Shown here piece by piece: positions 1 through 64,000 of a stretch of 64,000 nt of DNA. A program made the translations under genes and the position numbers. Source of the stretch: Candidatus Gottesmanbacteria bacterium (GTDB lineage Bacteria > Patescibacteriota > Microgenomatia > UBA10105 > UBA927). A model generated the notes under the pieces. It had not been told where the DNA came from, made no database searches, and was given only the letters and a program-made list of their open reading frames with translations. How positions within the stretch are numbered: position 1 is the first letter of the stretch; the number at the start of each line of letters is the position of its first letter. The stretch spans positions 447,054-511,053 of the forward strand of contig OY969569.1 in NCBI GenBank assembly GCA_963701185.1, in the 5' to 3' direction.

Positions 1-282
1 ATACCCGTTGCCTTTCTGCTTTAACCAGAAGTTCACGCTGTTGACCGTCGTGACGCTGACATGAAGTATCGAATGTATCCGTCGCTGATCGTATCCTTTG
101 TCCAATAAGTAGGCAATCGCCATCCGTTTTCCGAGCATGATCTTTTCGGTCGGAGAAAGTAAATCATCAAGCAGCTCCTGAGCTTCCTGATCTGTCCGAA
201 TATGTACCAATGTATGACGGAATAGGGAGAACATGCTCTGTTCTACCGCTTTGGACATTGGGTGCCTCGATATTTGCGCCAT
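1..282 (-). CDS. TrpR-like YerC/YecD family protein; 3' end of the gene lies beyond the window start
   Basis: Minus-strand translation from the ATG at 280-282 gives MAQISRHPMSKAVEQSMFSLFRHTLVHIRTDQEAQELLDDLLSPTEKIMLGKRMAIAYLLDKGYDQRRIHSILHVSVTTVNSVNFWLKQKGNGY. It resembles YerC/TrpR-type HTH proteins and is a paralog of the ORF at 23611..23994. Confidence 0.5.
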   Translation of the reverse strand, partial: MAQISRHPMSKAVEQSMFSLFRHTLVHIRTDQEAQELLDDLLSPTEKIMLGKRMAIAYLLDKGYDQRRIHSILHVSVTTVNSVNFWLKQKGNGY

Positions 283-290
283 ACTTTTTC

Positions 291-318
291 TGTTTTAATG
301 TTTTAAAACATTAAAACA
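291..318. repeat. Perfect 28-bp palindrome TGTTTTAATGTTTTAAAACATTAAAACA, copy 1 of 4, 8 nt upstream of the YerC-like start codon
   Basis: Read directly; the core reads as 10-bp arm + TTTAAA + 10-bp arm. The other copies are at 4297..4324, 12577..12604 and 13323..13350. Confidence 0.9.
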
Positions 319-431
319 AGAATAGCATAACCCGTGAAAATAACATACCGGTAGAGTATACTTACCTCCGACACCATCGCTGCCGCGTGTCTTACTAAAT
401 AGCCCGTCAGAACGTGATATAATAAGCTTCT

Positions 432-788
432 ATGCCGACAAAAGAACTCGTTGCGCGTTGTACTCAGTGCGACATAATTTTTAAAGGAAATTTAACATGG
501 GAATACGACAAATATCAGGACCCGGTGATCGATTATACAAGCGCTCTCGTACAAAAAATCGGCGAACATCATTGGAAGTTCCGAACAGGAAATGACCATG
601 GTTCCGTTGTCTTATTCGTAAACGAAATAGACGCAAATCAAGAGCCTCTGGAAGTACCTAAAGAAAACACCCAAGAATTAGACCTTTTTCCTTCGGCAAT
701 TGGTACACTCATAGTTGCGCGAACATCTTCTCCAACGGTTTATAACACAATTAGTTATTTTCGAAGAAACGCGCTTGATACGAAATAA
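432..788 (+). CDS. hypothetical protein
   Basis: 118-aa ORF with no recognisable motifs. Confidence 0.35.
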   Translation: MPTKELVARCTQCDIIFKGNLTWEYDKYQDPVIDYTSALVQKIGEHHWKFRTGNDHGSVVLFVNEIDANQEPLEVPKENTQELDLFPSAIGTLIVARTSSPTVYNTISYFRRNALDTK

Positions 789-815
789 TTCTTCCGTTTT
801 TGATACAATACAAAT

Positions 816-1619
816 ATGAAAATCGACGGGAAAGCGCTTGCAGATGCAATTCTTGCTGATCTAACGAGCGAAGTTAAAAAACTTCATATTTTACCTACCC
901 TCGCTGTCATTCTCGTCGGGGATGACCCGGAATCACTTTCTTATATCCGCCAAAAACAAAAAGCCACGGAAAAAATCGGCGGGAGATTTATTTTCGAAAA
1001 ACTTCCCAAAACAACGCTTCAAAAAGAACTCGCGGCACGGGTTGAAATGTATAACAGAGATCCAACTGTTCACGGACTCATTGTCCAGAGACCTCTCCCC
1101 CCGCACTTCGATGTATCGATAAATCGAAGTATCGACCCTAAAAAGGATGTTGACGGATTTGTCAAAAATTCGCCGTTTGACGTGCCCATCTCCATGGCTA
1201 TTTTTACAATTCTGAAAAACATAAATATTTCAATAAAAAATAAAAAGATTGTTATCGTCGGAAGAGGGGAGACGGCAGGAAAACCCATCGCGGCGGCATT
1301 CGAAAAGCAACAATGTGCGACGTCTGTAATTACCAGTAAAACTTCCGTTCCCCAGGAAATCATGAAGACTGCAGACATTATTATCAGTTGTGTCGGGAAA
1401 AAGGGAATTGTGACCAGCGACGCAATAAAACCCGGCGCCATCCTTATTTCCGTGGGTCTTTGGCGCACCGAGGACGGTAAACTGCACGGAGATTACGAGG
1501 AAAATGAAATAAAAGACATAGCCTCATTTTATACGCCGACGCCCGGCGGCGTGGGGCCATTGAACATCGCCTCCCTCATGCAAAATCTCGTCCTGGCGGC
1601 CCAAAAAATGACACATTGA
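816..1619 (+). CDS. folD: bifunctional methylenetetrahydrofolate dehydrogenase/cyclohydrolase
   Basis: Motifs LAVILVGDDPESLSYIRQK, HGLIVQRPLPPH, DPKKDVDGF, IVIVGRGETAGKP, TPTPGGVGPLNIA; ends with TGA. Confidence 0.9.
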   Translation: MKIDGKALADAILADLTSEVKKLHILPTLAVILVGDDPESLSYIRQKQKATEKIGGRFIFEKLPKTTLQKELAARVEMYNRDPTVHGLIVQRPLPPHFDVSINRSIDPKKDVDGFVKNSPFDVPISMAIFTILKNINISIKNKKIVIVGRGETAGKPIAAAFEKQQCATSVITSKTSVPQEIMKTADIIISCVGKKGIVTSDAIKPGAILISVGLWRTEDGKLHGDYEENEIKDIASFYTPTPGGVGPLNIASLMQNLVLAAQKMTH

Positions 1620-1650
1620 CAGACAATTTTCCCGTCGATAATATGCATGT

Positions 1651-1917
1651 ATGAGAAAGTCAACCCATTATTTTTACGACCAAACGGACGTTAGGAATAT
1701 CATAAGAGATGAACTGGAAAAAGCAAAACCAGGATGGGTAGAAGACATCACAGATGCAGTAACTAAAATTGTCGGTGGAAAATTCGACAAAGTGATGACC
1801 GTTTTAGACAAATTCGTTGGAGAAATCAAAGCATACAGAGAAGAACAAGTCCTTCATCAACTTCAGCACGATAGAATAGAAAAACGTATCAAAAGATTTG
1901 AACACCCGGTTTTATGA
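1651..1917 (+). CDS. hypothetical small protein
   Basis: 88-aa ORF; ATGA overlap with the next gene suggests translational coupling. Confidence 0.35.
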   Translation: MRKSTHYFYDQTDVRNIIRDELEKAKPGWVEDITDAVTKIVGGKFDKVMTVLDKFVGEIKAYREEQVLHQLQHDRIEKRIKRFEHPVL

Positions 1918-2645
1918 AACAATTTGCCGGAGCGATCATTATATTTTTTCTTGCACTCTTTGCCTATACGCGCCTTGCCGGTCCCATCCCGTTTAGCGTA
2001 AACCAGATCACGACAACAAAAACCGATACGTTTACCGTCACCGGTGAGGGGAAAGTAAGCGTTCCGCCGGATATTGCCGTCGTTTCGGCAGGCGTACAGA
2101 CGCAAGCCGCAACGGTGAAACTGGCACAGGACCAGCTCAATGCCGCAATCAATGCAGTGAGCGCTGCAGTGAAAAAGGCGGGGGTCCAAGATAAAGATAT
2201 TAAGACAACCGGCTACACCATCAACCCGATGTACGATTACAGCACCCGAACCCCGCGGATTACCGGGTATCAGGCTTCGTCAAATCTTACCATCAAAGTC
2301 CGCGCAATAGATACTGCCAATGCCGTTATCGATGCGGCGACTGCAGCCGGCGCCAACCAGGTCGGCGGCATCTCGTTTGACGTGGATGACAAGACCAAGG
2401 CTCAAAATGAAGCACGTGCTATGGCCGTGGCGGACGCCAAAACCAAAGCAACCGCCGCCGCAAAAATTGCCGGATTTTCACTCGGAAAAGTCATCAACTA
2501 CAGCGAGGATTTTGGCGGCGCCCCACGCCCGATTCCGATGCTTGCCAAGGCCGATGTGGGACTGGGCGCGGGCGCTCCGACACAGATCGAAACCGGATCA
2601 AACGAGATCACAGTAACGGTTTCGCTCTCCTACCAAATCCAATAA
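1914..2645 (+). CDS. SIMPL-domain (DUF541, YggE-like) periplasmic protein
   Basis: N-terminal TM/signal segment. Ala/Lys-rich body typical of SIMPL (ITVTGEGKVSVPPDIAVVSAGVQT ... GYQASSNLTIKV). Confidence 0.7.
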   Translation: MKQFAGAIIIFFLALFAYTRLAGPIPFSVNQITTTKTDTFTVTGEGKVSVPPDIAVVSAGVQTQAATVKLAQDQLNAAINAVSAAVKKAGVQDKDIKTTGYTINPMYDYSTRTPRITGYQASSNLTIKVRAIDTANAVIDAATAAGANQVGGISFDVDDKTKAQNEARAMAVADAKTKATAAAKIAGFSLGKVINYSEDFGGAPRPIPMLAKADVGLGAGAPTQIETGSNEITVTVSLSYQIQ

Positions 2646-2695
2646 CTTATAGGTCTTGCCCCGCACCTCCTGCGGGGGTAGAATAGAGCTCCCCT

Positions 2696-3301
2696 ATGGG
2701 CAGAACTCACGTAACACCAATTCAACAACCCGACGATACTACCTGCGGACCTACCGCTCTCAAGCATGCGCTCGCGATGTTCGGCAAACGGAAGTCATTG
2801 GACTATCTTATGGAACTCTGCGGCACGAATAGAAACGGCACCAGCACAAAAAACATGGTCCGCGCCGCCAATAAACTCGGGTTTTCCGTTCTGGTCGTTG
2901 AGTACGCAACGCTCCATCACCTGCAAAGCGCACTCAAATACAATCCCACGCAGCTGCGCGCGGTCCTCGTGTCGTATCTCTATGACCTGGACGAAAAAGA
3001 CCGGCCGCATGCCGATTCGGGACACTGGGCCGCCGTCTCGTCCTACTCTGCCTCCAAAAGCAGGATTGTCCTGTTTGACAGCTCTTCTGCGCAAAAAAAA
3101 TCGTACGATTGGGCGGACTTCCGCAGCCGCTGGATGGATTTTGATTTAAAACGGCGGAAGTACGGCCGCAGGAAAAAACATTTCCGGCTTATCAGAAAAT
3201 GGCAGCAGCAATTGTTATTTGTCATGGCCCGGGATCCGTCGCATCTTCCCAAATTCACGATCGGGACAAGTCACATCTTTACACCCGAGCAAACGGTTTA
3301 A
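2696..3301 (+). CDS. C39-like (papain-fold) cysteine peptidase domain protein
   Basis: Gln/Cys/His arrangement IQQPDDTTCGPTAL ... SGHWAAV, as in peptidase C39 / C39_2 domains. Standalone with no ABC transporter. 3' end overlaps the convergent ATP-grasp gene. Confidence 0.5.
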   Translation: MGRTHVTPIQQPDDTTCGPTALKHALAMFGKRKSLDYLMELCGTNRNGTSTKNMVRAANKLGFSVLVVEYATLHHLQSALKYNPTQLRAVLVSYLYDLDEKDRPHADSGHWAAVSSYSASKSRIVLFDSSSAQKKSYDWADFRSRWMDFDLKRRKYGRRKKHFRLIRKWQQQLLFVMARDPSHLPKFTIGTSHIFTPEQTV

Positions 3302-4283
3302 CAAAACGGTGCAGGGAGGATTCGACAATTTTCCACACGAAATCGGCGAATGTCATCCCTGCCGCTTTATAGGAAACCGTCATCCCGTATTCATCGGAAT
3401 CGGACAAACCGGGGTTACTGTTTGCTTCTAAAATATATATGGCGTCGCCGACCGAACGGATATCAAGACGCGCATAATCGCGGAATCCCAACTCTTTAAA
3501 CGTTTTTTTGGCAACCGATGTGATTTTTGCTGCGAAATCTACGGGCAGCGCGGGAAGTCCCACGCGGGATGATGCATAATCCAATGTCGCTTCCTCCCAC
3601 CGGCTTTCGTAGGTCAACAGCGATTCGGGGCCATACGAATCAAAAATAATTTCCGCCGGCGGCAATATTTTCACCCCGTGCGGTGTTTCAAGGACCGTCA
3701 CCTGAAACTCCCGCCCGGAAATAAACTCCTCTGCGATGACGGGTTCACCGAACGATCCGATGCGCTCACGTACGCGCCCCGCCAATTCCTGCCGGCTTCC
3801 CACGACAGCGTCATGAGTGAGTCCGATACTGCAATGTTCAAATGCCAGTTTGACGATGACAGGATACCGGAAATCATCACGGATGGTTTCCGTCCCGTTT
3901 TCAAATACCTGCCAGCGGGCGGTCGGAAGATGATACGCATCCAGCGCTTTTTTCATCAAAATCTTGTCGGACGTCGTCAGGTAATTTTCACGCGTGGCCC
4001 CCGTGAAGGGAATACCTGTATGTTCAATTGCCGTAAACGCACCATCGGAGAGCGGCAGGTCCAGCCCCGTCCAGTCAATGAGATTGACGATGCAGTCGGC
4101 ACGGATCTTCGCAATGGAGGGAAGGGAATCTTCATCTATCGGAACAAGGGTCGGATGCGCACCTTTTTCCTTCAAGGCCGCACATACCTCTTCCGCCGAA
4201 TCCACAGTGTCCTGTTCCGTGTCGGCGAATTTACCCGCAAGGGCCCGTTTGGTCGGCAGACTATAGACAACGGCAATATGCAT
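3279..4283 (-). CDS. ATP-grasp enzyme, D-alanine--D-alanine ligase family
   Basis: YPVIVKLAFEHCSIGLTHDAVV, EEFISGREFQVTVLE, DIRSVGDAIYILEANSNPGL match the Ddl-type ATP-grasp C-terminal domain. N-terminus lacks the canonical Ddl G-rich start. Confidence 0.7.
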   Translation of the reverse strand: MHIAVVYSLPTKRALAGKFADTEQDTVDSAEEVCAALKEKGAHPTLVPIDEDSLPSIAKIRADCIVNLIDWTGLDLPLSDGAFTAIEHTGIPFTGATRENYLTTSDKILMKKALDAYHLPTARWQVFENGTETIRDDFRYPVIVKLAFEHCSIGLTHDAVVGSRQELAGRVRERIGSFGEPVIAEEFISGREFQVTVLETPHGVKILPPAEIIFDSYGPESLLTYESRWEEATLDYASSRVGLPALPVDFAAKITSVAKKTFKELGFRDYARLDIRSVGDAIYILEANSNPGLSDSDEYGMTVSYKAAGMTFADFVWKIVESSLHRFVKPFARV

Positions 4284-4296
4284 AATTGATTTCTTC

Positions 4297-4324
4297 TGTT
4301 TTAATGTTTTAAAACATTAAAACA
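4297..4324. repeat. 28-bp palindrome copy 2, 13 nt upstream of the ATP-grasp start and 21 nt downstream of the recombinase stop
   Basis: Identical to copy 1. Confidence 0.9.
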
Positions 4325-4345
4325 TTCTTTGGATAAAATAGGCCA

Positions 4346-5281
4346 TTATTTTCTGTGAAATTTAGCATGGATTTCTTTGAGTTGCGGATTGGTAATATGG
4401 GTGTAAATTTGCGTTGTGGAAACGTTTTTGTGCCCAAGCATTTCCTGGATTGCCCGCAGGTCCGCGCCTCCGGTCAAGAGATCCGTTGCAAAACTATGCC
4501 GCAGGCCATGCGGCGTGATTTTTACCGGCAAATGCGCCTGCTTCACATATTTTTCCACCAGCCGCTGGACGCTCCGAGGGGTCAAACGCTGCGGGGCATC
4601 CTTTTTCCCTGCCGTGCGTGTAAACAAGGCTGTGTCGGTGTCACTTCGGCCCGCAAGATATTTTTGTACCCATCCGGCGGCCGCATCGGATAAAAACACA
4701 ACGCGCGCCCGTCGGCCTTTTCCGATCACGCCGAATTCACGGCGGTCAAAATTGATCTGGTCGCGGTTTAATTTGGTGAGCTCCGACACCCGAAGACCGG
4801 TAGAAAATAAAACTTCCATAATCGCTTTGTCCCGGAGATTCCCGGGTATTTTCAACAGCCGCTCGACCTGTTCGCGTTCCAAAAATTTTATCGAACGGGA
4901 TTCTGCCTTCGGTAAATCAATTTTCTCCGGAGCAACAACGGCAATATCCCGTTTCAGGCAATATTTTAAAAACGATCGCAGTGCAATCAGATGATAATTT
5001 TGCGTGACGCGCTTTAACGTTAAGTTATTTTTATCAGTAAATCGCGATAAATATAACCTGTACTGCCGGATGGAATCTGCGGAAATAGCCGTAGTCGTCA
5101 GTGGCCGGGTAGGGGATTGGGACGCCAAAAAGTCGACAAACCGGTGCAAATAATGCGCATAGTTTCGGATGGTTAATTGCGAAACATTCCGTTCAATTTC
5201 AAGATATTCCAGAAAATCTTTTACTAATTTTTCCAAATCCATACCTATACCCAGATTGTACGACATCGCAACAAATGTCAA
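4346..5281 (-). CDS. tyrosine site-specific recombinase, XerC/XerD family
   Basis: N-terminal core-binding motif (LEYLEIERNVSQLTIRNYAHYL). C-terminal catalytic region (HGLRHSFATDLLTGGADLRAIQEMLGHKNVSTTQIYTHI). The true start may be the internal MDLEKL. Confidence 0.85.
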   Translation of the reverse strand: MTFVAMSYNLGIGMDLEKLVKDFLEYLEIERNVSQLTIRNYAHYLHRFVDFLASQSPTRPLTTTAISADSIRQYRLYLSRFTDKNNLTLKRVTQNYHLIALRSFLKYCLKRDIAVVAPEKIDLPKAESRSIKFLEREQVERLLKIPGNLRDKAIMEVLFSTGLRVSELTKLNRDQINFDRREFGVIGKGRRARVVFLSDAAAGWVQKYLAGRSDTDTALFTRTAGKKDAPQRLTPRSVQRLVEKYVKQAHLPVKITPHGLRHSFATDLLTGGADLRAIQEMLGHKNVSTTQIYTHITNPQLKEIHAKFHRK

Positions 5282-5301
5282 TAGTCTGATATACTTATCC
5301 C

Positions 5302-6180
5302 ATGAAACTCGGTATCAAGATTGCCCCAGGAAACGCGTGGCAACGCGACATTGAGGCTACTCACCCCGCAATGGTCGAAATCTGGTATAACGCAGGCCGT
5401 CCGGATGATTACAACGAGATGTTTTCCTATCTGGCAGACAAAAATATTGATGTGGGGCTCCATTTCTGGGGACAGGATGAAAACGGTATGCTGGCCGCAA
5501 CGAGTTCACCGCTGATGCGGCGCACAATTGATATTGCGGCCCGTCATACGTGCGTGTACGTTAATATTCATCCGGATTTGTATGCGCATCTTGCCGTGAA
5601 CCTTGAGACATTACGGATCCGCGTTGCAGCTCCGGAAGAAGATCACAACAAGGTAAATGAACGGTTTTTGAGGAACGTTGAGAGCCTGCGTGCCTATGCG
5701 GATACAAAACATGTTGTTTTGACCGTCGAGACGGTCCCGATGCGCGATACGCCAAACTGGAAACCACACCGCGACCGGACACGCGTTATCGATACTCACC
5801 AGATGCCTATGGACATTCTCGTTGATCTTTCGCGCCGCGGTGTTTCAATCGCCAATGATTTCAGCCACACCGCCTGTAACAGGATTTCGGAAAATCCTAA
5901 CGCCATTTGGAAGTATTTGTTCAAAACGACTAAGGATTTGGCACCGGCCACCCGGCTTATCCATTTGGGATTTATCGTCCCGCCGTACAACGGCGTTGAT
6001 TTCCATGACTGCCTGGACAATCCGGTTTTGGATACACCGGATGCAATTCCAAACAGAAATCAGATGGTCGAACTCCTGAAGCTTTTCAAAAACCGGGACG
6101 ACGTGTGGATACTGGTGGAACCCAAAGAAAACCACGTCAAAAACTATACTTTAGCTCAAAAAATCATAGCCTCGAGTTAG
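5302..6180 (+). CDS. hypothetical protein (possibly TIM-barrel-like)
   Basis: 292-aa ORF; no secure family assignment. Confidence 0.4.
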   Translation: MKLGIKIAPGNAWQRDIEATHPAMVEIWYNAGRPDDYNEMFSYLADKNIDVGLHFWGQDENGMLAATSSPLMRRTIDIAARHTCVYVNIHPDLYAHLAVNLETLRIRVAAPEEDHNKVNERFLRNVESLRAYADTKHVVLTVETVPMRDTPNWKPHRDRTRVIDTHQMPMDILVDLSRRGVSIANDFSHTACNRISENPNAIWKYLFKTTKDLAPATRLIHLGFIVPPYNGVDFHDCLDNPVLDTPDAIPNRNQMVELLKLFKNRDDVWILVEPKENHVKNYTLAQKIIASS

Positions 6181-6655
6181 CCTCAGCTACAAGCCCCTGT
6201 ATTGCCCTAGGACGGCCGGGGTTACCCGGGCATGCCCAGTTAGTCGTCCATATCTGCAGCCCGTCAGACAGTTTGGATTATTACGACGCGAAAAGAGAGA
6301 ATCATAAGCTCTACGGAACGATAGATGGATCATGAATAATAAATCATGAATACTAAAACGGAAAGCACAAGGTAAACAGCTTGCTCACGGATATACCCGT
6401 GCTGGACGTCGCAAAAGTATTATTGTGCGACTACATAGGTGAAGATTCCCTACAGGCGGCAACCGACCAAAACACTCCGGGGCAATTCCGCCAAAAGGCA
6501 TATCCTCAAGGGGGCATAAGCAGCCTCAAAAACCCCTCCCTCGGGGGTTGACGGCAACCAGTCTCTTGTTATCGTTTGTACGAATATACAGCCACAAACA
6601 CACAATATCCATCGGCAGCACCCTTATCCTCTGCGGACCCCGGTTGCCTCACAGA

Positions 6656-7000
6656 TAGCGCATTAATATGCTCCAAATAAACACTTTTGAAGCTAAGGAT
6701 ATACGATTCCGAAGATTCTATCAGATCGGGAAACGTCGCAATTTAGCGCCATATAACACTCCAAAGTGCTAATATTAGCTTCGCGTAAGCACTCCCTGCC
6801 TGCGAGCAGTAATAAAAAGGGCTTTCGGGTTTTTTTAGCACCTCCTAATGCTCCAAACTCGAGGTTTCGAGGCGAGATTCCGGCTTTTTAGCCGGAAGCG
6901 CTATCGGGGATTTAGAGGGTCCTAACAATCCAAACGACCAAAAATACGCACACATTGTGTACTCAAAGAAGCGAGTGCGCCCTCCTTCGTCCCGATCCGA
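6656..7000. repeat. Four tandem degenerate ~88-bp units, each with a conserved 22-nt head (TAGCRCNNNNTAANNCTCCAAA) and a variable hairpin-containing body
   Basis: Heads at 6656, 6744, 6836 and 6913: TAGCGCATTAATATGCTCCAAA / TAGCGCCATATAACACTCCAAA / TAGCACCTCCTAATGCTCCAAA / TAGAGGGTCCTAACAATCCAAA. Bodies contain hairpins such as TTCCGGCT-TTTT-AGCCGGAA. Confidence 0.6.
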
Positions 7001-7013
7001 TCGGGATTACGGC
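6987..7013. repeat. Hairpin CGTCCCGATC-CGA-TCGGGATTACGG (TCCCGATC/GATCGGGA family)
   Basis: Perfect stem read directly; related copies at 7067..7090 and 26707..26733. Confidence 0.7.
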
Positions 7014-7066
7014 GGGCACTGTGAAATGAAGCTATGGTATTCCGTGAAAAGAATTATCCACCACTA

Positions 7067-7090
7067 CGTCCCGATCGAATCGGGACTTCG
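7067..7090. repeat. Hairpin CGTCCCGATCGAATCGGGAC (same family)
   Basis: Read directly. Confidence 0.7.
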
Positions 7091-7159
7091 CGGTGCAGGC
7101 ACAAATTATAGGCCTATAAGTATTAACTGTATCAAACTATACTACCCCACTTCCCCGCC

Positions 7160-8005
7160 TTACCGGCCCCCCCGCCAGGAAGTTGCAATGAACGTAATAA
7201 TAAAAACAATTGCGGCAACGGCAAAAAATTCAATCAGGGTTTTTTTATACAGCTTTTCAACCAGATACTGCTGGGCAGCACCGACACTGCTGTAGAACGC
7301 GGTCGTGAAAAGAAGGGCCAACAGCGTTGTTTTCGTCGGCAAAAAGGAAAATATCCATACAAGCTGGGTTAAAAACACGGCAATGGCAATACTCATGTGC
7401 CACACTCGCCTCCCCAATGTTTCCGAGAGCTCCATAGACCAGACTGATTGCAGTGCAAGAATGAAACTGATTGGTCCGATGATCGCCATCGCGACCGGCG
7501 CAATAAAGCGGAATGCCAATACCGTCTGTACCAGTAAAAAATACGTGAGAAGCGTCAATAAGAAACCGACGGAATGTGCGGCCCGAAGGAGGGCGATGGT
7601 CCGGTCTGCGGCAACCGTATAGATATTTTCAGTCAAAAGAAGAGCATACATGCCGATACCGTACAAAAGCGCAACAGGCAAGCGGGTCAGCCAGCGCACA
7701 GGCAGCAAAAAATAAAAGAGCGCAACGGCTGTCGTAAATAACGTCGGCAACGTGAGAATCGTGAGCCATTCCATACCCCGTATTTCTTTCCGGAACACCA
7801 ATGCGGATAACCCGGCGGCCGCTATGGATAATAAAAAGACCAATGGATACCGCGATTCTCCTGTTACCAGTTGGATGAGCAGTAATCCGACGGTAAGGGC
7901 GCCGGTTGCACCGACAAATTGCTGGCGCTTGGTCAGTGAAAAATGCCGCTCCCGACGGACAAACCATCTCTTCACCGCTTCATTCATTTTTGTCGTCATA
8001 TTCAC
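7160..8005 (-). CDS. polytopic membrane protein, unknown function
   Basis: 281 aa with at least 8 hydrophobic helices. Confidence 0.5.
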   Translation of the reverse strand: MNMTTKMNEAVKRWFVRRERHFSLTKRQQFVGATGALTVGLLLIQLVTGESRYPLVFLLSIAAAGLSALVFRKEIRGMEWLTILTLPTLFTTAVALFYFLLPVRWLTRLPVALLYGIGMYALLLTENIYTVAADRTIALLRAAHSVGFLLTLLTYFLLVQTVLAFRFIAPVAMAIIGPISFILALQSVWSMELSETLGRRVWHMSIAIAVFLTQLVWIFSFLPTKTTLLALLFTTAFYSSVGAAQQYLVEKLYKKTLIEFFAVAAIVFIITFIATSWRGGR

Positions 8006-8006
8006 T

Positions 8007-8741
8007 TTACGTAAGATTCATGTACACCGTTTGCACGTCGTCTAATCCCTCAAGCATACCGGCGAGCTCATCAATTTTAGCACGTACGGCCTCATCCCCT
8101 TCCATGGGCGTCCTGGCATGCATAATGCGTGCCGTATTCTCAATGGGAATATGTGCCGCGGTAAGCGCCTGTTTGACACGCTGCAGCGCATTTTCTTTGG
8201 TATATATTTCGAAAAGATCCGCAGCCTCGACAACATCATCTGCTCCGGCATCGATGGCGGCCGTCAATAATGCATCGAGCGTTATCCCCTGTTTCGGTAC
8301 GGTAAGCACGCCGCGTCTGGTAAATTGAAAGCTCACTGCCCCCGGAGAGGCAAGAGTACCGCCGGCGCGTTCCAAAACATTTTTTATCTGCGAAACCGTC
8401 CTTTGTCGGTTATCCGTCGCCGCTTCAACGAGAATTGCCACGCCTCCGGGTCCGTATCCTTCATAGAGAACTTGTTCAATTGCCGCCGCTCCCTCCCCTG
8501 ATGCTTTTGCAATTGCCCGCTCAATATTTTCCTTGGGCATGTTCACGTCCCGCGCTTTCTCAATTGCGAGGCGCAGATGAAAATTGGAATTCGGATCCGT
8601 AATCCCGCCGCCCTCAGCGACCGCAACCGTAATTGCCCGTGACGCTTTCGTGAACGCAAAACTTTTCACCACGTCGGTCGTGGCTTTTTGATGTTTCACT
8701 TTTGACCACTTGGAATGACCGCTCATATAAAGAAATCTCAA
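8007..8741 (-). CDS. yebC: YebC/PmpR family DNA-binding regulatory protein
   Basis: MSGHSKWSKVKHQKATTD ... GGGITDPNSNFHLRLAIEKARDVNMPKENIERAI. Confidence 0.9.
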   Translation of the reverse strand: MRFLYMSGHSKWSKVKHQKATTDVVKSFAFTKASRAITVAVAEGGGITDPNSNFHLRLAIEKARDVNMPKENIERAIAKASGEGAAAIEQVLYEGYGPGGVAILVEAATDNRQRTVSQIKNVLERAGGTLASPGAVSFQFTRRGVLTVPKQGITLDALLTAAIDAGADDVVEAADLFEIYTKENALQRVKQALTAAHIPIENTARIMHARTPMEGDEAVRAKIDELAGMLEGLDDVQTVYMNLT

Positions 8742-8827
8742 ATCAAAAAACCCAATATAATTCTTTTTCCTTGTTGTATTCTATCTGCTCCCTTGACTTT
8801 TCTCAAGAAATCGATACACTGCCCGTT

Positions 8828-9553
8828 ATGAATCCCTCTCATCCGACGGCGGACTCTGCCATTTCCGCCGCACTTGCCCAGGATTGGAAAGAGGCTATCC
8901 GCATTAATCTTGCGATCCTCAAATCCGATAAAGGAGACCTCGAGGCTCTATGCCGTCTGGCATTTGCCTACCTCAAAACCGGCCAGCTGCTTGCCGCAAA
9001 ACGAACCTATCAAAAAGTGCTCGGGTTGGACAAATACAACCAAATCGCAACAAAGAATCTCAAAAAAATGATTTCTCTTAAAAAAAAGGACATGGCAAAC
9101 GAAGCGTGCACGTTCATGTCGCCGATGATATTCCTGGAAGAACCCGGTAAAACGAAAATTGTTGAATGCGTTCATGTTGCGCCTTCCCATGTGCTCTCTA
9201 CTCTTTCTGCAGGGCAGGAAGTATTTTTGAAACCGAAACAGCATGGAATCGAAGTGCGTACCAGTAATCAGACTTATGTCGCGGCGCTTCCTGACGACAT
9301 GTCGTTTAAGCTCAATAAAATGATGTCTGCCGGCAATACCTACCAGACAATCGTGAAGGGCGTGGAGAAAAAATCCGTGAAGGTCATGCTGCGGGAATTA
9401 ACCCGGGGCAAGCGTTTCGCCAGCCAGCCGTCGTTTACCAGTACCACGAGCTACGTCTCGTTTGCAAAATCCGGAACCCGCGAAACGCCGGATATGACAC
9501 CGACCGGCGAAGATGCGGAGGAAGCGGCTCCGGACGAAGCCGAAGCGTCCTAA
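8828..9553 (+). CDS. TPR-repeat protein, unknown function
   Basis: TPR-like helices (ALCRLAFAYLKTGQLLAAKRTYQKVLGLD). Start moved to the MNPSHP ATG to avoid overlap with yebC. Acidic C-terminus. Confidence 0.5.
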   Translation: MNPSHPTADSAISAALAQDWKEAIRINLAILKSDKGDLEALCRLAFAYLKTGQLLAAKRTYQKVLGLDKYNQIATKNLKKMISLKKKDMANEACTFMSPMIFLEEPGKTKIVECVHVAPSHVLSTLSAGQEVFLKPKQHGIEVRTSNQTYVAALPDDMSFKLNKMMSAGNTYQTIVKGVEKKSVKVMLRELTRGKRFASQPSFTSTTSYVSFAKSGTRETPDMTPTGEDAEEAAPDEAEAS

Positions 9554-10440
9554 TTTGGAATAAATCGTTTCTCATACATTTTTCCGATGCGCAAAATAAT
9601 ATCAGCACGACTCACCTTCCCCACCACACTACGACAACCTAATACCGACACGATAACCTTCGCGCTTTTGCTTTTTAGTATGGGCTCGCTCCCTGTCACG
9701 GTACATGTATTAACTTCCGGCGTGTCATTGCCGACCGTGACCACGGAGACTCCGAGATTCGTCAGAAGCCTCCCTATTCTGTTGCCCAGTGAGGGCATAC
9801 CCGTCGTATTGTAGACAGCAACCGTGACTGACTCACGCCGTACGGACTCATCTTCAAATATTGTATTGAGTTGTGCGTCCAGCCGCTGGGGATCAAGAAT
9901 TTTCACCGTCGAGCCGTCAGGCAATACCGAGTCTCCTGCTACCGCCGCCGTATCTTGCGTAAAATCATAGGTTTTAACCCGGTCGGGCCGCTCTACATCC
10001 AACATCCATGCTAAACTGATAAATGTATTGAGAGGAATATTTGTGCGATAGACGCCTCCTAAAAACCCGAAAATATTTTTTATCGAAAAAACAGACTGGG
10101 ATATATTTCCGCCCGTTTTGGAGCCGATATAGCCGGTAATCGGAATACCGAGAGCCTCGCTCATGATTTCTGACAGCACCATCCCATCTTTCTTGTCTAT
10201 TTCCCCTAGCCGCCAAAACGCGGCAAGGGAGTATGTGCCATACCCATGCGTGCCTTCTGCTGCAATATCGGCAGGAAATGAAATCAGCGTGAGCGTCCGG
10301 TCAACCTCACTCCAGGATGCAACGATCACGGGGTCAGATACGAGGACATACGTTTCGCGGCCCAACGGATTTTTTGCCCGGGGAAATAATATCCAGACCG
10401 CGACGGCAAGAACGCACAGAACAATGAAAATTCTCTTCAT
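9550..10440 (-). CDS. LytR-CpsA-Psr (LCP) family-like cell-envelope protein with LytR_C-like C-terminus
   Basis: N-terminal TM. C-terminal segment VAVYNTTGMPSLGNRIGRLLTNLGVSVVTVGN resembles the LytR_C domain. Confidence 0.5.
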   Translation of the reverse strand: MKRIFIVLCVLAVAVWILFPRAKNPLGRETYVLVSDPVIVASWSEVDRTLTLISFPADIAAEGTHGYGTYSLAAFWRLGEIDKKDGMVLSEIMSEALGIPITGYIGSKTGGNISQSVFSIKNIFGFLGGVYRTNIPLNTFISLAWMLDVERPDRVKTYDFTQDTAAVAGDSVLPDGSTVKILDPQRLDAQLNTIFEDESVRRESVTVAVYNTTGMPSLGNRIGRLLTNLGVSVVTVGNDTPEVNTCTVTGSEPILKSKSAKVIVSVLGCRSVVGKVSRADIILRIGKMYEKRFIPN

Positions 10441-10590
10441 TTACCAATCCTTCTTGCCCTTTTTAATAATTTCTACCTGCGGCATCTGCCACGATGCAAC
10501 CCCTGCCATTTGCTTTTGCGCCTTTTTCTCGAGCACCGATTTTTTCAGTTTCTTTTTCTTCTCGTTATTGTAATCTCCGAATGACGGCAT
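10441..10590 (-). CDS. small basic hypothetical protein (49 aa)
   Basis: Strong RBS GTGAGGAGGAAATACTATG. Lys-rich (MPSFGDYNNEKKKKLKKSVLEKKAQ...). Abuts the LCP start. Below the ORF-track cutoff. Confidence 0.3.
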   Translation of the reverse strand: MPSFGDYNNEKKKKLKKSVLEKKAQKQMAGVASWQMPQVEIIKKGKKDW

Positions 10591-10612
10591 AGTATTTCCT
10601 CCTCACTGTATT

Positions 10613-11830
10613 CTATAGCCATTTCCGCTTTAGTTCAAGAAAAGAATTCCTCCTGATACTTTCTCTAATGTCATCTACGAGCCGGTGGATAAAATGAAGA
10701 TTATGAATCGTTGCCAGCCGATATCCCAAAAGTTCTTTGACGTGAAACAGGTGATGGATGTAGGCGCGGGTAAAATGCGTGCATGTGTAGCATGCGCAGC
10801 CCTTCTCAACCGGCCCGAAATCTTCCGCAAAACCCGCTTTCGTAATATCAATAGCCCCCCGCTTTTCATACAACACACCGACTCGGGCCAATCGGGTCGG
10901 CTGGACGCAGTCAAAGGTATCCATACCGTGTTCCACAAGCGTAAAAATATCATCAACCTCCCCCACTCCCAGAAGATGGCGGGGTTTATCCTCCGGCAAA
11001 AGCGGCGTCACCCATGCCAAAACATTTTCCATTTCCTTTTTGCTTTCCCCTACCGATACGCCGCCGATGGCAATTCCGTCAAAATCCATGAAGCTGATTA
11101 CCTTCGCCGACTCCTTCCGCAAATCCTCAAACACGCTCCCTTGAATAGACCCGTACAAAGCGGTCGACGAATTTAACAAAATAGTTTTTTTGTTTTTTAA
11201 TTTTTTGTGTTCTTCCAGACTTCGTTTTGCCCATGCGTGGGTCCGATCCAAAGATTTCCGTGCTTTTTCGTGAGTTACCCCGTACGGCGTGCAGTCGTCA
11301 AACGCGATATGCATATCGCTCCCCAACTCCTCCTGCCACTTCATCGAAGATTCCGGGGTAAATATATGTTTCGTCCCGTCCCAATGGGATTGAAATTCAA
11401 CGCCGTCATCGGTAATTTTTACCATTTTTTTATTGTCATTCCCGACCTGATCGGGAATCCGCGTTTCTCCAAAAACCAATACCGATTCCCGCCTTCGCGG
11501 GAATGACATAGAAGAACGCCCGAGTGAAAAAACCTGGAACCCTCCGCTGTCCGTCATGATCGGCCGGTTCCAGTTCATAAATTTGTGCAAACCGCCGGCT
11601 TTTTTGATAACCTCAATCTCCGGCCGCAGATACATATGATACGTATTGACGAAAAACAGTTGAACACCAATTGTATTCAATTCTTCGGGTGTGAGGCTTT
11701 TGACCGTCGCCTGTGTGCCCACCGGCACAAACGCCGGGGTTTGGATATCGCCATGCGCCGTATGGATTACCCCCACCCGCGCCCGTGTTTTCTTATCTTT
11801 GTGAATCTGTTTGAAGCTAAATTCTCCCAT
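10613..11830 (-). CDS. tgt: queuine tRNA-ribosyltransferase
   Basis: [42 protein letters not shown]...HHLF. Carries an in-frame ~30-aa insert encoded by a palindromic element. Confidence 0.9.
   Translation of the reverse strand: [405 protein letters not shown]
11434..11508. repeat. 75-bp element with terminal inverted repeats TGTCATTCCCG...CGGGAATGACA and two internal hairpins, inserted in-frame in tgt
   Basis: Hairpins ATTCCCGA-CCTG-ATCGGGAAT and GATTCCCGC-CTTC-GCGGGAAT. Encodes the extra segment [31 protein letters not shown]. Confidence 0.75.
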
Positions 11831-11855
11831 GTCCCCTATTTTATCACGTCCTGAA

Positions 11856-11886
11856 TTGACAAAGCAGAAAGAGAGAGAGATAGAAT
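11856..11886 (+). promoter_or_regulatory. Candidate sigma70-type promoter TTGACA-N19-TAGAAT, 7 nt upstream of the 11894 ORF
   Basis: Read directly; no SD sequence (near-leaderless). Confidence 0.4.
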
Positions 11887-11893
11887 TCTCCGC

Positions 11894-12190
11894 ATGGCTT
11901 CAATTGAATGTAAAAACCGATCAATTTCTGATATACAAGAATTACGACCGCCGGTTCAGGTCGATGAGACGCATGCAGTAACGATAGCTAAAGTTAGAGG
12001 AAACGGAGCACGCTCTGATGCGATTTGCATGTTGTTAACAAGAGATATTAATTCTGTTCCTTTCTGCAAAGCCCCAAGCCATTCCGAAACGGATTGCCCG
12101 GTTGCTTTATTTTATAACGGAACAATTACGTATAAAAAAGCGAACGAACTTCTGGATAAGGCGTACGGAAAACCACAAACCATTGGCTAA
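11894..12190 (+). CDS. hypothetical protein
   Basis: 98-aa ORF. Confidence 0.4.
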   Translation: MASIECKNRSISDIQELRPPVQVDETHAVTIAKVRGNGARSDAICMLLTRDINSVPFCKAPSHSETDCPVALFYNGTITYKKANELLDKAYGKPQTIG

Positions 12191-12200
12191 ACTTCTACTT

Positions 12201-12491
12201 TTACGCGGGGAGGAGTTTGGTTTTGAATGCGTTGAATTCGCGGCGGGTGACAGAGTCTGTTTCCAGATCAATCACGCGGCGGCGGATATCGGAAACATCT
12301 GACGCCACATCATCAACCTTGTCTTCTACTCTCTTGAGATCTTCAGCTTTGGCTAGTTTCTTCACACCATCTTTTGTCGCGTAATCTTCCAGCGTTTTAC
12401 TTATCACAGTTGCAATTTGCGTCACAGCATCATCAATATCCCCTTTTGTTGCTGGTGCCTGAAGGTTTCTCTTTTTCATATCTTGTATCAA
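12201..12491 (-). CDS. hypothetical charged/coiled-coil small protein
   Basis: 96 aa, Lys/Asp/Glu-rich. Its C-terminal 32 codons are duplicated in the chimeric ORF at 12634..12915. Confidence 0.4.
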   Translation of the reverse strand: MIQDMKKRNLQAPATKGDIDDAVTQIATVISKTLEDYATKDGVKKLAKAEDLKRVEDKVDDVASDVSDIRRRVIDLETDSVTRREFNAFKTKLLPA

Positions 12492-12576
12492 GATAGCATA
12501 TTCAAAACGAATTACAATAATACAAATTACTATATTCTATCCCGCGCCATGTTCGATCTTGAGGCGTGAGATCGTT

Positions 12577-12604
12577 TGTTTTAATGTTTTAAAACATTAA
12601 AACA
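12577..12604. repeat. 28-bp palindrome copy 3, followed by the conserved flank GGACATACGAGGAGTATCCTTGTAGGATG
   Basis: Read directly. Confidence 0.9.
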
Positions 12605-12633
12605 GGACATACGAGGAGTATCCTTGTAGGATG

Positions 12634-12915
12634 CTATGCGGGGAGAACTTTTGTTTTGAATTCTTTGAATTCGCGGCGGGTGACGGTGTCGGTTTCGAGA
12701 TCTATCACGCGCCGGCGGATATCGGAAACGTCGCCTGCGTTCCAACGGGCACAAACGCCGGGGTCTTGATGACCCCGTGAGCCGTATGTATCTCCCCCAC
12801 CCGCGCCTTTGTCTTTTTGTCTCTGTGAATCTGCCTGAAGCTGAAATCCCGCATACAGGCTATTGTAGCACGCTTTTAATTGACAAAGCAGAGAGAGAGA
12901 GGTAGATTTAAACAT
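12634..12915 (-). pseudogene. Chimeric ORF from a diverged partial duplication: tgt 5' region (11703..11893) fused to the 3' end of the 12201..12491 gene
   Basis: 12633-12730 is ~85% identical by eye to 12203-12300. 12727-12915 matches 11704-11893 including the TTGACA promoter. The ORF ends ...[32 protein letters not shown] vs the original ...[32 protein letters not shown]. Confidence 0.6.
12880..12908 (+). promoter_or_regulatory. Duplicated promoter TTGACA-N17-TAGATT, 7 nt upstream of the 12916 ORF
   Basis: Paralogous to 11856..11886. Confidence 0.35.
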
Positions 12916-13299
12916 ATGAGATCAGGTGAATTCATGCAACCAAAACAAGAACTTGGGGGGGAAAGTTTAGTGAACTACTTCGCCGGAATGTTGTTTGATG
13001 AAACGATAGCCATGCAGTTCGTTAAAACGCGATCCCAAGAAGCAAAAATTTTTGAGGGCGCAGACAAAATTCTTCAAGAAAATGAAAGGATAGATCAACA
13101 TCTTAGAAATCAAGGCCTTTATTTTTATGAACCAAATGGTTCAATTTTTATGGATTACAAAAAAATGCGCGAGCGCAAATATTCTGAAGATGGGTCTTTA
13201 AGCAAATGGCAGGAGCAACATGTTAAGCCAACCATGTCCGCAGAACAAGCATTTAAAATTTGTAAAAAGGAAGTCACAACGTGGTGGGATGTTAAATAA
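12916..13299 (+). CDS. hypothetical protein
   Basis: 127-aa ORF from the ATG at 12916 (MRSGEFMQPKQ...); no known motif. Confidence 0.4.
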   Translation: MRSGEFMQPKQELGGESLVNYFAGMLFDETIAMQFVKTRSQEAKIFEGADKILQENERIDQHLRNQGLYFYEPNGSIFMDYKKMRERKYSEDGSLSKWQEQHVKPTMSAEQAFKICKKEVTTWWDVK

Positions 13300-13322
13300 T
13301 ATAAATCTCGCGACAAAAAGTT

Positions 13323-13350
13323 TGTTTTAATGTTTTAAAACATTAAAACA
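13323..13350. repeat. 28-bp palindrome copy 4, followed by the related flank TCACCTGCAAGGATACTCCTCGTAGGACG
   Basis: Read directly. Confidence 0.9.
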
Positions 13351-13384
13351 TCACCTGCAAGGATACTCCTCGTAGGACGATTCA

Positions 13385-13951
13385 TTAATATTCTTTTGTT
13401 TCAATAACTTTCTTCAACAACTTTTCAACGTCGAGGATTTTTGCTTGGGTGGAAAGATATTTTTCATCTAATCTCCCTTTCTGCACTTTCAACATGCCAA
13501 CGCAGTCGCGGAAATGGCGTTCGCTCATCACCTGTTTACACCAGGATAATTTCGTAAGAATAAGATCTTCTGCGGAGACAATCGGGATTTCCAGTTGGTT
13601 GAGAGTAAGATAGCGTTTCCGTTGTTCATTTGCCTCAAATTCATGATCGGCAACAAGCCATAAATCTACTTTTGTTGTCGTTTCGGTGTGATACAGCGTA
13701 TAAAACGTCACATGTTCATTATTCAATTCAGTCGTATCCTGAACATATGTTGACGGAAGAGAGAAAAGTGCGCGTATCAATTGTTTTTTCGCTTTTTCCT
13801 CTATTTCCAATACAAAATCGATGTCGTGTGTCGCACGCGGATACCCATAGGAAGATACTGCGAAACTCCCCGTCAGGAGATACGGAACGTTGAATCGGCG
13901 GAAAAGTTTTGCAAATGTAATAAGAATGTCCCGTTGGCCCTGTTCATTCAT
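13385..13951 (-). CDS. minimal nucleotidyltransferase (Pol-beta superfamily) domain protein
   Basis: G-S-x(n)-D-x-D signature LLTGSFAVSSYGYPRATHDIDFVLEI; 188 aa. Confidence 0.55.
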   Translation of the reverse strand: MNEQGQRDILITFAKLFRRFNVPYLLTGSFAVSSYGYPRATHDIDFVLEIEEKAKKQLIRALFSLPSTYVQDTTELNNEHVTFYTLYHTETTTKVDLWLVADHEFEANEQRKRYLTLNQLEIPIVSAEDLILTKLSWCKQVMSERHFRDCVGMLKVQKGRLDEKYLSTQAKILDVEKLLKKVIETKEY

Positions 13952-14088
13952 GATTTTTTATTTCTTTTTTTACGCGGTGCCTCGTGCGTCCCTTTTGCGG
14001 CTAACTCCCGAACCAAATCAGAGAGCTTGAATGCTTGTTCTAGCCGTTGTTCAGGAGTAAGTTTTTGAAGAAGTATTGTTTGATTCAT
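13948..14088 (-). CDS. 46-aa ORF whose TGA overlaps the nucleotidyltransferase ATG (ATGA)
   Basis: MNQTILLQKLTPEQRLEQAFKLSDLVRELAAKGTHEAPRKKRNKKS; below the ORF-track cutoff. Confidence 0.3.
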   Translation of the reverse strand: MNQTILLQKLTPEQRLEQAFKLSDLVRELAAKGTHEAPRKKRNKKS

Positions 14089-14112
14089 CAGGAGTATTAT
14101 ACACCATCACTA

Positions 14113-15843
14113 TTACCCCACCCCGTGTTCTATTTTTAATCTCGATATCTTTCTTGCGACGTCTGCCTCCGCTACACCGAAGGACGGAAGCAGGCGCTCG
14201 ACGATCGCGAGAGCCGCCTCAAACTCCGGCTGGATGACGGCGTCCACCCCCAGGGACTTGAGATATTTCTGGTCCTCCTCGTGATGCGTCCGGCAGATAA
14301 TTTTGATGCGGCGGTTAAGAGTTTGGGCATGGGCAATCACCAACTCCTGCGTATGGCGGTCCGGAATGGCGATAATAATTGCTTTCGCGTAGTCAACCTG
14401 CGCGTAATCCAACACGTTTTTGTCCGCCGGATCGCCGTACACGACCGGAATACCTTTGGCCGTCAGCGCCGCAATGGCCGCATTATTGTAATCAACAACC
14501 ACAAACGGAATCTCTGCCATGGCAAGGGCGCGGCCGATATACTTCCCCACCCTTCCATAGCCGCACAGAACGACGTGGTCCCGGTACGGAAGTTCCTCTT
14601 TGACGTCCGGCTCCTCGCGGGACGTACGGAACACCTTCGGCAGATATTTGTCCATCCATCCGTGCATGCCGTAATACAAACTGTGTCCCTGGGAAATAAA
14701 CGGGGTAGAGACCAGAATCGTAAGAAATGTCAGGGCGATAAGAAACGTATACTGATCCCGGGTCAGGGCGCCCAAGACCCAGCCCTGGCTTGCGATAATA
14801 AAACCGAACTCACTCATTTGGACAAGTCCAACCGCAACAAGAAAAGAGGTTTTCCGGTGATATCCCATGAAACGCATGAGTCCCATGACCACAAACCATT
14901 TGACGGCAAGAATAAAAACGGTGAGAATGGCAAGCGTACCGGCTGCCCGCAGCAGGTATGCCCCCGGTATCCCCATGCCGATCGTGACAAAAAACACCAC
15001 GACAAAGAGATCCCGAAGCGGCCGTACTTCGGCAAAAATCGCATGATTCTCACTTGTTTCAGAAATGAGGAGTCCCGCCACAAACGCACCGAGGGCAGCC
15101 GACAACCCCAACACGTACGTGGTCATTGCGGACAAAAAAACCAGACCCACGGTCACCAGCATAAATATCTCGCGGTTCCCCAGTGTCGCCACTTTCCCCA
15201 GCGCCTTGGGCACAACCTTTTTCCCCAGAAAAATAATAAGAGCAAGCGCGACTGCCGCCTTGAGGAATCCCAAAGAGAGTGACGCGGCTAAACTCATTGC
15301 GCTAATATCCCCGGTATGCGCGGCTCCGATGACGGACGGCAGGATAATCATAATCGGAACGACGGCTAAATCCTGGAGAACCGACCAGCCGGTCATCATT
15401 TCACCCGGCACGGTATCCAGTTCTCCCCGCTCGGACAAAACCTTCACAATAACGGCGGTCGAAGAAAGCGATCCGGCAATAGCAATAACGAGAGACGCCA
15501 GAAACGGGAATCCGAGAAACATGCTAAATAATAAAAACAGGAAGATACACAAAAGGATCTGGGTAATGGCGGCCCACGGCAGAGTCCCCATGAGTTTCTT
15601 CAGCCGGTGAAAGGAAAACTCGACGCCCAGAGTAAAAAGAAGAAGGGTCACGCCGACATCACCGATCCCTTTCAAAAATGCGGCATCGGTGGCACGCGGA
15701 AACAGATTGCCAAAAAGGATCCCCGCGGCAATATATCCCAAAAGCGTGGGTTGTTTAAGCATTTTTGCAATTGCCCCGCCTAAAATCGCGGCGCTAAACA
15801 CAAGAAGCAAGGTAGAGATGAGTGACAGGCTATGTGCGTCCAT
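14113..15843 (-). CDS. monovalent cation:proton antiporter-2 (Kef-type) with C-terminal TrkA-N/RCK domain
   Basis: About 12 TM helices plus VVLCGYGRVGKYIGRAL...VVVDYN, a Rossmann NAD-binding motif. Confidence 0.8.
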   Translation of the reverse strand: MDAHSLSLISTLLLVFSAAILGGAIAKMLKQPTLLGYIAAGILFGNLFPRATDAAFLKGIGDVGVTLLLFTLGVEFSFHRLKKLMGTLPWAAITQILLCIFLFLLFSMFLGFPFLASLVIAIAGSLSSTAVIVKVLSERGELDTVPGEMMTGWSVLQDLAVVPIMIILPSVIGAAHTGDISAMSLAASLSLGFLKAAVALALIIFLGKKVVPKALGKVATLGNREIFMLVTVGLVFLSAMTTYVLGLSAALGAFVAGLLISETSENHAIFAEVRPLRDLFVVVFFVTIGMGIPGAYLLRAAGTLAILTVFILAVKWFVVMGLMRFMGYHRKTSFLVAVGLVQMSEFGFIIASQGWVLGALTRDQYTFLIALTFLTILVSTPFISQGHSLYYGMHGWMDKYLPKVFRTSREEPDVKEELPYRDHVVLCGYGRVGKYIGRALAMAEIPFVVVDYNNAAIAALTAKGIPVVYGDPADKNVLDYAQVDYAKAIIIAIPDRHTQELVIAHAQTLNRRIKIICRTHHEEDQKYLKSLGVDAVIQPEFEAALAIVERLLPSFGVAEADVARKISRLKIEHGVG

Positions 15844-16534
15844 GGATGATCCTATTCATATCATCCGGTATCGGCGCTTCTATTGCAAGCGTTGCCCCGC
15901 TTGCAGGGTTTGTGCACGTAAGCTTCCATGCGTGCAGCATGACGCGCGGCGCCCAAACGCGGTCGTCACGCGCGGTTTTCCGGCCCGCGTAGAGATAATC
16001 CCCGAGAATCGGGTGATTGATATATTTGAGGTGTACGCGGATCTGATGCGTGCGTCCCGACTCCGGATATAACTCAACAAAACTAAAAGCATCGTCCCCC
16101 GTACCCCATGTCTCACGTACCTTGTATTTTGTTATTGACTCTTTTCCTCCCGGCACAATGCCAAACCGCTCCCTATTCCACGGAAGCCGGCCCACGGGCG
16201 CATTAATTTCCCCGGTGTCGGGAACCAATTTTCCGTGCGCGATTGCAAGATACGTTTTATGGATAAGCCTTTCTTTAAACTGCCGCTGAAGCTCGGTAAA
16301 CGCCTCCTGTGTTTTGGCAATTAAAAGTATTCCTGATGTTTCTTTATCAATGCGGTGAACAATACCAGAGCGAATTGCAAAGTCAGATTCCCGCATACGC
16401 GGGAATGACAAACGAGAGTCCGCCCAGTCCTGCACCGTCTCCCCTTTGACCGACTCGGCGCGGTTGACGACTATTCCGGGAGGTTTATTGATGGCGAGCA
16501 TCACGTCATCTTCGAAGAGGATTGGGATATCCAT
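15830..16534 (-). CDS. RluA-family pseudouridine synthase
   Basis: GIVHRIDKETSGILLIAK, TYLAIAHG, GRTHQIRVHL...HPILGD. Carries an in-frame copy of the GATTCCCGC palindromic element. Confidence 0.85.
   Translation of the reverse strand: MDIPILFEDDVMLAINKPPGIVVNRAESVKGETVQDWADSRLSFPRMRESDFAIRSGIVHRIDKETSGILLIAKTQEAFTELQRQFKERLIHKTYLAIAHGKLVPDTGEINAPVGRLPWNRERFGIVPGGKESITKYKVRETWGTGDDAFSFVELYPESGRTHQIRVHLKYINHPILGDYLYAGRKTARDDRVWAPRVMLHAWKLTCTNPASGATLAIEAPIPDDMNRIIHGRT
16386..16418. repeat. GATTCCCGC-ATAC-GCGGGAATGACAAACGAGAG element inside the RluA-family CDS
   Basis: Encodes ...SRLSFPRMRESDFA...; shares the SFPR(R/M)RES peptide with the tgt insert. Confidence 0.75.
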
Positions 16535-16536
16535 TG

Positions 16537-16905
16537 TTATTTATTATTTTTTTTGAGTTTTTCGCAGGAAAGACAGAGGGTTGCAGTGGGTAAAATTGCC
16601 AGTCGGTCCGTATCAATCATTTCGTGGCAATTGGTGCAAAATCCGTAGGTGCCCTCACCGATTCTCGCCAACGCGGAATCGATGTTCGCCAGCTTCAGCT
16701 TCAGCTCATCCAGCATTGCGGCGAACCGGTCATGGCTGGACTCTTCACTCGCCTCGGAATCGGATGCGGCGTTGTCATTTACGCGGTCCGGGTCAGAAAA
16801 CGGATCCTGCGCGGACAGATTACTCATCTCTCTGACGAGTTTCTTTTTTTCTTCTTCTAAATGTACGCGTAACTGTTCAAGCAGTTCGCTTGGAAAACTT
16901 TGCAT
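16537..16905 (-). CDS. DksA/TraR-family C4 zinc-finger protein
   Basis: C-terminal CTNCHEMID...LCLSCE four-Cys finger after a coiled-coil. Confidence 0.7.
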   Translation of the reverse strand: MQSFPSELLEQLRVHLEEEKKKLVREMSNLSAQDPFSDPDRVNDNAASDSEASEESSHDRFAAMLDELKLKLANIDSALARIGEGTYGFCTNCHEMIDTDRLAILPTATLCLSCEKLKKNNK

Positions 16906-17686
16906 AGGTTTTTAATCGGTTTATAAGCGGACGGATTGCTTCCCGTCCCCCGCCCCGCACATAAAACGCGCCAATCGTTTCCGCAAAAAGTGCGACCAGA
17001 ATCCACTGATTAGCGCGCAACGTATGTAAGTATACACGAGTATCTTTAAAAAATTCAAGGAGGAACATGATGACACTGGTACTGGAAAAAAACCATAACC
17101 CGAGGAGTCCGTACGGCCATTTTTTTTGTGATCCGCGGCGGGACAAAACCGCAATAAATAGAAGGATACCGATCATCGCGGCAATTTCATACAGTTCGAC
17201 CGGATGACGCTTACCCAGATGCCCCACAAAACGGACAGCCCACGGGAGGGTGGTCATTGTGCCAACATACGTTCCGTCCAGAAATGCACCGAGTGTGCCA
17301 ACCACGAACGCGGTACCCAACGCCGGGCCCACTGCATCAAGGACGTATCCTACACGCACCTTATATTTCCGGCAGAGAGACACGAGAACCAGAAGTCCAC
17401 CGATCAATGCGCCATAAAAAGACATACCCGGCTGCACCCACACCGTAAAAATCTTTAATGGAGTTTCACGGAATAACTCCATGTTCAGGAGCACAAACAC
17501 AACGCGGGCAAAGATAAATGCGGAGAGCGTGCTGTAAAACGTCAGATTAAAAATGTGCTCTTCGTCAACCCCCTGATTTCGCAGACCCCGCCAAAACAAA
17601 AAGGAAAACATAAGCCACGCCAATACCAAAAAAACACTGAAACTATACAGATGAAACGGGCCGATACTCACGAGTAATGGATACAT
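16877..17686 (-). CDS. lgt: prolipoprotein diacylglyceryl transferase
   Basis: MYPLLVSIGPFHLYSFSVFLVLAW..., G-rich loop SFYGALIGG; multi-TM. Confidence 0.85.
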   Translation of the reverse strand: MYPLLVSIGPFHLYSFSVFLVLAWLMFSFLFWRGLRNQGVDEEHIFNLTFYSTLSAFIFARVVFVLLNMELFRETPLKIFTVWVQPGMSFYGALIGGLLVLVSLCRKYKVRVGYVLDAVGPALGTAFVVGTLGAFLDGTYVGTMTTLPWAVRFVGHLGKRHPVELYEIAAMIGILLFIAVLSRRGSQKKWPYGLLGLWFFSSTSVIMFLLEFFKDTRVYLHTLRANQWILVALFAETIGAFYVRGGGREAIRPLINRLKTYAKFSKRTA

Positions 17687-17689
17687 AGG

Positions 17690-18919
17690 TTATTCCTTAT
17701 TATACTTCATCCGAAAGATGCCGTACGTAAGTATGATGAAACCCAACAAAAATATGACGCGCCCGACGCCGATAACATCCGCCAGTACCCCGCCGATAAT
17801 AATAGGCAATATCCCGACGCCGCCGACGGCGGCCGTCAGCATGCCGTACACGCGGCCGCGCATCGAACCTTTCGCCTCATCCTGAAGAATGCTGTTGGCC
17901 GGTGCATCCAACAGACTGTTGGCGGCCCCCAGACAGAAAAATAATGCCATCGCGATGATGAGGGACACATGCACCCGGACGATAAGGGAAATAAGAAGAA
18001 GAAGAATGCCGGCACCAGTCACACCCAGCTTAATAAGACGTCCTGGTTTCAGTTTATATCCGAAGGATCCTACCCACAACGCCCCTGAAATAATACCCAG
18101 GACCGCCGGTCCGACGATGAAAAGCGACGCGTCCCGTACATCTATGCGCAGTACCCGATCGGCGAATCCGGGTCCGAGCGTCCCCAACATGGCAAAAATT
18201 ATCTGTGTCCCGGTCAGAAGCAGCAGGCTGTCCAGGAGTGCCGGAATGCGCCGCACGTACCGGATTCCTTCAAAGAGTTCCTGAAATACGCGCGTGACGA
18301 GGTGGCTTACCTTATATCGGAATATGCTTGTAAATCCAAGGACGCCGGCGGCTTGCGAGGGAAGCCGTGACTCAAACCAGACGGCCATGAAAAACAGCAC
18401 GCTGATAAAAAGAAAAATCCATTGAGGACCGAATCCCCGCAGGAGCGGTCCGGATAATACGGTGCCTACGGCAAGACTACTGTAGTACGTAAAAGAAAAC
18501 AGGCTGTTGGCGGGAACCAAAAGATCGCTTGGGATGAGCTTGGGGATAAGCGGCGCTTCACTGGGGACATAAAATTGGGTAATCACCGCATTCACAAACA
18601 TAACCAGATACACAAGAAGAATATTACCGGAAACAACAATAAGAAAGAGGACAAGCGCCCCCCGCAGGATATCGCAGTACATGAGCATTCTCCGTTTGTC
18701 CAAATGGTCAACAGCGGTTCCGGCCACCATGCCGAAAAGCACGCTGGGGATTCCGTACGCGAGAAATAAACCCGAGACTGCGGTATTACTGCCCGTATTT
18801 TGATAAATACGAAGCCCTAAGACGAAAAGAAGCGTATTGATGGCCAACTGGGAAAAAATTTGGGCAAACCACAGAGACCGGAATGGTCTCACTGCCAGCA
18901 CGCTTGAATAGGATGTCAT
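17690..18919 (-). CDS. MFS transporter
   Basis: 12-TM organisation, 409 aa. Confidence 0.8.
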   Translation of the reverse strand: MTSYSSVLAVRPFRSLWFAQIFSQLAINTLLFVLGLRIYQNTGSNTAVSGLFLAYGIPSVLFGMVAGTAVDHLDKRRMLMYCDILRGALVLFLIVVSGNILLVYLVMFVNAVITQFYVPSEAPLIPKLIPSDLLVPANSLFSFTYYSSLAVGTVLSGPLLRGFGPQWIFLFISVLFFMAVWFESRLPSQAAGVLGFTSIFRYKVSHLVTRVFQELFEGIRYVRRIPALLDSLLLLTGTQIIFAMLGTLGPGFADRVLRIDVRDASLFIVGPAVLGIISGALWVGSFGYKLKPGRLIKLGVTGAGILLLLISLIVRVHVSLIIAMALFFCLGAANSLLDAPANSILQDEAKGSMRGRVYGMLTAAVGGVGILPIIIGGVLADVIGVGRVIFLLGFIILTYGIFRMKYNKE

Positions 18920-18938
18920 ATATTGTTACAATTGATAA

Positions 18939-19412
18939 ATGACTGCTACCGCTCACGCACTTGTCGCCGGCTCAATTGCCCGCGCCGTACCCAACCCGTA
19001 TCTTGCCATACCCCTCGCCATAACATCCCATTTTATCATGGATGCCATCCCGCATTGGGATATAGGTACCGCCTGGCGCACCCGGTCAAAGGCAGTAACC
19101 GGAGCACTCGCCATCGGAGAAACCGTACTTGGTATTACGCTAGCATATTTTCTGTTCCGGGGAAAGGTGGAGGCGCCGCTTCTTCTTTCAACCATTATTG
19201 CAAGCGAACTCCCCGACTGGCTGGAAGCGCCGTGGTATATCTTTTTTGCCCATAAAAACAAAAATGGAATTTCCAAAACATCAGGATTCTGGGAACGGCT
19301 CACCTACCGCATCTACCGCCGGGAAAATATGGTGCACGCCAAAACCGATTTACCGTTCGGCCTGATTACCCAAATCGTCACCGTGGCGTTTTTTATCGTT
19401 TTACTCGGATAA
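18939..19412 (+). CDS. membrane protein, possible YdjM-like metal-dependent hydrolase
   Basis: HFIMDAIPH motif in a TM helix. Confidence 0.35.
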   Translation: MTATAHALVAGSIARAVPNPYLAIPLAITSHFIMDAIPHWDIGTAWRTRSKAVTGALAIGETVLGITLAYFLFRGKVEAPLLLSTIIASELPDWLEAPWYIFFAHKNKNGISKTSGFWERLTYRIYRRENMVHAKTDLPFGLITQIVTVAFFIVLLG

Positions 19413-20349
19413 GACCGGAGCACGGAATAATCTTCACACCCTGTTTTTCGATTTCGTCCAGAAATATGTTCATCCCGAGACTGTCGGAACTCATATGCCC
19501 GGCGACAACAAGATTGATATGGTGTTTGGTACACTCTTTCCGGTGTTCTTCGCCCGCATGCATGGCAATAATGGTACCGACCCCGGCATCGGCGAGTTTT
19601 TCGTACACCATCGCGGAGGGTTCGGTGCCGCCGGTAATATCCAGGGGCGCCACTTTTCCGGCGCGGCTTTTCTCAGACCCTGCGACAATCATGGGGCCTG
19701 CCTTCCCCTTCATTGCCTCCCGGTATTCAGGAATTTTTTTCAACTGGGCCAACACTTCCCCGACGGTTTCACACGTATGCTTATGAAACGTATCTTCAAG
19801 AAATTGATAGACCAAATTGTCGGTAATCGTATGCGTTGACATCATGGCAAACCCTAAAAGTCTTGCCGTATCGACTGCCTGATTATGATTAACGGGACTA
19901 AACCGGCGCTGAACCTCGCCGACACGGTCGGCCATAAGGCCCTCGGCAATATTGACCGGCACGCCGTAATTGGCCATAAGGTCTACCTGCACGTCCATCA
20001 CCTCATGCAGTGCCGCCAGCGGACCGCCCTCCGGGTGATGGGAAAGAAGTACATCAATTCCCTCCCCTTTTTGATTCAAACGGTCGGCAAGAAGAACCTC
20101 GGAGGCGTCGATATCAATACCTGCGAGAAGTTTATCCACCTTGAGATTCCTGTCACCCAAAATAATCCGCGAGTCGGAAAAGGGGTTGACTAAATCTTCC
20201 CGGTCATATTCTTCTTTTTTGGACGCGGACAGATCCTCATATTCTGCCCGCCGTCGCGCCAGTAATTTCTTCACGCCCGCCTCACCGCGCGGATCCGCCT
20301 TAATCCCCATCTCCAGCGCTGTTTTATATATATCTCCCAGTGTCATCAT
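19393..20349 (-). CDS. Nif3-family dinuclear metal-centre protein
   Basis: Start set at MMTLGD, preceded by AGGAGG. SHHPEG motif. Start trimmed to avoid overlapping the tRNA. Confidence 0.7.
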   Translation of the reverse strand: MMTLGDIYKTALEMGIKADPRGEAGVKKLLARRRAEYEDLSASKKEEYDREDLVNPFSDSRIILGDRNLKVDKLLAGIDIDASEVLLADRLNQKGEGIDVLLSHHPEGGPLAALHEVMDVQVDLMANYGVPVNIAEGLMADRVGEVQRRFSPVNHNQAVDTARLLGFAMMSTHTITDNLVYQFLEDTFHKHTCETVGEVLAQLKKIPEYREAMKGKAGPMIVAGSEKSRAGKVAPLDITGGTEPSAMVYEKLADAGVGTIIAMHAGEEHRKECTKHHINLVVAGHMSSDSLGMNIFLDEIEKQGVKIIPCSGLIRVKR

Positions 20350-20363
20350 ATATGTACCTCCTG

Positions 20364-20449
20364 TGCCTAGGGCGGGAATCGAACCCACATGAGCTTTTAT
20401 GCTCACAGCTTTTTGAGAGCTGCGCGTCTACCAATTCCGCCACCCAGGC
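20364..20449 (-). tRNA. tRNA-Leu (anticodon CAA) with long variable arm
   Basis: Minus-strand sequence GCCTGGGTGGCGGAATTGGTAGACGCGCAGCTCTCAAAAAGCTGTGAGCATAAAAGCTCATGTGGGTTCGATTCCCGCCCTAGGCA. 7-bp acceptor stem, GTTCGATTC T-loop, anticodon loop CTCAAAA. Confidence 0.8.
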
Positions 20450-20465
20450 ATTAACCCGTATTATA

Positions 20466-21809
20466 TCATTTAGCCGGGGTTTCTTCGCGCTTCCTTTCAA
20501 TGCCGTAAAACCGGATGCGGTCGCCGCGAAAGATCAGGTCCACTTCACCCAGCGGGCCGTTTCTATGTTTTGCAATCCGGAGTTTGGTCGGAATCTGTGC
20601 TCCCCACTGGGTCTGATCCCCTTCTTCGCGGTACAAAAACATGACAACGTCGGCATCCTGTTCGATGGAACCGGATTCGCGAAGATCGGACAGTTCCGGA
20701 ACTCTGGTGCCGCGTGACTCGACGGCCCGGGAAAGCTGCGAACACGCCAGGACGGGAAGACGAAGTTCGCGGGCGAGATTTTTGAGGCTTTGGGAAATAA
20801 CGGATACCTCCTGCACACGATTGTCGAAGTTCCGTCCGGAGTCGGCAAGCTGCAGATAGTCGACAATGAGAAGTTTGACGCCGTGCTCGACTTGCAGACG
20901 ACGGGCTTTGGTACGCATTTCAAGGATATTCAGTCCCGGCGTGTCATCGATATAAATAGGCGCCTCTGCAAGCTCCCCCATGGCTTCCGAAAGCCGCGTA
21001 AAATCATCGTCCGATAATTTTCCCGTTTTTAATTTCCACGCATCAATATCCGCCTGCGACACAAGCAAACGATCCACAAGCTCTTCTTTGCTCATCTCGA
21101 GCGAAAACACACCGACGGGAATTTTTTCGCGGACTGCAGCGTACTGCGCGATATTGAGAATCATCGCCGTTTTTCCCGTACCGGGCCGGGCGGCGAGAAT
21201 GAGAAGGTTAGAATCCTGCATGCCGGCAAGCCGAAAATCCAGATCGTTAAATCCGGTCGGCACGCCCCTGAGCCCGCCAGCGCGTTTATGGAGTTCGTCC
21301 AACCGATCAAACGACGAGGCCAATGCATCTTTAATGGGAATAAAGTCACGCTTCGTCGTCTGCTGCGAGATGGCAAAAATCTCCTGTTCCGCACTATCGA
21401 GAATTTCCTTTGCATCTCCCTGATCTTTAAAGGCAAGTTCCGTAACGCGCGCGCCCAACTCAATCAGTCTGCGTTTCGTATACTGTTCCTGAATGATGCG
21501 CGCGTATTTTTGCGCGTGCGCTGACGTGGGGACGACGTTTAATAGTTCCGATACATAGGACGCCCCGCCGACCCGCTTCAGCGTCCCGTCTTTTTTTAAC
21601 TGCGCCGTGACGGAAACGACGTCCAAAGGTTCATGCGCTTCGTACAGGGTGAGCATCGCACCAAAAATTGCCGCATTGGCGTCCGCGTAAAAATGTTCGG
21701 GACGCAAAAATTCCGCGACGTCAATCATCGCGTCTTTGTCGATAAGGACAGCGCCCAGGACCGATTGCTCGGCGACATCATCATGCGGCGGAATTTTGAG
21801 GTCTGCCAT
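20466..21809 (-). CDS. dnaB: replicative DNA helicase
   Basis: Walker A GTGKTA, typical DnaB N- and C-domains, 447 aa, no intein. Confidence 0.9.
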   Translation of the reverse strand: MADLKIPPHDDVAEQSVLGAVLIDKDAMIDVAEFLRPEHFYADANAAIFGAMLTLYEAHEPLDVVSVTAQLKKDGTLKRVGGASYVSELLNVVPTSAHAQKYARIIQEQYTKRRLIELGARVTELAFKDQGDAKEILDSAEQEIFAISQQTTKRDFIPIKDALASSFDRLDELHKRAGGLRGVPTGFNDLDFRLAGMQDSNLLILAARPGTGKTAMILNIAQYAAVREKIPVGVFSLEMSKEELVDRLLVSQADIDAWKLKTGKLSDDDFTRLSEAMGELAEAPIYIDDTPGLNILEMRTKARRLQVEHGVKLLIVDYLQLADSGRNFDNRVQEVSVISQSLKNLARELRLPVLACSQLSRAVESRGTRVPELSDLRESGSIEQDADVVMFLYREEGDQTQWGAQIPTKLRIAKHRNGPLGEVDLIFRGDRIRFYGIERKREETPAK

Positions 21810-21822
21810 AGGAGAAAATAAT

Positions 21823-22386
21823 TTATTCCAAAATAACTACTTGCATTTGCTCGGGCAGTTTATCGCGGGTTACGGTAAGTTTAGATTGCGGAACAACATC
21901 CTCTTTGCCGATTTCTTTCAGGAATGCGGTTAGTTCGTCGCGATGATAGCACATGGGAATAACGACAGACGGTTCTATTTCATTAATAACGGCAACGGCA
22001 GATGAACCGACGGGAACCATAAGAATATCAACACCGTCCAAGCTATCCACTTCTTCTGCGGATAATGCACGTCCTAAATCACCCAGATGAACAATGGAAA
22101 ATCCGTCAACTTCAATCCGATACATCGTCGTCTGTTCTATCTTACGGCCGATAACACCGACTCCCTTGATTTCATATTCTCCGGGACCGTTAACGATATA
22201 TGCCGTACCTTCAACCTGCCCGGTTGCGTTATGATCCGGATGGTCGTGTGAAACGGTCACGATATCAGCGGTTATATGCTTGGGAAATTTTAATCCTACG
22301 TGTTCCGGCGTATACGGATCCGTCACAACGGTGGCAGATTTTCCTTTCAAACGAAACGCGGCATGACCGAGATAGGTGATCTCCAT
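21823..22386 (-). CDS. MBL-fold metal-dependent hydrolase (UPF0173-like)
   Basis: MEITYLGHAAF, HDHPDH motif. Confidence 0.6.
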   Translation of the reverse strand: MEITYLGHAAFRLKGKSATVVTDPYTPEHVGLKFPKHITADIVTVSHDHPDHNATGQVEGTAYIVNGPGEYEIKGVGVIGRKIEQTTMYRIEVDGFSIVHLGDLGRALSAEEVDSLDGVDILMVPVGSSAVAVINEIEPSVVIPMCYHRDELTAFLKEIGKEDVVPQSKLTVTRDKLPEQMQVVILE

Positions 22387-22427
22387 GTTGCAATTTATAA
22401 CAGATTTAGCTATCCTTAGCAACACTC

Positions 22428-22871
22428 ATGAATAAAGACGCGATACTGGCGACACTTATCGGGTTCGGCATCGGGCTCCTCATTACCGGTATTCTTCTTA
22501 TTGGTCCGAATATTACAAAATCATTGCCGAACATAAATCTCCCGACTATTTCGTTTTTGCAGCCGAAGCAAAAACCGACACCGACCCCCACGCCAACTCC
22601 TTCGCAGTTTGGCCTCACGATTGAGAGCCCGCTTGCCGACGCGATTGAAAATACGAGCGACCTCCTTGTATCCGGCGTCACGACCCCGGGATCAACTGTC
22701 GTCATCGCCGGATCTGTTGACGATACGGTAGAGCTGGCACAGGCTGACGGAAAATATGCCGGAAAAATAACGCTCGCCGAGGGGAAAAATGATATCATCG
22801 TCACCGCATACCAATCACAAAAACAGATGACACAGACGATGACGGTATATTACACGCCGGAAAGTTTATGA
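22428..22871 (+). CDS. hypothetical membrane-anchored protein with PT-repeat linker
   Basis: N-terminal TM, KPTPTPTPTPS linker, beta-rich C-domain. Confidence 0.4.
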   Translation: MNKDAILATLIGFGIGLLITGILLIGPNITKSLPNINLPTISFLQPKQKPTPTPTPTPSQFGLTIESPLADAIENTSDLLVSGVTTPGSTVVIAGSVDDTVELAQADGKYAGKITLAEGKNDIIVTAYQSQKQMTQTMTVYYTPESL

Positions 22872-22886
22872 CCAGGAAGTGAAATT

Positions 22887-23579
22887 ATGAAAAAAATAGT
22901 ATTAGTTATTTGTTCTCTTTTACTGACAACATCCGCGTACGCGGCCACATCAACGCCGTCGGCGCAGCAAAAACTGGATACGCTCAAGGACCGTCTTGCA
23001 TCAGCCGCGACACAACTAAAACAGTCGCAGAAACGCGCGGTCTTCGGGACGGTAAAAACAACGTCCGTATCAACCATTACTATCTCCACAAAAACCAATG
23101 ATTTAAAAATAGAGCTGACCGATACCATTTCCGTATTTGAGCTCATCAAAGGCAAACGGACCGAACTCACGACCGATCAGGTAACCCGCGGCGATGACGT
23201 TGTCGTATTTGGCGATTATGATACGAACCTGGATATTCTCAAGGCACAGGTTATCTTTATTCAGGGCAGTATACCGGAGCGGATAACCGGCACAATCACG
23301 GCCGTCAGCAAAAAAGACTACACGATAACGATAGCAACACCGGAGGAACAATCCTATATCGTCGATTTTGAAACAACGACGAAAAATTTTAATTGGACAA
23401 AAGATACAGGCGTCCAAAAAGCGGGATTTACTCAATTAATTGTCGGCGACACCATCCATGTATTGGAAACGCAGAATCCGAAAATTGCCAACCGCGTATC
23501 GGCCCTGCGGATCCTCGATATCGGCAACCTGACCGGCGTCACGCCGACAACCAGACCAAGTCCAACCCCGACGCCTTGA
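22887..23579 (+). CDS. hypothetical secreted protein
   Basis: Signal peptide MKKIVLVICSLLLTTSAYA; C-terminal PSPTPTP. Confidence 0.45.
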   Translation: MKKIVLVICSLLLTTSAYAATSTPSAQQKLDTLKDRLASAATQLKQSQKRAVFGTVKTTSVSTITISTKTNDLKIELTDTISVFELIKGKRTELTTDQVTRGDDVVVFGDYDTNLDILKAQVIFIQGSIPERITGTITAVSKKDYTITIATPEEQSYIVDFETTTKNFNWTKDTGVQKAGFTQLIVGDTIHVLETQNPKIANRVSALRILDIGNLTGVTPTTRPSPTPTP

Positions 23580-23610
23580 TGCGGATATATCAGCGTGTTA
23601 CTATAGTCAT

Positions 23611-23994
23611 GTGAAAAAATTCCGCATGGATCAATTTCAAACAGGCACCCCGTCATCGTATCCCTCATCGGCAATGAACGAGTTGTTCCGGGCAATTCTG
23701 TCACTGAAAAACGAAACCGAGGCCCAAAACTTTTTCCGGGATCTGCTCACCATGCCGGAACTGAAGGAATTTGCCAACCGCTGGCAGATAGTGAAGCTCC
23801 TGTACAAACGGGTTCCGTACGGAGAAATTGCCGCGAAGCTTAACGTATCCACAACGACGGTCACCCGCGTCGCCTATTGGCTGAATAACGGATTCAACGG
23901 GTATAAAGAAGTCGCCGACCGTACGTTTGAAACAAAATTTAAGGATGCGCATACGCCTCATCAGCCGCGGCTCCGCGGCAAACGCTGGATGTAA
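23611..23994 (+). CDS. TrpR-like YerC/YecD family regulator
   Basis: NFFRDLLTMPELKEFANRWQIVKLLYKRVPYGEIAAKLNVSTTTVTRVA. Confidence 0.6.
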   Translation: MKKFRMDQFQTGTPSSYPSSAMNELFRAILSLKNETEAQNFFRDLLTMPELKEFANRWQIVKLLYKRVPYGEIAAKLNVSTTTVTRVAYWLNNGFNGYKEVADRTFETKFKDAHTPHQPRLRGKRWM

Positions 23995-23995
23995 C

Positions 23996-24024
23996 TTGAC
24001 ATGAGCATGTTACCATGTTAACAT
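23996..24024 (+). promoter_or_regulatory. Candidate promoter TTGACA-N17-TAACAT (extended TG) overlapped by the palindrome CATGTTAACATG
   Basis: Read directly; lies between the regulator stop and the small peptide ORF. Confidence 0.4.
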
Positions 24025-24040
24025 GCTAATATAAGGAAGT

Positions 24041-24130
24041 ATGAATATGTCTGAAATATCACGTACATCTCCGTTAGGCATAATAGCTGTTTCTTCGGTT
24101 TCTTCCTGCGCGCGTCATCATAGCCGCTAA
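24041..24130 (+). CDS. 29-aa (27 aa from the 2nd ATG) peptide ORF; candidate precursor peptide
   Basis: AAGGAAG RBS; MNMSEISRTSPLGIIAVSSVSSCARHHSR. Immediately upstream of a radical SAM/SPASM enzyme. Below the ORF-track cutoff. Confidence 0.3.
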   Translation: MNMSEISRTSPLGIIAVSSVSSCARHHSR

Positions 24131-24211
24131 TATCCCGCGTGCGGCTTAGACGAGAATCTTCCCTTTCGCTCATTCCCCTCTTTACCGTCCGCAGGATGTA
24201 TTGTTCTGCGA

Positions 24212-25432
24212 ATGAAAATACCTATGAATAAGGAGCTTGATACATTTTACTCAAATACAGGAACGCTTGACGTGCGCATACAACAAACAACAGGACTAAA
24301 CGGCAAAAGTGAACTGTTGAAAACTATGCAGGGGCGCGGGCAAAATCGTGCGACGGACTTACTCCTTGAAAGTCCGTGTAATGAACGGTGCGTAGCTTGC
24401 TTTTTTCAGGAAGCCGGTGGCCCGGGGAGTATCCGCCTAACACCCGAAGTCGTCAACGACATACGGACAACCGCCGGCATATTAGGCGCGCCCGATAAAA
24501 CAATGTTCACGTTGTATCCGAAAGAAATAACCACAGCGATGCCGCTTCTTCCTGTATTTTCCGAACGTTCAGTCACAAGAACACTTACGAACGGGAAACG
24601 TCTTGGTGAACCCGGAGTACTGGAGACTTTGAAAAATGCCGGAATCCGGGATCTTATGGTTACCGTACCGGGCAACGCCTCCTCGTATGCGCTCTACACA
24701 CAAGAAAAAGAACAAACCTATGACCGGCTCTTGAATACTATCGGATCGGCTATCCGCGCGGGCTTTACTGTCGGTATTTTTTATCCCGTTTTTAGGCCAA
24801 ATATTGATGATGTGTTGGAAACGACTCTCCGTTTGCAGGAACTCGGTGTACGCGAAATAAAATTTATCCGGGTTATACCTGTCGGCGCCGCCCGAAACTT
24901 ATCTGATGACATGTTTACTGATAAGGACAGTACGCTTCAATTTTTATGTAACGTCAATAAGGCTCGAAAACAAGCGGGAAATACAATGGAGCTGACTCTT
25001 TTTGGCGGGTCATTCGGACCGAATTTTTTTGCAAAATCCATTTACCGATATCTCTCGGGTGCATCCGACCGATGGCCGGGCAGTCAATACTATTGTCCGA
25101 TGGTCAACGGACAGTTCATCGGCATCGCATTCGGTACCGGAAAGGGGTATCCATGCTTTAAAGCGTTGGCTTTTCCGGAATTAATTTCGGGAGAATATAA
25201 AAACGGAAAACTCGTACAAAAGCCGCCACTCGTAACAAAAGAAAATCTTGAAAAAAATCTCTGCGGTCAATGTTCAGAACAACAATGTACGTATCAATCG
25301 CTGTGTATGGGTGGATGCCGCATTACTGCATTTGCGTTTGCTAAACGCCGCGGAGAAGCCGATCCGCTGTACGCCGAGCAGGATGTCTGCGTCACGAAAA
25401 TTCTTGAGGAAAATCAATCAACAATAAGTTGA
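24212..25432 (+). CDS. radical SAM enzyme with C-terminal SPASM/twitch Cys cluster
   Basis: CNERCVAC (CxxxCxxC) at residues ~56-63 after a ~55-aa N-terminal extension. C-terminal CGQCSEQQCTYQSLCMGGC. Confidence 0.75.
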   Translation: MKIPMNKELDTFYSNTGTLDVRIQQTTGLNGKSELLKTMQGRGQNRATDLLLESPCNERCVACFFQEAGGPGSIRLTPEVVNDIRTTAGILGAPDKTMFTLYPKEITTAMPLLPVFSERSVTRTLTNGKRLGEPGVLETLKNAGIRDLMVTVPGNASSYALYTQEKEQTYDRLLNTIGSAIRAGFTVGIFYPVFRPNIDDVLETTLRLQELGVREIKFIRVIPVGAARNLSDDMFTDKDSTLQFLCNVNKARKQAGNTMELTLFGGSFGPNFFAKSIYRYLSGASDRWPGSQYYCPMVNGQFIGIAFGTGKGYPCFKALAFPELISGEYKNGKLVQKPPLVTKENLEKNLCGQCSEQQCTYQSLCMGGCRITAFAFAKRRGEADPLYAEQDVCVTKILEENQSTIS

Positions 25433-25480
25433 TCTGGTATTCGCGCCTGAGATTTGGTACGCTGGATACATGAAAAAAAT

Positions 25481-26698
25481 ATGATCAAAGCACAAACACT
25501 GAAAGGATTCAGGGATTTTTTGCCCGAAACCGCCATCGCGCGGCAAATGGTGACGGGAAAAATCAGGAACGTGTTTGAGCGGTACGGATTTGATCCCTTA
25601 GAAACGCCGGCGCTGGAATACGCTGAAACGCTCACGGGAAAATACGGCGGCGAGGCGGATAAATTACTCTACCTATTCCGCGATAACGGGAAACGGAAAG
25701 TGGGACTCCGGTATGACCAGACAGTTCCCCTCTCGCGGGTTATAGCCCAATATCCGCTCCTTCCCAAACCGTTCAAGCGGTATCAAATCCAACCCGTGTG
25801 GCGCGCGGAAAATACGCAGAAGGGCAGATTCCGCGAGTTTCTGCAATGCGACATCGATACCGTCGGCTCTGACTCTCCTCTTGCCGACGCGGAAATTATT
25901 GACTGTTCGCTCAATACCTTTAAACAACTCGGGTTTCCAGGTATCACCATGGATGTCAATGACCGCACGATATTCGACGACCTTAAACTAACCAAGAAAG
26001 AAATAACCATCATTGATAAACTCGATAAAATCGGCACGGATGCGGTTATTGAGGATCTGGAAGCGGGCGGAAGGAAGGACGCAAAAAAATTATTTGAATC
26101 ACTCAAGCGGGCAAAGCCGACCGAGCGCATGTGGAAAATTTTTGAGGCACTCAAACGTCTGGGGTATAAAGAAGACGCGGACTTCCGGTTCAACCGGTTT
26201 TTAGCCAGAGGTTTAGATTACTACACAAGTACGATATTCGAGTTAAAGGCAGGGGCCTATACCAGCGGATCATTGGCGGGCGGCGGACGGTACGATACAT
26301 TGATCGGACAATTTTCCGGCCAAAATTTGCCGGCCGTAGGCATTGCGTTCGGGTTTGACCGCATCATGGAAGCGATGGAGGAATTTAAATTACTCCCCCC
26401 GCAACCCACTGCCACGCAGATATTGGTTACTATTTTCTCGCCCCAACAGCTTGGCGCCGCCCTTGAACTCACGACGAAATTCCGCCGCGGCGGACTCAAT
26501 ACCGAGGTCTACGGCGACACAGAGGCGAAACTCGACAAACAGCTCAAATATGCCGATAAAAAGGGAATTCCGTATGTGGTTATTGCAGGTCCGGATGAGA
26601 TAGCACGGGATGTCATAAAACTGAAAACCATGGAAACGAAAAAACAGGAGGAACTGTCTGTCGATGAGGTTGTCGATAAGTTGACGAAGGCCTCGTAA
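25481..26698 (+). CDS. hisS: histidyl-tRNA synthetase
   Basis: Start at MIKAQTLKGFRDFLPE; class II motifs; FRRGG anticodon-binding region. Confidence 0.9.
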   Translation: MIKAQTLKGFRDFLPETAIARQMVTGKIRNVFERYGFDPLETPALEYAETLTGKYGGEADKLLYLFRDNGKRKVGLRYDQTVPLSRVIAQYPLLPKPFKRYQIQPVWRAENTQKGRFREFLQCDIDTVGSDSPLADAEIIDCSLNTFKQLGFPGITMDVNDRTIFDDLKLTKKEITIIDKLDKIGTDAVIEDLEAGGRKDAKKLFESLKRAKPTERMWKIFEALKRLGYKEDADFRFNRFLARGLDYYTSTIFELKAGAYTSGSLAGGGRYDTLIGQFSGQNLPAVGIAFGFDRIMEAMEEFKLLPPQPTATQILVTIFSPQQLGAALELTTKFRRGGLNTEVYGDTEAKLDKQLKYADKKGIPYVVIAGPDEIARDVIKLKTMETKKQEELSVDEVVDKLTKAS

Positions 26699-26706
26699 TA
26701 AGAATA

Positions 26707-26733
26707 CCAATCCCGATCTAATCGGGATGATAT
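26707..26733. repeat. Hairpin CAATCCCGATCTAATCGGGATGATATG (TCCCGATC family), intergenic hisS / EamA
   Basis: Read directly. Confidence 0.7.
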
Positions 26734-27751
26734 GATAAAAAAACTCAATACTGTCCAAAAAGCGTTTTTGGCACTGATTATTGCCAATATCATCTGGGGC
26801 GCGGCTGCGGCAATATTTAAATTAAGTCTCCAAAATATTCCCCCGTTTACCCTGGCCTTCTGGCGGTTTTTCCTGGGTGCTATGTTGATCTTCATCATCA
26901 TCGGCAAAAAAATTTACCTGCCTCTTGCCAATCGGCGCGACGGAATCCTGTTGTTTCTTTACGGATTCTTAGGCATCACCATCAACATCATCTTTTTCTT
27001 TTGGGGATTGAGGCTTACCTTTGCCATCAATTCACCGGTCATATCCAGTGCGCAGCCGATTCTGACATTGTTTTTTGCGCTTCTTTTTTTGCATGAGGTG
27101 TTTAAACTGAAAAAATTTCTCGGCATGATATTGGGAACTCTGGGCATTATCGTCATTGTTATCGAACCGCTGATTCTTCGCGGCGTCGACGGGTCGGTTC
27201 TCGGCAATATCTATCTTGTTATCGCAACTATTGCGGCAGTCGGACAAACGATCGTCGGCAAAAAAATCCTGGGCAAATACAATCCCTGGGCATTTACCTT
27301 CTGGGCATTTCTGGTCGGGGCGGCAAGTTTCCTGCCGCTGGCCTTCTACGAATATGCAACGATCCCTCATGTGTATGCCCTCTTAGATTGGCGCGGGTAC
27401 ACGGGTATCGCATACGGGGCAATTTTCAGCAGTACCCTCGGATACGGATTGTATGCATGGGGCCTGTCAAAAATTTCGGCGACCGATACGGCGATGTTTG
27501 CGTATGTCGATCCGATTGTCGGTACCGTGGCCGGAGCCCTCTTGTTGCATGAACCGATCACCTTCCCCTTTGTCGGCGGAGCCCTTCTCATTTTCTCAGG
27601 GATATTTTTAGCCGAAGGCCGCATCCATTACCATCCGATCCGGAAGTTGATCCAGTTGGGCAAGACCATTGAAGAGGCCGTTTCTGTTCCTCCCCCGCCG
27701 CGTCGTCTGGAGAAAAAGAAAGTGTTAGCTTCAATTTTCGGCAAAACGTGA
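26732..27751 (+). CDS. EamA/DMT-family transporter
   Basis: 10 TM helices, duplicated EamA halves. Confidence 0.8.
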   Translation: MIKKLNTVQKAFLALIIANIIWGAAAAIFKLSLQNIPPFTLAFWRFFLGAMLIFIIIGKKIYLPLANRRDGILLFLYGFLGITINIIFFFWGLRLTFAINSPVISSAQPILTLFFALLFLHEVFKLKKFLGMILGTLGIIVIVIEPLILRGVDGSVLGNIYLVIATIAAVGQTIVGKKILGKYNPWAFTFWAFLVGAASFLPLAFYEYATIPHVYALLDWRGYTGIAYGAIFSSTLGYGLYAWGLSKISATDTAMFAYVDPIVGTVAGALLLHEPITFPFVGGALLIFSGIFLAEGRIHYHPIRKLIQLGKTIEEAVSVPPPPRRLEKKKVLASIFGKT

Positions 27752-27766
27752 TATAATAAGCATCTC

Positions 27767-28075
27767 ATGAAAACAACTATTCATCCTCAATGGTATCCTG
27801 ATGCGGTTGTGACGTGTGCCTGCGGCAACCGGTTTACGGTAGGCGCAACCAAGCCGGAGCTGCGCGTGGAAATCTGTGCCAAATGCCACCCCTTTTTCAC
27901 CGGCGAAATGAAGTTCGTCGATACGATGGGGCGCGTGGAACGGTTTCAGACCAAAGTCAAAGCCGCTGCGGCACAATCGACCGTCCTGGCTGCACGAAAG
28001 AAAAAGAAACAGGAACGCGAGTCGCAGCTGCGCAACCCCAAATCCCTCAAAGACATGTTGATGGGGTTAAAATAG
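27767..28075 (+). CDS. rpmE: 50S ribosomal protein L31 (Zn-ribbon type)
   Basis: CACGNRF...[10 protein letters not shown]...DTMGRVERF. Confidence 0.85.
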
Positions 28076-28169
28076 ATCCTTTCAATTTCCAATTTTTAAT
28101 TTTCAATCAATTGCCAATTTTTCAATGTTTGAAAATTTATTGTAAATTGTAAATTGATAATTAATAATT

Positions 28170-28868
28170 ATGAATCAAGATGTTGCAATTATGGAATTCC
28201 GGCCGGGTCCCGGCGGCGAGGAAGCCCGTCATTGGGCTGCCGATCTCATGCGCATGTACATCCGCTATGGGAACATTTCCGGCTGGAAAATCGAACAGCT
28301 CTCCGATACTGCCATCCGCGTCCGCGGACAGGGAGTTTTTACCAAATTACAGTATGAGGCGGGTACACACCGCGTCCAGCGGGTCCCCTCCACGGAACGG
28401 TCGGGGCGTATCCACACGTCTACCGCGACAGTAGCAGTGCTGCCGGAAATCCCTGAAACAGACGTATATATCCGTCCCGAAGATATTGAGTGGGATTTTT
28501 TCAGAAGCGGCGGCAAGGGCGGACAAAACGTCAATAAAGTAAGCTCCGCGGCCCGCATCCGCCACAAACCGACCGGCATCGTCGTCTCCGCACAGACCGA
28601 GCGCGACCAGTACCAAAACCGTCAGGTGGCTCTGTCTATGCTTCGCGCCAAACTTTGGGAACTTGAAGAAACAAAGACAGCCGCAACACTCGGGGCGGCC
28701 CGCAGTATCATCGGCCGCGGGATGCGCGCCGAAAAGATCCGAACGTACAATTTTCCGCAAAACCGCGTGACTGACCACCGGATCGGGAAATCCTGGCACA
28801 ATCTGGACGACATTATCGAGGGGAAAATGGGGAAAATCACCGAGGCGCTACTGACCTCTCAGGTATAA
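28170..28868 (+). CDS. prfA: class-I peptide chain release factor, RF1-like (PST tripeptide), lacking N-terminal domain 1
   Basis: GGQ motif (GGKGGQNVNK); RVQRVPSTERSGRIHTSTATVAVLPE; only 232 aa, beginning at the domain-2 equivalent. Confidence 0.7.
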   Translation: MNQDVAIMEFRPGPGGEEARHWAADLMRMYIRYGNISGWKIEQLSDTAIRVRGQGVFTKLQYEAGTHRVQRVPSTERSGRIHTSTATVAVLPEIPETDVYIRPEDIEWDFFRSGGKGGQNVNKVSSAARIRHKPTGIVVSAQTERDQYQNRQVALSMLRAKLWELEETKTAATLGAARSIIGRGMRAEKIRTYNFPQNRVTDHRIGKSWHNLDDIIEGKMGKITEALLTSQV

Positions 28869-28869
28869 C

Positions 28870-29568
28870 ATGGTACGACTTGTCACGTACAACATCCATT
28901 TTGGAAAACGTCTCATTGATATTATTTCCTGGATAAACAGACAGACAGATGCCGATATTATCTGCCTGCAGGAATTTCCGGAACATCGCATTTCCGACTG
29001 TATGCCAATAATTCAGAACGGCGTATATGATTACCGCTTTGCTCCTTCTTTACATCGCCGCAAAAAAGTGTACGGTCAACTTACGATGTTCCGAAAAAAC
29101 CGGGTACAGCTGATATCAGCGTCCACACTCCCTCTCACGTCCACTCGGCTAGACCGGCTTTCCTTCGGACACGCGTCACGCAGAAGCTGTCTTTTCACAA
29201 AGTTCCGGATTCAACGGAAAAAATTCATCGTTGCTAATATTCAGCTGTCATGTCTTGCATCAAACAGCCTCAGGTATTCACAACTCCGGCACATTATTCA
29301 TGCGCTTAAAACAACATCTATTTCCCATATTATTGCAGGTGATTTTAATGTGTCCAGTCTCTTGGGCAGAAAAAAACTGTTTATGCTTATGAAAAACAGC
29401 CTGTATGAAACGGTCGAAAACCGTATGGCGACACACCGGCTTATGATCATTAAGCACCAGACGGATTATGTATTTGCAAAAAAATGCAGAGTGCAGAAAA
29501 TCAGTGTAGAGAGAATCCGCTTCTCCGACCATTATCCCGTGACTGCGGACATTCTTCTATCGCAGTAA
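28870..29568 (+). CDS. endonuclease/exonuclease/phosphatase (EEP) family protein
   Basis: VTYNIHFG, DADIICLQE, GDFN, SDHYPV. Confidence 0.75.
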   Translation: MVRLVTYNIHFGKRLIDIISWINRQTDADIICLQEFPEHRISDCMPIIQNGVYDYRFAPSLHRRKKVYGQLTMFRKNRVQLISASTLPLTSTRLDRLSFGHASRRSCLFTKFRIQRKKFIVANIQLSCLASNSLRYSQLRHIIHALKTTSISHIIAGDFNVSSLLGRKKLFMLMKNSLYETVENRMATHRLMIIKHQTDYVFAKKCRVQKISVERIRFSDHYPVTADILLSQ

Positions 29569-30822
29569 CAGGTCGACGGCCTTTTCCAGTTGGGCATCGG
29601 CAGTGGCAACGGTGGTCATATCCGTCGTAATGAGAACATCCGGCGTGATGCCTTTTTTGCTGATCGAATCGCCGCGGGGCAAGAGCCACTTGCCGGTCGT
29701 GATATGGACGCTTGAACCGTCCGCTAAATCTTCCGGCGTCTGGACCGATCCTTTACCGAATGACGTTTCCCCGACCAACGTTGCACGCTTATAGTCCCGA
29801 AGGGCCCCGGAAACAATCTCCGCAGCAGAGGCGCTCCCTTTATTAATAAGCACAACCATGGGGATTGTCAGCAGTCTCCCCTGCCGGTTGACGGGATAGT
29901 CCTCTTTCGTGCCGTCGCTGTTGACCTGCGAGACCACCGTCCCGTTTTTGATAAATTCGCTTGCGATGTAGACAGCCCCTTCCAAATACCCTCCGGGGTT
30001 ATTGCGCAAATCCAAAATGAGTCCGTTCACGGAATTCCCTTTGGCGAGCACGTCGCCGACTGCCTTTTCCCATTCTGCGTTTGTATGATCGCCGAATTGC
30101 GACAACTGGATGTATGCGACTTCCCCGTTTTTCGGCAATTTTTTGGCGGCTTCAACGCCGGCGATTTCCGTAATGTCAGCAACGGGTTTTATCCACCAGA
30201 CCACCGAAGGAACGGTGATGGTATTGCGGACGATAGAAATATCCACCGGGCTGCCGTCATTGGGATGAAGGATGGTGAGTTTCACGGTCGTCCCTTTCGG
30301 GCCGCGGATTTTATTTACCGCCTGCTGGATGGTCCATCCGCTTGTGTCCTCGCTGTCTACCTTCATAATATAATCACCGGAAATAATTCCTGCCGCTTCC
30401 GCAGGCGTACCCTTGAGGGGTGCAATCACCATGACGCGGCTGTCTTTCATGCCCAGTTGTGCGCCGATCCCCTCAAACGCCCCGCCCAGGTTTTCCTTAA
30501 ACTCTTTGTTGTCCTTCGGGGGAAGGTACGTCGTGTACGGATCGCCGAGAGCACCTACCATGCCGGAAATAGCGCCCCATACCATTTTCTGCGGGTCAAT
30601 CGTCGCCCGGTCTATGTAGGACCGGTTAATCCGCTGCCACACATCCCAAAACAGGGAAAAATCCACATTGACGGAAGCGGGTGCATGTTGATTGACGATA
30701 ATCCGTTTGTCGGCAGATAACGTAACGGAAGTTTTCCGTTCACCCAGACGATACCCGATACCTCCCGTGAGGATGCTGATGGCGGCAATGATGACAAACA
30801 GCCGGATTTTTGAAAATTGCAT
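29557..30822 (-). CDS. ctpA: carboxyl-terminal processing protease (S41) with PDZ domain
   Basis: GLILDLRNNPGGYL, TNxGSASAAEIVSGAL; N-terminal TM. Confidence 0.85.
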   Translation of the reverse strand: MQFSKIRLFVIIAAISILTGGIGYRLGERKTSVTLSADKRIIVNQHAPASVNVDFSLFWDVWQRINRSYIDRATIDPQKMVWGAISGMVGALGDPYTTYLPPKDNKEFKENLGGAFEGIGAQLGMKDSRVMVIAPLKGTPAEAAGIISGDYIMKVDSEDTSGWTIQQAVNKIRGPKGTTVKLTILHPNDGSPVDISIVRNTITVPSVVWWIKPVADITEIAGVEAAKKLPKNGEVAYIQLSQFGDHTNAEWEKAVGDVLAKGNSVNGLILDLRNNPGGYLEGAVYIASEFIKNGTVVSQVNSDGTKEDYPVNRQGRLLTIPMVVLINKGSASAAEIVSGALRDYKRATLVGETSFGKGSVQTPEDLADGSSVHITTGKWLLPRGDSISKKGITPDVLITTDMTTVATADAQLEKAVDLLLR

Positions 30823-30834
30823 GTTTCTATTCTC

Positions 30835-31077
30835 TCATGCGCGGACGACAAATGGAAGGAGGGCGACCAATCTCGCGCGCTTGACGGCCGCGGTAATCTC
30901 CCGCTGATGGCGCGCGCATAACCCCGTCCGGGCGCGGCTTAACAGTTTAGCCCGTTCGGTTATATATTTATTCAACGTGCCGATATCTTTGTAATCCGGC
31001 TCTGTCTTATTTGCACAGAACGGACAATTTTTTGCTACCGGCCGCTCACGTCTTTTATCAAATCTTCGTTTCATCAT
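30835..31077 (-). CDS. rpsR: 30S ribosomal protein S18
   Basis: CPFC...DYKD...TG.CARHQREIT.AVKRAR.VALLP. Confidence 0.85.
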   Translation of the reverse strand: MMKRRFDKRRERPVAKNCPFCANKTEPDYKDIGTLNKYITERAKLLSRARTGLCARHQREITAAVKRARLVALLPFVVRA

Positions 31078-31086
31078 ATATTTTTA

Positions 31087-31566
31087 TTAAAACGGTATAT
31101 CGTCAGGATTCACTTCTTCCGACGGCACATCTTTCTTTACTTCCGGCTTGCCCTCCGTAGCTTTAGCGATGGAGGGTTGGGCAATCGTCGTCGCACTTTC
31201 CCCTGCTTCCCCTCCTGCTACGACCGGCCTTCGAGGATCCAAAATAATCATATCCTCGATAACAACTTCCGTCGTACTTCTGGGCTGACCGTCTGCCGTC
31301 TGCCACGCGTTCGTCCGCAGCCGCCCCTCAACGTATATCTTTCTTCCTTTCACCAAAAGCTGACTGCAGAGTTCCGCGAGTTTGTTCCACGCAACGACCC
31401 GATGAAACTCCGTTTCTTCCTTCTTCTCGCCTGCTTCCGTCGTCCATGCACGGTTGGTGGCCAAACCGATGGTACATACGGCTGCCCCTGTCGGGGTATA
31501 CCGCAATTCCGGATCACGGGTCAAATTACCAATGAGCTGTACTTTATTCAGACTTCGTGATGACAT
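31087..31566 (-). CDS. ssb: single-stranded DNA-binding protein
   Basis: OB-fold NKVQLIGNLTRDPELRYTPTG; acidic tail DDIPF. Confidence 0.9.
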   Translation of the reverse strand: MSSRSLNKVQLIGNLTRDPELRYTPTGAAVCTIGLATNRAWTTEAGEKKEETEFHRVVAWNKLAELCSQLLVKGRKIYVEGRLRTNAWQTADGQPRSTTEVVIEDMIILDPRRPVVAGGEAGESATTIAQPSIAKATEGKPEVKKDVPSEEVNPDDIPF

Positions 31567-31569
31567 ATG

Positions 31570-31848
31570 CTACTCCTTTACCGTGAGCAGGAATCGCAGT
31601 ACATCCGTGCCTTGTGTAATCTGTTTTTCAAATCCGCCGATATCCATGGCTGAGCCGGTAATGATGGCCACAACATACACGCCTTCCGTTTGTTTTTTAA
31701 TCGGATACGCAAGCCGCTTTTTCCCCATGACCGTCAGTTCTTTGATTTTTCTGTCTCCGATGAGTTTTTCGACCAAACTCCGCGCCGGCTTTTCTTCAAT
31801 CCCAAAATCCGGCCGGATGACCAACATAAGCTCGTAGACTCGCTGCAT
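31570..31848 (-). CDS. rpsF: 30S ribosomal protein S6
   Basis: MQRVYELMLVIRPD...KRLAYPI; within the conserved rpsF-ssb-rpsR arrangement. Confidence 0.8.
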   Translation of the reverse strand: MQRVYELMLVIRPDFGIEEKPARSLVEKLIGDRKIKELTVMGKKRLAYPIKKQTEGVYVVAIITGSAMDIGGFEKQITQGTDVLRFLLTVKE

Positions 31849-31862
31849 AGAGGCTAATAGTA

Positions 31863-32882
31863 TCATGTTCCGACCTTAAATTCAACGATGTCCCCGTTCC
31901 GCATGACGTACTCTTTGCCCTCAACCCGAACTTTTCCTAACTCGCGCGCACGCTTCCAACCCCCGACTGCAACGAAATCAGCGTAGGATATGCAATCGGC
32001 TTTGATGAACTTCTTCTCAAAATCCGTATGGATAACACCGGCGGCGGCGGGTGCTTTCATGCCGTTTTCAATGGTCCAGGCGCGCGCCTCAATAACTCCC
32101 GTGGTCAAAAATGAGATAAGCCCCAGCATGTCGTAGGCTTTTTGGATCAGCCGGTCGAGTCCCGACGCCTCCAGCCCGAGCGATTTCAGGTATTCTTTCT
32201 GGTCGGCCTCCGATAATCCCGCTAATTGCGCTTCCGTTTCCGCACAGATGGCAAGCATGTCGTTTTTCTCGCTTAATTGACTCTCCGATACGTTAGCAAC
32301 ATACATCACGGGTTTCATGGTTAAGAGTTGGAGATCCCGTATTTCTTCCGGATCAACGGCAACATCTTTTGCAAGTTTCCCATGATTTAATTCTTCGATA
32401 AGTTTACTCACCCCCGCTGTTTTTATCTTCTGTTTTTCCAATGTCTGCAAATCCGCGAGTATCAGTTCCGTTTCCACAATTTCCCGATCCCGCGCCGGAT
32501 CTATATCCCCCATCACATGAACGATGTCCGGTTCCGGAAAAAACCGCATAAGATGACAAATAATATGCACCTCGCGGATGTGGGCAAGAAATTTGTTCCC
32601 CAGTCCCTGGCCCTCCGATGCCCCCTTCACCAGTCCCGCAATATCCACAAACTCGACGGTCGCCGGCCGCAGCGGCGGCAGTTTGTCCATTTTTTCTTCA
32701 GACTTTGTGATTTCAGCAAGGCGCGCCAGCCGCGCGTCGGGCACCGGAACCACACCCACGTTGGGTTCAATCGTTGCAAACGGGTAATTGGCCGCAAACG
32801 CCACCTGCTTTTTGAGAAGCGCATTAAACAGCGTCGACTTCCCCACATTCGCCAACCCCACAATGCCTATTTTCAAATTCAT
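31863..32882 (-). CDS. ychF: ribosome-binding ATPase YchF (Obg-family, TGS domain)
   Basis: GIVGLANVGKSTLFNAL, NYPFATIEPN, C-terminal TGS. Confidence 0.9.
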   Translation of the reverse strand: MNLKIGIVGLANVGKSTLFNALLKKQVAFAANYPFATIEPNVGVVPVPDARLARLAEITKSEEKMDKLPPLRPATVEFVDIAGLVKGASEGQGLGNKFLAHIREVHIICHLMRFFPEPDIVHVMGDIDPARDREIVETELILADLQTLEKQKIKTAGVSKLIEELNHGKLAKDVAVDPEEIRDLQLLTMKPVMYVANVSESQLSEKNDMLAICAETEAQLAGLSEADQKEYLKSLGLEASGLDRLIQKAYDMLGLISFLTTGVIEARAWTIENGMKAPAAAGVIHTDFEKKFIKADCISYADFVAVGGWKRARELGKVRVEGKEYVMRNGDIVEFKVGT

Positions 32883-32962
32883 ATGTTGACAATGTATTTA
32901 CAAAATTCTATACTATGTGTACAAAAGACGAGGGAGAGACCGTAAGGCTCGAGCTCGTTTTT

Positions 32963-33760
32963 TTACGATTTTGGAACAACGCAAAACGGATCAATTGCTT
33001 CATAAAGTTTCATTTTCGTTTCTTTTGCAAATTTTGGCTTCTGAAATAACTTACGATCCAATATCCGAATTATACGATCTTCGTACGTACCTACTTTATA
33101 TGTTGCTTTACCTGACTGACGTAAATATCTACATCGCGCCGCAAAGGCAAATAAATCGGCGAGCTCTTCTTCTATATCAGAATTGTTTTTCGTCACAAAA
33201 GAAATAGATGTAATCATCGACTGAACTTTACGATAATCGATCGCAAATTCCGTTGCGCCGGGAGAAAGAAAATATGAGAATTCCCGAAGATAATATTGAT
33301 CTCGTTCAGACGTAGCTGATTCAATCGTAATCTTCCCGTGATCGCCCCCCAAACCAAGTAACCAAACGATAAAATGATAAAACAATCGATGGGCGGTTTC
33401 TTGCACAATTTTCGTGCCGTTCCATCCCTCCGTCCTCGCTACTTGTTTATCTGCAACGACGACGAAAATAGTAAATCTAAATTCGTTTAGAAGGAGAAAC
33501 AAATCATGCAAAAATTCTGCGTATCGTGCTTTTTGTTTATTAAACTGTTCATACTCTTCAATCCGTAAGCCAATATCACGAGAATGAAATAAAATGTTCG
33601 TTCGTCCCCAATATTTAAACTTAATCTGATCAGCACGCGTTTTAATCGCTAATCGCTGATCCCTTTCTACAGCGCAACCACAAAGAATATAAATTTCTGT
33701 TTTTTTATCTAATGGATTTGCTACTCCTGATTCATCAACAAATAAATCGTACTGTTTCAT
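32963..33760 (-). CDS. DUF3800-family protein
   Basis: N-terminal YDLFVDESG motif characteristic of DUF3800. Confidence 0.5.
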   Translation of the reverse strand: MKQYDLFVDESGVANPLDKKTEIYILCGCAVERDQRLAIKTRADQIKFKYWGRTNILFHSRDIGLRIEEYEQFNKQKARYAEFLHDLFLLLNEFRFTIFVVVADKQVARTEGWNGTKIVQETAHRLFYHFIVWLLGLGGDHGKITIESATSERDQYYLREFSYFLSPGATEFAIDYRKVQSMITSISFVTKNNSDIEEELADLFAFAARCRYLRQSGKATYKVGTYEDRIIRILDRKLFQKPKFAKETKMKLYEAIDPFCVVPKS

Positions 33761-33824
33761 GCCTGAATTGTAACATAATCATCCCACAAAAGAACACCAA
33801 TGATGGGTGTGATAGGATAGATTT

Positions 33825-34472
33825 ATGAAGCGCGCGGGTGGGTATGCGGTACTCCTATTACTCCTTGCCTCTCTTGGCCTCAACGGGTACCTTGTTGCCT
33901 CCCAACAAAAATCCACTAGGGTCGCCGACGTTCATGACGGCGATACGTTTACGCTCAAAAATGGCGAACGGGTCCGGCTTTTGGGCGCCGATGCGCCGGA
34001 GTTAGGCAAATGCGGCTCCGACGAAGCAAAACAAAAACTCTCATCCCTGGTTCTCGGAAAATCCGTCCGTATTACGGAAGAAAAACGGGATACCTACGGC
34101 AGACGGATGGGATTGGTGTGGGCGGGAGTGACACTGGTGAACGAAGAATTATTAAAAAGCGGTTTTGCCCGCCCGGACTACACCCCCAGTACCCAAAATA
34201 ATCGACTGAAGGCGGCGTACAGGGATGCAACGGAGAACAACCGCGGCATCCATTCGTCCCTGTGCAAACAAGTTTCCCCCACTCCACCGAATCCAAACTG
34301 CACCATCAAAGGAAATATCGACAAAGCAACATGGACCCATTATTACCATTTGCCAAATTGCCGCCATTACAATCAGATCGTTTTGGACGCGGACATGGGG
34401 GAACAATTCTTCTGTTCCGAAAAAGAAGCCAAGGCCGCGGGATTCACCCTCGCCCCGGATTGTTTGCGGTAG
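33825..34472 (+). CDS. secreted thermonuclease (SNase-like) with Cys-containing C-terminal domain
   Basis: VHDGDTFTL...VRLLGADAPE...DTYGRRMGLVW...NEELLKSGFAR; signal peptide. Confidence 0.75.
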   Translation: MKRAGGYAVLLLLLASLGLNGYLVASQQKSTRVADVHDGDTFTLKNGERVRLLGADAPELGKCGSDEAKQKLSSLVLGKSVRITEEKRDTYGRRMGLVWAGVTLVNEELLKSGFARPDYTPSTQNNRLKAAYRDATENNRGIHSSLCKQVSPTPPNPNCTIKGNIDKATWTHYYHLPNCRHYNQIVLDADMGEQFFCSEKEAKAAGFTLAPDCLR

Positions 34473-34474
34473 AG

Positions 34475-35569
34475 CTATGCTTTTCGTTTCCCGAAATTCA
34501 TGACCATGCCGCCCAGCCCCCAGAGGGTAGCGATACTGGATACGAAAAATCCGAGAATCGGAACAGCGGCCAACAGTTCAATAATGATGACGCCGACAAG
34601 AACCTGCAGGTATAGCCCTGATTTTGTCCTGCCAAGCGCAATCAACAGCTTGTCCCCGACAATCACCGCAACATAAACTCTCGATACGACAATCATAAAC
34701 GCAAAGATAATACCCAGAATAATCGCGACCGGTATGCCGATGAGGGTAATGGCTACCATCATGATGGCAATCGGAGCCGCGATGATCGTGAGAAACCCGA
34801 CGAATCCGTCAAACCAGGGGCGCGCCAACATCTGTGACACAATCCTCTGTGTCTTTTCCCGTGAGATAAGAACAACGAACGCACCAACGATGAGATAGAA
34901 AATCATGGATCCTATTGCACGCGCCGGCCACGGGTTTACTTTAGGCGTCAATTTTTTTGCAGTTAACGGTTTCTGTTCCAGTTTTTTTGAAATGATGTGC
35001 GAAACCTTTCCCGTTATTGCCGCGCCCGTCGCTTCCGATGCTGCAGTCGGGCTGGTGTAAGTAAAATTTCCCCCTATTCGCGCTTTTTCACCCAACGAAA
35101 TAGATTCAGCAGCTGCATTCACGTCCCCGCCGATAAAATTATTCAGACGGATCGATTGTCCGGCGGCCATTAGTTCTCCGGTAACCGCTGCCTCGGGAGA
35201 AACGGTTATCGTTTGACCGGCAACAACCACATTCCGTTTCACGGGAGCAGAAATGGTCAGCAGCTGTCCGATGGAACGGATATTCCCGCCGACCGTGCCG
35301 CCAACATCAAGAGTTTGTCCCGCACACAGGACATCACCGGTAACCGTGCCCCGCACGATAATCGTTTGTCCGGCGCAGTACAGATCGCCGTTAATCGTTC
35401 CGTCGATAACCACTGAATTGCCGGCGGCCAAAAGCGACCCTTTGATAACCGTATCTTTGGGAACGGTGATATCGCTTCCCTGCCGTACCTCAAATGCGTG
35501 AACCGGAGTGAGCGACGCGGCGCCAAAGAGGAATACGATAAAAAAGAAGAAAAGGGTTTTCAGTTTCAT
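34475..35569 (-). CDS. bactofilin-like beta-helical repeat protein fused to a C-terminal multi-TM domain
   Basis: Repeats IDGTINGDLYCAGQTIIVRGTVTGDVLCAGQTLDVGGTVGGNI; C-terminal ~4 TM helices. Confidence 0.5.
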   Translation of the reverse strand: MKLKTLFFFFIVFLFGAASLTPVHAFEVRQGSDITVPKDTVIKGSLLAAGNSVVIDGTINGDLYCAGQTIIVRGTVTGDVLCAGQTLDVGGTVGGNIRSIGQLLTISAPVKRNVVVAGQTITVSPEAAVTGELMAAGQSIRLNNFIGGDVNAAAESISLGEKARIGGNFTYTSPTAASEATGAAITGKVSHIISKKLEQKPLTAKKLTPKVNPWPARAIGSMIFYLIVGAFVVLISREKTQRIVSQMLARPWFDGFVGFLTIIAAPIAIMMVAITLIGIPVAIILGIIFAFMIVVSRVYVAVIVGDKLLIALGRTKSGLYLQVLVGVIIIELLAAVPILGFFVSSIATLWGLGGMVMNFGKRKA

Positions 35570-35594
35570 ATACTTAAACTATACCACTCTTTGT

Positions 35595-36059
35595 TTACTT
35601 TTCAAGCGTCCGATAGATGTAGTGGATTCCGTTTTCTTCGTGCGGTGACTCCTCTATCACCTTCGTAAACCGCGCGTAGTCGGGGAAAAATGTGTCCGCC
35701 AGCGGGGCGACGGCATCAACGACAGTCAAATACAATCTGTCTGCTTTGGTAATCGCCTGAGCGTACACCGATCCCCCGCCGATGACAAAAATCTCGGGAT
35801 CGTTTCCCGCACGGGCTATCGCCTCATCAAGCGATGGGACGACGGTAACACCCGGTATGGTCTTTTGATGGGATATGACGATATTTAGCCGGTTCGGCAG
35901 AGGATGCCCGATGGATTCAAAAGTTTTCCGTCCCATGATCACCGGATGACCTTTTGTAATTTGTCGAAACCGCTTCAGGTCGCCTGGGAGATTCCATAAG
36001 AGATGATTATCTTTCCCTAACTCCCGGTTTTTTCCGATCACTGCAATGATTGAGATCAT
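35595..36059 (-). CDS. folA: dihydrofolate reductase
   Basis: ISIIAVIGKNRELGKDNHLLWNLPGDLKRFRQITKGHPVIMGRKTFESIG. Confidence 0.85.
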   Translation of the reverse strand: MISIIAVIGKNRELGKDNHLLWNLPGDLKRFRQITKGHPVIMGRKTFESIGHPLPNRLNIVISHQKTIPGVTVVPSLDEAIARAGNDPEIFVIGGGSVYAQAITKADRLYLTVVDAVAPLADTFFPDYARFTKVIEESPHEENGIHYIYRTLEK

Positions 36060-36129
36060 ACTTTTTTCAATATATTACCATGGTACCATGATAATATAAG
36101 AATATATTGCCGTATTATTTTTGAAATAA

Positions 36130-37080
36130 TTAAAAGCCTCCTACAACGGTAATATCTCCTTTAATCGGCGGGTGCGGGTTGTAGCCGACCAATTCAAAAT
36201 CTTCGAATTTAAATCCATCAATCGATTTCACCTTCGGATTTATCTTCATTGTCGGAAATTTCCGCGGCTTTCGCGCCAGCTGTTCCCTGCACTGCTTCAT
36301 ATGGTTCTCGTAAATATGCACGTCGCCGAATACGTGGACGAATTCACCCGGTTTGTACCCTGTCACCTGTGCAAGCATCATCGTCAGCAAGGCATACGAG
36401 GCAATATTAAACGGTACGCCCAAAAATAAATCGGCGCTGCGCTGATACAACAGGAGCGACAATTTATCGCCCGTGATATTGATGTGGAACATGGTGTGGC
36501 ACGGCGCAATCACCATCGAGGCGGCGTGACTCCCGCTCATTTCGTAGATACACCCGGCATTCCAGGCGCTGATAATATAATGTTTCTTCATGGGATATTT
36601 TTTGATTTTTTCAATCGCCCACCCAAGTTGGTCAACGGTGCGCGTGTGATTGACGGGCCACTTCCGCCACTGCACCCCGTACACCGGCCCCAGTTCTCCC
36701 CATTTCTTCAAAAATTTCGGATCGGTCTTGGCTTTTTCCATGAACGCTTCAAACGTCATGGATTGTGCTTTATGATCCCGGACCGCCCATTCATATTTTT
36801 TATACGCCCACTCGTCCCAGATGTGCACGTTGTTATCCAGTAAATATTTAATGTTCGATTCCCCCGACAAAAACCACAGAAGCTCATGAATAATCCCGCG
36901 GGTAAATACTTTTTTTGTGGTGAGAACAGGCAATCCCTTTGAAAGATCGTACCGGCAGATTCGGCCGAAAACGCTTTTTAATTTTACCCCGGTTGAGTGG
37001 CTGACCTTCCACTTCCCGTGCTTCATAATATCGGTCATGAGATCCAGATACTGATATTCGGGATGGGTATGTGTTTTCAT
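36130..37080 (-). CDS. thyA: thymidylate synthase (ThyA type)
   Basis: LLYQRSADLFLGVPFNIASYALLTMM, HVFGDVHIY. Confidence 0.9.
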   Translation of the reverse strand: MKTHTHPEYQYLDLMTDIMKHGKWKVSHSTGVKLKSVFGRICRYDLSKGLPVLTTKKVFTRGIIHELLWFLSGESNIKYLLDNNVHIWDEWAYKKYEWAVRDHKAQSMTFEAFMEKAKTDPKFLKKWGELGPVYGVQWRKWPVNHTRTVDQLGWAIEKIKKYPMKKHYIISAWNAGCIYEMSGSHAASMVIAPCHTMFHINITGDKLSLLLYQRSADLFLGVPFNIASYALLTMMLAQVTGYKPGEFVHVFGDVHIYENHMKQCREQLARKPRKFPTMKINPKVKSIDGFKFEDFELVGYNPHPPIKGDITVVGGF

Positions 37081-37550
37081 TTTTCTGTAATGACCGCAGT
37101 CATCGGAACATCATACGATGAATGCGGAACTTCTGCAACCATTTGAAATGCATACGCAAGACCGATTTTTGGTGCCGTGATATGAGCCAGAAGCCGGTCA
37201 TAGTATCCCTTCCCCCGCCCGAGCCGGTTTCCGTCCCGGTCAAACGCAACACCGGGGACGATAAATACGTCAACTAATGTGGGATCAACGATTGGGGTCG
37301 ATTTTTTCGGTTCAAGGATCTGATATGTCCCCCGGGTAAAATCGCGAATTGACGTCACCCGGTGAAGAACCAATCCATTTTTTACAATTCTCGGAAAGAC
37401 GACTGTTTTTTCCGCAGTAAGGGCCGCCGCCAACAACGGTTTTGTGTCTACTTCGTCGTCCCGCGAAAAATATAAACAGACCGTACTTGCTTCTCCCCAT
37501 TCGGGCCGCGCCATCACCCTGGTACAAATGGTATAGTCTGCCTCCTGCAT
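37077..37550 (-). CDS. 5-formyltetrahydrofolate cyclo-ligase
   Basis: VPGVAFDRDGNRLGRGKGYYDRLL. Confidence 0.8.
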   Translation of the reverse strand: MQEADYTICTRVMARPEWGEASTVCLYFSRDDEVDTKPLLAAALTAEKTVVFPRIVKNGLVLHRVTSIRDFTRGTYQILEPKKSTPIVDPTLVDVFIVPGVAFDRDGNRLGRGKGYYDRLLAHITAPKIGLAYAFQMVAEVPHSSYDVPMTAVITEK

Positions 37551-37569
37551 ATCGGGTATACTTACTATT

Positions 37570-40068
37570 ATGAAACCTATCGGCTTGTCGGATCAAGAAG
37601 CGGAAAAACGCTTGATGAGGTACGGACCAAACGAAATTGTCGACAAACCGCGGGCAACGCCATTGGCGATTTTTGTCTCCCAGTTTACCAGCCTTCTTAT
37701 TATTCTTTTGATGATTGCCGCGGCCCTCTCGTTATTTTTAGGCGACGTTCTGGACGGGGTATTTATTCTCCTCATCGTGATCCTCAACGGTGTTTTGGGC
37801 TTCATGCAGGAATATAAGGCGGAGAAAGCGATCGCGGCACTCAAAAAAATGACCGTTTCCTCCATACGGGTCATCCGCGGCGGCATTGAACACAAAATCG
37901 ACAGCAAGATGCTCGTACCCGGCGACATCATCCTCCTTGAAGAAGGCGATAAAGTTCCCGCCGATTGCCGGCTTCTCACGAGTCTGCATCTTGAGGCCAA
38001 TGAGGCATCCCTCACCGGCGAATCCATGCCGGTTGAAAAAACCCTTTCCGACGTTGCCAAAAATCATGTCTATCTGGGAACGATCATCGCCAAAGGCCGC
38101 GGCACGGCGGTTGTCGAGACCACGGGGATGCAGACAAAATTCGGCGGGATTGCCGCATCGCTTTCCAGTATCGGGGAAGAAGAAACTCCCCTGCAGAAAA
38201 AATTGCATACACTGGGGAAACAACTGGGGATCGTCGCGATATTCGCATCCGGTGTCGTATTTGCCATCGGGTATTTCTCACACCAACCCTTTATCGAGAT
38301 GATCCTCACGAGCGTCAGTCTTGCGGTTGCGGCTGTCCCTGAAGGACTCCCTGCCGTCATTACCATTACGCTTGCCATCGGCATGCAGAGGATGGCAAAG
38401 AAAAAAGCGATACTGCGTAAATTGTCGTCGATAGAGGCCCTTGGCAGTACCACAATCATTGCGACGGACAAAACGGGGACGCTGACGAAAAACGAAATGC
38501 GGGTCGAGAGATTTTGGACGCACGCCAAAACCGACCGCGCGATGCACGACCTTCTGACGACCGGTGTCCTGTGCAATAACGCAAGTCTTGTCTATAAAGA
38601 AGACCACTCCTCCTATGACGTGCTGGGAGATACGACCGAGGGAGCACTGCTTCTGTTGGCGGCGGATAAAGGAATGGATGCCGGGCAGCTGAAACTGAAC
38701 GGTTCACTTGTTGAAGAATTTGCCTTTGACCCGACACTGAAGATGATGAGCGTGGTCTGGAAAAACGACGGAACGCTCACCATATATAGTAAAGGCGCTC
38801 CGGAATCCGTCCTTGCCAGATGTGCGCGACTTACCGCTGCCGAAAAAATTACAATAGAAAAATCATTTCAGCAGTATGCCCGGGAGGGACTGCGCGTTAT
38901 CGCCCTTGCCCAAAAAACCGTCCGTCAGATACCCAAGACGCGGGACGGGGCCGAGCGCGGCCTCGCGTTCATCGGATTTGTCGGGATTGCCGATCCGGCG
39001 CGCGAGGAAGTGAAAGACGCCATCGCTGTCGCCCAATCCGCAGGAATTAAAACCATTATGATTACCGGCGACAACGAACTCACTGCCCGTGCCATCGGGG
39101 AAAAAATCGGGCTTCTGCAAAAAGGCGATGAGGTCGTGAGCGGCCACCAATTCTCCCAACTGTCCGACCAGGAGGCCATCGGGCGGCTCCCTGTCATCCG
39201 GATATTTGCCCGTACGACGCCGGATCAAAAACTGCGCATCGTCCAACTGCTGCAGCGCATGGGCCATGTTGTTGCCGTGACCGGCGACGGCGTCAATGAT
39301 GCGCCGGCCATCAAACAATCGGACGTCGGGGTGGCGATGGGAATTACCGGAACGGATGTTGCCAAGGAGGCATCGGATATGATCCTGACCGATGACAATT
39401 ATGCAACGCTCGTGACGGCGGTTGAGGAAGGCAGGACAATTTTTGACAACATTAAATCCGCCATAAAATATCTGGTGGGGTGCAACATCGGGGAAATACT
39501 TGCCGTCGTGATCGGTATGCTCCTGGGCTGGCCCCTTATTCTTACCCCGCTGCAGCTTCTTTACATTAATCTCGTCACTGACGGACTTCCTGCTATCGCT
39601 CTTGCCGTGACACCCAAACATGAACGGATTATGCAAAGGAAACCCCGGACTGCCCAAAACATATTCGACCGCGTGGATATGGTGTGGTTTTTTGAAGTAT
39701 CGCTATTAACCGCGGGAACAACGCTTGTCGCTTTTTGGATCGGGTACCAAACACAGCAGTTGGACGCTGCGCGGGCGTTTGCGTTTACCACCATTATCCT
39801 CGTCCAGCACTTCATCTTCTGGGACATCCGGGTGCGGGAGCGGTCCATTCTGCAGAAAAACCTCCTGAAAGATTCCATGTTTCTCTTCACGTTTTTCACC
39901 CCGCTTATCCTCCAGCTCTTTCTGCTGTATGTTCCGGTGTTGTCGGCGGTCTTTCACGTCGCCCGTATTTCCGGTCCGCAGCTTACCACCATTATCCTTC
40001 TTTCATCCGTGCTTCTGGTAACATCGGAAGTCCGTAAATATATACTGCACCATGAAACGCCACGCTAA
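37570..40068 (+). CDS. P-type cation-transporting ATPase (type II)
   Basis: DKTGTLT, TGDN, GDGVNDAPA, 10 TM. Confidence 0.9.
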   Translation: MKPIGLSDQEAEKRLMRYGPNEIVDKPRATPLAIFVSQFTSLLIILLMIAAALSLFLGDVLDGVFILLIVILNGVLGFMQEYKAEKAIAALKKMTVSSIRVIRGGIEHKIDSKMLVPGDIILLEEGDKVPADCRLLTSLHLEANEASLTGESMPVEKTLSDVAKNHVYLGTIIAKGRGTAVVETTGMQTKFGGIAASLSSIGEEETPLQKKLHTLGKQLGIVAIFASGVVFAIGYFSHQPFIEMILTSVSLAVAAVPEGLPAVITITLAIGMQRMAKKKAILRKLSSIEALGSTTIIATDKTGTLTKNEMRVERFWTHAKTDRAMHDLLTTGVLCNNASLVYKEDHSSYDVLGDTTEGALLLLAADKGMDAGQLKLNGSLVEEFAFDPTLKMMSVVWKNDGTLTIYSKGAPESVLARCARLTAAEKITIEKSFQQYAREGLRVIALAQKTVRQIPKTRDGAERGLAFIGFVGIADPAREEVKDAIAVAQSAGIKTIMITGDNELTARAIGEKIGLLQKGDEVVSGHQFSQLSDQEAIGRLPVIRIFARTTPDQKLRIVQLLQRMGHVVAVTGDGVNDAPAIKQSDVGVAMGITGTDVAKEASDMILTDDNYATLVTAVEEGRTIFDNIKSAIKYLVGCNIGEILAVVIGMLLGWPLILTPLQLLYINLVTDGLPAIALAVTPKHERIMQRKPRTAQNIFDRVDMVWFFEVSLLTAGTTLVAFWIGYQTQQLDAARAFAFTTIILVQHFIFWDIRVRERSILQKNLLKDSMFLFTFFTPLILQLFLLYVPVLSAVFHVARISGPQLTTIILLSSVLLVTSEVRKYILHHETPR

Positions 40069-40630
40069 ACATCACGCAAAACATCATTATAAAAATATCA
40101 TTCTCGTTTGTATCGGTATTCTTGCCGCAATTCTTCTCTCGCGGAGTGGTGAATTCAGTGCGGTTCTCCTGCATTTAGGGACATTCGGGTATATCGGGGC
40201 TTTTTTTGCCGGCATGCTGTTTGTGTCTACGTTTACCGCCCCAACAGGCATGGTGATGCTCTTCATCCTCGCCCAGCGGTATAGTGCCGTAGAAATCGGT
40301 TTAATCGCCGGCGCGGGAGCGGTCGTAACGGATATGCTTATTTTCCGTTTTGTGAGGGACGATTTGTCGGACGAACTGAAGTATTTGTACTCACACTACG
40401 CGGGATCACACATAAAACACATATTCCATTCAAAATATTTTCACTGGACGCTGCCGGTCATCGGGGCCCTCATCATCGCCTCCCCCCTGCCGGATGAACT
40501 GGGAGTCAGTCTTCTGGGAATTTCGAAAATGAAACCGCTCCAGTTCATCTTCACATCGTTTTGTCTCAATTCCGCAGGAATATTCCTCATTGTTTCAGGA
40601 GCATCGCTTCTGCCTCTTCTGGCGAATTAG
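40052..40630 (+). CDS. small polytopic membrane protein
   Basis: His/Lys-rich N-terminus then 5-6 TM helices. Confidence 0.4.
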   Translation: MKRHAKHHAKHHYKNIILVCIGILAAILLSRSGEFSAVLLHLGTFGYIGAFFAGMLFVSTFTAPTGMVMLFILAQRYSAVEIGLIAGAGAVVTDMLIFRFVRDDLSDELKYLYSHYAGSHIKHIFHSKYFHWTLPVIGALIIASPLPDELGVSLLGISKMKPLQFIFTSFCLNSAGIFLIVSGASLLPLLAN

Positions 40631-41552
40631 TTTCCATTAACCGTTCCCGTACTTCGCTTGCGTGGGGAAACCCCTGGACATAAATTTTGAAGAATTTTTT
40701 CAGGATGGCAAAATTCCGGCCAGTTTTTTCAAACAGCGCCATGTGCTTTCTCATCATCCGGAATAATTCCTTATGATCGTCCATATGCGTGATGCCGTTT
40801 CTGTCAAACGCCCAGAGGTTATGGAAAATACCCCGGCCGATCATGGCTCCGTCCGTGCCGTATGTTTTGCACTTCTCCCGCGCATCGGCATAATCGGCAA
40901 CATCGCCGTTTCCGATCATGATTGTGTCTTTCTTCATGTGATTTTTCAGTGCAACGGCCTTTCCTATTTCATCCCAATGCGCCGGAACTTTCGATAATTC
41001 CGAAACGGTGCGCCCGTGAATGATAAGTGCATCCAAATTTTGTTCGAGCAAAAATTGTATCCAGTCATCTGAAATCTTTTTGTACCCAAGTCTTGTTTTG
41101 ACGCTGACCGGGATTCCCCCTTCTTTTGTAGCGCTAATAATCTCTTTCATAAGCGGCGGGTCCTGGATAAGACACGCTCCCCCGCCGCGGGACGTTACAC
41201 TTTTTTGCGGACACCCCGCATTGATATCCACGCCGTCAAATTTCATGTCCGCAATTAATTTGGCTGCTTTGTAAAATAATTCCGGCGTATTTCCCCAAAT
41301 CTGGGCTACGATGGGATGTTCGCCGGGCGTGTAATCAAAACGGTGGATAACCTCCTCCCGGCCCCGCGAAAACAACCCGTCCACGCTCGTAAATTCAGTA
41401 AAAAATACCGTGGGGCGGGCGGCTGCGGCGACAATCCGGCGGAATACCGTATCCGTCACGTCTTCCATCGGCGCAAGCGCCAAAATCGGACGGGGTAAAT
41501 CCTGCCAAAAAGATTTCATATGACTTGACAGTGTACCATCCTCGTGGAACAA
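40587..41552 (-). CDS. dus: tRNA-dihydrouridine synthase
   Basis: LAPMEDVTDTVFRRI, GVDINAGCPQKSVTSRGGGACL. Confidence 0.85.
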   Translation of the reverse strand: MFHEDGTLSSHMKSFWQDLPRPILALAPMEDVTDTVFRRIVAAAARPTVFFTEFTSVDGLFSRGREEVIHRFDYTPGEHPIVAQIWGNTPELFYKAAKLIADMKFDGVDINAGCPQKSVTSRGGGACLIQDPPLMKEIISATKEGGIPVSVKTRLGYKKISDDWIQFLLEQNLDALIIHGRTVSELSKVPAHWDEIGKAVALKNHMKKDTIMIGNGDVADYADAREKCKTYGTDGAMIGRGIFHNLWAFDRNGITHMDDHKELFRMMRKHMALFEKTGRNFAILKKFFKIYVQGFPHASEVRERLMETNSPEEAEAMLLKQ

Positions 41553-41561
41553 TGCAAATAT

Positions 41562-41954
41562 ATGAAAAACAAAACATACATATTTATTTTCGGCAGTATT
41601 ATTCTTATCTTCTTAGGTATGGCACTCGTTGCGATAATCGGCAAAACCGCGCCGTCCAGCCCATCCAGTGATATCCGGGCACGCGCCGGAACCCAAACCG
41701 CGCTCAAGCTCGTCGGTGTTGTCGCTTCCGTGAATGAAGCGAAAGGGACCCTGCAGGTAACGGACGTACAACTTGCCGAAACCAGCCGCTCCGGGGCCGC
41801 ACAAAATTACGGAGAATGGACAATCACGGCACCGCCGGGGTTTAATCTCGCTTCAGTTCCACCGGGAACATCCGTCACGATCGGGGTTGATTCGTCAACA
41901 TTTAATATCGCCAGTCACGCGGTAACGGCCCTCACATTAACTCCGGGAAAGTAG
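41562..41954 (+). CDS. hypothetical membrane-anchored protein
   Basis: Start at MKNKTYIF; N-terminal TM. Confidence 0.35.
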   Translation: MKNKTYIFIFGSIILIFLGMALVAIIGKTAPSSPSSDIRARAGTQTALKLVGVVASVNEAKGTLQVTDVQLAETSRSGAAQNYGEWTITAPPGFNLASVPPGTSVTIGVDSSTFNIASHAVTALTLTPGK

Positions 41955-43337
41955 CGGTCCCGCCGGGGTATCTTCCAGCGTATACCCTTTCTTCTCAAGA
42001 ATTTTCCGTATTTGGTCAGACTCCGCAAACTTCTTTTCTTCACGCAGTTTCTGCCGTTTCTCTGCCAGTTTCCGGATCTCCTGCGGAATTTCTTCGATGA
42101 TATTCAATTTTAATCCCAATACCTCATCAAAATCGATTAACAGATCGTATTTATCCGGCGCAGGGATATTGCTTTTGACGACTTCCCACACCACGGCCAG
42201 CGCAGCCGCCGTATTCATGTCATCCGCAAGGGCATCGTCAAACTCTTGTCTATATGCATCTAGTTTTTTCAGCTTTTCCTCGGAAAGTGAGTTCCTGTCG
42301 GAATTTTTCATTGCGGCCATCTGTTTTCGAAGTTCGCTCAGTGAATTTCTCGCTGCCGTTAACCCTTCCCATGTAAAATTCTGAGTTTTTCGGTAATGCG
42401 TTGTCAGATATAAATATCGAAGCGCTAACGGATCAAAACCCTTATTGGAGATATCCTCAACGGTGTAAAAGTTGCCCAGACTCTTACTCATTTTTTTGCC
42501 GTCAACCGTCAAAAACGCATAATGCACCCAATAGGTCACAAACGGTTTCCCTGTTGCCGCTTCGGACTGGGCTATTTCGTTCGGGTGATGCACAGGAATG
42601 TGATCAATCCCTCCGGTGTGGATATCAAATGTTTCTCCCAAGTATTTCATGCTCATCGCAGAGCATTCAATATGCCAGCCGGGAAATCCGTCCCCCCAGG
42701 GGCTCGGCCAGTGCATCGTATGATCGGAAAATCTCCCCACCCGCTTAAACCACAGTGCGAAATCCGCGGCATGCTTTTTATGTTCACCGGTTTGAACTGT
42801 GTCGCGCACCGCAATTTGTTTTTCCCGCAAATCCTGATTCCCAAACAGCGATGCGTATTTTGGAAATTTCGCTACGTCAAAATACACTGCCTCCGGCGTA
42901 TCGTAGGCAAATCCTTTCTCAACCAGTCGCTGTACCAGCGCAATTTGTTCAGGAATATGGTCAGTCGCTTTACAGATGACGGTCGGGCGGAGTACGTTTA
43001 GGCGGTCCATCGAATCATAAAAATGTTTTGTAAAAAATTCCGCGACCTCCCAAACAGTTTTTCCCTGTTTTTTTGCCCCTTTCTCCAGCTTGTCTTCTCC
43101 CGCATCTTCATCGGAAACCAAATGTCCCACGTCAGTCACGTTCTGTACATGCGTCACATTGTATCCAAAACGTGTCAGCGTCCGGCGTAAAATATCATCC
43201 CCGACATATTTCCTTCCGTGCCCGATATGAGCCGCGTCATACACCGTCATACCGCAGGTATACATGCCGACCTCGGGAGGATGGATCGGAACAAAATTTT
43301 CGATTTTTCGGGAAAGGCTGTTATAGAGTTTCAGCAT
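41937..43337 (-). CDS. cysS: cysteinyl-tRNA synthetase
   Basis: HIGH (AHIGHGR) and KMSKS motifs. Confidence 0.9.
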
Positions 43338-43352
43338 AAAATAATTATATCA

Positions 43353-43793
43353 TCAGTCCTGCCGGGTGTTTTTGCTCATTTCGGAACTCGATTTCTGTTT
43401 GATGCCGTATAAATTGCCCCGCTTCGGTTTACTGGATCCGGTAACAATCGGCGCCATTTTTTGGACGACCGCAGCCTGCTTCTGTTCCTTTTCATTTTTT
43501 TCCTGCTTTTCTTTTTCCAGCCGTTCCTGAACCGTGGACTCCGGTTGTTTTTTATTCTTTCCTGCCAGTTCCGCCAACCATTCCCGCGGGGGTACGGGTT
43601 TTGAAGGTTCATTCAAATTATTCTGTTGTTTTTGTGTTTGCTTCGGATTGTTTGATTTCGTTCCCAAACTCTCTAACGCTTTGCCTGCAATATCCGTCGG
43701 AACCTTCGCCGCCTCTCGGACGATATCTTTCCCAATATCTTCAAACGAACCGATGATTTGTTTTACAGTGCCAGTCATATCAGGAAAATCCAA
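43353..43793 (-). CDS. hypothetical Lys/Gln/Glu-rich low-complexity protein
   Basis: 146 aa. Confidence 0.35.
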   Translation of the reverse strand: MDFPDMTGTVKQIIGSFEDIGKDIVREAAKVPTDIAGKALESLGTKSNNPKQTQKQQNNLNEPSKPVPPREWLAELAGKNKKQPESTVQERLEKEKQEKNEKEQKQAAVVQKMAPIVTGSSKPKRGNLYGIKQKSSSEMSKNTRQD

Positions 43794-44085
43794 GCTGTTC
43801 TTTTGCCTCTTTACTCATCCGGTCAACGGTCCACGGCGGCTCAAACGTCAATGTGAGCTCCACTTTTTTTACGCCACCAAGCTTACCGACTTGCTGCCGG
43901 ATCGGCTCGGCAATTTGCTCAAATAACGGACAGCCGACGGACGTAAGCGTCATAAGGATTTCTACCCCACCCGTTTTTTTATTGACATCAATATTGTATA
44001 CGAGCCCCAAATCCCACAGCGACACCCCGATCTCCGGATCCGGAATCTTCTTCAATACCTTTTCCACGTCTTTTTTGGTTACCAT
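43780..44085 (-). CDS. DUF59 / MIP18-family Fe-S assembly protein (SufT-like)
   Basis: VLKKIPDPEIGVSLWDLGLVY...LTSVGCP. Confidence 0.7.
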   Translation of the reverse strand: MVTKKDVEKVLKKIPDPEIGVSLWDLGLVYNIDVNKKTGGVEILMTLTSVGCPLFEQIAEPIRQQVGKLGGVKKVELTLTFEPPWTVDRMSKEAKEQLGFS

Positions 44086-44094
44086 AGCTTCAAA

Positions 44095-44694
44095 TTAATA
44101 TTCCCTTCTTCCTTCCAAAGCCCGCGAAAGAGTGACTTCGTCCGCGTATTCGATATCCGCCCCGACCGGAAGTCCGTGGGCCAATCTTGTAATTTTTAAT
44201 TTTTCATTTTTCATTTTTAATTGTTTTGTGATATACATCGCCGTCGCCTCCCCTTCCATATTCGGATTCATTGCGAGAATAATTTCTTCAACATTCTTTA
44301 CGCGCTTAAGCAAATCCGCAATATACAACTCATCAGGCCCGATGTTATTTAGGGGATCAATGGACCCGTGCAGAACATGATAGACGCCGTTAAATTTCCC
44401 CGTGCGCTCGATGGACAGTACATCCGTCGGGCTCTCCACGGCACAGATGACGGTCTGGTCGCGCGCGGGATTACTGCAAATGGCGCACGGGTCCTGCTCC
44501 GCTATATTTTTGCAGACAGAACATAACACGGTATTTGCTTTGAGATCCGTCAGATGTTTGGCAAATTGATTCAATTCTTCCTCCGGAACGTGCAGAAGAT
44601 AAAATGCAAGACGCGTCGCGGTTTTGGGCCCGATGCCCGGCAGCCGCTCAAACGACTCAATCACCTTTGATACTGCTTTCGGAAGAATTGCCAT
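44095..44694 (-). CDS. recR: recombination protein RecR
   Basis: Start at MAILPKAV; LPGIGPKTATRLAFYLL; C4 zinc finger CSVC..CAIC; Toprim. Confidence 0.9.
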   Translation of the reverse strand: MAILPKAVSKVIESFERLPGIGPKTATRLAFYLLHVPEEELNQFAKHLTDLKANTVLCSVCKNIAEQDPCAICSNPARDQTVICAVESPTDVLSIERTGKFNGVYHVLHGSIDPLNNIGPDELYIADLLKRVKNVEEIILAMNPNMEGEATAMYITKQLKMKNEKLKITRLAHGLPVGADIEYADEVTLSRALEGRREY

Positions 44695-44707
44695 ACGCCC
44701 CTGTATT

Positions 44708-45625
44708 TTAGCGTACGATGGAAGAAATAGCATCAGCGAGGATCGGGGCGATGGAAACACTGCGCACTTTCGCAATCAATTTGGTCTTGGGCACATCAAT
44801 GGTATTGGTAATAACTATGTCGTTGATCGACGGTGATTCAAGATGTTTCCCGGCTTCTCCGGCCAGTACCGCATGCGTTGCAAGCACAACAACGGAGGTC
44901 GCGCCGGCGTCCGTAAGAGCTTCTGCGCTGTGTGCAATCGTACCGCCTGTCGATATGATGTCGTCAATGATAATTGCAGTCTTCCCTTTCACGTTCCCGA
45001 TAATTTCATAAGACTGGCTCTCATCATGCCGGTCAAGATACCGCTTTTTTTCCATGACAATCATCGGCACGTCCAATATATATGCCAAATTCCGTGCGCG
45101 TTTGGTGCCGCCGACATCCGGCGACACGACGACTGCATTTTTCAAATCCGTCTTTTTCCTGACCTCCGCCGCCAGCAGATCGAGTGCGGACACATGGGTA
45201 ACGGGCACCTGGAAAAATCCGACGATCGCGTCGTTATGAAGGTCCATGGTGATGACCTCCTTGTATTTGCTGACCTCGAGGAATTTTGCAATCACGCGCG
45301 CGGATACCGGCTCGCCTGCCCGGTGCAGTTTATCCTGCCGCGCATACCCCAGATACGGCACAACGGCAATCATCGTTTTGGGAGCACCCCGCCGGATGGC
45401 GTCTCCCATAAGAACCATTTCCATGATATGTTCGTCCATCGGATAGGAAAAGGAATCCAGAACGAAAACCGTTTTATCCCGGACGTCTTCCTGAATCCAC
45501 GGACGAAGCTCGCCGTCGGCAAACCGCGTCAGATCCACTTTTCCCAAATTAACTTTCAGAATCTTCGCGACTTCCGCAGCAAGCGGTACATTACTGGAGC
45601 CCGAAAAGAGCAGAAAATCCTTCAT
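44708..45625 (-). CDS. prs: ribose-phosphate pyrophosphokinase
   Basis: DLHNDAIVGFF, VVSPDVGGTKRAR, IIDDIISTGGT. Confidence 0.9.
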   Translation of the reverse strand: MKDFLLFSGSSNVPLAAEVAKILKVNLGKVDLTRFADGELRPWIQEDVRDKTVFVLDSFSYPMDEHIMEMVLMGDAIRRGAPKTMIAVVPYLGYARQDKLHRAGEPVSARVIAKFLEVSKYKEVITMDLHNDAIVGFFQVPVTHVSALDLLAAEVRKKTDLKNAVVVSPDVGGTKRARNLAYILDVPMIVMEKKRYLDRHDESQSYEIIGNVKGKTAIIIDDIISTGGTIAHSAEALTDAGATSVVVLATHAVLAGEAGKHLESPSINDIVITNTIDVPKTKLIAKVRSVSIAPILADAISSIVR

Positions 45626-45626
45626 G

Positions 45627-48094
<2,468 letters not shown>

Positions 48095-49024
48095 CTAGAG
48101 TATAATCTTCACGCCGAAATTTTCATAGTACCGTGTTATAAATTCTTTTTTCGAAAACTGATGGGTTTGGGTTCCGTATTTTTCGACCGTATAGACGGCG
48201 GCAACCGATCCCATCTGCCCGCAGACCTGCAAGGAGAGTCCTCGTAGGTACCCGGCGACAAACCCCGCGCGGAACGCGTCCCCCGCCCCTGTCGGGTCGC
48301 TCACTTTCTTTGGCTTTGCCGGCTTACAGTGAATGCTCTCTTTTCGCGTCTCAATAATTGAACCTTTAGAGCCAAGTGTTGTAATACACATGGGTACCAT
48401 CACACGAAGTTCCTCGTGACTAATATCCAATTTTCGTTCAATAAGTGCAATTTCGTAATCATTTCCGATGAGAATTTCCGCTCCGGCAATCCCCTCGCGC
48501 AATTCTTCCGCCGTAAAATTACCGATTTGAAATGCGGGGTCATACAGATACTTTTTTCCTCTACATTGGCGAACATACCGCACCATCGCCTTGGGATCGG
48601 TGGGACCAATAATGACGAAATCTGCATTTTGGGGAATTGTGAGCCTGTGGTTATAGCGGGACGCGCCGATGTAAAATGCTCCGATTTGATTATCATCCTT
48701 ATCCGTCACGACGTGATAGGAACTACAGGGCTCGTCTTTGAAAACGGAAATGCCCGAAGTAGGTATCTTATATTTCTTAAGATACTTAGAATATTCTTCC
48801 CAATCGTTTCCTGCCGCCGTCACAATCAAGGGTTGAACACCTAACAGTTTCAACGTATACGCCTGATTAACAGCCGTACCGCCGAACTGTTTATTGAGTG
48901 TATCCACAAGGAAGCTCAGGGAAATTTTGTGGATTTTATCCGGCATGATGCGGTCGGCAAACCGGCCGTTGAAATCCATAATAAAGTCGTAACTTAAGCT
49001 ACCGGTGACAACAACGCTATTCAT
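48095..49024 (-). CDS. PfkB-family carbohydrate/nucleoside kinase
   Basis: DPTGAGDAFRAGFVAGYL. Confidence 0.8.
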   Translation of the reverse strand: MNSVVVTGSLSYDFIMDFNGRFADRIMPDKIHKISLSFLVDTLNKQFGGTAVNQAYTLKLLGVQPLIVTAAGNDWEEYSKYLKKYKIPTSGISVFKDEPCSSYHVVTDKDDNQIGAFYIGASRYNHRLTIPQNADFVIIGPTDPKAMVRYVRQCRGKKYLYDPAFQIGNFTAEELREGIAGAEILIGNDYEIALIERKLDISHEELRVMVPMCITTLGSKGSIIETRKESIHCKPAKPKKVSDPTGAGDAFRAGFVAGYLRGLSLQVCGQMGSVAAVYTVEKYGTQTHQFSKKEFITRYYENFGVKIIL

Positions 49025-49287
49025 TGTCCCATTTGTTTGGAGAGTTCTGTAAGCTTCATTGCGGCGGCTTGTTGTGATTTTTTGATCGCATCATTAATCG
49101 CGCGCTTCAATGTTTCGTTGGCAACACCGTCTATTTCCACCACGCGCACGTTTTGGTTTCCGGAAATAAGAATCCGGATATTCCCCTCGTTCACCTCAAA
49201 CTCCTCCTGTTCAAGCGCCGCCTGAATTTGGGCTGCCTGCTTGCGCATTGCGTTGAGATCTCCGAGCGCTTTAAATGGGTTGATCAT
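49021..49287 (-). CDS. ybaB: YbaB/EbfC nucleoid-associated protein
   Basis: 88 aa with typical YbaB sequence; downstream of dnaX. Confidence 0.85.
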   Translation of the reverse strand: MINPFKALGDLNAMRKQAAQIQAALEQEEFEVNEGNIRILISGNQNVRVVEIDGVANETLKRAINDAIKKSQQAAAMKLTELSKQMGQ

Positions 49288-49296
49288 ACTGCCTCC

Positions 49297-50616
49297 TTAC
49301 TTCTTACCGAGAACGATTTCTATTTTTACCTTCTCACCGAATAATTTTTTCAGGACGCCAATAAGAATATCCTTTGTTTTTGACTCCGACAATTTATCCT
49401 TATGAAACGGATAGAATGCTTCGATCGTTACTATACCACGGGAAACACTCTTTGGTCTAGCACTCCGAAGCACCCCGGCCACGGAATGGTTAAACGGTTT
49501 GAGCTCCTCAATGAAGTCTTTCCAATGCTCCGTGAGTTTTTCCAGGGTAAGGAGACCGAGGTCGGGAGAAGACGGAACGGGTGCTTGGGGAGCTATGGGA
49601 CCTAAGGGAACTACGGGAGAAGAAACGCCGCAATATTCTACAACCGCAACTTCAAGCGGAAGCTCTGCAATCGGCGAAATTTTCATCAGTCCATAGGCTT
49701 CGGTACATTTCCGTATCAGCTCACCGCTTTCAGCGTCGCCTGCAATGAGCTTACCGTGCAGCACATGCAGACAATCCACAAGAAATGATTTTATATCTTT
49801 TCCGTTTTTTACAAGTTCTTCAATAATCGCAAATGATTTTTTTGTATCTTTCTTTGCTAATTCCTCTAAAAAATTTGTGACAACAGATGCGTCGCTTAAG
49901 GAAACAAGATTTCGGACCACCCCAACGGTGATTTTTCCTTTATGGAAACTTACCTGTTCCAATAACTTTACCGCGTCCCTGAAGGAACCGTCTACGCTTG
50001 CGGCCAAAAGTGTCAATGCGTCATCTTCGATAGATATTTTTTCCGCCGCAACAATCCGTTTGAGAGCGGCGGCCAGTTCACCGGCCGTGGCGCGGTGAAA
50101 CGAAATACCCACACACCGGGATTGTATGGTGGCAGGCACTTTTTGCGGATCGGTCGTCGCCAGCACAAACACCGCGTGGGCAGGAGGCTCTTCCAAAGTT
50201 TTAAGAAGCGCATTAAAGGCTTCGGTCGTCAGCATGTGTACCTCATCGATAATATAGATTTTGAAATCGGCAGCCGATGGCGATAAATTAATGGCATCCC
50301 GGAGCTGCCGGATTTCATCAATCCCGCGGTTTGACGCCGCGTCAATTTCCAATACATCAAGATTTCGGCCGTCGGCAATGGAAATACATTGGTCGCATTT
50401 CCCGCATGGCCCGTGCTTTGTAGGTTTTGTACAATTAAAAAGTTTCGCAACAATCCGGGCGGCCGTTGTTTTCCCCGCCCCCCGCGGTCCGGTAAACAGG
50501 AATGCATGAGGCAGCTGCTTTTTTTCTTTGGTTAACAGCGATAATAATTGTTCCCGTACCGCAACATTATCAATTTCCTCAATAATTTGCGGACGGTATA
50601 TTCTATAAAAAGACAT
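49297..50616 (-). CDS. dnaX: DNA polymerase III subunit gamma/tau
   Basis: LFTGPRGAGKTTAARIVAK, C4 zinc module, 439 aa. Confidence 0.9.
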   Translation of the reverse strand: MSFYRIYRPQIIEEIDNVAVREQLLSLLTKEKKQLPHAFLFTGPRGAGKTTAARIVAKLFNCTKPTKHGPCGKCDQCISIADGRNLDVLEIDAASNRGIDEIRQLRDAINLSPSAADFKIYIIDEVHMLTTEAFNALLKTLEEPPAHAVFVLATTDPQKVPATIQSRCVGISFHRATAGELAAALKRIVAAEKISIEDDALTLLAASVDGSFRDAVKLLEQVSFHKGKITVGVVRNLVSLSDASVVTNFLEELAKKDTKKSFAIIEELVKNGKDIKSFLVDCLHVLHGKLIAGDAESGELIRKCTEAYGLMKISPIAELPLEVAVVEYCGVSSPVVPLGPIAPQAPVPSSPDLGLLTLEKLTEHWKDFIEELKPFNHSVAGVLRSARPKSVSRGIVTIEAFYPFHKDKLSESKTKDILIGVLKKLFGEKVKIEIVLGKK

Positions 50617-50683
50617 AAAAAAATAATTAAAAAATAATGAATGTATTATTATTTATTCATTATTCATAATTCATGATTCTTTT

Positions 50684-51067
50684 TTACTCAGGATGGTGTT
50701 TGCCGAGAAGATGGTCCAGGCCGTGAAGCACAAGAACTTCTATTTGATCATCTACAAGTTTATTTTCCTCGCGTGCCTCATCCACCGCCTGTGGATACGA
50801 TACCACAATATCGCCTAAGCGCAAGACATCATCCGGCGGTTCGATAAACTCACCGCCATTTTCCAAACCAAACGACAACACATCCGTTGTTTTATCTATG
50901 TTTCTGTATTTTTTGTTAAGCACTCTCATCTGACGGTCCCCGACAATGCTCACGCTCACTTCGGCGTCACGGTGCACCTCACCAGCGAGCGCTGTTTCGA
51001 TCGCTGTTTTGATTTTCTTCCGGTCAACGGGAAAATGCGATTCTGTTTGAAAAAGAACCGTGATCAT
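50684..51067 (-). CDS. ybeY: rRNA maturation endoribonuclease YbeY
   Basis: HGLDHLLGKHH metal-binding motif. Confidence 0.8.
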   Translation of the reverse strand: MITVLFQTESHFPVDRKKIKTAIETALAGEVHRDAEVSVSIVGDRQMRVLNKKYRNIDKTTDVLSFGLENGGEFIEPPDDVLRLGDIVVSYPQAVDEAREENKLVDDQIEVLVLHGLDHLLGKHHPE

Positions 51068-51504
51068 ACAAGGGATTTTAACATCGCCGCAACGCGCCCG
51101 CCGTCGGCCTGGCCGCGGACTGCCGCCATTGCGTTTTTCATGAGCAGGCCGAAATTCTTTTCGCCGGATTTGGCAATCGGTTCCAAAATCTTTTTAAGCT
51201 CCGCATCTGATAATTCCTTAGGAGCAAATTCTTCGAGGATCGCAAGCTGTGCTTTCTCACGGTCCACCAATTCCTGCCGTCCGGCCTTCTCAAATGCCTC
51301 TATGGACTCACGGTGTGTTTTAATCTGCTTTTTTACGGCATCCAACACATCGGCGTCCGTCATTTTCTTTTCCCAGTCAACGCCGTATTTGGCCGTCACC
51401 GTGTTTCGGACTCCGGCAATCAAAAACCGTATGGTTTCCACACGCATCGCGTTCCCTGCTTTGAGGGAGGAAGTAAGATCCGTTTGCAGTTGATCCATCA
51501 ACAT
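51064..51504 (-). CDS. GatB/YqeY-domain protein
   Basis: 146 aa with typical YqeY sequence. Confidence 0.7.
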   Translation of the reverse strand: MLMDQLQTDLTSSLKAGNAMRVETIRFLIAGVRNTVTAKYGVDWEKKMTDADVLDAVKKQIKTHRESIEAFEKAGRQELVDREKAQLAILEEFAPKELSDAELKKILEPIAKSGEKNFGLLMKNAMAAVRGQADGGRVAAMLKSLV

Positions 51505-51507
51505 AGA

Positions 51508-51696
51508 TTATCCCCGATTCGGATGGCGAAGTCGGCGGACGAGCTCACGTTTCTTTTCTTTGCGGACTTCCGCGGGCTTCTGATAAAATTCGCGTTTCTT
51601 CAAATCCTGCAAAATACCCTCGGACAATACTTTCCGCGTAAATTTCCGAATGAGTGAATCTGATGTTTCACCTGGTTGTGCTTTGACAAATACCAT
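51508..51696 (-). CDS. rpsU: 30S ribosomal protein S21
   Basis: LIRKFTRKV...KREFYQKPAEVRKEKKRE. Confidence 0.8.
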   Translation of the reverse strand: MVFVKAQPGETSDSLIRKFTRKVLSEGILQDLKKREFYQKPAEVRKEKKRELVRRLRHPNRG

Positions 51697-51721
51697 AAAA
51701 AACAAACACCCCCTTAGCTTT

Positions 51722-52042
51722 TTACAACGTTCTGAACTTATCGATAGAACCTAATACGTGTATATGTAAATGATCAACCAGAACCGCGCCTTTGCCGTTT
51801 ATCACAATCCGATATTTCTGTATTCCCTGATCGCGGATAATTTTATTGACGACCGTCATCATCTTTCCCGCAAGTCCGTCAGGCACTTCCAGCAATTCCG
51901 GTACATGTTTTTTTGAAATAACCAGCCAATGCACCGGCGCCTGCGGATGGATATCGCGGATTACAACCACATCATTGTCTTCGTACAGTTTTGTACTCGG
52001 CAACTGCCCCGCAATCACATCACAGAAAATACATGACTCCAT
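51722..52042 (-). CDS. HIT-family hydrolase
   Basis: HLHIHVLG histidine triad. Confidence 0.8.
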   Translation of the reverse strand: MESCIFCDVIAGQLPSTKLYEDNDVVVIRDIHPQAPVHWLVISKKHVPELLEVPDGLAGKMMTVVNKIIRDQGIQKYRIVINGKGAVLVDHLHIHVLGSIDKFRTL

Positions 52043-52045
52043 ACA

Positions 52046-52891
52046 TTATTTTTTCCGCAACACGTCAATAATTTGAACCAACGACTTTTTCGTCGGCCGC
52101 ATCTGCGGATTTTTACTGCTACCGTTTAGCACCATGTGACGGCTCGCATGGAGAAACCACGTTGCCTCCGGCTCCTCACTCTTGAGCGTATTATACACCG
52201 ATGTGAGATCGATCTCATCTTTCGGCAGGGATTTGATGCGCAGATACCCTTTTTTCGGGTCTTTGCGTACCGCAATCACATACCCCATTTTTTGCGCCAG
52301 ATGCACCGTCTCGTCGTTGGTGGTTTCGACGCCTATCCCCTTTCCCCACGGTGTCTCAAATTCCACGCCTTTTTCTTTCAATTCTTTTTCCGCCCATACT
52401 TTATTCTGAAATGTTTTGTAGATGCCGTCCAGAGCCTGCATGCCCAAATCCACAATTCTGATGGGGTTGTCGCCGTATAGCAGCCGCCATCCGTCAATCT
52501 GCGTCACGAGCCCCAGGTCCCAGAAATCCGCGGTCGGATTGGGAAAAAATACTTCGCGGAAATGGTCAACCTCGTTGACGACCGCAAGCAACCGTTCCAT
52601 CGCGGGATCAGTCCCGTGCGTCCGTTTCACTTCCTCATACACCAAGAGTGCCGCACACGTATCGTCATTGGACTGATGATGGTCAAATTTCCCGAATCCC
52701 GTGTCGACATGAATAATCTCGGGATCATCATCCGGCGGTTTTCCGCCAAGAGTACTCCCTGCCGGTACAAATGCCGGCATCGCTTCCTCCCAGCCGGGAA
52801 AAAAGGTTTTGATAAGCCAGATTGCGGTGATCGCATCCAGATCCGGCCCGATATGGGCAACAATGGTTTTCATGTAGTTGAAGTATACCAA
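52046..52891 (-). CDS. DHH-family phosphoesterase (NrnA-like)
   Basis: HIGPDLDAI, FDHH motifs. Confidence 0.6.
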   Translation of the reverse strand: MVYFNYMKTIVAHIGPDLDAITAIWLIKTFFPGWEEAMPAFVPAGSTLGGKPPDDDPEIIHVDTGFGKFDHHQSNDDTCAALLVYEEVKRTHGTDPAMERLLAVVNEVDHFREVFFPNPTADFWDLGLVTQIDGWRLLYGDNPIRIVDLGMQALDGIYKTFQNKVWAEKELKEKGVEFETPWGKGIGVETTNDETVHLAQKMGYVIAVRKDPKKGYLRIKSLPKDEIDLTSVYNTLKSEEPEATWFLHASRHMVLNGSSKNPQMRPTKKSLVQIIDVLRKK

Positions 52892-52933
52892 ATTTAGGGT
52901 GGTTAGGGAGATTGGGGTGATTAGGGAACTATA

Positions 52934-54376
52934 TCAATAAGACTGTGCAAAAATCCAGCGGTGGACGGCGCGTTTACCGCAGTGGATGCAGGTACCTGTT
53001 TCATTTTTGGCGTGCATCGGAAGAAGTCTGGTCGACGCTTTGGTTTCTTCCTTAATTGCGGCCTCGCAGGCGGCGTCTTCGCACCAGAAGGCACGGATAA
53101 ATCCGCGGGTCGTGCTCATGATCTTTTTGAATTCGTCGTATGAATCCGCATCACGCGTGTTGTCATGCAAAAACTTTTTCGCTTTTTCAAACAACGATTT
53201 CTGAATATCCGTTAACAATTTCTGCACGGTCGTCAGTAGTTCTTTGCGGGCGACCGTCACTTTTTCTCCCGTATCGCGCCGGACAAGAACAACCGTGTCC
53301 GATGATAATTCACGTTCCCCTATTTCCAAACGGATAGGAACGCCTTTAACCTCCCACTCATTGAACCTGCGGCCGACAGAGGGCTCCTCGCGCTGATCCA
53401 CTTTTACCCGAATTGCAGCATCGCGAAGCGTCTTCGCAAGAGCCCGTGCCTCTTCCTTCTTATCACCAATAGGCATCACAACAACCTGAATAGGTGCAAC
53501 CTTTGGCGGAAGGATAACACCGTTGTCGTCCCCATGCGTCAAAAAGAGACCGCCTAATGCGCGCGTCGACAATCCCCACGATGTCTGCCACACATGATCC
53601 GTCTTTCCGTCGCGGGTGGCAAACTGAATATCAAACACTTTGGAAAAATTCTGGCCGAGATTGTGGGATGTGGCAATTTGGAGTGCTTTCCCGTCCGGCA
53701 TCAGGGCCTCGTTCGTATACGTTGTTTTTGCTCCTGCAAATTTTTCAGAATCGCTCTTTGTCCCCTGATAGATAGGAATTGCCATATACTCTTCAAATAC
53801 CTGCCGGTACCATTCAAACGCGGTGAGAGCCATGTCAATCGCCTCTTTTTCCGTCTCGTGGGCCGTATGCCCTTCCTGCCATAAAAATTCGGTCGTGCGC
53901 AAAAATAAATAGGTCCGTTTTTCCCACCGGACAACATTGTTCCACTGGTTAATAAGAAGGGGCAGGTCGCGCCAGGAGTGTACCCACTTGGCATACATGG
54001 CATACATAATCGTTTCGCTCGTCGGCCGTACAACCAAAGGATCTTTCAGTTTCTCCCCACCGCCGATGGTCACCAATGCCAGCTCCGGAGAAAACCCTTT
54101 GACGTGCTCTTTTTCTTTCTCCAAAAGCGAATGAGGGATAAACAGGGGAAAATATGCATTTTGAACATCGCGTGTTTTCATCATCCGGTTGAAAATCTCC
54201 TGCACGGCTTCCCACAGGGCATAGCCGTAGGGACGGATGACCATGGTACCCTTGACCGGCGCGTAATCGGCAAGCTCCGCTTTGAGAATGACGTCTGTAT
54301 ACCAATCGGATAAATTTTCCGACTTTTTCTTCAGTTCCTTTTTTGAAAATTGCTGGTTCATGCCTTTATTATACAT
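52934..54376 (-). CDS. proS: prolyl-tRNA synthetase, archaeal/eukaryotic-type (short form)
   Basis: 480 aa, class II motifs, C-terminal Zn-binding CIHCGKRA. Confidence 0.85.
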   Translation of the reverse strand: MYNKGMNQQFSKKELKKKSENLSDWYTDVILKAELADYAPVKGTMVIRPYGYALWEAVQEIFNRMMKTRDVQNAYFPLFIPHSLLEKEKEHVKGFSPELALVTIGGGEKLKDPLVVRPTSETIMYAMYAKWVHSWRDLPLLINQWNNVVRWEKRTYLFLRTTEFLWQEGHTAHETEKEAIDMALTAFEWYRQVFEEYMAIPIYQGTKSDSEKFAGAKTTYTNEALMPDGKALQIATSHNLGQNFSKVFDIQFATRDGKTDHVWQTSWGLSTRALGGLFLTHGDDNGVILPPKVAPIQVVVMPIGDKKEEARALAKTLRDAAIRVKVDQREEPSVGRRFNEWEVKGVPIRLEIGERELSSDTVVLVRRDTGEKVTVARKELLTTVQKLLTDIQKSLFEKAKKFLHDNTRDADSYDEFKKIMSTTRGFIRAFWCEDAACEAAIKEETKASTRLLPMHAKNETGTCIHCGKRAVHRWIFAQSY

Positions 54377-55434
54377 TACCCGCCGCGGGCAAGGCGAAGG
54401 ACGTCGTTGATGGAAATGAGGATAATCAAAATAAATAGCACGATCATCCCGATCTGGTGCGTTGACTGTTCAAACGCAGGCCTCACCTTTTTCCCCAGTA
54501 TTTTTTCCAAAAAGACGAAGGCCAGACGCCCGCCGTCCAGGGCGGGAATGGGCAAAACATTGAGGACCGCCAAATTCAGGGACAGGATGCTCATAAACTC
54601 CAATACTGCCTTCCATCCGAACTTGACCGCAGTCCCCGTCACCTGGGCAATACCGATAGGGCCGGCAACGTCACCGCCTACGGGTTTCAGCGTCGCGATC
54701 TTGCCGATCAGCGACCCGATGCCGGCAAGCATCGCCCACCCGCGTTCCAGATTAATTTTAAACGCCGCAAACGGCGCCTGTGAGATGGGATATCGGTGAG
54801 TTTCCAAATCCGAAATGACAACTCCCAGGGGGCCTTCTCCTTTGGGAACGACTGCCCGCGGCGTCACGCGGACCTCCATGCTTTTCCCCTGACGCTCAAC
54901 GGAAAGGACAATCTCCCGGCCTTTTTCTTTCGTAACAAAAGAAATAAGCTCGGCAGGGGTCCGAAAATGTTCAATAACATCTCCTTTTTGCAGTCCGGCT
55001 TTTTCGGCGGGGCTGCCGACGGTAACACCCTCTATATGCACCCGCCCGGTCGGTTCCAGAACCCCTTGCGTAAGTAAATACGTGGTGATCCCGACAGCCA
55101 GAAGAAAGTTCATCGTGACGCCGGCGAGAAGAATCACAGCCCGTTCTTTTTTGGTCCGCGCGAAAAAATATTCTTTAGGGTGTTTGGGGAATTTAGGGGA
55201 TTTGGGGGGAGGACTTTCGTCCTCGCCGGCCAGCTTCACAAATCCCCCGATCGGCAGCCAGTTGAGCGAGTACAAAATCCCCCGAATTTTTTTTCCGAAA
55301 ATACGCGGCGGCAGACCGAACCCGAATTCCTCTACCTTGACGCCGATAATTCTGGCAACGGTAAAATGCCCCAGCTCATGGATTAAAACTAAAACGCTTA
55401 ATATAGCAAAAAAGACAAGAGCGGTGACAAGCAT
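54376..55434 (-). CDS. rseP: site-2 protease RseP (M50) with PDZ
   Basis: HELGHF and LDGG motifs. Confidence 0.85.
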   Translation of the reverse strand: MLVTALVFFAILSVLVLIHELGHFTVARIIGVKVEEFGFGLPPRIFGKKIRGILYSLNWLPIGGFVKLAGEDESPPPKSPKFPKHPKEYFFARTKKERAVILLAGVTMNFLLAVGITTYLLTQGVLEPTGRVHIEGVTVGSPAEKAGLQKGDVIEHFRTPAELISFVTKEKGREIVLSVERQGKSMEVRVTPRAVVPKGEGPLGVVISDLETHRYPISQAPFAAFKINLERGWAMLAGIGSLIGKIATLKPVGGDVAGPIGIAQVTGTAVKFGWKAVLEFMSILSLNLAVLNVLPIPALDGGRLAFVFLEKILGKKVRPAFEQSTHQIGMIVLFILIILISINDVLRLARGG

Positions 55435-55449
55435 AATGTGTTTTGAATA

Positions 55450-55490
55450 CCAATACCGATTCCCGCCTGCGCGGGAATGACAAACGAAAG
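55450..55490. repeat. CCAATACCGATTCCCGC-CTGC-GCGGGAATGACAAACGAAAG element filling the rseP-frr intergenic space
   Basis: Read directly; same family as 11476..11508 and 16386..16418. Confidence 0.75.
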
Positions 55491-55491
55491 G

Positions 55492-56037
55492 TTATACTTG
55501 TAGTAATTCTGCTTCCTTTTTTTGTCCTATCGTATCAATTTCCGCAACCATTTCATCCGTCAATTCCTGCACCAGCTTTTCCCCGTGTTTGCGCTCATCT
55601 TCCGGTAAATCTTTCAGGCTTTTCATGGCGTCTCCCCGAATTTGCCGGACCATCACTTTCCCCGCTTCCAATTTGGCCTTTGCCAGCTTGATGTATTCAA
55701 GCCGGCGCTCTTCGGACAATAGCGGAATGGTGATCCGTATGATCTCGCGATCTACAACGGGCGTCAGCCCTGCGCTGTGAGCCAGAATTCCTTTCTCTAT
55801 CTCTCCGATTGTAGAAATATCGTACGGCGCGATTACCAACGTCTTAGCGTCTATCGTCGTAATCGTTGCCATCTCAACAATCCGAAGGCGCTGGGTGCCG
55901 CCGTAGGCCATAATCACGATATTTTCAACAAGTGCGGGGGTGGCGCGGCCTGATCGGATGGAGGTGAGATCCGTGCGCGTGACATCAATGGCTTTCTTCA
56001 TCTTCTCCCGCGCGCTGTTGAGGATGGATTCTATCAT
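55492..56037 (-). CDS. frr: ribosome recycling factor
   Basis: Typical Frr sequence; start placed at MIESILN. Confidence 0.9.
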   Translation of the reverse strand: MIESILNSAREKMKKAIDVTRTDLTSIRSGRATPALVENIVIMAYGGTQRLRIVEMATITTIDAKTLVIAPYDISTIGEIEKGILAHSAGLTPVVDREIIRITIPLLSEERRLEYIKLAKAKLEAGKVMVRQIRGDAMKSLKDLPEDERKHGEKLVQELTDEMVAEIDTIGQKKEAELLQV

Positions 56038-56056
56038 CAAAAAAATAGTATCACGA

Positions 56057-56512
56057 TTAAACGCCGAGCGCAATCCGTGTGAATTTGGCGATCGTTATAT
56101 TTTCGCCGACTTTGGCGACGGTTTGTTTCACGAGTGCTTCAATCGTCAGACTTGTATCACGGATGTATTCACCGGCAAGCAGTTCTTTGACATTTTTCGG
56201 GTTCATGGAGGCAACCTGCAGGGCAATCTCATGGGCAAGTGTCTTAAAAGCATCGGTACGTGCCACAAAATCCGTCTCACAGCGCAGTTCAACCAGCACC
56301 CCGACGCGGCCGGCGTGGACATAGGACTCAATTAAACCCTGGGGCGTTTCCCGTCCGCCTTTTTTTACGGCTTTTTCCATTCCCCGCTCCAGAATCAGTT
56401 TCTTTGCTTTTGCATAATCGCCGTTTGCGTCCTCAAGTGCCTGACGGCAGTCAGATACACCGGCGCTGGTATCTTCACGGAGTTTCTTCAGAAGTTCAAG
56501 TGAGATTTTCAT
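56057..56512 (-). CDS. tsf: elongation factor Ts (short form)
   Basis: LLKKLREDTSAGVSDCRQAL, LVELRCETDFVART. Confidence 0.8.
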   Translation of the reverse strand: MKISLELLKKLREDTSAGVSDCRQALEDANGDYAKAKKLILERGMEKAVKKGGRETPQGLIESYVHAGRVGVLVELRCETDFVARTDAFKTLAHEIALQVASMNPKNVKELLAGEYIRDTSLTIEALVKQTVAKVGENITIAKFTRIALGV

Positions 56513-57282
56513 GACTTCTTTGATTTTACTTCTTTTGGCTTTTCCGCAGCAATTTTTGCCGCTTCAATTTTTGCCGCTTCTTCCTTATTCGCTTTGTCCC
56601 AGAGAGTTTTACCCTCTCCGTACGCCGACGCCAATGCGTGAATAATATATTGAATGGATCCTACCGCGTCATCGTTTGCCGGAATCACGTAGTCAATCGA
56701 AGTAGGATCGGCATTGGTATCCACAATGCCAATGACCGGTACATTGACCCGTTTTCCCTCGCGGACAGCAGGTTCTTCTTTCTTAACGTCCACGACAACC
56801 AGCGCCTGCGGAACGCCCTTGATGGAAAGAACCCCGCCGTAATAAATCTTGATGCGGTCCAGATACCGGCCCATTTTGACTTGTTCGTGCTTCGGGAACT
56901 TTTTCCAGGCGCCGGAAGCCCGGTCCGCTTCCATTTTGAGGATTTTATCGATATTCTTTTTAATTTGTTCCCAGTTGGTTAAAAATCCGCCGATCCAGCG
57001 CTCGACGAAATAGGGAGCGGAAACCGCAGACGTTTCCTGTTTAACGACGCCCGATGCCTGACGTTTGGTACCCACGAAGACAACTTCTTTTCCCTGTGAA
57101 GCGAGATCTTTAATAAACGCGGCAGCGGCTTCCAATCCCGTTTTGGTTTTGACCAAATCTATAATATGGATGCCGTCTTTTTTCGTGTAGATAAACTCTT
57201 TGGCCTTTGGGTGCCACCGTTCGGCTTTATGTCCGAAATGACAACCTGCTTCGAGTAATGCCTGTAGCGTTATTTCTTCCAT
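56509..57282 (-). CDS. rpsB: 30S ribosomal protein S2
   Basis: LLEAGCHFGH start and conserved core. Confidence 0.9.
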   Translation of the reverse strand: MEEITLQALLEAGCHFGHKAERWHPKAKEFIYTKKDGIHIIDLVKTKTGLEAAAAFIKDLASQGKEVVFVGTKRQASGVVKQETSAVSAPYFVERWIGGFLTNWEQIKKNIDKILKMEADRASGAWKKFPKHEQVKMGRYLDRIKIYYGGVLSIKGVPQALVVVDVKKEEPAVREGKRVNVPVIGIVDTNADPTSIDYVIPANDDAVGSIQYIIHALASAYGEGKTLWDKANKEEAAKIEAAKIAAEKPKEVKSKKS

Positions 57283-57420
57283 AAAAAATGGCGCAATACG
57301 CGCCGATTATTCGCGTATCTCTTGACCTTCTACTCGATACCCTTTCGGGAGAGATACTGTTCGAGTATGCGTAATAGAGGGATTATACGACTTTTTCCGA
57401 TCACCTGCAAGATTTCAATA

Positions 57421-57822
57421 TCACGATCCCGCCCACGTATCGGAAATTTCGACGATTGTTCCGCAAAATAGGTAGCCGACTTCGTCCTCGCCCACCTGAC
57501 TTATCATTGCATGTTCACTATTAGTTTCCAAAGGAGCTAATCCTTCAACTAAATTTAATTTCACGGAAATTCTTTTATCTTTTGTTCCGGGGTATGTTGT
57601 AGCTATCGTTTGACCAAAACTTATTGTATCAACAAAATCCGTATCGACGTGCTCGTGTCCTATCACATCCTGACCGACTCGAAAAATTGGATTGCTCCCC
57701 CCGCGTATGACGCGCCAAATTCCCTGAGGCTGTTCACCAAATGATCCATAATTAAAATGGTGTGCACGAACCTTCGCGAAAGGACCTGAAAATTTTTCCC
57801 CCTGTTGTTCTACTCTTAACAT
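57421..57822 (-). CDS. hypothetical protein
   Basis: 133-aa ORF. Confidence 0.35.
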   Translation of the reverse strand: MLRVEQQGEKFSGPFAKVRAHHFNYGSFGEQPQGIWRVIRGGSNPIFRVGQDVIGHEHVDTDFVDTISFGQTIATTYPGTKDKRISVKLNLVEGLAPLETNSEHAMISQVGEDEVGYLFCGTIVEISDTWAGS

Positions 57823-57862
57823 AGGCCTCTATTATACTCTTCTTGTCAATTTATGCCATCGG

Positions 57863-59191
57863 TTATGGCAGGGGAAACCGGGCGGTGAGGGTTTTGATAT
57901 CCACGCGGATGTTCGCTAAAGTTTTATTTTTGGCGACAGACTGCCGGAATTTTTTGAGGTACACAACGCGCTCTTCTTTGGTTCCCGGCAATCGGGAATC
58001 AGATACTTCTGCGATTGCCGTGGCGATCCATTTGCCGATAATCTTCATTTCGTTCATTCCCATTCCCCGCGTGGTAAGAGCGGGCGTCCCCAGACGGATG
58101 CCGGAAGGATAAAAAGGGCTGCCCGGGTCTTTCGGAACCGTATTTTTGTTCGCCGTAATGCCGGCCGCCTCTAACGCAACCTGGGCAAATATGCCGCCGC
58201 CGGCGCCGAATGTGGGAACGAGATCCAGCAAAATCAAATGATTCTCCGTCCCGTCGCCGACTAACTTCAATCCGTTTGCTTTAAGAGTTTGGGCCAAGGC
58301 TTTGGCATTCTTCACAATCTGAACCCCATATTTTTTGAATGCCGCGGTTGAAGCTTCTTTGAGTGCCACGGCAATGGCGCCGGTCTGGTGGTCATGCGGC
58401 CCGCCCTGCAGACCCGGAAATACCGCACGGTCCACTTTGTCTCCCAACTCGGGATCTTTTTTGAGCCCCGCGTGGGTGACCATAATGATGCCGCCGCGCG
58501 GGCCGCGCAGTGTTTTGTGGGTTGTCGAAGTGACGATATGGGCATAGGGAAACGGGCTGGTGTGGACGCCGGCGATAATAAGGCCGATGACGTGGGCCAC
58601 GTCCGACGCCAGATATGCACCCACGGAATTTGCTATTTCCGCGAATTTTTCAAATTCGTATTGGTAGACGTAGGCTGTCGCACCGGTCCAAATTAATTTA
58701 GGTCTGTGCTCGCGGGCGAGCCGCCATACTTCATCAATATCCACATGTCCGTCGGCAGTGACATGGTACGGGATGCTTTTGTAAAACATGGCGGTTGCCG
58801 ACACTTTCCACCCGTGGGTCAGGTGCCCGCCGTCGGTGAGATTTAATCCCATGATGGTATCCCCGGGCCTGCAGGTAGCAAGATACACCGCCAAATTTGC
58901 CGGTGAACCGGAATACGGCTGGACGTTGACATAGGGGACGTTGAACAATTTTTTTGCCCTGTTTTGTGCTAACAGTTCTATCTCATCGATAAATTCGTTC
59001 CCCCCGTAATACCGCTTACGCGGATACCCCTCGGAATATTTATTAGTGAGAATCGATCCCATGGCCTCGCGTACTGCGGCCGACACATAATTCTCCGACG
59101 GAATCATTTCCAGGCCTTCTTTCTGGCGTTTTGCTTCCGCATCAATAAGTTTCGCAACCTCGGAATCGTGACTCGTGAGGATCATGCACAA
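57863..59191 (-). CDS. glyA: serine hydroxymethyltransferase
   Basis: TTHKTLRGPRGG PLP-Lys region. Confidence 0.9.
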   Translation of the reverse strand: MCMILTSHDSEVAKLIDAEAKRQKEGLEMIPSENYVSAAVREAMGSILTNKYSEGYPRKRYYGGNEFIDEIELLAQNRAKKLFNVPYVNVQPYSGSPANLAVYLATCRPGDTIMGLNLTDGGHLTHGWKVSATAMFYKSIPYHVTADGHVDIDEVWRLAREHRPKLIWTGATAYVYQYEFEKFAEIANSVGAYLASDVAHVIGLIIAGVHTSPFPYAHIVTSTTHKTLRGPRGGIIMVTHAGLKKDPELGDKVDRAVFPGLQGGPHDHQTGAIAVALKEASTAAFKKYGVQIVKNAKALAQTLKANGLKLVGDGTENHLILLDLVPTFGAGGGIFAQVALEAAGITANKNTVPKDPGSPFYPSGIRLGTPALTTRGMGMNEMKIIGKWIATAIAEVSDSRLPGTKEERVVYLKKFRQSVAKNKTLANIRVDIKTLTARFPLP

Positions 59192-59220
59192 AGAATACGA
59201 AATTTCTGCATGAAGTGCAA

Positions 59221-59562
59221 CTAGCGAAAATCATGACACGCTTTCAACAGTAAACTCCTATGACAACGGGTCGCAGACTTTTCCCAACACAACAGAGTAA
59301 TGTTTGTAGTTTTTGAAAGATCAACCAACATGCGGATCAGACGTTTGTTTTTATCTATCACGCGGTTTTGATAGAACGGTACAAACTCGTTCCAGGTAAT
59401 TTTTTTGTCAATCACGTATTTTTTTAATAACGATTCCGGCGGAGCCAGTCGCGGAATCCATATATCGAAATCATATTCAGGACGAATTCGACGCATCACA
59501 CATATGCGAATTCCATCAGTTCTGCTTTTAAGTTTTTGCAGTGATTTTGTACGTACATTCAT
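59221..59562 (-). CDS. DUF488-family protein
   Basis: IWIPRLAPPESLLKKY...W.EF...Y...LLCWEKSATRCHRSLL. Confidence 0.6.
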   Translation of the reverse strand: MNVRTKSLQKLKSRTDGIRICVMRRIRPEYDFDIWIPRLAPPESLLKKYVIDKKITWNEFVPFYQNRVIDKNKRLIRMLVDLSKTTNITLLCWEKSATRCHRSLLLKACHDFR

Positions 59563-59563
59563 A

Positions 59564-60367
59564 TTATGACCGCTGCAGACTTTCCCCCGTTACTTTATCA
59601 AGCCATGGCCAACCATTGATGGTCACGTGGATATCCTCTCCCCATAATGCCGGTGCAAAGCCTATGGCTGCCGTAAATACCGCCTTTTTGAATGCAGGAA
59701 TAAAATGTTCGTCATCAACCGGAATATGATCGACAGAATAAACAGCCCCTAATCGCATCAACACCGGAAGTGACAGACCTGCCGAAAGATCAGTAACTGT
59801 TGTCGGAGGAAAATTTTCCTCCCGATATGCCGAACTGACATAAAACCTTTTTAATGCATTATTATAGAGAGAAAATCCGCGATCTGTTGCAAAAAATGCC
59901 ACCGCATGCGGATCCAATTCGATCACGCTGTATCTTTTGGCGTGTTCCCTAACATTCAGAGCTGTTAAATGAGACCCCGATGCAGATTCAACCATATAAA
60001 TCGGCGGCATTTTCGTTTTTTTCGAAGCTCGCGCCATTGAAACAAACGTTTCTTGTACGCTTGTTTCGTCAACCGGCTTTCCCCGGCTAATTAAACCAAC
60101 CCGTTTACCATTATCAGTCAAACAAACTGTCGCAGTTCGGGTATCTGCCGCAAGAACCATAACCGATTCCGTCGACTGGCTTAAAAACTGAGCAAGGACA
60201 TAGTTAATTTTCCCATGCATCACATCAATGACATTCGGGATATCAGGTTCTTCGCCGCCGGGATAAGAATCTATCGTTATATCCGCAAATTCATGACGCA
60301 AAAAGGCTTGCCTCCGACGGTTTTGTCCTGCATAGACAACGCGATTTATTTCCGGACTTAATCCCAT
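59564..60367 (-). CDS. hypothetical protein
   Basis: The ORF track begins at a TTG; the first ATG (MGLSPE) is at 60367. Confidence 0.4.
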   Translation of the reverse strand: MGLSPEINRVVYAGQNRRRQAFLRHEFADITIDSYPGGEEPDIPNVIDVMHGKINYVLAQFLSQSTESVMVLAADTRTATVCLTDNGKRVGLISRGKPVDETSVQETFVSMARASKKTKMPPIYMVESASGSHLTALNVREHAKRYSVIELDPHAVAFFATDRGFSLYNNALKRFYVSSAYREENFPPTTVTDLSAGLSLPVLMRLGAVYSVDHIPVDDEHFIPAFKKAVFTAAIGFAPALWGEDIHVTINGWPWLDKVTGESLQRS

Positions 60368-60374
60368 AAAACGC

Positions 60375-60396
60375 AAAAAAGCCCGCTACGGGGCTT
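60375..60396 (-). terminator. Candidate intrinsic terminator (minus strand): GC hairpin AGCCCCGTAGCGGGCT followed by a T-run
   Basis: Plus strand reads AAAAAAGCCCGCTACGGGGCT; imperfect stem with one bulge. Confidence 0.35.
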
Positions 60397-60559
60397 CAGA
60401 AATTAATAAAACGAGTACGATGTTTATGTTTTTTCATTTGGTGTCCTACTCCCGGCGGCGGCGCCGGAATGGCGTTACTTGAGAAAAAAACAAAAGGCGC
60501 TTGAAAAAAGCTTTCTTTTTCATGCGCTTTTTGCCAGTGTACCAAATCTATTTGATAAG

Positions 60560-61162
60560 TCAAGAAGCATTTACCGGGAGTTTCGCTATACGTATCGGTT
60601 TTCCTTTTTCATCAAACTCTATTTTGAACCCCGATGCCTGCGGTACATACCGGTGATCGTACGGGAAGCATCTCGGCAACGGTTTGCCGCTATACCGCGT
60701 CGCAACACTCATAATGGGATCACCGTGTGATACCATGACGATCTGTTTTCCTGCATGTAAACGCGCTCTGCTTTTGACGCACCGGTCCATGCGCGCGTAT
60801 ATTGCCTCAAGCCGTTCCCCGCCTGCCCGGATATACTTCGGATGGTAAAAATCCGAGTCGATGTTGTCAATACATGCCTTCGGCTTTCCCTGCAGGGGCG
60901 TCCGAATATCCAGGAGCCGCCGGTCAGTTCGGACTTTCTTCCTGAATTTTTTTGCAATTATTTCTGCCGTTTGATACGCGCGCGTGAGCCGGCTGCTGTA
61001 TATGACCGTGATGGGTTTACTAGCCAAAAAAAACGCAATTTTTTCCGCCTGCCGTTTTCCTTCCGTTGATAACGGAAACCCCGGAAGCCTTCCGTGCAAA
61101 ATAGCTTTCGGATTTTCGTACGCCCCGTGGCGGATGAGATACACAATCGTTTTCATTACCAC
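60560..61162 (-). CDS. histidine phosphatase (phosphoglycerate-mutase-like) family protein
   Basis: VYLIRHGAYEN...RLPGFPLSTEGKRQA. Confidence 0.75.
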   Translation of the reverse strand: MVMKTIVYLIRHGAYENPKAILHGRLPGFPLSTEGKRQAEKIAFFLASKPITVIYSSRLTRAYQTAEIIAKKFRKKVRTDRRLLDIRTPLQGKPKACIDNIDSDFYHPKYIRAGGERLEAIYARMDRCVKSRARLHAGKQIVMVSHGDPIMSVATRYSGKPLPRCFPYDHRYVPQASGFKIEFDEKGKPIRIAKLPVNAS

Positions 61163-61905
61163 CCTTTCTCCCGCTGCACGCGCCCTTCCCCGTTCAATCT
61201 CGGATAAAAAAATGTCCGATACCGCTCATCAACCGACTCCATGAGAGCGTATATATCATGACCGCTATTTTCCAATTTTGTATACCGATTCCCGAAAGCC
61301 AACCTATCCCACAAGGTAAACGTTCCCCCTTTATTTGGAAATTCACGCATCATGATTTCCAGCGGAATAGTATATGTTGGACGTTCATCATTACGTTGTA
61401 TTCGTACGCTGTCCGCGGCAACAATCTCCTGAATAAGCGCATGTGGTAATAATCCTCTGCGTAACAGCTGTTCCCGGTTCCATTGCGGGCTATGGATAAC
61501 CGGCTCTTTGCCGTCCCCAAAGGAGTCATTTACTCCCGGAGTAATTTCTGCCACCATCGTATCTTTCGGACCTGAATTTCGAAGAAATTCCTCGAGTTCA
61601 TTAAAATACACTCCATGCCCTGAATTTAATCCGTTGCCGTCTAAAAAACTAATGCGCAGCCGGCCTACCGGGGCATCCGGATTATGAACAATAGAATGCT
61701 CGCCGACAACTGCACCTTCAGGAGTTCTCCGAGACGGATCATGAAGGAATCGCGAAACGTCCGCCCATACTGCTTTGTCTAATGGCAATTTATCATCCAT
61801 AAAGTAGGGGGTGAAACCATTTTCCATGAGTAACTCCTCCATTTTGTGGCTTACTAACGTCTTACCCGATCCCGGAAGGCCGTAATTAAACAGTATTTTA
61901 ATCAT
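61156..61905 (-). CDS. P-loop NTPase, kinase-like, unknown specificity
   Basis: Walker A GLPGSGKT; 249 aa. Confidence 0.45.
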   Translation of the reverse strand: MIKILFNYGLPGSGKTLVSHKMEELLMENGFTPYFMDDKLPLDKAVWADVSRFLHDPSRRTPEGAVVGEHSIVHNPDAPVGRLRISFLDGNGLNSGHGVYFNELEEFLRNSGPKDTMVAEITPGVNDSFGDGKEPVIHSPQWNREQLLRRGLLPHALIQEIVAADSVRIQRNDERPTYTIPLEIMMREFPNKGGTFTLWDRLAFGNRYTKLENSGHDIYALMESVDERYRTFFYPRLNGEGRVQREKGW

Positions 61906-61938
61906 CGCATCTCCTTCCGGTGAAGAGAATAATATTTT

Positions 61939-62694
61939 TCATCTTTCCAAACGGAACGGTTCTTGTGTTCGTCCTTCCGGTGATATTTTACCCCCTTCTC
62001 CGCGGATATACGGAACAATCCGTTCCGCTACGATTTTTTCCGCTTCACGGAGAAATATATCCCGATCATTTGTTTCGTTGCGGAAAAGAATATACCTGTC
62101 TCCCAAACCGTGCCGTATCTTCCAAAATTCACCCGCATCAGTTGCAGCCACGGCAAAAATATCATCCGGTACGGGATTTTTCCTTTCCTTATTTCTCTGA
62201 CTCCGGATATCGAACGGAGCTTCCATTTCAATAACGAGAATGTGTTCTGTTATGCATTCATCATGAAATAATTTAAGAAAATGCTCGCCCGATTGCCGAA
62301 GAAGCGGCTTCCCTTTCGTTATCTCAACATCCGGGCCGATGCCGATTTCAAGGACCTGTAGCGACGGCTGACTTTTATGCCGGATACTCTGAACCATCGC
62401 CCTATGAGCAATGCCGTGGAGCGTGCCGTCTTTCACGCCGAACTCCCTGGATCCCGATTCCGCGTGAGGTTTATAGAGAGTGCTATACACTCCGACTCTT
62501 CCTTTTTCCGGGGCTCCGGCGCTCAAAACATCCCGGATAACTTCTTCTTCAATAAATATTCTGTCGCTTGAAAAATTGAGGGGAACCCGTATTGATTCTT
62601 CCTGAGGCAAACGGGTTTTTAAAAACTGCGTAAAATCCGTTTTTCCGGCACCATACTTTCCCAACACGAATAATGCTTGGATTGGGTAATTCAT
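61939..62694 (-). CDS. P-loop NTPase, kinase-like, unknown specificity
   Basis: Walker A GKYGAGKT; 251 aa. Confidence 0.45.
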   Translation of the reverse strand: MNYPIQALFVLGKYGAGKTDFTQFLKTRLPQEESIRVPLNFSSDRIFIEEEVIRDVLSAGAPEKGRVGVYSTLYKPHAESGSREFGVKDGTLHGIAHRAMVQSIRHKSQPSLQVLEIGIGPDVEITKGKPLLRQSGEHFLKLFHDECITEHILVIEMEAPFDIRSQRNKERKNPVPDDIFAVAATDAGEFWKIRHGLGDRYILFRNETNDRDIFLREAEKIVAERIVPYIRGEGGKISPEGRTQEPFRLER

Positions 62695-63278
62695 CCCTTA
62701 TAAATTTTGTGGCAGGAGGAACAGACGGCTATATATTTGGCTGAGACTTTACCACGTGTCCCTACGGACAACTGCGTGGTTCCGGCGATGCGCTCGGTAT
62801 GCGCGGCTTTTCCCCCGCATTTGACGCAGATACTAAATTGTTCAATACATTCGTCTGCCATCTTCATGAGTGTTTTTGTCGCTCCGTATTCCTTCTTCCG
62901 ATAATCGTAGATAAGACCGTTCACATAGACGTCAATCCCCGACTCCTGTAATTTTTTGACGACCGCGATGCATTCCTGCTTCGGGAAAAAATGCACGGCG
63001 TCGATAATCACTTTTTTAATCCCCTGCCCGCCGACGTACTCCAGAATTTTCCCGGGTTTTTTCATGTCGATGTAGATAACCGGCAGCGGCCGTTCGTCGT
63101 GCGATGTGGTATGCCCCATGCCTCCGTTTGAAACCGCTTCTGCTTTGAAACAAAGCGTGCTAAAACCTACATTGGACAAAACGGTAAACAGCGTGAGAAG
63201 TTTTGTTGTTTTTCCGGCAAACATGGGTCCGGCAATCACCGTCAACCTGCCTTTTGTCGAAGTTTTACTCTTTGCCAT
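62691..63278 (-). CDS. tdk: thymidine kinase
   Basis: GPMFAGKTT, C-terminal Zn ribbon CVKCG...CSSCH. Confidence 0.9.
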   Translation of the reverse strand: MAKSKTSTKGRLTVIAGPMFAGKTTKLLTLFTVLSNVGFSTLCFKAEAVSNGGMGHTTSHDERPLPVIYIDMKKPGKILEYVGGQGIKKVIIDAVHFFPKQECIAVVKKLQESGIDVYVNGLIYDYRKKEYGATKTLMKMADECIEQFSICVKCGGKAAHTERIAGTTQLSVGTRGKVSAKYIAVCSSCHKIYKG

Positions 63279-63909
63279 GTCGTTTATTCAAAATATTTAT
63301 TACGATCTTCCAAATAGAAGACGCGACGTCTTGGAGAGATTTTGCCGCGTCCACAACAACATACCGCGACGGATTATTTTTTGCAAGAGTCAAATATCCC
63401 GCGCGTACCCGCTCGTAAAAATCCTTTTGCTGCATATCCAGCCGGTCTTTTTGTTTGGTGCTTTTTCCTAATCGGGCAAGCCCTACGGAGGGGGGCGCAT
63501 CGAGAAGAATCACCATATCTGCTTTCACGCCGTTGACCGCCAACTCGTTAAGCGCTGTAATTTCTTCAGCTCCCAAATTTCTCCCGTATCCCTGATAGGC
63601 AATACTTGAGTCCACAAACCGGTCCGAAATGACAATTTTTCCCTCTGCGAGCGCCGGCGCAATCGTCTCGCGGACATGCTGGGCGCGCGATGCGGCCATG
63701 AGATACGCCTCCGCGACCGGATCCAAATCCACGTTTGCCCTGTCGTGTGTGATGACGCGGATTTGCTCGCCGATCCGTGTTCCGCCCGGCTCGCGCGTCA
63801 CCACGACGTTCATGCCTCTGTCGCGCAGCCGGTTTGCCAGCATCTGAACCTGAACGGACTTCCCCGCTCCTTCACCGCCCTCAAATACGATAAACAGGCC
63901 GCGTTTCAT
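63265..63909 (-). CDS. tmk: thymidylate kinase
   Basis: FIVFEGGEGAGKS, DRF motif. Confidence 0.9.
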   Translation of the reverse strand: MKRGLFIVFEGGEGAGKSVQVQMLANRLRDRGMNVVVTREPGGTRIGEQIRVITHDRANVDLDPVAEAYLMAASRAQHVRETIAPALAEGKIVISDRFVDSSIAYQGYGRNLGAEEITALNELAVNGVKADMVILLDAPPSVGLARLGKSTKQKDRLDMQQKDFYERVRAGYLTLAKNNPSRYVVVDAAKSLQDVASSIWKIVINILNKRHGKE

Positions 63910-64000
63910 ACAAAAATCATCCTAATGAAAAATGGGATAAAGTGCAAGCGGAGAAATAATATCTTATCGTGTTAACACGGTGATATATTTATGAATATCA

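Follow-up and report, generated by a model that had tools for sequence, protein, structure and literature searches.

What a perfect 28-bp palindrome does when it is repeated unchanged at several places in a short stretch of DNA, and which protein recognises it, is the question raised by the 64-kb stretch of a Candidatus Gottesmanbacteria genome analysed here (hereafter the window, meaning the whole stretch). One copy of the palindrome lies next to a gene for a TrpR-like protein and another next to a gene for a Xer-type tyrosine recombinase. We examined its copies, their positions relative to genes and promoters and their fate in related genomes, and weighed the possible functions against each other.

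Copy number and anatomy of the palindrome

The palindrome TGTTTTAATGTTTTAAAACATTAAAACA (28 bp) occurs in four exact copies in the 64-kb window, against an expectation of 0, and was present in none of 100 shuffles of the window in which dinucleotide composition was preserved. A previous examination of the letters of this DNA (the sequence-only reading) had held that four identical 28-mers could not be due to chance; their exact positions were confirmed and the shuffles agree. Copy c1, also termed O1 (291..318), is a candidate operator on the promoter of the TrpR-like gene. Copy c2 (4297..4324) lies between the stop codon of the xer gene and the start of a ddl-like ATP-grasp gene, copy c3 (12577..12604) is located 85–97 nt upstream of the minus-strand gene orfY with short hairpins on either side, and copy c4 (13323..13350) follows the stop codons of geneB, on the plus strand, and of a nucleotidyltransferase gene, on the minus strand. 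The rest of the 64 kb was searched for degenerate copies with up to 6 mismatches and contained none.

Leftward extension of the window with a Logan contig from the source sample (L101) revealed a fifth perfect copy, O2, about 150 bp to the left of the window (L101 439–466), where it overlaps the final codons ATG TTT TAA of the TrpR-like gene. All five perfectly symmetric copies are found within ~14 kb, among housekeeping genes. Their flanks are unrelated, save for a 58-nt unit common to c3 and c4. The Logan contigs of the source sample end at the repeats.

The 28-mer carries four half-sites of the TGnT type with a period of 8 bp and can thus be read as a pair of 20-bp dyads, TGTTTTA-N6-TAAAACA, that overlap with an offset of 8 bp (positions 1–20 and 9–28). 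A regular-expression search located the TTTA-N6-TAAA core twice, at positions 4–17 and 12–25, with TGT/ACA ends; the 16-bp core of the 28-mer is AATGTTTTAAAACATT. The parse proposed previously, two 10-bp arms around a 6-bp spacer, adds up to 26 bp instead of 28, and a recombinase-style parse would need 11+6+11.

The TrpR-like gene and the predicted promoter at O1

Only the 5′ part of the TrpR-family repressor gene (94 codons; 1..282, minus strand; PF01371) is within the window, the rest being to its left; the full protein has 136 aa. ATG 282 was favoured as the true start over the ATG 258 chosen by the gene caller, because the N-terminal sequence M-x-Q-[IV]-S is near-invariant in 30 homologues. 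With this start, the distance of 8 nt between c1 and the ATG given by the sequence-only reading holds. The protein scores 43.7 bits with PF01371 (Trp_repressor), above the cut-off of 27. In the PDB, a profile built from the CPR proteins retrieved the structures 3KOR (4.5e-11), 3FRW and 3G1C, with E-values ranging from 4.5e-11 to 2e-8, and more weakly those of Escherichia coli TrpR (E ~0.03–0.07). An AlphaFold (AF2) model of the protein, with seven helices and a pLDDT of 82, was matched by Foldseek to 3KOR, 3FRW and 3G1C as well as to E. coli TrpR, with target TM-scores of 0.75–0.86, and also to 1TRR, a tandem TrpR/half-site complex. As judged by the Pfam profile and the AF2 model, the protein is a small repressor of the HTH type that lacks a catalytic domain and is predicted to carry the Trp_repressor (PF01371) fold.

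Neither of the NCBIfam equivalog models was reached. The window fragment scored 29.3 with TIGR01321 (TrpR), below the cut-off of 67.25, and 17.1 with TIGR02531 (YerC/YecD), for which the full-length protein of locus L008 scored 29.9, both below the cut-off of 42.2. The TrpR-like protein is thus placed in a separate subfamily, to which neither the specificity nor the effector of TrpR or YerC/YecD can be transferred. Matches with E ≤ 1e-30 fall into at least 154 clusters at 50% identity; most homologues are 134–156 aa long and have about 40 additional C-terminal helical residues. The closest named homologues of both the TrpR-like protein and Tgt come from Candidatus Gottesmanbacteria and Microgenomates.

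On the minus strand at O1, a −35 box TTCACG (338→333) is separated by 17 nt, which include a TG (ending TGT), from a −10 box TTTAAT (315→310). The predicted transcription start is about 20 nt before the ATG and the palindrome ends 8 nt before it. The same arrangement was observed across the family: a TTGACA box stands at a fixed offset to the left of the O1 centre, 34–35 nt or, in some lineages, 48 nt, and positions 4–9 are skewed to TAnAAT in O1 only, not in O2. Together, the −35 offset and this skew indicate that O1 covers both the −10 box and the predicted start of transcription. As deduced from these motifs, O1 is placed as in textbook cases of autorepression through promoter occlusion.

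The opposite strand carries a divergent operon composed of orf118, folD, orf88, a SIMPL-domain gene and a C39 peptidase gene. A promoter-like site for this orf118-folD operon, GTGAAA-17-TATACT (334..362, plus strand), lies 16 nt from c1 and its −35 overlaps, back to back, that of the repressor promoter; its hexamers were also found in locus L021.

With regard to promoter motifs, O2 differs from O1. No TTGACA box was ever found beside O2, in either direction, among the family loci, and the downstream gene varies (RluA-like, RecA, TatD, aminoacyl-tRNA synthetases, tRNA-Leu, tRNA-Trp or a convergent gene), which rules out O2 as the promoter of the downstream gene. In locus L057, the tRNA-Trp downstream of O2 has a promoter of its own.

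Palindrome and repressor gene in related genomes

The comparison drew on 80 metagenome loci that contain genes for homologues of the TrpR-like protein, representing 65 distinct proteins. A palindrome ending at most 25 nt before the ATG was found for 57 of these 65, and 50 of the 57 loci with enough downstream sequence have another copy of the core close to the stop codon, which starts in 37 of the 50 between −11 and +8 nt relative to the stop. Most lineages have these two flanking copies alone within 6 kb on either side, and only 2 further matches were observed in 357 kb of related loci.

The sequence of the palindrome differs between lineages; its symmetry is retained and both copies in a genome shift together. 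The family consensus is TGcTtyAATGATTT/AAATCATTrAAgCA, in which T9 and A20 are invariant and A8, G10, T12, A16, A17, C19 and T21 nearly so; the logo shows TGnT at positions 1–4 and 9–12. In remote lineages, the dyad geometry is kept but not the TTTA/TAAA letters. Twelve of the 14 dyad pairs are altered on both sides, and the observed values were reached in none of 500 shuffles. Within genomes, differences between O1 and O2 are mirrored in 38 of 89 cases, a proportion that gives no decisive support to template switching, which was considered as the source of the symmetry.

All four half-sites can also switch in concert, to TGATTTA ×4 in L025 and L030 and to TGTATTA ×4 in L027. The variable base n of TGnT tracks a residue of the first HTH helix, in an alignment uncorrected for phylogeny: n is T in all listed rows with Q at this residue, A where the residue is H, and in most cases A where it is Y. 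This agrees with the residue being a specificity determinant, as far as can be read from aligned proteins and sites.

The central 20-mer was further scanned in one genome per species. It was found at 19 loci, 8 of them from Microgenomates/Patescibacteria genomes; the full 28-mer was present in one (L007), and symmetric variants, TGTG..CACA, TGAC..GTCA and CATT..AATG, at others. In L008, a Curtissbacteria genome, one copy of the site directly adjoins the start codon (ATG) of a TrpR-like gene and another extends over its stop codon. In L002, the 20-bp core precedes an operon for DAHP synthase, DHQ synthase and EPSP synthase and, in L004, genes for a DeoC-type aldolase, a DHQ synthase II and an aspartokinase/ASA dehydrogenase fusion. 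These shikimate-pathway operons are possible regulon members in other Microgenomates.

Taken together, the 28-bp palindrome is most probably the cognate operator of the TrpR-family (YerC/HisR-like) repressor encoded beside c1. An operator role at the leaders of the YerC/TrpR-like and ATP-grasp genes had been listed by the sequence-only reading as an alternative; the comparison of related genomes gives it good support.

Additional copies in lineage-specific DNA and a unit found at different loci

Copy c2 lies 13 nt from the ATG (4283) of the ddl-like gene and 21 nt from the stop codon of xer, and both of these previously stated distances were confirmed. The ddl-like ATP-grasp ligase gene (3279..4283, minus strand) is the candidate target of c2; its product matches PF07478 at 83 bits and falls far below the Ddl equivalog cut-offs. 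The xer gene (4346..5281, minus strand) encodes a Xer-type tyrosine recombinase; it adjoins c2 without being the element's partner. In the relatives L022 and L102, xer and the ddl-like gene overlap (10667–11617 and 11614–12630, respectively, in L102), and the 62-nt segment that separates them in the window (4284..4345) is missing, as shown by alignment of the window with L022. As this overlap occurs in relatives which carry the identical 28-mer around their own TrpR-like gene (L022, and L103 taken with L102), c2 is located in a lineage-specific 62-nt intergenic insertion. In these relatives, xer and the ddl-like gene are probably co-transcribed. No recognisable −35 box was found at c2.

Copies c3 and c4 belong to an island between a Na+/H+ exchanger gene and tgt, which holds pseudogene fragments of orfY and tgt, small genes and the nucleotidyltransferase gene, some of them without homologues in related loci. 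The extra conserved flank previously ascribed to these two copies is indeed present: GTT, the 28-mer and a 27-nt hairpin region form a 58-nt unit with 84% identity between the two. The hairpin-forming flank of c3, TACGAGGAGTATCCTTGTAGG (12605..12634), which was retrieved as repeat families D2 and I9 and by folding, recurs inverted beside c4 (13351–13377). The candidate target of c3, orfY (12201..12491, minus strand), encodes a small coiled-coil-like protein. GeneB (12916..13299, plus strand) is bracketed by c3 and c4 and has a promoter TTGACA-17-TAGATT (12880–12908). Copy c4 lies 23 nt past the geneB stop on the plus strand and 34 nt past that of the nucleotidyltransferase gene on the minus strand, a stop-proximal position resembling that of O2 behind the repressor gene. 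Arrays in L037 and L064 are alike, with a site, an uncharacterised gene, O1, the repressor gene and O2. No Pfam family was matched by geneA, geneB, orfY or the uncharacterised genes of L037 and L064. Of the proposal that c3 and c4 bracket a cassette-like segment, what stands is that the island is real and lineage-specific; no sign of recombination at the 28-mer was seen. The three additional perfect copies have arisen in lineage-specific DNA of this genome.

The unit composed of promoter, O1, repressor gene and O2 sits at different loci in related genomes. In the genome analysed here it is between gyrA and folD. At the junction of dnaB and tRNA-Leu, it is present in L103, and the junction is empty in the window (20450–20520) and in L106; no residual 28-mer was found at these two empty junctions. 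The borders of the unit lie 37 nt outside O1 and 22 nt outside O2.

Recombination site, RNA element or dispersed repeat

The sequence-only reading had preferred a tyrosine-recombinase core linked to the Xer gene, that is, a dif-, pdif-module- or integron-attC-like site at which crossovers bracket exchangeable cassettes. The length of 28 bp, parsable as 11+6+11, would suit such a site, c2 is 21 nt from the xer stop codon, and the Xer protein passes the XerA/‘integron integrase’ NCBIfam model (232.9 bits; cut-off, 220). The sites at c3/c4 and in L037 and L064 moreover flank uncharacterised, foreign-looking genes, and the promoter-O1-gene-O2 unit is found at differing loci in related genomes. The conserved partner of the palindrome is, however, the TrpR-like gene. 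It is paired with the site in 57 of 65 lineages, whereas a xer gene is within 6 kb in few of the 80 loci; no 28-mer was found adjacent to the xer orthologues in L022, L102 and L105, and relatives with an identical 28-mer (L022, L103/L102) have no site near xer. Full symmetry, spacer included, would leave the site without directionality, and five copies around folD, the ddl-like gene and tgt would invite lethal deletions. Sites of the dif type are expected once per replicon, at the terminus; here five copies were found in ~14 kb, and nearly every 2-kb bin has a negative GC skew; the skew never changes sign in the 64 kb and its cumulative curve falls almost monotonically, so that the terminus is not in the window. 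The comparison of bracketed segments between related genomes, which had been proposed as a check, showed that empty sites hold no copy of the 28-mer where crossover should leave one behind, and the borders of the moving unit lie outside the palindromes. Divergence of the site between lineages is also fast, unlike that of dif. An integron attC was rejected, the recombinase scoring 127 with TIGR02249 against a cut-off of 265 and the palindrome being perfect, without bulges. Altogether, we regard a recombinase site as hardly credible.

A translational hairpin had also been put forward. As a 12-bp A/U hairpin, the palindrome could occlude translation at 5′ ends and act as a terminator or stabiliser at 3′ ends; it folds with −9.6 kcal/mol (z = −5 compared to shuffles), is close to start and stop codons, shows strong co-variation of the dyad and, at c3/c4, is accompanied by G+C-richer hairpins beside T-rich arms, in a terminator-like manner. 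Yet the −35/−10 geometry puts the transcription start inside the palindrome, so that the mRNA would carry its right arm alone, and G·T and A·C mismatches are about equally frequent (24 versus 25), so that no strand is favoured. The A/U-rich stem is weak, not G+C-rich, no T-tract follows O2, and the near invariance of T9, G10, T12, A17, C19 and A20 is not demanded by a stem. A search of Rfam with the palindrome gave no match at E ≤ 1. An element acting at the RNA level is very unlikely on these grounds. A selfish or neutral dispersed palindrome of the REP or MITE type, with the TrpR-like gene as a favoured neighbour or as a mobilising or maintenance factor, is somewhat less so but still improbable. 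It would account for the perfect identity of the copies, the appearance of new ones in lineage-specific insertions (the 62-nt c2 insert and the 58-nt c3/c4 unit), the gene flanked by two copies, as RAYT genes are by REPs, and the movement of the unit between related genomes. Against it stand the very low copy number (2 extra matches in 357 kb and none in the other 50 kb of the window), the nature of the flanked gene, which encodes a small HTH repressor lacking a catalytic domain, and a position relative to the −35 box and the ATG that stays constant even between deeply diverged lineages; target-site duplications were not observed. A phage origin was also considered and rejected, since the single match among viral contigs, in a giant-virus MAG, is probably due to chance; this result likewise counts against a dispersed repeat.

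The operator reading has its own difficulties. Identity of the site is 28/28 across genomes whose repressors share just 52–69% identity, a closer match than operators commonly show. No classical role is obvious for O2, c4 is between two convergent gene ends with no promoter to repress, c2 is without a recognisable −35 box, and the genes adjacent to the sites are functionally heterogeneous. The correlation between the HTH residue and the TGnT base is confounded by shared ancestry.

Proposed mechanism and relation to known systems

On the operator reading, two repressor dimers would bind the 28-mer in tandem. Repressor bound at O1 would cover the −10 box and the transcription start and so repress its own gene by promoter occlusion, and O2 and the other stop-proximal copies may serve as auxiliary operators, by DNA looping or as a transcriptional roadblock. 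Copies c2 and c3 would place the ddl-like gene and orfY under the same repressor, and c4, behind geneB and the nucleotidyltransferase gene, could extend its control to these two. The known co-repressors of the family (tryptophan for TrpR, histidine for HisR) and the sites at shikimate-pathway operons suggest an amino acid, possibly aromatic, as co-repressor.

Bacillus subtilis YerC is the TrpR-family histidine repressor HisR, whose operator is the 20-bp palindrome cacTTTAnnnnnnTAAAgtg, and about half of the genomes carry a site upstream of hisR, in line with autoregulation (PMC9413887). The TrpR motif is likewise a 20-bp dyad, with ends TGTA...TACA (PMC9413887), and TrpR can occupy operators as a tandem pair of dimers (PMC8745587; title of PDB 1TRR). 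The system described here has hallmarks of such pairs: the predicted fold of the regulator, a site in the predicted promoter of the regulator's own gene and a dyad of about 20 bp which, by its sequence, is of the family type (HisR cacTTTAnnnnnnTAAAgtg; TrpR TGTA...TACA). It resembles HisR in its small, presumably dimeric HTH protein of TrpR fold, the best structure and profile matches being the HisR-type structures 3KOR, 3FRW and 3G1C, and in a 20-bp palindrome with a TTTA-N6-TAAA core, often upstream of its own gene and with a lineage-specific consensus (PMC9413887). It differs in that the CPR protein is below the TIGR02531 cut-off (17–30 bits versus 42) and has ~40 more C-terminal helical residues, and in that the CPR site is a 28-bp double dyad with a second operator at the stop codon. 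None of the CPR sites has his genes beside it; the neighbours are shikimate-pathway, ddl-like and uncharacterised genes; CPR bacteria were outside the scope of the HisR study (PMC9413887).

The CPR protein shares its predicted fold with E. coli TrpR, for which binding as tandem dimers is documented, and the TGTT...AACA ends of the 28-mer can be compared to TGTA...TACA; sequence similarity is, however, weak (29 bits versus 67 for TIGR01321; E ~0.03–0.07 in the PDB) and the half-site sequence is another. TrpR regulates its own gene as well as a DAHP synthase gene, and the L002 site ahead of a DAHP synthase operon is a parallel to the latter. The trpR gene is not known to have a downstream auxiliary operator. 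Auxiliary operators and DNA looping are well established for lac O1/O2/O3, gal OE/OI and lambda OL-OR. As in those systems, a pair of identical operators is spaced by a few hundred bp, the first being at the promoter and the second within or past the transcription unit; the difference is that here the second operator falls exactly on the stop codon of the gene encoding the repressor itself, and looping is inferred. To dif and pdif sites, the likeness is limited to the 28 bp, a possible 11-6-11 parse and the xer gene nearby in the window, in contrast to multiple perfectly symmetric copies, no conserved link with xer, no terminus signal and empty loci without a site. No published description of this element was found in the literature consulted. 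These comparisons point to an autoregulated repressor of the TrpR/HisR type with its operator, forming a distinct subfamily in the Microgenomates (CPR), as far as genome sequences can tell.

A more speculative extension, which we consider possible but doubtful, is that the repressor gene and its two bracketing operators are a self-contained regulatory cassette which relocates as a unit, the operator being copied into new intergenic DNA, here ahead of the ddl-like ligase gene and around the uncharacterised genes of the island, and repression working by enclosure of a whole gene between operator-bound tandem dimers, through looping or a roadblock. If true, operators would spread and genes be insulated in a way that has no reported counterpart in the TrpR family.

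The Xer site can be set aside as a false lead, and the repeats account for the breaks in short-read assembly at these positions in this genome. Transcriptional regulation in CPR/Patescibacteria is almost uncharted, as these organisms are uncultured and encode few regulators. The palindrome and the TrpR-like protein provide a concrete candidate repressor-operator pair, kept across many Microgenomates lineages, with a readable specificity code in which half-sites alter in step with the protein, and with an unusual layout in which the repressor gene has an operator at its start and a further one at its stop. There are hints of control over shikimate-pathway and cell-wall-type genes and, if the repressor gene and its operators do move as one cassette, that cassette might be a main regulatory device of these very small genomes.

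The lineage-specific island at c3 and c4

The copies c3 (12577-12604) and c4 (13323-13350) of the palindromic 28-mer lie in a lineage-specific island (window 11831-14112), which has the Na+/H+ exchanger gene on one side and tgt on the other. The island includes geneA, orfY and geneB, a gene for a nucleotidyltransferase, and an ORF of 46 aa. At this exchanger-tgt position the related genomes L102-L106 carry one gene only, and no homologues of the five island genes were found there in these genomes. The nucleotidyltransferase gene (13385-14088, minus strand) gives weak Pfam matches to AbiEii and aminoglycoside nucleotidyltransferases and is preceded and overlapped by the 46-aa ORF; the pair looks like a toxin-antitoxin or defence-type module.

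Inside the island, a pseudogene mosaic of two fragments occupies positions 12635-12901. The first fragment (12635-12732) is a copy of the orfY 3′ end (12202-12299; 87%) and the second (12729-12901) a copy of the tgt 5′ end together with its divergent promoter (11705-11877; 78%). This mosaic shows that the island has probably undergone duplication and deletion. A 21-nt hairpin-forming element, TACGAGGAGTATCCTTGTAGG, adjoins c3 (12610-12630) and, in inverted orientation, c4 (13354-13374); a third match, weak with 4 mismatches, is distant, at 48.2 kb (48225-48246). The neighbouring Tgt (10613-11830, minus strand) is 405 aa long, compared to 360-393 aa in many close homologues, and appears to carry an internal insertion.

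Surroundings of other palindrome copies

At c1 (291-318), the -35 boxes of two divergent promoters overlap back to back (333-362), TTCACG for the TrpR-like repressor gene on the minus strand and GTGAAA for the orf118-folD operon on the plus strand. Both hexamers are kept in the comparison locus L021. Logan contigs of the source sample terminate exactly at 28-mers (L020 corresponds to window 290-4323 and L101 ends at 317), because k-mer assemblies are broken there by the repeat. At two loci of other Microgenomates, L002 (7820-7890) and L004 (1065-1135), the palindrome preceding the shikimate-pathway operon has a short G+C-rich hairpin (CCCGCC...GGCGGG) to its left and another to its right; these hairpins could be terminators or an attenuator.

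The tRNA-Leu(CAA) locus

In the segment 20363-20520 (minus strand), the tRNA-Leu(CAA) gene directly follows the dnaB end and a TATAAT box. In the related genome L103, the TrpR-like cassette (promoter, O1, repressor gene and O2) is found between dnaB and tRNA-Leu(CAA), and in L008, L025-L028 and L030, too, it immediately precedes a tRNA-Leu(CAA). The dnaB/tRNA-Leu(CAA) junction of the window represents this locus in its 'empty' state.

In Gottesmanbacteria RIFOXYB1 (L105/L106, about 1700-2600), several hundred nt of inserted sequence come after tRNA-Leu, together with a second copy of the tRNA 3′ end, GGGTTCGATTCCCACCCTAGG. This layout is the signature of a putative element integrated at the tRNA gene.

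Follow-up and report, generated by a model that had tools for sequence, protein, structure and literature searches.

How does a housekeeping gene come to carry, in frame, a stretch of DNA that reads as a pair of hairpins? The question is raised by tgt, the gene for the queuine/preQ1 tRNA-guanine transglycosylase, in a 64,000-nucleotide stretch of DNA from a Candidatus Gottesmanbacteria bacterium, which was analysed as a whole and is referred to here as the window. A sequence-only reading had described a palindromic, MITE-like element of 75 nt at 11434-11508, inside the tgt coding sequence. The sequence is found there letter for letter, and computation bears out the architecture that was claimed for it: 11-nt terminal inverted repeats (TGTCATTCCCG and CGGGAATGACA, 100% complementary) and two internal hairpins, ATTCCCGA-CCTGA-TCGGGAAT at 11438-11458 and ATTCCCGC-CTTC-GCGGGAAT at 11485-11504, each with a perfect 8-bp stem. 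In the orientation of the family consensus, the element lies on the + strand, antisense to tgt (Table 1). Folded as RNA, it forms a stable long hairpin in the mRNA (-36.9 kcal/mol, z = -4.08). For the motif ATTCCCG..CGGGAAT, shuffles predict 0.02 occurrences and the window has 4; for GATTCCCGC-N4-GCGGGAATGACA, the window has 3 where 0.00 are expected. With Rfam gathering thresholds, the window yields a single tRNA and no match at the element.

Table 1. Positions of the host gene, the composite element, its parts, and the solo hairpin units, numbered from the first nucleotide of the window.
Feature	Position	Strand	Description
tgt (queuine/preQ1 tRNA-guanine transglycosylase)	10613..11830	-	Intact 405-aa ORF hosting the element
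Extra 31-residue Tgt segment	11426..11518	-	Codons 105-135: the 75-nt element together with a few codons at the junctions
Composite element	11434..11508	+	75 nt; two hairpin units arranged head to head, separated by a 24-nt spacer
Left hairpin unit TGTCATTCCCGACCTGATCGGGAATC	11434..11459	+	8-bp stem, 5-nt loop, TGTC tag outside
Spacer CGCGTTTCTCCAAAAACCAATACC	11460..11483	+	Coding strand gives ...SVLVFGET...
Right hairpin unit	11484..11508	-	TGTCATTCCCGCGAAGGCGGGAATC as - strand; exact dRS3 fit (ATTCCC-N8-GGGAAT)
Solo hairpin unit	16386..16410	-	TGTCATTCCCGCGTATGCGGGAATC on - strand; within the RluA-family pseudouridine synthase gene 15830..16534
Solo hairpin unit with CCAATACC spacer stub	55450..55482	-	Intergenic, between frr and the rseP-like gene

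The host gene encodes a recognizable enzyme. The Tgt ORF carries PF01702, matches protein P0001 at 100%, aligns to TGT structures with E = 1e-102 in sequence comparison, and keeps the TDSGG, AFDDC, and GVGE..DD motifs together with the CxCxxC...H zinc site. Its alignment to Z. mobilis TGT falls into two blocks (query 13-104 to chain 21-112, and query 136-399 to chain 114-372), between which 1 residue of Z. mobilis TGT stands opposite 31 in the window protein. The sequence-only reading had stated that canonical Tgt, with E. coli as its example, is about 30 residues shorter at this point; the difference holds with Z. mobilis TGT as the reference. Because the element's length is divisible by three and it is read in one of three fully open frames, it passes through the ORF without breaking it, as had been claimed, and is predicted to be translated into about 25-31 extra residues. 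In an AlphaFold model, residues 106-134 have pLDDT below 50 and no secondary structure, and the remainder is confident; Foldseek places the model at TM-scores of 0.86/0.93 to 1ozm and 1q2r (Z. mobilis TGT). The models thus agree with the surface location suggested earlier and predict a disordered loop at residues 106-134 on an otherwise normal TGT fold. The Tgt proteins of this clade have three loop positions of strongly varying length, and the position of the insert accommodates very variable insertions within the clade.

The element is not confined to tgt. The sequence-only reading had pointed to related copies within the RluA-family gene and in the space between rseP and frr; these exist, and both are single units of 25-33 nt rather than the full 75-nt element. 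The first encodes ...SRLSFPRMRESD... at a variable spot where the RluA-family orthologues in syntenic loci L002, L006, and L009 have a different, unit-free sequence. The second lies 9 nt past the frr stop codon and 15 nt ahead of the rseP-like start codon, and it agrees with the tgt element's right end at 33/34 nt. The 64-kb window represents about 6% of the genome, which is approximately 1 Mb.

Beyond the window, a metagenome scan brings the composite element to 18 distinct copies with differing flanks, the window copy included; dimers make up 16/23 matches, or 17/24 counting the window. Absence of the element from other places had been named as evidence against a mobile repeat, and it is instead repeated both in the window and at distinct metagenomic loci. 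Stems across the family keep 100% pairing, with compensatory changes at 3/8 pairs of the left unit and no one-sided changes. The spacer part CCAAnACC is conserved in all 18 composite copies, and the tag TGTC is present in all four window units and in the 18 composite copies (one TGTT). In-frame copies are located in the LepA GTPase domain, the PheS core, the DinB IMS domain, a methyltransferase, and the ArgRS DALR domain; the same site is empty in the closest LepA orthologues. A doublet is also present inside ileS of Sphingopyxis, and on locus L257 a solo unit lies upstream of a hisS-like gene, where the orthologous site of the window has no unit. The hairpin unit itself is common to many phyla, and its loop has a consistent orientation: GAAA, GAAG, GCAG, and GTAG together number 93, against at most 1 for their complements. 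A literature search, of incomplete coverage, found nothing relevant on MITE or palindromic insertions in CPR/Patescibacteria.

The closest relatives of the element are found among described hairpin repeats. In CGTC-tagged REPs, a stem of 8-9 bp closes a loop of 4-5 nt, and a tetranucleotide tag marks one end; they occur mostly as head-to-head dimers and have no flanking tyrosine transposase (PMC3733652). The tgt element has 8-bp stems, 4- and 5-nt loops, and tags at both outer ends; the tag is TGTC instead of CGTC, with GTC common to both. Conserved spacers and the presence of units or dimers inside known genes are further points of likeness, and in 2013 Di Nocera, De Gregorio, and Rocco described head-to-head REP dimers that lie within genes and encode 20-30 aa (PMC3733652). 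There are two differences: the host belongs to the CPR/Patescibacteria, outside the five phyla listed in PMC3733652, and the window dimer is a heterodimer, since its partners are different hairpin types.

Neisseria repeats provide a second point of comparison. The 20-bp dRS3 palindrome, ATTCCC-N8-GGGAAT (PMC1797815), fits exactly at 11485-11504, 16387-16406, and 55459-55478; the left unit, with N9 instead of N8, misses it at 11438-11458. The related NTS is a 28-nt motif, CGTCATTCCCGCGMAVGCGGGAATCYRG, for which the authors' search allows at most 1 mismatch (PMC11893778). The three C-type units of the window carry 3, 4, and 3 mismatches, that is, 25/28 matches for the right unit of tgt (stretch 11481-11508), 24/28 for the RluA-gene unit, and 25/28 for the intergenic unit. 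The mismatches affect the first base (T in place of C) and the 3' YRG flank, plus one loop position; the NTS palindrome is retained in the units, as are the GTC upstream of it and the C downstream, both of which SsnA needs (PMC11893778). Under the strict SRM pattern (HGTCWY-N0-2-YYVSBRH-N0-5-WNVSBRG-N0-2-RNCYNB), 0/4 window units match, and the sole match in the window (47551-47579) is unrelated, with 0.17 expected per shuffle. In layout, the dRS3-spacer-dRS3 order of the element equals one NIME unit, and Gottesmanbacteria also have Ssn-like genes with related hairpins on either side. Unlike the intergenic arrays of Neisseria, the tgt copy is intragenic and predicted to be translated, and the window has no Ssn gene. 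In Neisseria, NTS repeats and SsnA modulate transformation (PMC11893778; Chenal et al. 2025).

Two further families bear on the comparison. The sequence-only reading had likened the insertion to Rickettsia palindromic elements (RPE), which lie in frame in unrelated housekeeping genes at fold-compatible positions (Ogata et al. 2000/2002, as reviewed in PMC10969869). The likeness is apparent in the tgt element, which is in frame, leaves the ORF intact and the predicted fold kept, and has copies in LepA, PheS, DinB, and ArgRS. Classical RPE-1 differs, being about 100-150 bp and restricted to Rickettsia, whereas the tgt element is 75 nt and resides in another phylum. The analogy is closer than the reading knew: by the statement of PMC3733652, the CGTC superfamily takes in RPE-4 and RPE-6. 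REPINs share with the tgt element an inverted doublet of short hairpins, one long fold, a non-autonomous nature, and no target-site duplication, and they are distinguished by a GTAG tag and by RAYT (IS200/IS605-type Y1) transposase genes (PMC3733652; cited in PMC11893778). The window units are without the GTAG tag, and no tyrosine-transposase-like gene is a recurrent neighbor in about 120 unit-bearing loci. We know of no RAYT association for the family of the window element. Judged by its sequence features, the 75-nt element belongs to the CGTC-tagged REP/dRS3/NTS superfamily as a head-to-head dimer.

When did the element enter tgt, and what keeps it there? The orthologue alignment that the reading had proposed as a check shows the closest Tgt relatives without the insert: P0004, P0005, and P0017 have an empty site, reading FSLG-A-KITDDG, and many other orthologues read RKASLV at the same place. 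Besides the window, the site is filled in L002, L008, and L272. The insert-bearing Tgt proteins are not monophyletic, and the element recurs at one codon position and in one orientation. The window and L002 copies of the element agree at 96.2% of all positions, third codon positions included (23/24 in the spacer); the flanking tgt sequence is 73% identical overall and 52.3% at third codon positions. Such a difference is unexpected for a purely neutral old insertion. The combination of near-identical copies in genomes whose synonymous sites are saturated, non-monophyly, and a single position and orientation may point to ongoing homogenization or selection at the nucleotide level over neutral decay. 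The same insert is present in the independent assemblies L001-L003, and an assembly artefact was rejected on these grounds.

The high identity of the element gives some weight to a rival explanation, in which selection on the nucleic acid retains the element, either as mRNA structure for tgt translation or stability or as a DNA site for a hairpin-binding nuclease controlling recombination or transformation, and the protein loop is a by-product. The element's identity between the window and L002 relative to tgt third positions, the preservation of stems by double changes with none one-sided, the stable mRNA hairpin, and the modulation of transformation by NTS and SsnA in Neisseria (PMC11893778) are all in line with such selection. 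We nevertheless regard it as improbable: the element is missing from the majority of close tgt orthologues, L008 and L272 carry far more diverged copies at this site (60% to the window), and recent transfer or gene conversion by other copies would equally give high identity. Moreover, the family is inserted in a wide range of unrelated genes and also between genes, which argues against a role specific to tgt.

A classical MITE, which would derive by deletion from a DDE-transposase insertion sequence and be mobilized via its 11-bp terminal inverted repeats, fares worse still, and we give it very little credence. The perfect repeats, the small size, and the multiple dispersed copies recommend it. 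Yet a target-site duplication (direct repeat of 2-9 nt) is absent in 17/18 copies, and the 3-nt match in the other is at chance level; the terminal repeats are supplied by the outer arms of paired inverted hairpin units, which are also found solo; and across about 120 unit-bearing loci of many phyla, no transposase gene recurs next to the units. Of the label "MITE-like", then, the inverted repeats stand and the target-site duplication does not, and the term fits only loosely.

An ancestral, lineage-specific Tgt loop that is palindromic by chance, with no insertion, draws on the three very length-variable loop positions of the clade but is scarcely credible, given that its nucleotide sequence is repeated in unrelated genes and in intergenic DNA, that the nearest relatives are without the segment, and that the hairpin unit is common to many phyla. 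Sharing of the segment by unrelated lineages had been named as the mark of such a loop, and Z. mobilis TGT is without it. Other candidates were considered and rejected: a CRISPR-repeat origin (the partners are inverted and an array is absent), an attC or group II intron target (supporting features are absent), and excision at the RNA or protein level (nothing is in its favor, and a cut mRNA would stay unligated).

The tgt segment probably represents one copy of a short, non-autonomous palindromic repeat, a CGTC-REP/dRS3/NTS dimer, that was inserted in a Gottesmanbacteria lineage. A selfish insertion that the host tolerates is the most likely reading, rather than a functional domain. In the mechanism we propose, the hairpin dimer would have inserted into tgt at a loop position that tolerates variation, leaving the catalytic and zinc-site motifs intact. 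The element probably spread via a trans-acting enzyme that recognizes the hairpins as single-stranded DNA, and filled tgt alleles may also move between lineages by short-patch homologous recombination.

Which enzyme might this be? The best candidate would be an Ssn-type single-domain GIY-YIG nuclease; in other Gottesmanbacteria, genes of this type are flanked by the hairpins in an IS-like arrangement. Ssn proteins are of the cd10448 type, about 95 aa in length, and their genes are typically flanked by the repeats. Such an arrangement, unit(+)-gene-unit(-), surrounds the Ssn-like GIY-YIG gene for P0146 on L273, from other Gottesmanbacteria, and on L252 an Ssn-like gene lies approximately 950 nt from a composite copy. 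Clustering of the ORFs from about 120 unit-bearing loci across many phyla yields generic families (kinases, ABC transporters) and a small GIY-YIG cluster, the small GIY-YIG gene being the only recurrent specific neighbor of the units. In the 64-kb window and the syntenic loci L001-L009, tblastn with three Ssn-like proteins finds only trivial matches to the repeat itself and no GIY-YIG or Ssn gene. Transposition by Ssn has been raised solely as a hypothesis (PMC11893778).

A bolder proposal is that the hairpin dimers of Patescibacteria constitute an active Ssn-linked system that repeatedly hits, or is carried by short-patch recombination into, the same loop-coding sites of housekeeping genes such as tgt, lepA, pheS, and argS. 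We hold this view tentatively and consider it rather unlikely; if true, it would amount to RPE-like remodeling of protein surfaces throughout a phylum.

The tgt case is a known type of event in a new bacterial group, the CPR. Protein-coding palindromes, previously known from Rickettsia and a few Proteobacteria, now reach the CPR/Patescibacteria, and they do so through the same hairpin superfamily (dRS3/NTS/CGTC REPs) that was recently tied to Ssn single-stranded DNA nucleases. For annotation, the case calls for caution with peptide motifs such as that of the tgt insert and IPDQVGND, which derive from repeats. With filled and empty alleles among close relatives, tgt provides a clean natural experiment for Ssn mobilization and for the neutrality of inserts. 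Finally, inserts of this kind account for part of the length variation of CPR housekeeping proteins, where close homologues range from 351 to 489 aa for Tgt and from 592 to 758 aa for LepA.

Judged by its sequence, the 75-nt element carried in frame by tgt is a head-to-head dimer of dRS3/NTS-type hairpin repeats of the CGTC superfamily. It is present in the window as first quoted, with perfect 11-nt terminal inverted repeats (TGTCATTCCCG and CGGGAATGACA) and two internal hairpins with perfect stems, and its halves are inverted copies of one unit of about 25 nt, TGTCAT-YCCCG-loop-CGGGR-ATC. Dinucleotide-preserving shuffles predict 0.02 occurrences of the hairpin pattern, of which the window has 4, and 0 of the longer right-end motif of the element, of which it has 3. 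The sequence-only reading had placed related copies in the RluA-family gene and the rseP–frr gap: both exist, though only as single hairpin units.

Repeats and other features of the window
Feature	Position in window	Description
tgt element	11434-11508	composite of two inverted units
Left hairpin of tgt element	11438-11458	8-bp stem, 5-nt loop
Right hairpin of tgt element	11485-11504	8-bp stem, 4-nt loop
tgt ORF	10613..11830 (-)	405 aa
Tgt hot spot 2	11170-11220	residues about 205-222
Solo unit	16386-16410	within RluA-family gene
Solo unit	55450-55482	between frr stop codon and rseP-like start codon
SRM-pattern match	47551-47579 (+)	AGTCATTCACGGCAAATACCGGAATCTTG, imperfect hairpin
AT-rich palindrome TGTTTTAATGTTTTAAAACATTAAAACA	291-318, 4297-4324, 12577-12604, 13323-13350	12-bp stem
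Hairpin GTCCCGATCGAATCGGGAC	7068-7086	8-bp stem, 3-nt loop
Hairpin ATCCCGATCTAATCGGGAT	26710-26728	8-bp stem, 3-nt loop
Small neighbouring ORFs	12204-12491 (-), 12637-12915 (-)	near-identical C-terminus
Region of about 1 kb	6178-7162	no ORF of at least 90 aa; no Rfam match at gathering thresholds

The unit has well-described relatives. dRS3 was defined in Neisseria as ATTCCC-N8-GGGAAT (PMC1797815), a definition that 3 of the 4 window units fit exactly. These 3 agree with the 28-nt NTS (CGTCATTCCCGCGMAVGCGGGAATCYRG; PMC11893778) at 24-25 positions, and the likeness covers the three bases 5' of the palindrome, needed for cleavage by SsnA, and the C 3' of it, needed for binding (PMC11893778). Under the formal criteria of that study, no window unit matches NTS at 1 mismatch or fewer or the Ssn-related motif (SRM) pattern; the sole SRM-pattern match in the window (0.17 expected per shuffle) is probably due to chance. 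Di Nocera et al. (2013) united dRS3 with Rickettsia palindromic elements RPE-4 and RPE-6 in a superfamily of "CGTC-tagged REPs" (PMC3733652), which bears out the resemblance to Rickettsia elements proposed from the sequence. CGTC-tagged REPs have 8-9-bp stems, 4-5-nt loops, and conserved spacers, form mostly head-to-head dimers with outer tags, and also lie as units and dimers within known genes, where they encode 20-30 aa (PMC3733652). The tgt element agrees with this description in all but its tag, TGTC.

Other repeats share the window. The AT-rich palindrome TGTTTTAATGTTTTAAAACATTAAAACA, unrelated to the main family, lies between ORFs in all 4 copies and is probably another REP or terminator-like family. 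Two further hairpins, GTCCCGATCGAATCGGGAC and ATCCCGATCTAATCGGGAT, are alike and lie outside long ORFs. Two small neighboring ORFs share a C-terminus of about 30 aa (15 residues, then (S/T)VTRREF..FKTK.LPA), a sequence likeness that suggests local duplication.

The host gene remains uninterrupted. Its product is Tgt (PF01702; Z. mobilis TGT structures matched at E = 1e-102), its named homologues belong to Candidatus Gottesmanbacteria (CPR/Microgenomates lineage), and it keeps the TDSGG, AFDDC, and GVGE..DD motifs and the CxCxxC...H zinc site. The element is fully open in 3 of 6 frames, and the frame in use yields 24 residues. As the sequence-only reading stated, canonical Tgt is about 30 residues shorter here: Z. 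mobilis has 1 residue versus 31 in the window protein, and HMMER matches the solved TGT in two parts (query 13-104 to chain 21-112; query 136-399 to chain 114-372). An AlphaFold model built with 33 homologues (mean pLDDT 79.7, pTM 0.82) superposes on Z. mobilis TGT with TM-scores of 0.86 (query) and 0.93 (target) and an rmsd of 2.1-2.2 Å; residues 106-134 have pLDDT <50 and no secondary structure. The prediction is a disordered loop on a normal fold.

Close orthologues argue for an insertion, as do the lack of a Z. mobilis counterpart and the copies at other loci. Homologues P0004, P0005, and P0017 read FSLG-A-KI(T/S)DDG at the site, many other close homologues read FSLA-RKASLV-KITDDG, P0002 carries the same insert as the window, and P0003 and P0029 carry related inserts in the identical place. 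At the DNA level, TGTCAT...ATGACA in the filled alleles (window, L002, L008, and L272) separates what are neighboring codons in the empty alleles L004, L006, and L009. In L008, the P0003 tgt locus, the spacer is oriented to tgt as in the window and the hairpin types are swapped end for end, an arrangement that resembles an inversion of the spacer between the inner arms. Tgt has three hot spots for such inserts; among 111 homologues, the stretch that follows FSLG is 5 to 80 residues long. Hot spot 2 of P0029 bears another composite copy. At this spot the window protein has a 14-residue stretch versus almost nothing in P0002 and P0005, and other homologues have palindrome-type peptides, such as SLRAKRSNL...SRNDTD (P0019) and a 25-residue peptide (P0029).

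Comparison of the window with L002 gives 96.2% identity for the element codons, third positions included, versus 72.8% overall and 52.3% at third positions in the rest of tgt; identity has a sharp maximum over the element and the next 22 nt on its 3' side. In a neighbor-joining tree of 60 proteins, built without hot-spot columns and without support values, the four proteins that carry an NTS-type insert here (P0001, the window's own, with P0002, P0003, and P0029) are not monophyletic, and the nearest neighbors of each are empty-site proteins. The four copies examined as DNA (window, L002, L008, and L272) nonetheless share position, orientation, and similar junction codons (GRSS... and ...K-x-V-KIT). 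Neither the third-position contrast nor the non-monophyly is accounted for by a simple, old neutral insertion. Possible causes are short-tract homologous recombination of filled alleles, repeated site-specific insertion, gene conversion from other copies, and nucleotide-level selection.

The composite recurs at unrelated loci. Scanning metagenomes for the right unit joined to its CCAAnACC stub identified 22 loci; adding the window copy and another on L272 yields 18 distinct copies of 69-83 nt with unrelated flanks and the consensus TGTCATCCCCGACCTGATCGGGGATC - about 25 nt - CCAAAACCGATTCCCGCCTTCGCGGGAATGACA. The left hairpin, unconstrained by the search pattern, is paired in 100% of cells; 3 of its 8 pairs show compensatory double changes, and none shows a one-sided change. 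The left flank is usually T-rich, and no target-site duplication was seen at the 18 copies (one chance-level 3-nt match). The label "MITE-like" holds loosely, for the 11-nt inverted repeats and dispersed copies; a transposase-derived MITE is rejected in favor of the hairpin-repeat dimer.

Copies occur within genes and near them. Stop-free read-through is found in Pfam-identified ORFs for LepA (the GTP_EFTU domain spans the insert, and the protein has a second insert beyond it), PheS (class II core), DinB (IMS domain), a methyltransferase, and ArgRS (DALR domain); a further copy lies inside a PMT_2-type glycosyltransferase. The insert-bearing LepA has homologues named Patescibacteria, the closest of which (83-85% identity) have no insert in the first position; others have different palindrome-type peptides at both spots, such as CHPGPRAGIHEKDWIPDQARNDK and a 26-residue peptide. 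In-frame insertion is also found outside CPR: in the alphaproteobacterium Sphingopyxis indica (pMC4, L275), an ileS annotated as an intact CDS contains an NTS-type doublet read as RHPRESGDP...LDSRFRGND (RHPRESGDPERASANPTLDSRFRGND). A second presence/absence case is L257 (81% DNA identity to window 25473-26146), where a solo unit (677-709) precedes a hisS-like start codon by 10 nt and the orthologous window site has none; its flank, ATAAAAAAAT, equals that of the tgt copy. Many intergenic composites lie near opposite-strand start codons, with the left end 8-15 nt away (…CAT-A/T-rich-TGTCAT) in L250, L253, L255, L259, L264, and L265; the element is therefore often in the 5' leader of a gene, where it may affect translation initiation.

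The unit itself is widespread. Exact searches for TGTCATTCCCG-N4-9-CGGGAATC returned at least 120 matches from many phyla in part of a 596-Gb collection of species-representative genomes, for the whole of which we estimate about 26 chance matches; among the sources listed are several CPR lineages and one Nanoarchaeota MAG. IMG/VR gave at least 120 matches on contigs classified as viral (L130-L209 and further loci); among those listed, one contig has 6 units and 4 loci also have Ssn-like ORFs. BLAST found the unit in plasmid records of Neisseria, Azospirillum, Legionella, sphingomonads, and Cupriavidus. Comparable breadth is known for NTS-like repeats (PMC11893778). Among the matches listed, loops have a strong orientation bias with respect to the tag (GAAA, GAAG, GCAG, and GTAG total 93 versus at most 1 for their complements), which speaks for common descent over convergence.

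Di Nocera et al. identified no dedicated transposase for CGTC REPs (PMC3733652). NTS-type repeats flank genes for Ssn, single-domain GIY-YIG proteins of about 95 aa, which recognize the hairpin in single-stranded DNA and cleave a few nucleotides upstream of it; NTS-ssnA-NTS was likened there to an insertion sequence (PMC11893778). Ssn-like ORFs lie within a few kb at 9 of about 240 unit-bearing genome and viral loci, and in L026 one lies between two inverted units. In the composite-bearing metagenomic locus L252, an Ssn-like gene (341-628) with hairpin units on both sides lies about 950 nt from the composite; joining its MKNYYVYILASKK N-terminus to the remainder requires a frameshift in an A-run, which reflects either loss of the gene's function as a pseudogene or a sequencing error in the homopolymer. 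Homologues at 62-83% identity come from Gottesmanbacteria, Paceibacterota, Doudnabacteria, Berkelbacteria, and Nomurabacteria, and the contig also carries a LepA (P0343) with Patescibacteria relatives. In Gottesmanbacteria assembly GCA_016194575.1, an Ssn-like gene flanked by TGTCATTCCGGGCTTGACCCGGAATC and GATCCCAGCGTTCGCTGGGATGACA lies immediately upstream of adk. No Ssn-like gene was found in the 64-kb window or its relatives' syntenic loci. We infer that the composite family may move through an Ssn-type nuclease acting on its hairpins.

Parts of this picture are established: a REP dimer translated within a housekeeping gene was described in 2013 (PMC3733652), RPEs, the best-known case of this kind, date from 2000, and the hairpin–nuclease link was published in 2025 (PMC11893778). 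What is new is Gottesmanbacteria/Patescibacteria as a host group, this particular composite family, which recurs across tgt, lepA, pheS, dinB, and argS, and the puzzle of a tgt insert that is highly conserved yet not monophyletic.

Follow-up and report, generated by a model that had tools for sequence, protein, structure and literature searches.

We found that an RluA-family pseudouridine synthase gene (rluA) in the window, by which we mean the whole 64,000-nucleotide stretch of DNA analysed here, contains a translated palindromic hairpin, and that at least seven further orthologues from Gottesmanbacteria have this hairpin too, at the identical codon and followed by homologous flanking sequence; in several of them it is a head-to-head doublet. 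The explanation that we favour, at a probability of roughly 0.55, is that a REP-type repeat inserted long ago into a permissive loop of the enzyme and that the resulting hairpin is now, in this genome, a singlet, kept palindromic at the DNA or RNA level and shuffled by recombination.

The hairpin and its host gene

The host gene, at 15830..16534 on the minus strand, is an intact RluA-family gene whose ORF translates into 234 amino acids. The product matches Pfam PF00849 (PseudoU_synth_2; E=2.3e-27) and aligns over its full length with the solved structures of RluD, RluA and RluC (RluD 1PRZ, E=1e-32), and both the PseudoU_synth_2 domain and the HRxD motif are present. Protein searches placed the gene with Candidatus Gottesmanbacteria (CPR) sequences, and a protein 100% identical to its product (P0001) is found on a 995-kb NCBI contig.

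Inside this ORF lie the 33 bases GATTCCCGCATACGCGGGAATGACAAACGAGAG, at 16386-16418. The palindrome proper spans 16387-16406 and consists of a perfect 8-bp stem and a 4-nt loop, reading ATTCCCGC-ATAC-GCGGGAAT on the plus strand. The first-pass annotation had reported a palindromic element here, in frame within rluA, and the sequence, the ORF, the match to PF00849 and the 8-bp stem all bear this out. The features of the locus are as follows.

16383..16410, minus strand: hairpin unit of 28 nt, gene-strand sequence TGTCATTCCCGCGTATGCGGGAATCTGA, made up of a GTC tag, the palindrome and a final C, from comparison with the consensus of the Neisseria NTS repeat
16387..16394, no strand assigned: stem arm ATTCCCGC (plus-strand letters), part of a perfect palindrome that folds as RNA and as DNA
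16395..16398, no strand assigned: loop of 4 nt, ATAC on the plus strand and GTAT on the gene strand
16399..16406, no strand assigned: stem arm GCGGGAAT (plus-strand letters), part of the perfect palindrome
16385..16408, minus strand: codons of SFPRMRES (residues 43-50), the translated hairpin, 24 bases, from translation
16410..16418, minus strand: 5' flank, gene-strand sequence CTCTCGTTT, encoding S-R-L, from flank comparison
16331..16366, minus strand: catalytic motif GIVHRIDKETSG (HRID, HRxD class, Asp63), from translation

Around the insert the ORF translates as ADSRLSFPRMRESDFAIRSGIVHRIDKETSG (a longer excerpt is TVQDWADSRLSFPRMRESDFAIRSGIVHRIDKETSG). Compared with shuffled sequences, the hairpin folds with z=-3.8 as RNA and z about -4 as DNA. 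The catalytic motif lies six residues downstream of the insert and was invariant across 60 orthologues. In an AF2 model of the host protein (mean pLDDT 77.6), residues 43-50 lack regular structure and connect helix 34-42 to a short helix at 51-54, and the block pLDDT falls to 67 there, versus 89 and 82 in the neighbouring blocks. The model is consistent with the insert sitting in what is predicted to be a permissive surface loop that leads from helix alpha1 of RluA to its catalytic strand. An assembly artefact was ruled out, as the hairpin was found again in independent NCBI, ENA and Logan assemblies.

Sibling copies in the window, reading frame and strand

The core pattern of the element, whose gene-strand form in all window copies is TGTCATTCCCGCG-NNN-GCGGGAATC and which can also be written GTCATTCCCGC-N4-GCGGGAATC, has three occurrences in the window, at 11486, 16388 and 55460, in one orientation throughout. 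In 100 dinucleotide shuffles the mean number of matches was 0.16, and not one of the 100 contained as many as three. The two sibling copies are these.

11432..11512, minus strand: insert in tgt, SMSFPRRRESVLVFGETRIPDQVGNDN, with two inverted hairpins (palindromes 11485-11504 and 11438-11458), a REPIN-like doublet
55446..55490, minus strand: intergenic copy, with frr on one side and an rseP-like gene on the other; at about 45 nt the longest version

Two of the three window copies thus lie inside genes, and one of these, in tgt, is a doublet. The tgt gene (10613..11830, minus strand; Pfam TGT) reads its copy at 11486 as SFPRRRES, in the same frame and orientation as the rluA copy; translation upholds the parallel with SFPRMRES that had been drawn from the sequence. 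The tgt doublet folds at -36.9 kcal/mol (z=-4.8), and its second hairpin is translated in the orientation opposite to that of the first. The insert is missing from the tgt genes of L081 and L084, two loci whose rluA orthologues bear the hairpin, and the tgt copy is, by this comparison, a lineage-specific insertion.

The flanks of the three copies are shared in pairs: the rluA and intergenic copies have a common 5' flank, CT(C/T)TCGTTTG, and the tgt and intergenic copies a common 3' flank, GGTATTGGT. This sharing indicates a local family unit of about 45 nt, as in the intergenic copy. The rluA 5' flank CTCTCGTTT is similar to CTTTCGTTT of the intergenic copy and unlike the TAT/TAC codon of the orthologues; a kinship between the two flanks is suggested by this likeness, and suggested only.

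The shared frame and orientation of the rluA and tgt copies had been taken by the first-pass annotation as a sign that the frame in which the element is tolerated is constrained. We found that the core can be read through in five of its six frames; by direct reading, a stop occurs in the FPxxRE* frame alone. Moreover, other genes use other frames: an identical core is read as DSRLRGND in a TatD gene that has a Pfam match on both sides of it, and as VIPAKAGIQ in UvrB, in two phage portal proteins and in one methyltransferase. The second tgt hairpin, too, is translated in the opposite direction. These data leave the idea of a constraint on frame weak, and as a general rule we reject it. The common orientation, which the intergenic copy shares with the genic ones, can be explained without a translational filter. 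The plus strand of the window has negative GC skew throughout. Because the leading strand is usually G-rich, the minus strand is the leading strand. The tagged strand of all three copies, the intergenic one included, is this same minus strand, and the flanking genes have it as their sense strand. The pattern fits a strand bias, which accounts for the common orientation at least as well as a translational filter does, though three copies are too few for proof.

Loop alleles among orthologues and the upkeep of the stem

Among 120 close orthologues, the loop between TVQDW and RAGIVHRID is hypervariable in length. About 45 of them have a 13-residue, hairpin-free loop, VEKTYHIFIENRA, which is roughly the length seen in solved RluD; in alignment, the query is 5-6 residues longer than solved RluD at this place. 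About ten of the 120 have xxYL-SFPR(R/M/T)RES at the same position, and others have unrelated long loops, with peptides such as SSSGLTRGS and SSRPPSRDP at the same place. Since many orthologues have the short loop and distant taxa are without the hairpin, the rluA segment is an insertion, and one that is not private to the window genome. Aligned with its orthologues, the segment likewise stands out as an insertion relative to the canonical RluA/RluD loop, and we did not see it conserved in the RluA proteins of distant taxa, the observation that had been named as counting against insertion. The claim that the element entered two unrelated genes therefore stands for tgt, where the insertion is lineage-specific (L081 and L084 are without it), and stands for rluA as regards insertion; it needs amending in that the rluA copy is shared with the orthologues described above.

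We compared the DNA of eight orthologues with the window. The sequence TG TCA TTC CCG CGN ANG CGG GAA TC stands at the same codon in the window and in L081, L084, L208 and L209, and among these five the hairpin varies solely in its four-base loop; the flanks vary too. L084, L208 and L209 have a second, inverted hairpin ending GGGGATGACA, forming a head-to-head doublet like the tgt insert. In the window rluA, the first hairpin is present alone and is joined directly to the conserved Asp-Phe. L212 reads ATTCCGAC-GCAC-GTCGGAAT, with two compensatory pair changes that leave the stem perfect and turn the peptide into SFRRTSES, versus SFPRRRES. In L211, two stem positions are unpaired, which makes it a decayed copy and shows that decay of the hairpin can occur. 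At the same codon L210 has a different hairpin, TCCTCGGG-CTTGA-CCCGGGGA, with a homologous downstream flank (GCC TTG GTT AAC in L210, GCC GTC GTT GAC in L081 and GCC TTG GAT AAC in L212), and L005 has in the same loop a different, SRM-like doublet with a CCCGGC/TCCGGG stem. The loop was also considered as a general hairpin hot spot, and this was rejected: among 29 loops with available DNA, folding better than that of shuffles was confined to those that bear REPs, and most long loops have z near 0. The loop is hypervariable, yet it is no general hairpin trap.

All five stem codons (5/5) are identical in the five hairpin-bearing genes (window, L081, L084, L208 and L209), against a background of 23 of 147 (16%) conserved degenerate codons elsewhere in the gene that are identical in all five (P about 1e-4). 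The covariation signal, which comes from one lineage (L212), is modest, as 22 of 500 shuffles were equally good. Together, the frozen stem codons and the L212 compensation, which changes the peptide, indicate that it is the nucleic-acid hairpin that is maintained and not the peptide; the peptide as a constrained feature, which had also been proposed, does not survive the change to SFRRTSES. Maintenance may be due either to selection on the hairpin or to conversion from sibling copies, and both fit these sequence data.

In a neighbour-joining tree of the orthologues with the loop masked (212 columns), the hairpin alleles are scattered, and the nearest relatives of the window (P0002-P0007, P0004) are without the hairpin. 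Over 1.2 kb, L206 and L207 agree at 98-100% identity save in two places: a patch of roughly 150 nt at the loop, where identity is 63-83%, and one of 60 nt at another variable region. The loop patch indicates that loop alleles move by short-tract recombination. Such recombination suffices to explain the scattered hairpin alleles, and repeated insertion is not needed. We note that the hairpin-free closest relatives and the 5' flank resembling that of the intergenic copy would both also fit a fresh insertion.

An old REP-type insertion could have reached its present state as follows. REP-type palindromes are small, spread through genomes by multiplication and function as single strands. An ancestor of several Gottesmanbacteria lineages would have fixed a copy in the RluA loop, probably as a head-to-head doublet, and a single in-frame deletion in the window genome would have reduced the doublet to one hairpin. 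The remaining hairpin would be translated as a passenger peptide, SFPRMRES, that leaves the enzyme undisturbed, and it would be kept palindromic by conversion or re-templating from sibling copies, or by selection on the hairpin itself. Loop alleles of the short, long and hairpin-bearing kinds would be exchanged among lineages by short-tract homologous recombination.

Several of these observations can be read otherwise. The loop could be an insertion hot spot, a preferred site that hairpin repeats of several families entered repeatedly and recently, in which case the window copy would be fresh and derived from a sibling. We regard this as rather doubtful. The scatter of hairpin alleles on the orthologue tree and the hairpin-free nearest relatives are what repeated entry would produce, as are three different stems that share one codon or lie very close to it (the TTCCCGC type, L210's TCCTCGGG and, in L005, CCCGGC/TCCGGG) and a 5' flank, CTCTCGTTTG, like the CTTTCGTTTG of the intergenic copy; young insertions would, in addition, have invariant stems. 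However, the downstream flanks are homologous across hairpin types (L210, L081, L212), which argues for one inherited context, the decayed L211 copy argues for age, no target-site duplication is visible, and the scatter, in a tree of just 212 columns, is accounted for by the short-tract recombination demonstrated above.

The synonymous stem sites, frozen while loop and flanks vary, would equally be expected if the hairpin were an embedded functional element, selected either as a site that a hairpin-specific ssDNA nuclease recognises, keeping recombination tracts short, or as an mRNA structure, lending stability to the lgt-dksA transcript upstream or adjusting the translation of rluA. The compensatory double change made at the expense of the peptide, the retention in every copy of the determinants of Ssn binding and cleavage, the coincidence of the loop with a recombination breakpoint region and the RNA folding score (z=-3.8) all argue in the same direction. 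We nevertheless think selection for such a function unlikely: most orthologues, the closest included, are without the hairpin, the L211 hairpin has decayed, a search of the 64-kb window and about 0.55 Mb of related loci turned up no nuclease gene, and conversion between copies could equally conserve the stem. In its boldest form, which we also hold to be improbable, this account would make the hairpin a selected nucleic-acid element within a housekeeping gene, with a stem kept perfect by compensatory evolution at the peptide's cost, serving as a nuclease site or mRNA structure and marking the boundary of a recombination cassette. If it were true, such a boundary would explain why the loop is exchanged between otherwise identical genomes. 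A gain at the level of the protein, by which the Arg-rich SFPR(R/M)RES loop beside the active site would be kept for better RNA binding, seems to us very improbable indeed. The peptide is basic, it lies six residues before the catalytic motif and it is common to about 10 orthologues; against this, it changed to SFRRTSES while the stem was kept, SSSGLTRGS and SSRPPSRDP stand in its place in other orthologues, its central Arg is Met in the window genome, the same peptide occurs in the unrelated fold of tgt, and the commonest loop is short and without Arg.

Occurrence elsewhere and relation to known repeats

NTS, described in 2025, is a 28-nt sequence, CGTCATTCCCGCGMAVGCGGGAATCYRG, on which the nuclease SsnA, a small single-domain GIY-YIG protein (cd10448) whose gene is typically flanked by copies, acts in ssDNA form; cleavage and binding are reported to depend on the GTC that immediately precedes the palindrome and on the C that immediately follows it (PMC11893778). 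Scanning with 22 specified bases, we found the core of our element in at least 120 metagenome and at least 120 viral stretches. Among the matches listed, the contigs that carry it range from 29 to 71% GC, and the metagenome copies have GAAA as their commonest loop and CAG as their 3' tail consensus, as in NTS. An Ssn-like profile HMM was built from four small GIY-YIG ORFs adjoining copies (Pfam PF01541). Again among the matches listed, a GIY-YIG gene lies within 200 nt of a copy at 6 of 120 metagenome loci and directly abuts a copy at 4 of 120 viral loci (L266 has copies on both sides), so that 10 of 240 loci overall have an Ssn-like gene near a copy. This reproduces the published association of Ssn with the repeat in metagenome and viral loci. 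NCBIfam gave no specific name for the GIY-YIG proteins that adjoin copies. The genes between paired copies (L124, L143, L157 and L164), considered as enzyme candidates, are neither nucleases nor transposases, and long ORFs running through copies on high-GC contigs were set aside as likely spurious; the L300 copy lies upstream of the true portal domain.

In the 64-kb window and in about 0.55 Mb of related Microgenomates loci, we found neither an Ssn-like GIY-YIG gene (by regex and profile HMM) nor an HUH/Y1 (RAYT) transposase; an HUH-motif regex matched in the window only a HIT-like protein and unrelated ORFs. The core hairpin was present in none of about 23 Microgenomates loci with rluA relatives, all from genomes other than that of the window, among the matches listed. 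For the window genome itself, a link of the repeat to an Ssn-type nuclease is one that we infer.

In-frame palindromic repeats (RPEs), intragenic REPs (2013) and the hairpin family with its nuclease (2025) were already known. What is new here is the CPR host phylum, the high genic fraction of copies, and an allelic series at one codon with maintenance of the hairpin; we found no papers linking Patescibacteria and REP repeats in the literature searched. CPR genomes are tiny and offer scant intergenic space for selfish DNA. Our findings extend dRS3/NTS-type hairpin repeats, and their translation inside essential genes, to the Candidate Phyla Radiation. They also explain why CPR protein annotations vary in length and contain odd peptides of a certain class (SFPRKRES, VIPAKAGIQ, DSRLRGND). 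The rluA loop is a natural experiment, with empty, intact, compensated, decayed and other hairpin types at one site in related genomes, and this series could serve to tell gene conversion apart from selection on DNA or RNA structure, and to learn if Ssn-like nucleases are at work in CPR bacteria.

Several known systems share features with the element. The CGTC-tagged REP superfamily, in which dRS3 is CGTC-1, has 8-9 bp stems and 4-5 nt loops, a short tail, mostly head-to-head dimers, intragenic units and no flanking transposase gene; in the 2013 survey of Di Nocera et al., CGTC repeats occurred in five phyla, none of them CPR (PMC3733652). The element here likewise has an 8-bp stem, a 4-nt loop, a short tail and intragenic units, with no transposase gene found beside it in the window and with head-to-head dimers seen in tgt and in orthologous rluA loops, and it differs in its tag, which is TGTC and not CGTC in every copy examined in the lineage. 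The dRS3 definition, ATTCCC-N8-GGGAAT, describes all three window copies and five orthologue copies.

Passages of PMC3733652 that cite Ogata et al. 2000 describe RPEs as palindromic repeats standing in frame in functional Rickettsia genes, and RPE-1 as interrupting the truB pseudouridine synthase gene of R. conorii. Like these RPEs and the coding palindromes of Wolbachia, the present copies are in-frame palindromes in working housekeeping genes of small genomes, and the rluA copy, as an in-frame repeat in a gene with all catalytic motifs kept and missing from most orthologues, is RPE-like. As portrayed in those passages, RPE-1 is a longer palindromic insertion in another phylum, whereas the present unit measures 24-31 nt and its doublet form 80 nt.

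The 21-mer of the element is also listed as the seed for REPINs in Neisseria, and REPINs, too, are described as persisting vertically for long periods (Bertels & Rainey, bioRxiv 10.1101/2021.07.10.451892). The window rluA copy, a singlet and not a doublet, departs from the REPIN form; that form is seen in the insert of tgt and in the L084, L208, L209 and L005 rluA loops, each being two inverted hairpins that fold together.

With dRS3, NTS and the Ssn-related motifs (SRM), the element shares the palindrome ATTCCCGC-N4-GCGGGAAT, preceded by GTC and followed by C, and these flanking bases are kept in all copies. The 24-mer GTCATTCCCGCGCAGGCGGGAATC of the intergenic copy matches the NTS core, and metagenomic copies end in CAG like NTS and in some cases adjoin Ssn-like genes. 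Against the consensus CGTCATTCCCGCGMAVGCGGGAATCYRG, the rluA copy has four mismatches (positions 1, 14, 16 and 28) and the window copies have 3-4 each (position 1 in all, tail positions, and the two rluA loop positions); every one falls outside the NTS search of PMC11893778, which accepted a 28-mer with at most one extra mismatch. In our own reading, each copy misses the SRM motif HGTCWYN(0-2)YYVSBRHN(0-5)WNVSBRGN(0-2)RNCYNB at a single tail position, and the sole match of the SRM regex in the window, at 47551-47579, is an unrelated site. The first base here is T, not C, and the 3' tail is TGA or GGT, not YRG. The host is a CPR bacterium and not Neisseria (we found no mention of Patescibacteria in PMC11893778), and two of the three copies are intragenic, compared with 2% reported for N. 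meningitidis (PMC11893778). Because of the first base T, the tail differences, the 3-4 mismatches and the miss at SRM, we treat the element as a relative of NTS and not as a strict member. Together, these comparisons suggest a short hairpin repeat of REP type whose kin are the dRS3/NTS ("CGTC-tagged") repeats, the ssDNA REPs cut by Ssn.

Inserts in the loops of rluA and tgt

We found that the surface loop of rluA (the RluA-family pseudouridine synthase gene), which in the window carries the hairpin repeat, is occupied in many other orthologues by short tandem or AT-rich repeat peptides; it reads LTINKLTINKL in orthologous proteins P0055 and P0101, and CPMSNVQCPMSN in P0092. Among the retrieved loci (L-numbers), two loops with such repeat peptides are:

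L006 4084-4158, rluA loop
L011 5129-5191, rluA loop

The rluA loops with tandem or AT-rich repeats fold no better than shuffles, and thus represent inserts of another type, slippage-type repeats, that share this permissive site. The loop also differs between two otherwise near-identical metagenome contigs: L206 and L207 share 98-100% identity across 1.2 kb, except for two short patches of rluA (L206 481-630 and 1051-1110) with 63-83% identity. One of these patches corresponds to the loop described above; the other belongs to a second surface region of rluA that varies. This pattern indicates short-tract recombination at these rluA loops, or possibly diversifying exchange.

The tgt gene was compared across the following loci, and lineage-specific inserts were numerous in it:

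Window 11432-11512, minus strand, tgt insert (two-hairpin doublet)
L081 17167-18318, tgt
L082 14441-15700, tgt
L084 12720-13886, tgt
L210 5578-6795, tgt

L082 and L210 contain, at the same tgt site, an insert of ~40 aa unrelated to the window doublet. Further tgt loops contain the peptides SRLGSRVKPGMT, SLRAKRSNL... and KFKIKNSKLKIEN, of a kind typical for other translated palindromes or repeats. It looks as though small repeats colonise enzyme loops generally in these genomes.

Strand organisation and other palindromes of the window

Plus-strand GC skew is negative in 15 of the 16 4-kb bins (window 1-64000), and every window gene examined lies on the minus strand. Together, these features place the window in a single replichore and make the minus strand the leading one. 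Additional palindromes are present:

15884-15905, second perfect 8-bp palindrome (TGCAAGCG-TTGCCC-CGCTTGCA), near the rluA 3' end
7068-7086, GC-rich palindrome (GTCCCGATCGAATCGGGAC)
6878-6897, GC-rich palindrome (TTCCGGCTTTTTAGCCGGAA)

The first, which precedes the overlapping start of a Na+/H+ exchanger gene (14113..15843) by ~40 nt, may have arisen by chance or may act as a regulatory hairpin. The other two are found past the 3' end of a minus-strand ORF encoding a membrane protein (7160..8005), where no long ORF is listed on that strand; they could be terminators or small repeats of another kind.

The hairpin core elsewhere and its GIY-YIG neighbours

Other organisms carry the identical 25-nt core in bona fide genes, where it is translated in frames that yield VIPAKAGIQ or DSRLRGND:

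L190, UvrB
L086, TatD
L302 and L213, phage portal proteins
L179, methyltransferase

In UvrB, the translated core forms a cluster, SSSVIPAPHSVIPAKAGIQASGMDP, that sits after the N-terminal domains and before Helicase_C. A dRS3/NTS-type copy, GTCATTCCCGCGCAAGCGGGAATCC, was encountered by chance at 15978-15995 of L029, a Campylobacteraceae MAG locus retrieved for its rluA homologue, and illustrates the hairpin's wide spread across phyla.

Among the matches listed, small single-domain GIY-YIG genes of ~93 aa (Pfam PF01541) neighbour copies of the core on unrelated metagenome and viral (IMG/VR) contigs:

L111 1675-2157, metagenome
L116 188-562, metagenome
L123 130-417, metagenome
L112 259-546, metagenome
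L095 1072-1362, metagenome
L137 2317-2742, metagenome
L266 2922-3335, viral, core copy on each side
L227 922-1263, viral
L332 8631-8981, viral
L265 3660-3995, viral

These neighbours independently reproduce the published association of Ssn, a small GIY-YIG ssDNA nuclease, with the NTS hairpins of Neisseria that it cuts, and show that the association is also present on contigs classed as viral.

Follow-up and report, generated by a model that had tools for sequence, protein, structure and literature searches.

A probable histidine-responsive control region precedes a rare radical-SAM/SPASM gene and hisS in a Candidate Phyla Radiation bacterium

A regulator gene, an operator and a short peptide gene that precede a radical-SAM/SPASM gene in the window (the 64,000-nucleotide stretch of DNA analysed here) probably constitute the control region of a histidine-responsive operon, in which a HisR operator and a His leader-peptide attenuator are followed by the radical-SAM gene as the first gene and then by hisS. 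The host is a Candidate Phyla Radiation bacterium (Gottesmanbacteria-like) and a probable histidine auxotroph. Along the operon the order is hisR, promoter/operator, His leader peptide with attenuator, radical-SAM/SPASM gene, hisS and eamA. The initial annotation had described the same elements as a candidate RiPP cluster; the best reading of the regulator, the palindrome and the gene for the short peptide is instead a histidine-sensing control region. Within this best explanation, the radical-SAM enzyme does not act on the product of the small ORF; it is a very rare and divergent protein of the SPASM type that lacks an RRE and is predicted to hold three [4Fe-4S] sites. Because the upstream elements are read as histidine-sensing, the enzyme is left as a rare orphan rather than a demonstrated peptide maturase. 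A literature search found no publications on this radical-SAM family or on hisS under HisR control. The features of the locus are as follows.

23611 to 23994, + strand: hisR-like gene for a 127-aa TrpR-type repressor of the YerC/YecD (HisR) family (Pfam/NCBIfam profiles)
23996 to 24024, + strand: sigma-70-type promoter with -35 TTGACA (23996-24001), a 17-nt spacer and TG-extended -10 TAACAT (24019-24024), 10/12 matches
24004 to 24029, no strand: putative operator of three TG(T/C)TA(C/A) units at 8-bp spacing, lying over the -10 box (sequence read)
24041 to 24130, + strand: leader-peptide ORF MNMSEISRTSPLGIIAVSSVSSCARHHSR, 29 aa, stop codon at 24128-24130 (ORF and Shine-Dalgarno)
24106 to 24144, + strand: predicted helix X, CTGCGCGCG (24106-24114) with CGCGTGCGG (24136-24144), around the His codons and stop codon (MFE fold, free leader)
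24122 to 24146, + strand: predicted hairpin A (segments 1:2), AGCCGC (24122-24127) with GCGGCT (24141-24146), duplex -11.7 kcal/mol
24171 to 24195, + strand: C/U-rich tract CATTCCCCTCTTT, then ACCGTCCGCAGG (segment 3), conserved in all main-group leaders
24190 to 24210, + strand: predicted hairpin B (segments 3:4), CGCAG (24190-24194) with CTGCG (24206-24210), -11.5 kcal/mol
24224 to 25432, + strand: radical-SAM/SPASM enzyme, 402 aa (maximal ORF from 24212, 406 aa; motifs and homologues)
25454 to 26698, + strand: hisS, histidyl-tRNA synthetase with anticodon-binding domain, probable start ATG 25481 (Pfam)

The assignment of the regulator to a YerC/TrpR-like family held up on profile search. 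The protein matches Pfam Trp_repressor (PF01371, E 5.9e-23) and reaches 65.9 bits against TIGR02531 (yecD_yerC, cut-off 42.2), which places it in the YerC/YecD branch of the TrpR family, whereas its score against the TrpR equivalog model (35.3 bits) is under the cut-off of 67.25. Its top match among solved structures is 3G1C, a TrpR-like protein from E. eligens (E 5.4e-15) that is treated as a HisR structure in PMC9413887. According to that study YerC is HisR, a TrpR-family repressor with palindromic operators, whose binding to DNA is stimulated by histidine in vitro; a co-repressor role was shown there for the Ruminococcus gnavus HisR only.

The palindromic operator proposed at first is likewise present. 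An inverted repeat, AGCATGTTA (24004-24012) and TAACATGCT (24019-24027), and a perfect 12-bp palindrome, CATGTTAACATG (24014-24025), both overlap the promoter, and copies of TGTTAACATG with at most one mismatch cluster at this position within the window. The TTGACA-17-TAnnAT promoter layout is shared with 12 related loci, and the TGTTAAC core is kept in all related promoters (12 loci, upstream of hisS-containing operons); the operator of L015 is a 30-bp perfect palindrome and that of L022 reads CACTTTAGCATGTTAACATGCTAAAGTG. Judged from its family and position, the YerC/HisR-family repressor would bind the tandem TGTTAAC operator as a first layer of control, and since the operator covers the -10 box, binding at plentiful histidine would shut the promoter.

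This arrangement resembles the HisR regulons of Firmicutes, Actinobacteria and Proteobacteria (PMC9413887) in its TrpR-family YerC/YecD protein, in a histidine-related operon that adjoins the regulator gene and carries a palindromic operator at its promoter, and in the coexistence of T-box and His-leader control within the same phyla; L022 even carries CACTTTAG and CTAAAGTG, the outer half-sites of the published consensus. It differs in that the core here is TGTTAAC every 8 bp rather than cacTTTA-N6-TAAAgtg (the published Firmicute motif being cacTTTAnnnnnnTAAAgtg), and in that the window protein has 127 aa with an N-terminal extension while published HisR proteins have fewer than 100 aa. The target also differs, being hisS and variable cargo instead of histidine biosynthesis or transport genes: hisS is mentioned nowhere in PMC9413887 and so stands outside the published HisR targets, in a study set without CPR bacteria.

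The identity of hisS comes from Pfam (tRNA-synt_His, E 4.6e-40; HGTP_anticodon, E 7e-17), and no terminator was found on the + strand between the radical-SAM gene and hisS (25432-25600). In every leader-bearing locus hisS lies downstream of the leader and is the only gene constant there. The leader, for its part, is always directly 3' of the promoter, before whichever gene is first. In the window this is the radical-SAM gene; L015/L022 have a PRTase-HAD gene there, L010/L028 a PRTase-like one, and L035/L037 a gene for a 99-aa or 293-aa unknown protein.

The short ORF itself was correctly described as lying behind AAGGAAG (24033-24039), although 81 nt, not 79, separate its stop codon from position 24212. 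By itself a 29-codon ORF is within chance, but its conservation is not: 13 of 14 related leaders retain the start codon, the open frame and a stop codon placed in a hairpin loop. The N-termini cannot be aligned and the length varies from about 20 to 38 aa, and the only constant features of the conserved ORF are two tandem His codons (CAT CAT at 24116-24121 in the window) and the hairpins around the stop codon. In-frame homologues ending in ..HH(x2-4) and a stop occur in L001, L003, L015, L022, L028, L029, L035 and L036; synonymous variation is seen in the His and Ser codons across leaders, the pair in L028, for example, being CAU CAC. Leaders unrelated in sequence also carry His (HHH in L037, HH in L026, HY in L025). 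Altogether, two or three His codons are found in 11 of the 14 related leaders, the exceptions being L010 with one His, L025 with His-Tyr, and L008, where the start codon is lost. The peptide has no match in Pfam or NCBIfam.

Around these codons the RNA is predicted to form mutually exclusive structures. Hairpin A begins right after the His codons, with the stop codon in its loop, and cannot coexist with helix X, which has GC-rich equivalents in L035 (CCGCGCGC/GCGCGCGG), L036 (CCGUGCGC/GCGCGUGG) and L015 (CGUGCAC/GUGCGCG). At the position of hairpin A other leaders have AUCGCCU/AGGCGAU, CCUCAAC/GUUGAGG, CUCAGC/GCUGAG, CCUACGC/GCGUAGG or CCGCGG/CCGCGG. In all, perfect 6-7-bp stems in six different sequences start at most 2 nt from the last His codon, with shuffle P values of 0.010-0.21 each and about 2e-4 when combined by Fisher's method. 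Segment 3 can base-pair with GCGG..GACG in segment 2 (2:3 duplex in the window, -9.0 kcal/mol), and the best duplex of segment 2 is with the C/U tract in 8 of 10 leaders, although no single 2:3 duplex beats dinucleotide shuffles. From the end of hairpin B it is 1 nt to ATG 24212 and 13 nt to ATG 24224. Hairpin B is kept with other sequences in L035 (GGAA/UUCC and CGC/GCG), L028 (CGCA/UGCG) and L029 (UUUGGGA/UCCCAAA), and L015, L022, L035, L036 and L029 show pairing between the C/U tract and the Shine-Dalgarno sequence across the hairpin B position. By thermodynamic prediction, segments 1:2, 2:3 and 3:4 are complementary in the window and in L037, L026, L025, L001 and L015.

Rfam gave no match at E <= 1 over 22000-27000, including to His_leader (RF00514, a model built from proteobacterial leaders), and only tRNAs at the gathering threshold over 15 loci. 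Per-sequence folding MFE z-scores were unremarkable (-2.7 to +1.6), and RNAalifold recovered just four pairs from a MAFFT alignment of nine leaders. The column-wise test of covariation failed because the hairpins shift register between clades, and support for the stems was measured by per-sequence stem statistics instead of column-wise covariation or a covariance model. Whole-leader MFE folds with the ribosome footprint masked showed no clean switches, as co-transcriptional order lies outside the MFE model.

Anatomy and comparison together suggest a second layer of control, in which the 29-codon ORF would be translated. When His-tRNA(His) is low, the ribosome would stall at the two His codons and cover the 5' arm of hairpin A. 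The G-rich 3' arm would thereby become available for pairing with the C/U-rich tract downstream and with the 5' arm of hairpin B, and this 2:3 pairing would clear the structure before the first structural gene and, in relatives, the terminator too. With sufficient histidine, the ribosome would reach the stop codon in the hairpin loop and depart, hairpin A (or helix X) and hairpin B would form, and expression would be attenuated. A clear intrinsic terminator (hairpin and U-run) lies between the leader ORF and the first gene in L037, L026, L025, L001, L003, L015/L022 and L010. Read from their sequences, L037, L026 and L025 would form a textbook switch, with a U7 terminator and an antiterminator (duplexes of -19.0 kcal/mol in L026 and -15.8 kcal/mol in L025). 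No U-run follows hairpin A in the window, L035, L036, L028 or L029, and the only terminator-like call in the window leader is a weak one at 24186-24198. Lacking the U-run, the window copy is not a canonical intrinsic-terminator attenuator, and its read-out is probably translational or Rho-dependent.

Among the closest precedents are the His attenuators, namely E. coli hisL (RF00514) and the predicted leaders of the Bacillus hisS paralogue and hisZ (PMC2965389). Leaders of the present type share with these a short ORF whose consecutive His codons immediately precede alternative hairpins, hisS-family targets, and T-box substitution in a sister lineage; in L037, L026, L025, L001, L003 and L015 they also share an antiterminator and a U-run terminator. 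PMC2965389 describes hisS paralogues that are preceded by a His leader peptide, and exchanges between T-box and leader peptide at hisS. The present leader differs from these attenuators in having two His codons rather than the three to seven of classical his leaders, no sequence or covariance-model similarity, a last hairpin that in the window abuts the start codon and is not followed by a U-run, and a protein repressor on the same promoter. The substitution is seen in L011/L012, where a T-box-like leader replaces the ORF (RF00230, E 0.0026) and holds a CAC His codon in its 7-nt loop, GUCACGA. This element resembles RF00230 in its match over the full-length model, the conserved T-box sequence AGGAUGGGACCGC, a terminator and its place upstream of an aminoacyl-tRNA synthetase operon. 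It departs from RF00230 in its score of 23.7 bits, far under the gathering score of 93, and in a Stem I reduced to a short hairpin around the 7-nt loop; the element is absent from the window.

The E. coli trp operon combines a TrpR operator with the trpL attenuator, in which two tandem regulatory codons stand a few codons before the stop and four RNA segments are complementary. The TrpR-fold repressor on the promoter, the two tandem codons and the four mutually complementary segments recur here, although histidine would be the amino acid sensed, and the operon carries the gene of an aminoacyl-tRNA synthetase together with accessory genes, not a biosynthetic pathway. If our reading is true, one promoter would be under both repressor and attenuator, as in trp, and HisR (YerC) and His leader-peptide attenuation would extend to the Candidate Phyla Radiation with hisS as target.

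That the locus is a RiPP or peptide-cofactor cluster, with the 29-aa peptide as precursor, is in our judgement quite improbable. On this account the radical-SAM/SPASM enzyme would modify a ..SSCxxHH.. core, for instance by a thioether or C-C cross-link, and the hairpin would set the stoichiometry of precursor to enzyme. The conserved C-terminal block and variable N-terminus of the peptide are reminiscent of mycofactocin- and PQQ-type precursors, and the L026 and L025 leaders are rich in aromatic residues (SSWHH, SYWHY). Moreover, in the main group a Cys stands just before the His pair in all seven leaders of radical-SAM-containing loci and in neither of the two radical-SAM-less sisters (SPR and FPR there); yet across 13 leaders this association reaches only p ~0.07 (one-sided Fisher test, uncorrected for phylogeny), and the Cys codon falls within an RNA helix whose pairing survives a change of UGC to CGC.

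Peptide and enzyme, whose co-occurrence in relatives bears directly on this account, part company in both directions. Three syntenic loci (L035, L036, L037) lack the radical-SAM gene yet keep the leader ORF along with its promoter, operator and hairpins. Conversely, the radical-SAM gene is intact in L008/L014, where the ORF has lost its start codon, and it occurs without the ORF in L011/L012, L017, L018 and L030, with a 62-bp gap behind an upstream recombinase gene in L017 and a 16-bp gap in L030. In L009 and L010 it overlaps an upstream uridine-phosphorylase-like gene, which leaves no room for a peptide ORF directly upstream, and in L015, L022, L010 and L028 two nucleoside-metabolism genes split the leader ORF from it. 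No locus-specific protease or export pair was found, and no RRE domain or partner. The invariant feature of the peptide is the His codon pair alone, and the constant downstream gene is hisS. These observations argue against the proposed link between peptide and enzyme. A 65-67-aa ORF between the radical-SAM gene and hisS in relatives, considered as another precursor, was rejected; the window lacks this ORF, and its product is a folded, DUF2007-like protein.

Still less probable is an untranslated cis-regulatory RNA that binds a ligand or protein, or responds to HisR or a PRTase-like protein, with the ORF and its His codons incidental. Helix X, hairpins A and B and the pairing of the C/U tract with the Shine-Dalgarno sequence would account for much of the conserved block, and L008/L014 retain this RNA block without a start codon. 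Some of the operons also encode PRTase-fold proteins; this is the fold of the RNA-binding attenuator protein PyrR. However, start, frame and loop stop are kept in all but one leader despite unalignable, length-variable N-termini, the His and Ser codons change synonymously, Rfam gives no match, and in all three mutually unalignable leader types (the main group, L037, and L026/L025) segment 1 is immediately preceded by His codons. Least probable is a tnaC-type nascent-chain sensor, in which ..A(L/R)HH.. would stall the ribosome at or near the stop on a small molecule and mask a Rho-loading C-rich tract: the residues before the stop and the stop position are conserved, as is a C-rich, G-poor tract (24171-24183) 40-50 nt downstream, and the U-run is missing in several leaders, the window's included, but induction of hisS by free histidine has the wrong regulatory sign, L037, L026 and L025 show clear intrinsic terminators and antiterminators, and the residues flanking HH differ among the three leader types.

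The enzyme under this proposed histidine-sensing control belongs to a family present in 6 of 185,579 species genomes. Its 406-aa ORF (24212 to 25432) is as first described, except for the start: homologues begin MNKELD, which favours 24224 and a 402-aa product. The radical-SAM motif reported for it, CNERCVAC (24377-24400), is confirmed by C52, C56 and C59 being invariant in 18 homologues, and the Pfam Radical_SAM score (28.3 bits) falls just below the cut-off of 29.5. The SPASM-type C-terminus is also upheld: seven conserved Cys between 25094 and 25390 (C-x4-C-x5-C-x3-C and three more) are the number expected of a SPASM domain with two auxiliary [4Fe-4S] clusters, although the first Cys in 'CGQCSEQQCTYQSLCMGGC' is not among them, being variable. 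The N-terminal extension, by contrast, does not support the peptide-recognition element envisaged from a length of about 55 aa. In the structure model it comprises about 40 residues in three short helices, with no strands before residue 43, and is therefore too small for an RRE; no Pfam or NCBIfam match lies N-terminal to the core, and no small PqqD-like gene is present at the window locus.

The initial annotation had left the enzyme's family open, and profile searches indeed reach no characterized one. Among curated Pfam and NCBIfam families there are only sub-threshold matches to radical-SAM, SPASM, MoaA, AhbD and PapB, and all NCBIfam equivalog models are missed by hundreds of bits. The anSME identity that had been entertained is rejected: the anSME model gives 13.7 bits (cut-off 349), and the window contains no ORF with a sulfatase motif. 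By sequence, the top solved structure is MoaA at an uninformative 1e-7, while DesII and BlsE, which modify sugars and nucleosides, stand level with the peptide enzymes in the Foldseek ranking, a further point against a peptide substrate. The protein shares with solved SPASM enzymes (anSME 4K36, SkfB 6EFN, SuiB 5V1Q, CteB 5WGG, PqqE 6C8V, BlsE 7VOB and DesII 8HZV) a partial TIM-barrel core with CxxxCxxC and a C-terminal seven-Cys auxiliary-cluster domain. It is unlike them in its low identity (9-17%), its lack of an RRE, its C-x4-C-x5-C-x3-C in place of C-x2-C-x5-C-x3-C, its conserved 40-residue helical N-terminal extension (ELDTFxTNTGTLDERIQ), and the absence of a conserved precursor, sulfatase or sugar-nucleotide partner.

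These comparisons suggest caution in calling RiPP clusters. A Cys/Ser-rich short ORF and a hairpin before a radical-SAM/SPASM gene mimic such a cluster, and recognizing that the ORF is here likelier an amino-acid-sensing leader should yield fewer false RiPP calls. The stretch from leader to hisS appears to be a regulated insertion slot whose cargo varies among genomes, comprising the radical-SAM gene, PRTase-like genes, a nucleoside hydrolase or phosphorylase, a HisC-like transaminase, DUF6282 or an M24 peptidase. Such cargo points to genes that these auxotrophs may switch on upon histidine shortage, among which the very rare radical-SAM/SPASM family is a concrete candidate for new chemistry.

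Under histidine limitation the enzyme would be co-expressed with hisS. That members of the family are induced by starvation, each for the amino acid of the aminoacyl-tRNA synthetase operon that contains it, seems to us unlikely. The family would then represent a new radical enzyme, independent of oxygen, that serves amino-acid salvage in symbionts with reduced genomes; it might, for example, be an anSME/BtrN-style dehydrogenase or an epimerase acting on a histidine precursor or derivative. More exotically, the Cys-bearing His leader peptide could be both regulatory leader and enzyme substrate. In Microgenomates-type loci the radical-SAM gene lies behind a His leader or His T-box and adjoins hisS, sometimes with a HisC-like transaminase gene. 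More distant members of the family are found in lysine/DAP–LysRS operons, beside DapE- and DapF-like genes, MurE, LysRS and a Lys-rich leader.

The short ORF ahead of the radical-SAM/SPASM gene (rSAM), the palindrome preceding it and the TrpR-like regulator gene are best read, from their sequences, as the control region through which an rSAM-hisS operon responds to histidine. The initial annotation had grouped the regulator gene, the palindrome, the short ORF and the rSAM gene as a candidate RiPP-like cluster. All of these parts are present in the window, and the observation itself is confirmed.

Features of the rSAM control region in the window
23611-23994, plus strand: TrpR-like regulator gene, 127 aa, with Pfam and NCBIfam matches
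Immediately 3' of the 127-aa gene: inverted repeat, read from the sequence
24041-24130, plus strand: leader ORF, 29 codons, preceded by AAGGAAG
24106-24114 with 24136-24144: predicted GC-rich helix X, competing with hairpin A
24116-24121: two His codons, read from the sequence
24122-24146: predicted hairpin A (AGCCGC/GCGGCT), beginning at the base after the His codons, stop codon in the loop
24171-24183: C/U-rich tract
24190-24210: predicted hairpin B, its 3' end adjoining the start codons
24212-25432, plus strand: rSAM ORF, 406 codons, containing CNERCVAC, Cys-rich at the C-terminus

In profile searches the 127-aa regulator is recognised by Pfam Trp_repressor (E 5.9e-23) and passes the NCBIfam YerC/YecD model (65.9 bits, cut-off 42.2), and its nearest solved structure is 3G1C (E 5.4e-15), the structure used for HisR in PMC9413887. 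That study describes YerC as HisR, a histidine repressor of the TrpR family; its operators are 20-bp palindromes, and histidine stimulated its DNA binding in vitro; hisS has 0 occurrences in it, and CPR bacteria are likewise absent. The window operator consists of tandem TGTTAC, TGTTAA and TGCTAA units (24008-24029, 8-bp spacing) over the -10 hexamer. Among related loci fetched for comparison (L numbers), L015 carries a perfect 30-bp palindrome of TTAAC units, and CACTTTAG..CTAAAGTG in L022 resembles the half-sites published for HisR (PMC9413887). Earlier work on bacilli had already predicted both His leader peptides ahead of hisS paralogues and exchanges between T-box and leader peptide at hisS (PMC2965389). 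As read here, the control region would combine HisR with a His leader peptide, each a known kind of control, on a target and in a phylum that are new for them.

The leader peptides listed below were identified by aligning the intergenic regions and reading all six frames. Their N-termini cannot be aligned, and the peptides measure about 20 to 38 residues overall. In the first seven loci the ORF lies straight after a promoter of the TTGACA-17-TAnnAT type that TGTTAAC palindromes overlap, and the next gene is whatever gene comes first in the slot before hisS. Relatives of the TrpR-like protein far outnumber those of the enzyme (241 at E <= 1e-10), and three of their loci, taken from the same syntenic block, are devoid of rSAM (L035, L036 and L037). 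All three retain promoter and operator as well as a short ORF that has His codons in tandem; hairpins come next, and hisS lies further downstream.

Leader peptides, each ending at a stop codon
Window: MNMSEISRTSPLGIIAVSSVSSCARHHSR
L003: ..AVSAVSSCVLHHRLI
L001: ..SAVSSSCGLHHRLI
L015: ..GVSSCTSSLHHTLN
L022: ..GISSCSSLLHHTLT
L028: ..AVSSCASRFHHLSSI (His codons CAU CAC)
L029: ..GLSSCVLHHSYAI
L035, no rSAM: ..AVSPRALHHSR
L036, no rSAM: ..AVFPRALHHTL
L037, no rSAM: MRTFAYLTSVINHHHSLSRLAEGSA

The leader RNA of the window could act as a switch. Predicted duplex energies are -11.7 kcal/mol for segments 1:2 (hairpin A), -9.0 kcal/mol for the alternative 2:3 and -11.5 kcal/mol for 3:4 (hairpin B), segment 3 lying 3' of the C/U tract. 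Stalling at the His codons would place a ribosome over segment 1 and over the 5' strand of helix X, and the freed segment 2 would pair with segment 3, opening hairpin B and the anti-Shine-Dalgarno structure; where relatives have a U-run, as L001, L037 and L026 do, such a stall would block termination. Folds of L015, L022, L035, L036 and L029 predict base-pairing between the C/U tract and the first gene's Shine-Dalgarno sequence, with hairpin B lying in between. Perfect stems of 6-7 bp, in six different sequences, recur among the leaders and start at most 2 nt from the last His codon; against shuffles each has a P value of 0.010-0.21, and the combined value by Fisher's method (our own calculation) is about 2e-4. 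Weak points for an attenuator are that the window leader has only two His codons and no U-run. Per-sequence fold statistics of the leaders were unremarkable, and RNAalifold gave no usable consensus because the stems change register between clades.

The leader of L037 is predicted to be a textbook attenuator. Its segment 1 (UCCCUCUCC) comes right behind three His codons, and segment 2 (GGAAGGGAG) has two alternative partners, segment 1 and the 5' arm of a terminator (ACUCCCU..AGGGAGU plus U7), with duplex energies of -12.0, -10.7 and -13.7 kcal/mol. Two loci that do have rSAM, L026 and L025, carry unrelated leaders (MNILKGQSSWHHITIRTVGRVFVQ and MSIQSTNSYWHYTSLCVGGFIVA, each ending at a stop codon) with canonical terminators (CCCGCC..GGCGGG plus U7) and strong antiterminators of -19.0 and -15.8 kcal/mol. 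In L011 (3364-3529; L012 alike), the T-box model RF00230 is matched whole ahead of the rSAM-hisS pair (23.7 bits, E 0.0026), far under the gathering score because Stem I has shrunk to a hairpin, whose 7-nt loop GUCACGA holds the His codon CAC. Three different putative sensors of histidine or tRNA(His) thus share one position before operons that all have hisS in common. Behind the T-box-like leader, just ahead of the rSAM start, stands another strong terminator hairpin (L011:3553-3605; L012 alike). In L008 (the same locus as L014), a palindromic element of about 20 bp, CCTGCCTTGCCGGCAGGCAGG, has been inserted precisely into the hairpin A loop (3840-3862), and a near-identical copy, CCTGCCTGCCGGCAGGCAGG, occurs in the unrelated locus L005 (3735-3757), upstream of the promoter; the element looks like a small mobile palindromic repeat.

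The RiPP interpretation, in which the leader peptide is a precursor modified by the rSAM enzyme, is not supported, and we consider it very improbable. The peptide conservation that the initial annotation proposed to check was found, as in-frame relatives exist, but co-occurrence with rSAM is broken both ways: the ORF is kept in the three rSAM-less loci, and in L008/L014 its start codon and AVSS codons are deleted with rSAM intact. In the main group a Cys, Cys23 in the window peptide, precedes the His pair in 7/7 rSAM-containing leaders and is replaced by Arg in the rSAM-less L035 and L036, as a modified peptide might predict. This correlation, however, comprises two contrasts only (one-sided Fisher p ~0.07 over 13 leaders by our calculation, kinship ignored), and the Cys codon sits in helix X (24106-24114), where a UGC-to-CGC change retains pairing. 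L035 and L036 represent two different clades: the HisRS of L035 is 74-78% identical to HisRS of the window clade, and that of L036 is 59% identical to HisRS of L015/L022.

The enzyme is an orphan within the SPASM radical-SAM superfamily, and is probably co-regulated with hisS. In profile searches the protein scores just below threshold for Radical_SAM (28.3, threshold 29.5) and SPASM (23.3, threshold 27) and far below every equivalog model, anSME included (13.7 vs 349 bits). Homologues start at MNKELD, so the true start is probably 24224, giving 402 aa. Among 18 aligned family members, C52, C56 and C59 are invariant, as are seven C-terminal cysteines (C291, C311, C350, C355, C361, C365 and C389); the SPASM Cys complement is full, but its spacing is C-x4-C-x5-C-x3-C. 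In the AlphaFold model built from this alignment, which is confident (pLDDT 82, pTM 0.83), only three short helices precede the first barrel strand, so the enzyme is predicted to have no RRE. Foldseek neighbours are mixed and do not point to one kind of substrate: DesII and BlsE, whose substrates are sugar nucleotides or nucleosides, appear alongside SkfB, SuiB, PqqE and anSME. The family is extremely small, with 24 proteins among 5.8 billion clusters, 186 matches at E <= 1e-3 among 1.84 billion representatives, 6 loci in 185,579 species genomes and 16 in a metagenome collection. Loci with a named source come from MAGs of the Gottesmanbacteria or Patescibacteria group, or labelled Gammaproteobacteria/Pseudomonadales.

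Around rSAM, a block of genes is conserved between the window and related loci: dnaB (minus strand), an MBL-fold gene (minus strand), two secreted proteins, the TrpR-like gene, variable genes, hisS, eamA, rpmE and prfA. The genes separating the TrpR-like gene from hisS vary genome by genome.

Content of the slot before hisS
Window, L003, L008: rSAM alone
L015, L022: PRTase-HAD fusion, RihC-like nucleoside hydrolase, rSAM
L009, L010, L028: PRTase-like, uridine-phosphorylase-like, rSAM
L009, extras: HAD gene upstream of the phosphorylase-like gene; M24 peptidase after rSAM
L028, extra: HisC-like transaminase after rSAM (TIGR01141, 208 bits)
L030: two aminotransferases, rSAM
L026: rSAM, SLOG, PfkB, PRTase-like

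In the closest sequenced relative (87% identity; L001:5355-7215, equal to L013 and L019), three genes separate rSAM from hisS, among them a second SPASM-type protein of 343 aa without CxxxCxxC and a Cys-rich protein of 168 aa. The third encodes a conserved DUF2007-like protein of 65-67 aa, which occurs also in L003 (5232-5432) and L008 (5262-5459) and is missing from the window. In the rSAM-less L035 (5617-7542) and L037 (5631-7402), a DUF6282 protein (E ~1e-48) and an unannotated 270-293-aa protein lie between the His leader and hisS; both are candidates for further histidine-limitation genes.

Distant rSAM members, at 32-43% identity, occur in lysine/DAP/peptidoglycan-peptide contexts.

Loci of distant family members
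L018, 1065-11636: Orn/Lys-decarboxylase-like, VanX-like, unknown, rSAM, DapE/ArgE-family, DapF-like, PepT-like, unknown, LysRS (506 bits, above cut-off)
L017, 5995-9859: rSAM, LysRS-like (388 aa), .., S66 LD-carboxypeptidase
L033, 150-3797: rSAM, AlaDH/PNT-like, MurE
L005, 3800-5233: Lys-rich leader ORF MDNTLSLIAFNKKAKKTARGGVL, ending at a stop codon, ahead of rSAM; terminator/antiterminator segments of -10.3, -17.6 and -12.9 kcal/mol

The His and Lys/DAP contexts tie the family to aminoacyl-tRNA-synthetase or amino-acid operons for two amino acids. A role in amino-acid supply under starvation would fit, although the context does not pinpoint the reaction itself.

Two further observations concern the wider window. 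A tRNA-Leu(CAA) gene (20363-20449, minus strand) adjoins dnaB, and a tRNA gene occupies the matching position in L026, L029 and L036. At the window edge, a second palindrome, CGTGTTAACACG (63968-64000), divergent from a thymidylate-kinase-like gene (63265-63909, minus strand), shares its TGTTAAC core with the operator at 24004-24029. Behind it, ATGAATATCA at 63992, where the window ends, gives opening codons MNI.. as in the leader ORFs, the ORF beginning ATGAATATC; this palindrome is possibly another HisR-type operator, one that has a leader of its own.
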